Source of the DNA: Candidatus Nezhaarchaeales archaeon
GTDB lineage: Archaea > Thermoproteota > Methanomethylicia > Nezhaarchaeales > WYZ-LMO8
Length of the DNA stretch: 12,054 nt
Assembly: GCA_038887515.1 (NCBI GenBank)
Contig: JAWAKK010000005.1
Location: 1 to 12,054 of the forward strand
Reading direction: 5' to 3'
Shown here: piece by piece, positions 1 through 12,054 of the stretch
How the letters are laid out: the number at the start of each line of letters is the position of its first letter
How positions within the stretch are numbered: the first letter of the stretch is position 1
Notes under the pieces: generated by a model
What the model saw: the letters and a program-made list of their open reading frames with translations, nothing else
What the model was told of the DNA's origin: nothing
Databases searched by the model: none
Made by a program: the position numbers and the translations under genes

Positions 1-724
1 GCGTAAATGGAAGAAATATGCTTTTCACAGACCTCCTGCTACGCCTTTTCCACGGAGGCGAATCTTTCAGGCCTCTCAAGAAGAAGTAAAGGCCTAAAAA
101 GAAAAGCAGTATTGGGGCTAGCTCCAGAGTTATGATCTCGAGAACTATAAATGGAAGTGCCTTAAGCCACTCTCCCTTCTCGATGTAATAAAAGGAAAGC
201 AGCAAGAAGAGTGGCGTGAAAATCTCCAAATGAAAGTCGAACGTGTTTACGCCGTGTAGGGCTGGGTTTAGGAGATAAGCCACGGCGAAGGCATAAGCGT
301 AGGTCTTGCTGTGAAGCTTATCCCTTGCAATCCAGTAAAGGGGCAGAGCTGCCAGTGCTAGAAGAAAGGACTGGAAAACCAGCAGTGTTTCTGGAGCTTG
401 ATACATGGCGTAGACGGGTAAGACTGCTACCAGCAGGATCGGCGAAAAGTGCACACCCAAGAAGCATCCTGTCGGGTTACCGTAGTTCACCTCGAGCGCT
501 GAGTACAGTAGCCTATTGGAGTTCAAGGTAGTCCACAGTGACTGGACGAATATTCCAAGATCCCAAGCATATGTCCTGAAAGTGTGGTGCATGTGGATGG
601 TGTAGGCAGAGAAGAAAGCCGTGTAGGCCAGTATCGGCACCCATATCAACGTATCGCTGCGCTTCCTAAGCCAACCTAACAATACAGCGGGCGTTACATT
701 CTCAGCAACCTTAGGTAATCGCAA
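1..724 (-). CDS. DUF2079-family polytopic membrane protein (predicted GT-C-like membrane glycosyltransferase); 3' end runs off the window
   Basis: Not in the ORF track because it has no stop in the window. Manual translation from TTG at 724 (preceded by GAGG) is open to the edge: MRLPKVAENV...YTAFFSAYTIHMHHTFRTYAWDLGIFVQSLWTT...FLGVHFSPILLVAVLPVYAMYQAPETLLVFQSFLLALAALPLY...YLLNPALHGVNTFDFHLEIF. The DLGIFxQ, HFSP, PETLLxxQ and FDFH motifs are typical of DUF2079. Start codon uncertain. Confidence 0.85.
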   Translation of the reverse strand, partial: MRLPKVAENVTPAVLLGWLRKRSDTLIWVPILAYTAFFSAYTIHMHHTFRTYAWDLGIFVQSLWTTLNSNRLLYSALEVNYGNPTGCFLGVHFSPILLVAVLPVYAMYQAPETLLVFQSFLLALAALPLYWIARDKLHSKTYAYAFAVAYLLNPALHGVNTFDFHLEIFTPLFLLLSFYYIEKGEWLKALPFIVLEIITLELAPILLFFLGLYFFLRGLKDSPPWKRRSRRSVKSIFLPFT

Positions 725-824
725 GTTCCATCCTCTTGTCGGCCTGCATGTTAAGAATTGCTTATTGCGTTGTAAATTGATAAATTTAACTTAGCTTAGA
801 AGGGATAGTTAAGCGAGTGTACCC

Positions 825-1646
825 ATGTTCATCAACGATCGCTCTCAGGGCCCTCTAGTTTCAGTTGTTGTGCCAACGTGCAACTCCGCCAAGACTCTTA
901 AGCTATGCTTGAACTCCTTGGTTAACCAGAGCTACAAGCACCTAGAGCTTATAGTTGTAGACAACTTCAGCAAGGATAGGAGTGTAGAGATCGCTAAGGG
1001 CTTTGGCGCAAAGGTGTTCATCCACGGTCACGAGAGGTCTGCGCAAAAGAACTATGGCGCTCTCCACGCAAACGGCGAATTCATATACTTTGTTGACTCA
1101 GACTTCGTATTGAAGGCCGACGTCATCTCCAAGTGTGTGGATGCGTGCAGATTCTTCGATGCCGTGTGCACTGTAAATTACTCATTTGGGAGAAGCCTGT
1201 GGGGAAAGTCGATAGCCCTAAAGGAATATTTCTTAGCTAAGGACCCGACAATCCAAGTTGCCAGGTTCATGAAAAGAAGTGTGTTTTTTGATGTTGGCGG
1301 ATTCGACGAGGATCTTGTAGTTGGCGAAGATCTTGATCTATACGCTCGTCTTGTAGAGCAGGGGTATAAGATAGGATTTGTAAGTGCGGTGGAGTGGCAC
1401 ATAGGTGAGCCTGAAACCCTAAAGGCCGTGGCTATGAGGGGCTTCTATTATGGAAAGAACGTTAAGGCTTACTTTCGCAAGAGGGGGGGCTATGCGGTCA
1501 ATCAGCTGAGCCCTTTCAAGCCGAAATTGATGTACAAGATCCTCAGAACTGGAAGCCCCTATATGATCGGCCTAGCATTAGTGGACTTTGTGAGATGGAC
1601 CTCGTCGGCCCTCGGTATTATGTGCTCGCACACCCGGAGGGCCTAA
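825..1646 (+). CDS. Glycosyltransferase family 2 (GT-A fold)
   Basis: PLVSVVVPTCNS, ELIVVDNFSKD, DxD motif in FVDSD, GGFDEDLVVGEDLDL; 273 aa. Confidence 0.95.
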   Translation: MFINDRSQGPLVSVVVPTCNSAKTLKLCLNSLVNQSYKHLELIVVDNFSKDRSVEIAKGFGAKVFIHGHERSAQKNYGALHANGEFIYFVDSDFVLKADVISKCVDACRFFDAVCTVNYSFGRSLWGKSIALKEYFLAKDPTIQVARFMKRSVFFDVGGFDEDLVVGEDLDLYARLVEQGYKIGFVSAVEWHIGEPETLKAVAMRGFYYGKNVKAYFRKRGGYAVNQLSPFKPKLMYKILRTGSPYMIGLALVDFVRWTSSALGIMCSHTRRA

Positions 1647-1661
1647 AAGGCCTTTTAGGCC
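1640..1661. terminator. Perfect 22-bp palindrome at a convergent gene junction; possible bidirectional terminator or protein-binding site
   Basis: GGCCTAAAAGG|CCTTTTAGGCC is exactly self-complementary. It overlaps the GT2 stop (1644-1646) and the methyltransferase stop (1661-1663). Function inferred. Confidence 0.5.
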
Positions 1662-2401
1662 TACCGCTGCTTTACACCAATAATTCTGAATGTAGGCACG
1701 GATATCGGAAGTCTTGTAGGAAAGTACCTGTCGAACAGCAGCGGGTTGAGGGGCAAGAGGAACCACCTTTCCACGTGGCCCTTGAATCCATGATGCTTTA
1801 AAAGGCGCTCAACCTCCTCTTTGCTTCTGAACTCAGAGACGTGATGTTCCACCACACTGCTTGCCTTCAAGAGTGCCTTAGCATAGAGCCTTGAGAATAG
1901 CGCATCTATGGTGGGAATAGCCCATGGAGTTTGCAGGAGGAGAACCCCTTGGGGCATTAGCAGGCGGTAGCAGTCCCCTAGAAAGGCGGATGGATCTTGG
2001 AGGTGCTCTAAAACTTCGAAACATGTAATAAGGTCGTAGGACCCCCATCGGAAAGGCAGCTTCTGAGCGTCGCATACTACGAGGTTTCCCGTAAGGTTCC
2101 TCGCGTACCTATGCACGTAAAGCCTTGACACATCACAACCGTAGGCTTCATACCCTAGATGCAAAAGCAGCTCGACGAGATATCCATGGGCGCAGCCGAC
2201 ATCCAATGCTTTTCTTCCTGCTCCCTTGAACAGGTTGAAGGGCGAACGGCTTGCAGCCCACTTCAGGAAGTCGCAATACAGCGCTCGAATTGCGCTGCGC
2301 TTCTTGTGGTAAGCATGCCAGCTTTCAAAGTACCATTTTTCAAGTCGACCCCTGTCCTGTGATGTTGTTGAGGCCTGCTCACGATCTTTCCCGAGGCTCA
2401 T
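1661..2401 (-). CDS. Class I SAM-dependent methyltransferase (Methyltransf_11/23-like)
   Basis: Motif I ALDVGCAHG, then YGCDVS and CDAQKLPF..SYDLITCFEVLEHL. Overlaps the upstream gene by 23 bp, so probably co-transcribed. Confidence 0.93.
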   Translation of the reverse strand: MSLGKDREQASTTSQDRGRLEKWYFESWHAYHKKRSAIRALYCDFLKWAASRSPFNLFKGAGRKALDVGCAHGYLVELLLHLGYEAYGCDVSRLYVHRYARNLTGNLVVCDAQKLPFRWGSYDLITCFEVLEHLQDPSAFLGDCYRLLMPQGVLLLQTPWAIPTIDALFSRLYAKALLKASSVVEHHVSEFRSKEEVERLLKHHGFKGHVERWFLLPLNPLLFDRYFPTRLPISVPTFRIIGVKQR

Positions 2402-3902
2402 AGCTCATCAATTCCTCGATTATAAGCCCTGAATTTGTATCTGAGCAGCTGGCGATGCCTACGACCCTAAGGACCAGCAGGTAGTTGGCGGCTCCTAGCG
2501 GGATGGCTTCGCTCTCAAGCATGCCGCTGGCCTTGATAAGGCCGCCGGAGCTGCTGTAAAAAGAGCAGCCACTATCCCAGTACCAACCGTAGGGGATCCA
2601 CTCCGAGTTCCACACTGCGTGAACCCATACTAGGAAAAGGTCGTGGGCAAGCTGCCCCTCGCTGAGCTGAAGGCTCTCATCAGCCATGGCTAGCCACCCC
2701 CCTCTCCCAACACGGATGAAGATCGGCATCGCCAAGTTTAGGCCGGGCTCTAGGGGTAGCGTATAGTCTCCGTAGGCGTAGTACTTCAACCCTTGCCTCT
2801 CCAACGCGTTTCCATCAAACATCGAATACGCCTCCAGCATGGAGAGGCCCAGCGTTCCCGATATCCTCGTTGGGCTGTACGTGAAGTACGCGTGCAGCGC
2901 GCTCCTCAAGATTGGCTCCCTGCTCGAGGAGCCCGCCAGAAATTCTTGGACGTCGACGAGCCCTGAGTAGTCCCTAGACCACGAGTATGATCCGTCCCTG
3001 TATAATATCCTCTTATGGGGTTGTAAGGAGCCTACTGTTACCAGTACCAGCCCTTCGTCGAACATCATGTCGTATAGCCTTGACTTACCATGCTTCGAAT
3101 CGTCTCGAAGAAGGCCGTTCCCGTTCGGGTCTAGAAGCGGCGCAGGTAGAACGTTGAAAAGTCTTCTCCCCTGAGAGTCCTTAAGTGGGTACACGAGTAT
3201 CAGCACGCTTTTCTTCATTGGTGAGCCAATGCTTTCACACATCGTTTCAAGCGCGTAGTAGTTTAACTTGTAGATTGGCACACCGTACGAGTTAAAGTGC
3301 TCTATCAAGGCGTCAGCCAGCCTGATGGCTTCATCGGCCATGTAATCTGGGTCGTAGAATATGTAGGTGTTCCTAAAGGTAGCATTAAAGGAGGAGTACA
3401 CGAAGAGCATTACGTGAAGCGATGTTGTTCCGTTGCCTTCAGCTTTGTATCCAACCCTAACTTTTAAGGAGTCCGAGCCTCGATCTACCTCTACGCCGCA
3501 TACCTCTAGCTTCAGGTTTGGCTCCACCACCGGAGCTTTAGCTTTCACCTTCAAGAATGCCCCGTTAGCCAAGTCGATCCTTATGTTGTACTCCTCGCCC
3601 ATCCTCCACGGGTACTTAAAGATGTATCGAGCCTCTCCTCCATGAGCTAGTATGCGGTCACTTATTGATGATTTTTCAACGGCCAAGCCGTTAACAAGCA
3701 CCCCCTCAACCTCAACCGCTCCCCCCTCAGCCTTGACGAGGAGCTCTATGCTCCTCTCCTCTTCCCCCAACGTGAATAGGATTCCCTTTATTGAAAGCTT
3801 AGATGAAGAGGTTGCGTACGGGAGGTACACAGCTACGCAGCATGCAACCACGAGAATAACTACTGCGGAGGCCGCCACATAGATTGGTGCCTTCCCCTTC
3901 AT
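2379..3902 (-). CDS. Membrane-anchored/secreted hypothetical protein with an archaeal pilin-like N-terminal domain
   Basis: 507 aa. Short basic leader MKG followed by a hydrophobic helix, then a beta-strand pattern (KLSI...IELLVKAEGGAVEVEGVLVNG...GEEYNIRIDLANG) resembling archaeal type IV pilin globular domains. Sequons NGT and NAT. The ORF is solid; the domain call is by eye. Confidence 0.7.
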   Translation of the reverse strand: MKGKAPIYVAASAVVILVVACCVAVYLPYATSSSKLSIKGILFTLGEEERSIELLVKAEGGAVEVEGVLVNGLAVEKSSISDRILAHGGEARYIFKYPWRMGEEYNIRIDLANGAFLKVKAKAPVVEPNLKLEVCGVEVDRGSDSLKVRVGYKAEGNGTTSLHVMLFVYSSFNATFRNTYIFYDPDYMADEAIRLADALIEHFNSYGVPIYKLNYYALETMCESIGSPMKKSVLILVYPLKDSQGRRLFNVLPAPLLDPNGNGLLRDDSKHGKSRLYDMMFDEGLVLVTVGSLQPHKRILYRDGSYSWSRDYSGLVDVQEFLAGSSSREPILRSALHAYFTYSPTRISGTLGLSMLEAYSMFDGNALERQGLKYYAYGDYTLPLEPGLNLAMPIFIRVGRGGWLAMADESLQLSEGQLAHDLFLVWVHAVWNSEWIPYGWYWDSGCSFYSSSGGLIKASGMLESEAIPLGAANYLLVLRVVGIASCSDTNSGLIIEELMSYEPRERS

Positions 3903-3926
3903 AAGGAAGCGATGCTATTCCAACCC

Positions 3927-3940
3927 TATAAAAACTTTAA
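3927..3940 (-). promoter_or_regulatory. Archaeal BRE/TATA promoter for the 507-aa gene (likely leaderless transcript)
   Basis: Minus strand reads TTAAAG-TTTTTATA, ending about 25 nt upstream of the ATG at 3902. No SD precedes the ATG. Confidence 0.6.
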
Positions 3941-3996
3941 CCACAGGAAGGTGTTTGAGTTGGATGTGAAGAACAGATGTTAAGGTGGGTTCATAG

Positions 3997-5103
3997 TTGG
4001 ACTTCTTGCTCGTATGTGACGCCATGATGGATTTAGAGGGCGGAAACAGGCCGGCTGCCTGCCTAGCTTATGAGTTGGCCAGGAGGGGTTTCGACGTCTC
4101 GGTCGCGTCTCCGGTGATGTCAAGGGATGTAGAGGGGTGGCTGAACAGGGCTGGCATCACCCCCATAAACTTGAAGGCCAAGCTCCTCTGCAAGGGCCTA
4201 GGTTATTCCCTGCTGTGGTTTGAGCTTTGGACGCGGGAGGCGTTCTTCAGGCTTACATCAAGGAGGCTTGGAAAGGCCTTTGCTACAGTTAACTTCTCAC
4301 ACGTGCTCGCTACCGAAGCCCTATTCTGGTACGCTCAGGGGGCCACGTCAATGGCCCTCGAGGATGGATGGATGGATATGCCCAAGGCCTACAGGCTCGG
4401 CTACATGGCCTCGAAGCCGGTGATAGGCTGGGCTGATAGGCTCCTAGTTAAAGAGGTTTGTAATAGGTCGAGGTTTGTCATCGCTAACTCCAGGTTCTGC
4501 GCGTCCATGTACGAGAAGTACGGAGTCAAGATCCACAAAGTCATATACCCACCAATAGACCTCAACATATTCAAGCCAACAACAAGCAGGCCAACAGAGG
4601 ACTACGTGCTCACATACCTCGGAAAGGAGTCAAAGACATCCGTGATAAAGAAGGTAGCGGATAGGGGAGTCAAAATAAAGGCCTTCGGCTCGAAACCCCC
4701 ATTCCTAAAAGACGAGCTCAAAAAACACCCAAACATAGAGCTCCTCGGAAGAGTCCCAACAAGAAGGCTGGTGGAGCTCTACTCAAACGCGCTTTACACG
4801 TTGTTCACATTCACCCACGAGCCCTTCGGCTACATACCCCTAGAAAGCATGGCCTGCGGAACCCCAGTGCTAACCTACAACAAGCAGGGACCCTCAGAAA
4901 CGGTGATCCACGGCCGCACAGGCTGGCTCGTCCAAGACGACGACGAAATGGTTGAGACGGCGGAAAAGCTCTGGAAAAATGGGTACAACCATCAAGCGAG
5001 GACCCAGTGCGTAAAGGAAGCAGAAAAGCTCGACACTAGCCACTATATCCAAGCATGGAGCGATGTACTTCAGAAAGCGTTGAATGCCGAGCAAGCAAGG
5101 TAA
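3997..5103 (+). CDS. Glycosyltransferase family 4 (GT-B fold)
   Basis: N-terminal GG motif, VIANSRF, VIYPPID and the EPFGYIPLESMACGTPV (Ex7E) signature; TTG start with AAGGTG upstream. Confidence 0.95.
   Translation: MDFLLVCDAMMDLEGGNRPAACLAYELARRGFDVSVASPVMSRDVEGWLNRAGITPINLKAKLLCKGLGYSLLWFELWTREAFFRLTSRRLGKAFATVNFSHVLATEALFWYAQGATSMALEDGWMDMPKAYRLGYMASKPVIGWADRLLVKEVCNRSRFVIANSRFCASMYEKYGVKIHKVIYPPIDLNIFKPTTSRPTEDYVLTYLGKESKTSVIKKVADRGVKIKAFGSKPPFLKDELKKHPNIELLGRVPTRRLVELYSNALYTLFTFTHEPFGYIPLESMACGTPVLTYNKQGPSETVIHGRTGWLVQDDDEMVETAEKLWKNGYNHQARTQCVKEAEKLDTSHYIQAWSDVLQKALNAEQAR
4870..4994 (+). repeat. 125-bp block identical to the reverse complement of 11930-12054
   Basis: Base-by-base comparison of CTAACCTACAACAAG...GGGTACAACCATCA shows no mismatch. 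The partner copy is cut by the window edge, so the repeat may be longer. Confidence 0.97.
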
Positions 5104-5251
5104 AATGCTGGCTTCGCAGGTCAAATATTTTGGGGGCTTCGAAAGCGATTATAGAACTTTGATCGAACACCGTACGCTATTCTTCACTTTGGGTCGCTCA
5201 GCAGTTTCTAGATATGTAGAGCTTTATAGACGTTCATGGATATTTATCTTG

Positions 5252-5467
5252 ATGAGTGTAGAGGAGCATTATATGATGAAGGAAACCAGTAGAATTATTG
5301 GCGTTAGTGCCAGGCAACTTCAAATTTGGGATAAGCAAGGATTAATTAGATGTGTGAGGAACGCCTGGGAGTAGAAGGAGAGCACCTGAAAGCTAAATAA
5401 AACGTCTTCTCGGGGTAAAAGAACTCGATGTAAGTCGTAAAATCGTAATACATGCCAGAAGCTCACC
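5252..5467 (+). pseudogene. tnpA: IS607 TnpA (MerR-HTH + serine recombinase) N-terminal fragment
   Basis: MSVEEHYMMKETSRIIGVSARQLQIWDKQGLIRCVR, an extra A near 5360, then TPGSRRRAPES*IKRLLGVKELDVSRKIVIHARSS (TAA at 5394-5396). This follows the IS607 TnpA pattern ...TPGGRRRIPESEI...VVIYARVSS. TTTATA at 5223-5228. Confidence 0.88.
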
Positions 5468-5753
5468 CATATCAGGGAGAGAATACAGTATTGTAGGAAG
5501 ATGAATAGAAGGCTTCACAGCATGCCATTTAGGAAAGCCCAATTCTACATTTTGTATAAATCCATGGGATATGGCTCCACCCCTGAACTCGTCGATGCTA
5601 AGAATACTTCTAAGGCATATCTGATGTGTGTGGCAGATCAAAAAAGCCGAATAGATGTGTCTTTAAGTGTTAGAAAGTGTGGCTTCCAAGTGGACAGGCA
5701 TTTAGTTGCAGCCTAGAACATAGCCATGAAGCCCCCTGTGCCATCCTTTATAG
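5468..5753 (+). pseudogene. tnpB: TnpB C-terminal fragment (post-RuvC-II helix, zinc finger, RuvC-III)
   Basis: HIRERIQYCRKMNRRLHSMPFRKAQFYILYKS...ELVDAKNTSK, a degraded zinc finger (KPNRCVFKC in a shifted frame), then KCGFQVDRHLVAA*NIAMK (TAG at 5714-5716 where W is expected). Confidence 0.88.
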
Positions 5754-5761
5754 GTGATGGT

Positions 5762-6234
5762 ATGGAGAAGAAACTAAGCGAGCTCGGAAAAGCTGGCTTT
5801 CTGTTATTATTGATGCAGAATGTTCGTTAACAATAAAGATGGTAAGAAGACAAAATAAAATAAGAGGCTTCAAGTGGGATTGTGTACTTTCATTAACCAA
5901 CACAAATGAAGGCCTCATTAGAAAATTCAATGAAATATGTAATGGTTCTGGCTACATAATCAACCATTCAACAAAACATTGAAAAGCCGATTGGAAACCT
6001 CGAAAAAATAAAAAATCTTATACTACGTGTGAATTCTTTGAGGTTGGTTGTTACCAGAAGTACTTCCACAACTAATTGTGAAAAAGACAAGCCGAGCTAT
6101 TAATTGAGGCGCTTAGTTGTCTTAAACAAGATCGTAAAGGCCATACTCCCTATGATAATAGACCCAAAGAAATTTACGATGAGGTGAGGAAACTGAATCG
6201 AAGAAGTGTAACCGTTGGCGGCGAAAGCCCTTAA
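5762..6234 (+). pseudogene. Single-motif LAGLIDADG homing endonuclease, frameshifted
   Basis: AGGTGA RBS then ATG at 5762. Stitched translation: MEKKLSEL/KSWLSVIIDAECSLTIKMVRRQNKIRGFKWDCVLSLTNTNEGLIRKFNEICNGSGYIINHSTKH*KADWKPR/.../LLPEVLPQLIVKK/QAELLIEALSCLKQ...EIYDEVRKLNRR. WLSVIIDAECS (5794-5826) is the LAGLIDADG helix. The NT-x-x-L, LP-x-L-x-VKK-x-QA and final KLN features fit the family. Absent from the ORF track. Confidence 0.8.
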
Positions 6235-6267
6235 TGAGCCTCGAGTAATAGAGGTGAAGGGGAAAGA

Positions 6268-7044
6268 ATGAAAATCTATGAATCCCACAACAGTCGCAAG
6301 CAGCTAAAGATTATGGTAGTGGCGATTGTGGTGTGCATCATGGTTTCAGTGTTTTTTGCGGTGAGTTGGAGCCGCGAGGATGATGATAGATGTGATGAAA
6401 GGCGAGGCTTGTTAACTGCCGCATTAATCGACGGGTTATATGAGTGTGAGCCTAACCTTGACTTCACGGATAAGCTTTTGGATATGCTTGAAAGTGCGGG
6501 GTTCCACGTTGATATTTACAGAAGGGATAACGTAACCGTGGATCTCCTCATGAACTTGGAGGGTTATAAGCTCCTAGTTCTCAGAGTTCACAGCGCCATG
6601 CACTCAGACGGTTGGCTGTATGTATTTAGCGGAGAACACTACCGCGAAGAAAAGTACGTTAAGGAGCAGCTTGCGGGGGCGGTGAAGAAGGGCTACACGT
6701 TCAACGGGGTCGAGAAGCCCTACTTCGCCTTAAACATAGCTTTCCTAGGAGGGAATAGGGCTGGAGCGCTGGAAGGATCCACGGTGATACTGATGGGGTG
6801 CAACGGCTCTGGAGACCCCTACTCCGTCAGCAGGCTGCTTGAAAAGGGCGTTGAAGCGCTCTTCGCTTGGAGTGGCTACGTAGACCTAAGACACTCCGAC
6901 AAGGCCACTCTGATTCTAGTAGAAGCGCTCTACGGAGAGGGGCTAAGCCCCAGAGAGGCTGCCGAGAAGGTTCAGCGAGAAGCGGGGCCCGACCCAATCT
7001 ACGGCAGCATTCTAAGGTGCTTCACGAAGAATTGGCATGGGTGA
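6268..7044 (+). CDS. Membrane-anchored hypothetical protein with a probable caspase/CHAT/gingipain-like (clan CD) fold
   Basis: N-terminal TM helix. LLVLRVHSA (His after a hydrophobic strand) and VILMGCNG (Cys after a hydrophobic strand) are followed by GVEALFAWSGYV...ALYGEGLSPREA. GAGGTGA RBS at 6251-6257. Confidence 0.7.
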   Translation: MKIYESHNSRKQLKIMVVAIVVCIMVSVFFAVSWSREDDDRCDERRGLLTAALIDGLYECEPNLDFTDKLLDMLESAGFHVDIYRRDNVTVDLLMNLEGYKLLVLRVHSAMHSDGWLYVFSGEHYREEKYVKEQLAGAVKKGYTFNGVEKPYFALNIAFLGGNRAGALEGSTVILMGCNGSGDPYSVSRLLEKGVEALFAWSGYVDLRHSDKATLILVEALYGEGLSPREAAEKVQREAGPDPIYGSILRCFTKNWHG

Positions 7045-7045
7045 G

Positions 7046-8113
7046 CTACGCAGAAAGCTCTTTATTCAAAGCGTCTACAGTGTCGAAGGGAAGCCACTTG
7101 CTTGGCTCTATGCGGTAGTTTCGGCCCATTCTCTTGACGTTGATGTAGCCCATTAACTCCAGCTCCCCCAGAACATCTTTCAACCTCCTCTCGCTGAGCT
7201 CTGGAAACCCGTAACTCCTAGCAACCTCGTAGAAGTTCCTGTAAGCTTCGCCGACCGTCTCCGATCGCAAAGCCGCAAGCAACATCAGCTTGTGGGCTGT
7301 GCTGAGCCCCTTCAATCCCTCCTCAACGTAGGCTCTCTCAACACGCTTCCTAGCCTCATATATGTAATCGACTTTAAGCCTATCACCATTCACGACGCAC
7401 ATCTTCACCGCCTCCCTCAACAAGTCTATTGCATAGCGTGCATCACCGCCCTTTTGGGCGGCTAAAGCCGAGAGGAGCCTCAAAGACTCCTCATTTGTGA
7501 AGCTCTCCACAGGCACCCCTTCCCTCAAAGTCATCGCCAGCCTATCCCTAACTATCATGTATATCTCCTCGGACTTGTATGGAGGAAAGAGTAGGAGTTG
7601 TGGGTTGAACCTACTTTTAACTCTCACATCCTTCACGTAGTCGTGAAGGTTCATCTTGTTGCTTATCAAGATAAGGCCCGTGTTGGGCCTGTTCGTAACC
7701 ATGTATAGGAGCTCGTCGCTCTTCTCATCCCTAACCATAAATTTCTCAGCTTCATCTATAACAATCACGCAGCGCCCTGGAAGGCTGTCTTCCATCTCAC
7801 CCCACAGAGCCCCGAAGCTGAGGCCCCACTTCCTCTTGCCGGTAAGCATAGTGTGAAGGGCCACAAGGGTGCCGTAAGCCGAGGGCTCGCTAACAGTGTA
7901 AAGGCTTGGCACATCCACATCGCTTAGGACCTTTCTGACTGTGACGGTTTTCCCGCTTCCCGAAGGGCCCAGAACAATGAAGTTGGGGGGCGGGAAGCCC
8001 TCGCCGACCAGTTTAAGCTCAACGAGAAGCCTCTCGTACTCCCTATCCCTACACAAGAGGCGGGGAGGTATGAATGCGTGGTTCAAAACCCCTAAGTCCT
8101 TTATAAAGGACAA
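7046..8113 (-). CDS. cdc6: Orc1/Cdc6 replication initiator (AAA+ ATPase + winged helix)
   Basis: Walker A GPSGSGKT, Walker B VIVIDEAE, FPPYKSEEI...RL, sensor-2 GDARYAIDLLR and a C-terminal wHTH (LGELELMGYI). The ORF track starts at GTG 8140; I prefer TTG 8113 (MSFIKD...) because AGGTG lies 6 nt upstream. Confidence 0.95.
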   Translation of the reverse strand: MSFIKDLGVLNHAFIPPRLLCRDREYERLLVELKLVGEGFPPPNFIVLGPSGSGKTVTVRKVLSDVDVPSLYTVSEPSAYGTLVALHTMLTGKRKWGLSFGALWGEMEDSLPGRCVIVIDEAEKFMVRDEKSDELLYMVTNRPNTGLILISNKMNLHDYVKDVRVKSRFNPQLLLFPPYKSEEIYMIVRDRLAMTLREGVPVESFTNEESLRLLSALAAQKGGDARYAIDLLREAVKMCVVNGDRLKVDYIYEARKRVERAYVEEGLKGLSTAHKLMLLAALRSETVGEAYRNFYEVARSYGFPELSERRLKDVLGELELMGYINVKRMGRNYRIEPSKWLPFDTVDALNKELSA

Positions 8114-8224
8114 GACCAACACCTGAAAGACTTCCTGCACTTATCTCACTCTTTGAGACCTATTTCACCCTTGCGAATTCACTACACTAAAAACACCTTT
8201 GAAGTGTTCCTTCACCTATATGCA

Positions 8225-8308
8225 ACCTTGCGGACACCTCCTCTCTCCCATTTCACCCATCTCTTGATCTCTGATGAGGCACTCTCTCTCCCATTTCACC
8301 CTACAGCC
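8225..8308 (+). repeat. Left arm of 84-bp inverted repeat; contains two copies of CTCTCTCCCATTTCACCC (8241-8258, 8284-8301)
   Basis: 83/84 identical to the reverse complement of 8586-8669; single mismatch at 8293/8601. Confidence 0.97.
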
Positions 8309-8310
8309 GG

Positions 8311-8340
8311 GGGTTTCTGCTGCTCGGGTTTCTACTGCTC
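8311..8340 (+). repeat. Tandem 15-bp direct repeat GGGTTTCT(G/A)CTGCTC
   Basis: 8311-8325 and 8326-8340 differ at one position. The minus strand reads GAGCAG(T/C)AGAAACCC, similar to the ORB core CCAGTGGAAAC. Confidence 0.85.
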
Positions 8341-8585
8341 TCTTTGTTACTCATACGTGAGTATGTATAGGGCTCCTTTATAAGTAATTTATTTTTCTTT
8401 TTTTTCTTTTTAAAGCAAAAAGAGAAAAAATTTATGATAATCTGCAAGTTTCTCACTCAAAGTTTAACTGAATAACATGATTTAAAAACATAATGAATAT
8501 GCTCTTTATTAATCGTCTAATATAACGAATCAAAGAAGACCTGAAGTAATGATGGGAGTAGGGCCTCCCGCTCCAGAGGGGGCCG

Positions 8586-8669
8586 GGCTGTAGGGTGAAA
8601 CGGGAGAGAGAGTGCCTCATCAGAGATCAAGAGATGGGTGAAATGGGAGAGAGGAGGTGTCCGCAAGGT
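8586..8669 (-). repeat. Right arm of 84-bp inverted repeat
   Basis: GGCTGTAGGGTGAAACGGGAGAGAG...GGGTGAAATGGGAGAGAGGAGGTGTCCGCAAGGT. Confidence 0.97.
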
Positions 8670-9145
8670 GACCTGTGTCGCCGTTTCTGCCTGCCGGTGT
8701 GAAGACACTTCTGTTATGAGTCTTGGGGTTAAAGAAAAAGGAGTTAGTTGAAGATGTTGTGGATGCAAGAGCAACGGCTCCAGACTCGAATGAGCGTTTC
8801 TAGGTTGTGCCCAACAGGTGGAGCACGTGTGGTTTAAGGGTTAACATGTGTATTATTGGTGGCGGGGGTGGTGTTATAGGGGACTATAACTCCTCACCTA
8901 GAGCTCTCTTTATGGTGGAAGCCACGCCCCTAAACTGGTTGAGGGCTACTTGGATGAGGCTTATTTCATCATGTTCGACGAGCACTCACGAGCTAACATT
9001 AAAATCTCCGAATGGTTGGAAGTCCCTAGTCGATTAATAAGGGCTAGCAGGTGGGGCATGTAGTCATGCTTTGGGGCCGTGGGCCTCAAATTTAGGGGCT
9101 TAGAGCCCAAGATACCTTCTTTATATCTATAGCCTATTCGAAGTA

Positions 9146-9191
9146 GAAAGGTTTTTATGTTCATTAAAATATTATCATTCCGAAAGGGTGA
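9146..9191 (+). promoter_or_regulatory. BRE-TATA promoter and RBS of the S-layer-like gene
   Basis: GAAAGG-TTTTTATG at 9146-9159; GGGTGA at 9186-9191, 9 nt before ATG 9201. Confidence 0.7.
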
Positions 9192-9200
9192 TTTTAAGTT

Positions 9201-11744
9201 ATGGAGAAAAGTAAGGGTATATTAGGTGTACTGCTAATACTGTTGTTCTCCACGTCTCTTGTGCTGGCCGGGTTGAGGCCGGCAACCGTTCTCGCGGTTG
9301 GTTCAGACGACTACATGACCGTGAACGGCGTCTTAGATACGGATCGCTACACGCTTTACCCCTACAAGAGCGCGCTTCTAAAGGTGGGCCTCTCGAAGTA
9401 CGGTGAGCTGATAGACGACACGACCAACGTGGGCTTGGAGTACGACAACGCGCGTGACCCCTTCGCCCCGGTTGCGGGGGCAACAGTGCCGCCAGAGCTT
9501 CAGAAGAAAGTGTGGATAAACGGGTGGTACATTGATATAATTTACAACCACTCAACTTGGGGTGTGAGGAACGTTTGGGCTGGCGCGCTCTTCGCTGACA
9601 TAACGAGCTACGGCGGCCCGTGGCTTAGGGTGGACAACGATTACGGTTCCTGCCAATACGAGAAGGATGAGAACTTCAAGTGCCCTGGAAAGCAGATAGA
9701 CCCTGAAAACCCTGGTGACGTGATAGGTCCATTACTGAATGGTGGCAGGAAGACGAACGGCACCGTGATAACGGATCCGCTTCAGGTTCTCTACGACGGC
9801 CCGAGGCTGTTCGTGGCCAAGATAACGAACCACATCTATGACTGGTATGAGCCTACCAAAGCTAACAGGCACATCGTGGACCTTGTGCTGACAGTGATCT
9901 TCAACAAGGTTAAGAAGGAGGTCGTAGTAATAAAGGACGTCAAGCTTGTCCCCTCAGCCAAGTTCGAGGTGCTGCCCTTAGTGCTCTACGACTCGGATAA
10001 CAATAAATTTGAAATTGAGAATGGATACCTGGTGCAGCTGAGCAACAGGGAGGAGTGGGATCTAGGCACCATTGCATCCGGCACAACTTCATATTCAAGC
10101 TACGCCCACTTCTACGTTGCGGACTGTGGGGAAGGGCAGGAAACAGTGTACAATGGGAGCTGGGTTATGATCCCGACGCTCCCGGCAGGCATCAAGGTCG
10201 GCAATCTCGCAGCAACACCAGTCAACAAGTACGGAGGGCAGCCCTCTACGAGCGCTGCAACATACGACGTGGCCCAGATAATATCCAACGACAGGAAATA
10301 CGTTGGCTGGCACGCCTTCTGGCCCAGCCTGAGCGACTACACCGTGTACGCAGGCCAAGACAACATATGGTGGAGGGCGCTTAACGCGAACGATCCGCAC
10401 CGCACTGACGGTTTAAGCGAGCCTTGGCGTTCACCGCTGATCGTGGGCGAGTGGGACTTCCTGCTGGGCGAGCCTGCTAGGGACTACGGTTCTGGAGTGG
10501 TGAGCGGAGTCCAGTTCAGGGGCGTAAGCGTCTACGGCGTTACGGACCTCAACGACGGCAAGGATGCGGCGTTTGGTGAGGTTAATGCTATCGACCGCGA
10601 GGTCAAGTACCAGCTGAATGAGATATTCAACCCGTGGGACCTCTATGATTCAGTTCACAAGAGCACTATGCGCTTTGTTGATATCAGAACTGTATCAGCT
10701 TCAACACAAACTAAAGTAGACATTAAAGTTGGAGCCTCCGCAGTTATATCCAAGGAGGCTGCCAGTCCTGGTAACCCGCCTGGCACCTCGTGGTATGACT
10801 ACTGCAATGCAACTGAGCGCGTCATAGTTGATGGATACCTAATAAAGCCGGGATCCGGAAATCCACCCAGCTATGTTGCAACAAATAAGAACGGTATATG
10901 GTATATCAATGTGACGATACCTGCTGGAACCCACACCATTAAGGTACTCTGGTCAAACTCTACAACTCCTGGACGTTATGAATGGGTGGTCGTTGGCAGG
11001 GACGCCATGACCGTCGACTCCGCAGGTGCAGCTCTGGTAACTTCAGCCTTCAAGGACAAGATAATTGAAAGTAATAAAAAGGCCGGCGCCTTCATAGGAC
11101 TGGCCGGCGCGGACTTCTACGGCAAGTACGTTGATATGGAGATGCCCTGGGTTATGAGGAAGTTCGGCGCCGCCAACAACTTCGAGGACTACTTCTACGT
11201 CAAGCCGACGGATCAGCGCATGGCCTTGAAGGACGACTGGTGCACGACGTGGCCGATAGCCAGCAGCAACATGATAGGCGTGGGTGGACCACTTGCGAAC
11301 GCCTTAACGTACTACTTCAACGATTTCGCCCAGGCGTTCTACGCGTTGCCCTGGAGGACAACCTACACGCCTTGGAGTGAAAAAATAGTTCCGCTCACCT
11401 GCTGGGATATGACGAAGACAAGTGCCTACCGGTCAGGCGAAACCGTGGGCTACGCTGTGATCTCAACCTACAAGGACATTAACGGCACAGTGGGCCTCCT
11501 CATATGGGGCAACTGGGGAAGGGACACCTACTACGTGACGAAGTGGTTCCACGAAGAAGGCATCTACCAGCTGCAGGAAGCCCCACCTGGCTTGACATCG
11601 ATAATAGTTAAGATAGACTACAAGTACTACGCCGGTGAAGGCTACAAGCCGAAAAGCTTCAGCATAGTCGAGTGCCTAGGAACCATAAGCGAAACGCTTT
11701 GGAAGCACGGAAATGAAATTAAGGGCGGAATACACGACCCGTAA
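9201..11744 (+). CDS. Large secreted glycoprotein, probable S-layer protein
   Basis: Signal peptide; 847 aa rich in G/T/V/Y/W/D; seven N-X-S/T sequons (NHS, NGT x2, NGS, NAT, NVT, NST). The C-terminal region has VVVGRDAMTVDSAGAALV and NMIGVGGPLANALT, resembling the IVVG..A...D...A and ILVGGP.AN motifs of Thermococcales/Methanococcales-type S-layer N/C domains. Strong C/G-ending codon bias, with its own promoter and terminator. Confidence 0.75.
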   Translation: MEKSKGILGVLLILLFSTSLVLAGLRPATVLAVGSDDYMTVNGVLDTDRYTLYPYKSALLKVGLSKYGELIDDTTNVGLEYDNARDPFAPVAGATVPPELQKKVWINGWYIDIIYNHSTWGVRNVWAGALFADITSYGGPWLRVDNDYGSCQYEKDENFKCPGKQIDPENPGDVIGPLLNGGRKTNGTVITDPLQVLYDGPRLFVAKITNHIYDWYEPTKANRHIVDLVLTVIFNKVKKEVVVIKDVKLVPSAKFEVLPLVLYDSDNNKFEIENGYLVQLSNREEWDLGTIASGTTSYSSYAHFYVADCGEGQETVYNGSWVMIPTLPAGIKVGNLAATPVNKYGGQPSTSAATYDVAQIISNDRKYVGWHAFWPSLSDYTVYAGQDNIWWRALNANDPHRTDGLSEPWRSPLIVGEWDFLLGEPARDYGSGVVSGVQFRGVSVYGVTDLNDGKDAAFGEVNAIDREVKYQLNEIFNPWDLYDSVHKSTMRFVDIRTVSASTQTKVDIKVGASAVISKEAASPGNPPGTSWYDYCNATERVIVDGYLIKPGSGNPPSYVATNKNGIWYINVTIPAGTHTIKVLWSNSTTPGRYEWVVVGRDAMTVDSAGAALVTSAFKDKIIESNKKAGAFIGLAGADFYGKYVDMEMPWVMRKFGAANNFEDYFYVKPTDQRMALKDDWCTTWPIASSNMIGVGGPLANALTYYFNDFAQAFYALPWRTTYTPWSEKIVPLTCWDMTKTSAYRSGETVGYAVISTYKDINGTVGLLIWGNWGRDTYYVTKWFHEEGIYQLQEAPPGLTSIIVKIDYKYYAGEGYKPKSFSIVECLGTISETLWKHGNEIKGGIHDP

Positions 11745-11757
11745 AACCGCAAACTCC

Positions 11758-11775
11758 TATTTTTTATTTACTTTT
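11758..11775 (+). terminator. Oligo-T archaeal terminator
   Basis: TATTTTTTATTTACTTTT about 14 nt after the S-layer stop. Confidence 0.65.
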
Positions 11776-11838
11776 AACCTGCTCGCGGAAAGCATCTTCG
11801 ATGGCCCTTGGGGTTTTTAGCTCCTCGGCTTAGAACCT

Positions 11839-12054
11839 TCAAGCACCTCTCAATATGAGGTTCAGCCACCTCTCCACGTATCTCTCCTTGTTAAACTTGG
11901 AGGCCGCCTCCGCGCAGCTCAACCTAACATGATGGTTGTACCCATTTTTCCAGAGCTTTTCCGCCGTCTCAACCATTTCGTCGTCGTCTTGGACGAGCCA
12001 GCCTGTGCGGCCGTGGATCACCGTTTCTGAGGGTCCCTGCTTGTTGTAGGTTAG
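11839..12054 (-). CDS. 3' end of a second GT4 glycosyltransferase (paralogue of 3997-5103); 5' part outside the window
   Basis: Open from the window edge: LTYNKQGPSETVIHGRTGWLVQDDDEMVETAEKLWKNGYNH (identical to the first GT4), then HVRLSCAEAASKFNKERYVERWLNLILRGA*. Confidence 0.92.
   Translation of the reverse strand, partial: LTYNKQGPSETVIHGRTGWLVQDDDEMVETAEKLWKNGYNHHVRLSCAEAASKFNKERYVERWLNLILRGA
11930..12054 (-). repeat. Inverted copy of 4870-4994
   Basis: Exact reverse complement over 125 bp up to the window end. Confidence 0.97.

Follow-up and report, generated by a model that had tools for sequence, protein, structure and literature searches.

A decayed IS607-type element

The window analysed here is a 12,054-nucleotide stretch of Candidatus Nezhaarchaeales archaeon DNA (contig JAWAKK010000005.1, assembly GCA_038887515.1), and all features described below lie on its + strand. 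The locus holds a dead copy of an IS607-type insertion sequence with a decayed single-motif LAGLIDADG endonuclease gene nested inside it. The left end of the element and the 5' remnant of tnpA occupy positions from about 5195 to 5435, with an open frame at 5201-5371 and an ATG near 5243. Homology to relatives starts at about 5198. The remnant encodes a MerR-type HTH (Pfam MerR_1, E 1e-6) and has 70.5% nucleotide identity to the tnpA 5' part of the intact element in L011, a related locus whose TnpA hits Resolvase and MerR. An internal deletion of about 1.2 kb, with its junction at 5436-5477, removed the tnpA 3' part and the tnpB 5' part: window positions 5435 and 5478 correspond to L011 positions 3038 and 1772, which is 1266 bp in the intact relative against 43 bp here. 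The tnpB 3' remnant (5478-5750) covers the zinc-ribbon/TNB and RuvC-III region and has an in-frame TAG at 5714-5716. The TNB remnant itself was detected at 5441-5713 with one TAG inside (PF07282, E 1e-6 and 2.2e-8, 29.1-34.9 bits against a cut-off of 26.3 bits), and the nucleotide identity to tnpB 3' ends of relatives was 70-73%.

Downstream of the insert, positions 6212-6294 form the 3' part of the omega-RNA (reRNA) scaffold, which also codes for the TnpB C-terminal tail (frame 2, 6212-6268). This stretch has 82-85% identity to right ends of relatives. It ends in the right-end pentamer AACAG (6289-6293; relatives have AACGG), and the right end is at about 6294, as conservation stops after GGT. 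Judged only from its position just outside the right end, the flank at 6295-6315 is inferred to be the stretch that would be read as the guide.

Position of the insertion

The initial annotation had proposed that two motifs, TGTGCCATCC (5737-5746) and CCGTTGGCGGCGAAAGCCCTTAATGA (6212-6237), are normally adjacent and form a stem of the omega-RNA. To test this, the flanks were compared with relatives by BLASTN and MAFFT. Window positions 5469-5750 and 6211-6294 matched positions 1501-1781 and 1781-1864 of the related locus L006, and the two flanks were adjacent in 25 of 25 related copies fetched. The insert is therefore 461 bp, either 5751-6211 or 5750-6210, because one A fits both sides. Its GC content is 0.37-0.40, against about 0.52 in the flanks. 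A 51-nt match in one further genome lay in an unrelated large gene and is a chance hit. The reading that the gene merely neighbours the IS, or is cargo placed there by an unrelated event, is refuted by this base-precise junction; the covariation, the downstream pseudoknot partner and the recurrence described below also speak against it, and after testing nothing was found in its favor.

The flanks of the insert form a covarying hairpin. Its 5' strand (GCCATC, 5740-5745) is followed by the 5' half of the loop (CTTTA, 5746-5750), and on the other side of the insert lie the 3' half of the loop (CCGTT, 6212-6216), the 3' stem strand (GGCGGC, 6217-6222) and a conserved GAAAGCC (6223-6229). The hairpin has seven pairs with 96% of cells paired, and three of the seven pairs showed compensatory change in 10-11 of 22 sequences. 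The stem of the window has A where its relatives have G (GCCGTC), which gives one mismatch, and it is decayed, as had been suggested. The consensus structure as a whole comprises five helices with 93% of cells paired. Its covariation score was 0.335, against 0.154 when shuffled (0 of 500 shuffles reached the observed score) and at most 0.105 when slid, although related sequences inflate the shuffle control. The minimum free energy fold of one insert-free omega-RNA was strongly structured (z -6.2) but did not pick the covarying hairpin, and we therefore relied on covariation. No Rfam family matched the omega-RNA, the insert or the intact loci.

In three respects the initial annotation needs correction. 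First, it had placed the insertion in a peripheral loop and in the first stem of the omega-RNA, whereas at least two covarying helices lie upstream of this hairpin (helix 3), and the 3' pentamer of its loop pairs with the pentamer at the right end of the transposon to form a pseudoknot. The two pentamers were fully complementary at the homologous place in 10 of the 15 elements examined, with the variants CCGTT/AACGG, CTGTT/AACGG, TCGCC/GGCGA, CCGCC/GGCGG and GCGTT/AACGC. Three of these five pairs carry changes on both sides. In loci L091, L108 and L109 the wrong pentamer was picked automatically; read by eye, L108 and L109 are complementary at 5 of 5 positions and L091 at 4 of 5. L092 is complementary at 4 of 5 positions and L100 is broken. 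The window carries one mismatch. Second, the site also lies inside the tnpB reading frame. In all 21 window-type copies in which the RuvC-III codons were found (of 22), the tnpB frame stays open through the hairpin; it stops about 15-26 nt before the right end in 18 copies and is still open at the end of the aligned stretch in 3. As the site lies 21-25 codons before the tnpB stop in window-type elements, the insertion truncates the TnpB tail as well. Third, the proposed analogy with endonuclease genes in intron loops is incomplete, because no splicing signal was found (see below).

The inserted LAGLIDADG gene

The insert consists of a short leader with a Shine-Dalgarno-like motif (GGTGAT, 5753-5758), an ATG (5762) and a decayed single-motif LAGLIDADG gene. 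The read-through of the window scored 18.0 bits (E 0.0056) against Pfam LAGLIDADG_1, below the cut-off of 23.1 bits. A word-index protein search with the read-through gave 12 candidates, none at E <= 0.01, plain phmmer against PDB gave nothing, and a search of the 62 genomes of the window's class retrieved only the window itself. In contrast, phmmer against 1.84 billion representatives gave 84 hits at E <= 1e-3, the best at 5e-12, which aligned end to end to proteins of 140-160 aa. When 8 of these 84 hits were searched against the window by tblastn, they aligned in frame 1 at 5770-6216 with E 1e-17 to 1e-12 and three in-frame stops. The gene is broken: the start is in frame 2 and the body in frame 1, there is a TGA at 5980, and a frame-0 detour at 6042-6104 carries the helix that homologues have at that place. 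The endonuclease frame reads through the 3' flank to a TAA at 6232-6234. The same read-through tail is present in L053, L108, L109 and L110, so that in five loci, including the window, the last codons and the stop come from the host sequence.

To place the family, a profile was built from the homologues. LAGLIDADG_1 was found in 18 of 30 aligned members. The profile hit I-MsoI (1.3e-23 for a fused two-copy chain, 5e-11 for a monomer), I-CreI, I-CvuI and an archaeal rRNA-intron endonuclease (PDB 3e54), with matches to these chains at 1e-8 to 1e-11 apart from the fused I-MsoI chain. In the alignment D19 is invariant and E21 nearly invariant, and both are present in the window. Searches of viral contigs with two of the closest homologues found no relative, and a cluster look-up of the eight best homologues gave no names and no context.

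Related genes in the same loop of other elements

Eight further distinct loci carry a related LAGLIDADG gene in the same loop, and two of them, in other hot-environment archaea, have all three genes intact. L086 (the same element as L106 and L107) has tnpA (Resolvase, 1.6e-25), tnpB (TNB, 1.5e-19, 399 aa) and the endonuclease gene. L111 has an open tnpA, a 421-aa open tnpB frame and the endonuclease gene. TnpA of L086 and L111, like that of L011, hits Resolvase and an HTH family. L053, in genome G165, has an intact endonuclease gene of 165 aa. L108, L109 and L110 have open endonuclease genes, while L087 (the same as L113) and L112 are broken. The gene is thus open in 6 of 9 distinct loci including the window. 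Of the intact genes, those of L086 (31.3 bits), L053 (28.6 bits), L111 (27.3 bits), L110 (27.1 bits) and L109 (23.8 bits) score above the LAGLIDADG_1 cut-off. The stem stays complementary across the insert in the loci examined.

The insert is polymorphic. A DNA contig in sequencing run X4 joins L086 positions 2456 and 2974, skipping 517 nt, with flanks about 88-90% alike; it is therefore a relative and not the same allele, but it shows that an insert-free relative coexists in the same community. The TnpB of L086 is 75% identical to that of the insert-free genome G242, but only 46% and 34% identical to those of the insert-bearing L109 and L111, a patchiness that rests on pairwise identities and not on a tree. 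The insertion point differs by about 3-4 nt between the two lineages: it is at the loop centre in the window type, and after the first loop nucleotide in L086, judged from the X4 joint.

Splicing, vertical inheritance or homing

One possibility is that the insert is an archaeal bulge-helix-bulge or other intron, whose removal would restore both the tnpB mRNA and the omega-RNA, as with endonuclease-bearing rRNA introns of Thermoproteota. Members of the same protein family lie inside 23S rRNA in loci L059, L074 and L075, the insert is almost entirely ORF, as is probably also the case in archaeal rRNA introns, and the position in a stem-loop would suit a splicing motif. However, a scan for a 4-bp helix flanked by 3-nt bulges on opposite strands found no candidate that removes the insert in the window; the best candidate removes 460 rather than 461 nt and most of its pairs are G-U wobbles. 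None lies at the junctions of the intact copies L053 and L086, although relaxed motifs used by crenarchaeal enzymes could have been missed. Rfam gave no intron or ribozyme family at E <= 10 for window positions 5000-6400 or at E <= 1 for L086 and L111. The use of the downstream 'exon' for the last codons and stop in five loci also speaks against an intron, which we consider very unlikely. Endonuclease-bearing introns such as that of I-DmoI appear to share Thermoproteota hosts, a LAGLIDADG gene filling almost the whole insert and insertion in a structured RNA, but the enzyme here is of the single-motif and not the two-domain type.

Alternatively, the gene may have entered this loop once, long ago, and now be inherited only with the IS, for example as a maturase-like helper of omega-RNA folding, a regulator or a second retention nuclease. 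The position is the same in all nine loci, six of nine genes are open at only 57-65% identity, which indicates purifying selection, and the stems stay complementary. In L086 and L053 the TAA of the upstream frame overlaps the endonuclease ATG, and L111, the element most distant in TnpA and TnpB, is also the most distant in the endonuclease. On the other hand, the closest TnpB relative of L086 (G242) lacks the insert, an insert-free relative coexists with L086, the endonuclease survives intact where tnpB is almost gone (L053), and the acidic residues of the catalytic motif are conserved. We consider this reading unlikely.

In the absence of cleavage, homing or RNA data, we infer that the likeliest mechanism is homing of a free-standing endonuclease gene cassette (short leader, ribosome-binding site, about 150 codons) into the hairpin-encoding DNA, a reading to which we assign a probability of roughly 0.78. 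The endonuclease is inferred to work as a homodimer, like I-CreI, and to recognise the DNA encoding the hairpin, whose 6+10+6 (or 6+9+6) layout is a natural 21-22-bp pseudo-palindrome. It would cut near the centre of the loop and be copied into insert-free IS copies by repair from an insert-bearing copy. This would make it a parasite of a parasite, exploiting a site that cannot easily mutate because it is constrained as RNA and as protein. It is probably translated from the tnpB transcript. In Sulfolobus islandicus TnpB7 at least 113 nt of CDS-derived RNA are needed and the RNA is about 176 nt (PMC11043419), and the insertion in the window lies 84 nt from the right end. Some observations fit this model less well. 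The stems differ among insert-bearing loci (five different sequences), and a protein that reads the stems would need to co-evolve with them or tolerate variation. Several insert-bearing copies sit in decayed IS elements. In G165 the flanks of the intact endonuclease gene have no second copy and no tnpB elsewhere in the genome passes the cut-off, so there are no targets there, which fits recent arrival or another role.

Comparison with known systems

Homing endonuclease genes are known in self-splicing introns, archaeal introns, inteins and intergenic DNA, and TnpB is itself now seen as an RNA-guided homing nuclease. As with I-CreI, I-MsoI, I-CvuI and the enzyme of PDB 3e54, the gene encodes about 150 aa with one LAGLIDADG-type motif and sits in the loop of a structured RNA gene at a highly conserved site. 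Here, however, the host is not an intron or an intein, and the target is the guide-RNA gene and 3' coding tail of a transposon nuclease. Compared with IS607-family elements with TnpB and omega-RNA, a third gene, encoding a protein-guided nuclease, is nested in the pseudoknot hairpin. Literature searches, which did not include subscription journals and supplements, returned no paper whose title or abstract describes this arrangement, and where consulted, PMC13565253, 10.1101/2023.11.20.567912 and PMC12558985 mention LAGLIDADG enzymes only in general terms or not in this context. IStrons likewise combine a transposon carrying TnpB with a second kind of selfish element, with structured RNAs that share sequence with the guide RNA (10.1101/2023.11.20.567912). 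In IStrons the partner is a self-splicing ribozyme that removes the whole IS from host transcripts, and TnpB replaces the endonuclease, whereas in this archaeal case the partner is an endonuclease gene without a ribozyme, nested inside the IS.

A more speculative reading, which is doubtful on present evidence, is that the three-gene element is a working unit. The omega-RNA would still fold because the stem closes over a 0.5-kb loop that is at the same time the mRNA of the endonuclease, or it would be cut in that loop and work as two base-paired RNAs, a natural split guide resembling the crRNA:tracrRNA pair. The element would then combine a serine recombinase for transposition, an RNA-guided nuclease for retention at the donor site and a protein-guided nuclease that drives gene conversion among IS copies, and the DNA palindrome of the hairpin would be the reason a homodimeric enzyme could capture an RNA-structure gene as its target.

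The inserts of 0.46-0.52 kb mark a position of an archaeal omega-RNA that may tolerate an insertion of this size, which is of interest for engineering guide scaffolds. In Sulfolobus islandicus TnpB7 at least 113 nt of CDS-derived RNA are needed and the RNA is about 176 nt (PMC11043419), and the insertion in the window lies 84 nt from the right end.

Genomic context of the insertion

The two motifs flanking the putative insertion (5737-5746 and 6212-6237), first noted in the initial annotation, were confirmed at these positions. The stretch 5100-6300 was GC-poor (0.37-0.42 against about 0.52 around it) and contained only broken frames. Pfam analysis identified a MerR-type HTH in 5201-5371 (E 1e-6) and a TnpB TNB domain in 5441-5713 (E 1e-6), together with a weak LAGLIDADG_1 signal in 5758-5979 (E 0.1). 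The genome (1.29 Mb, 9 contigs) had only one other tnpB trace, a 3' remnant on contig 7 (positions 289-440 of the locus L003; PF07282 E 9.7e-5, below the cut-off). This remnant had an insert-free version of the hairpin, with a longer loop and a partly different stem, and a divergent right end. The neighboring genes were an Orc1/Cdc6-type ATPase (7046-8140, minus strand), a GT4 glycosyltransferase (3997-5103, plus strand), a large protein with a weak S-layer C-terminal domain hit (9201-11744, plus strand) and a 507-aa ORF with no Pfam family (2379-3902, minus strand). The ORF listed at 6268-7044 (plus strand) started at an ATG that lies inside the right end of the IS (6268), and the conserved right-end sequence of relatives contained the same ATG. 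The true start of this downstream gene is more likely the ATG near 6313, which opens a hydrophobic N-terminus; Pfam gave only a weak Amidase_3 hint (E 0.12).

To determine whether the two motifs are adjacent in related elements, window 5150-6270 was searched by BLASTN against 60 related genomes. Copies in which query positions up to 601 and from 1062 onward abut on the subject were found twice in genome G049 and once in genome G059. Local BLAST placed window 5469-5750 and 6211-6294 on positions 1501-1781 and 1781-1864 of L006, an insert-free IS copy in G049, and a MAFFT alignment showed one clean gap. A tRNA gene (Rfam 31.2 bits) was located at L006 1946-2033, about 80 nt beyond the right end of this copy. 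A wider search with an insert-free copy found matches in 32 of 401 genomes of the phylum and, after four more places had been retrieved, 26 distinct copies carrying the motif were listed. In all 25 copies apart from the window, the 5' half lies directly in front of the 3' half. The insertion is therefore real and precise, and comprises 461 bp (5751-6211 or 5750-6210).

Structure and coding capacity of the target hairpin

The structure of the target was investigated using an alignment of 22 insert-free copies. In the consensus structure the two halves form a 7-pair helix, three pairs of which switch between C-G and G-C in 10-11 of 22 sequences, and 96% of the cells of this helix were paired. 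The whole-structure covariation score was 0.335, against 0.154 for shuffles (0 of 500 reached it) and at most 0.105 for slid partners, although shuffles overstate significance for related sequences. More distant subfamilies used other complementary stems.

The 3' five bases of the loop are complementary to five bases that follow the right-end hairpin, just inside the right end. Of 15 elements of the distant subfamily examined, 10 showed a 5-of-5 match at that homologous place, with the variants CCGTT/AACGG, CTGTT/AACGG (one wobble), TCGCC/GGCGA, CCGCC/GGCGG and GCGTT/AACGC. In three elements (L091, L108 and L109) the automated comparison selected the wrong pentamer; when read by eye, L108 and L109 were 5 of 5 and L091 was 4 of 5. 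Of the remaining elements, L092 was 4 of 5 and L100 was broken. This matches the published omega-RNA layout, with a pseudoknot between a hairpin loop and the end-proximal sequence, plus a right-end hairpin (PMC12558985). The hairpin is therefore a core element of the guide RNA and not the peripheral one that the initial annotation had proposed. Two further covarying helices lie upstream of it. In Sulfolobus islandicus TnpB7 at least 113 nt of CDS-derived RNA are needed (PMC11043419), while the insertion in the window lies only 84 nt from the right end.

The hairpin is also coding. In the 21 window-type copies in which the RuvC-III codons were found (of 22), the tnpB frame ran through it; the frame stopped about 15-26 nt before the right end in 18 and was still open at the end of the aligned stretch in 3. 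The amino acids change together with the stem: in columns 106-129 of the alignment of 22 insert-free copies, the stem switches between two states and the encoded TnpB tail switches with it (Cys-Arg-Pro...Leu-Ala-Ala against Trp-Gly-Ala...Leu-Pro-Pro). RNA pairing therefore appears to dictate the protein sequence in this overlap.

Identity of the insert and state of the host element

The insert begins with GGTGAT and an ATG (5762). When it was read through with X at the stops, no close relative was found in a word-index search. However, a full phmmer search against 1.84 billion representatives gave 84 hits at E <= 1e-3, the best at 5e-12, nearly all of which were 135-180 aa and aligned over query 10-150. 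In an alignment of 30 sequences the D of the motif was invariant and its E nearly so, and both are kept in the window. Eighteen of the 30 hit LAGLIDADG_1, and the profile hit I-MsoI, I-CreI, I-CvuI and an archaeal rRNA-intron endonuclease in the PDB. A tblastn search of the window with 8 of the 84 homologues gave E 1e-17 to 1e-12 in one frame with three in-frame stops. The helix that homologues have before the conserved 'QAELL' stretch was found in another frame (6042-6104). Together with the start in frame 2, this means at least three frameshifts and one nonsense codon. The frame continues through the 3' stem to a TAA at 6232.

The host copy was compared with L011, the intact element of G049, which encodes a TnpA of 211 aa with Resolvase and MerR and a TnpB of 392 aa with TNB. 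The window lacks about 1.2 kb between 5435 and 5478, its tnpB remnant carries a TAG, and one stem pair and one pseudoknot pair are broken. Both the transposon and its passenger are dead.

Recurrence of the arrangement

A profile search of 401 genomes of the phylum found members of the same LAGLIDADG family in 36. Of five loci checked, three (L059, L074 and L075, from three other genomes of the phylum) lie inside archaeal 23S rRNA genes and are presumably classical rRNA introns. One, L053 in genome G165 (G165:C1:699981-703412), is an intact 165-aa gene whose flanks are a complementary stem, the loop pentamer, the downstream scaffold and a tiny tnpB remnant of only about 12 codons. This gene sits next to a class I lysyl-tRNA-synthetase-like gene, and as no tnpB passed the cut-off elsewhere in that genome, it is kept without any visible target.

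With the L053 protein as query, a scan of a genome collection found two more loci: L086, from a record titled as an uncultured Desulfurococcales archaeon, and L087, from a Thermoprotei MAG. L086 has tnpA (216 aa, Resolvase 1.6e-25), tnpB (399 aa, TNB 1.5e-19) and the endonuclease (156 aa, LAGLIDADG_1 at 31.3 bits), followed by the scaffold and the right end, and the tnpB stop overlaps the endonuclease ATG. A metagenome scan gave 8 loci, of which L106 and L107 are the L086 element and L113 is L087. L108, L109, L110 and L111 have open endonuclease genes, while L112 is frameshifted. L111 has an open tnpA, a 421-aa open tnpB frame (34% identical to L086 TnpB; no Pfam hit) and the endonuclease. In L109 the tnpB is split once, and in L110 it has an internal deletion. 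Counting the window, there are 9 distinct loci; the endonuclease gene is open in 6 of them, and all three genes are open in 2. The protein of the window is only 27% identical to that of L086, so two distant branches of the family occupy the same loop. The finding of the initial annotation, a LAGLIDADG gene inserted in the loop of a TnpB omega-RNA hairpin, is confirmed and extended: the copy in the window is a fossil, but it points to a recurrent element, intact elsewhere, of which our literature searches found no description.

Absence of recognizable splicing signals

To investigate if the insert could be an intron, the regions near the junctions were scanned for bulge-helix-bulge motifs. The scan gave many weak, chance-like hits in the window, but none removes 461 nt; the nearest removes 460 and most of its pairs are wobbles. 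None lies at the junctions of L053 or L086. Rfam found no ribozyme, and no RNA data set was found to hold the element. We therefore read the insert as a free-standing gene cassette, although relaxed motifs could have been missed.

Mobility and putative mechanism of insertion

The closest TnpB relative of L086 is insert-free (genome G242, 75%). Other insert-free relatives are at 50-55%, while insert-bearing L109 and L111 are at 46% and 34%. In G242 and in genome G352 the tnpB end and the scaffold are 30-52 nt apart, against 546-582 nt in L086. A contig in the DNA sequencing run X4 joins L086 2456 to 2974, skipping 517 nt, with flanks about 88-90% alike; it is a relative and not the same allele. 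Together these results, obtained without a phylogenetic tree, fit gain by homing or repeated loss.

The mechanism can only be inferred. Judged by its family, a single-motif LAGLIDADG protein would have to pair to form an active site, and such dimers would prefer pseudo-palindromic sites of about 22 bp. DNA that encodes a 6+10+6 or 6+9+6 hairpin is exactly such a site. In the window type the insert sits at the center of the loop. In L053 (1433-1470 and 1937-1950), L110 and L112 the four bases TGCC stand on both sides of the endonuclease cassette, while insert-free loops have them once, which may suggest a target-site duplication left as a scar of a staggered cut at the center. This was not seen in L086 or in the window, where one base overlaps; in L086 the X4 joint puts the insert after the first loop base. 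The pseudoknot strand is always left intact on the 3' side. The stem stays complementary across the insert, with 6 of 6 pairs in L053, L086, L108, L109, L110 and L112, and 5 of 6 in the window and in L111.
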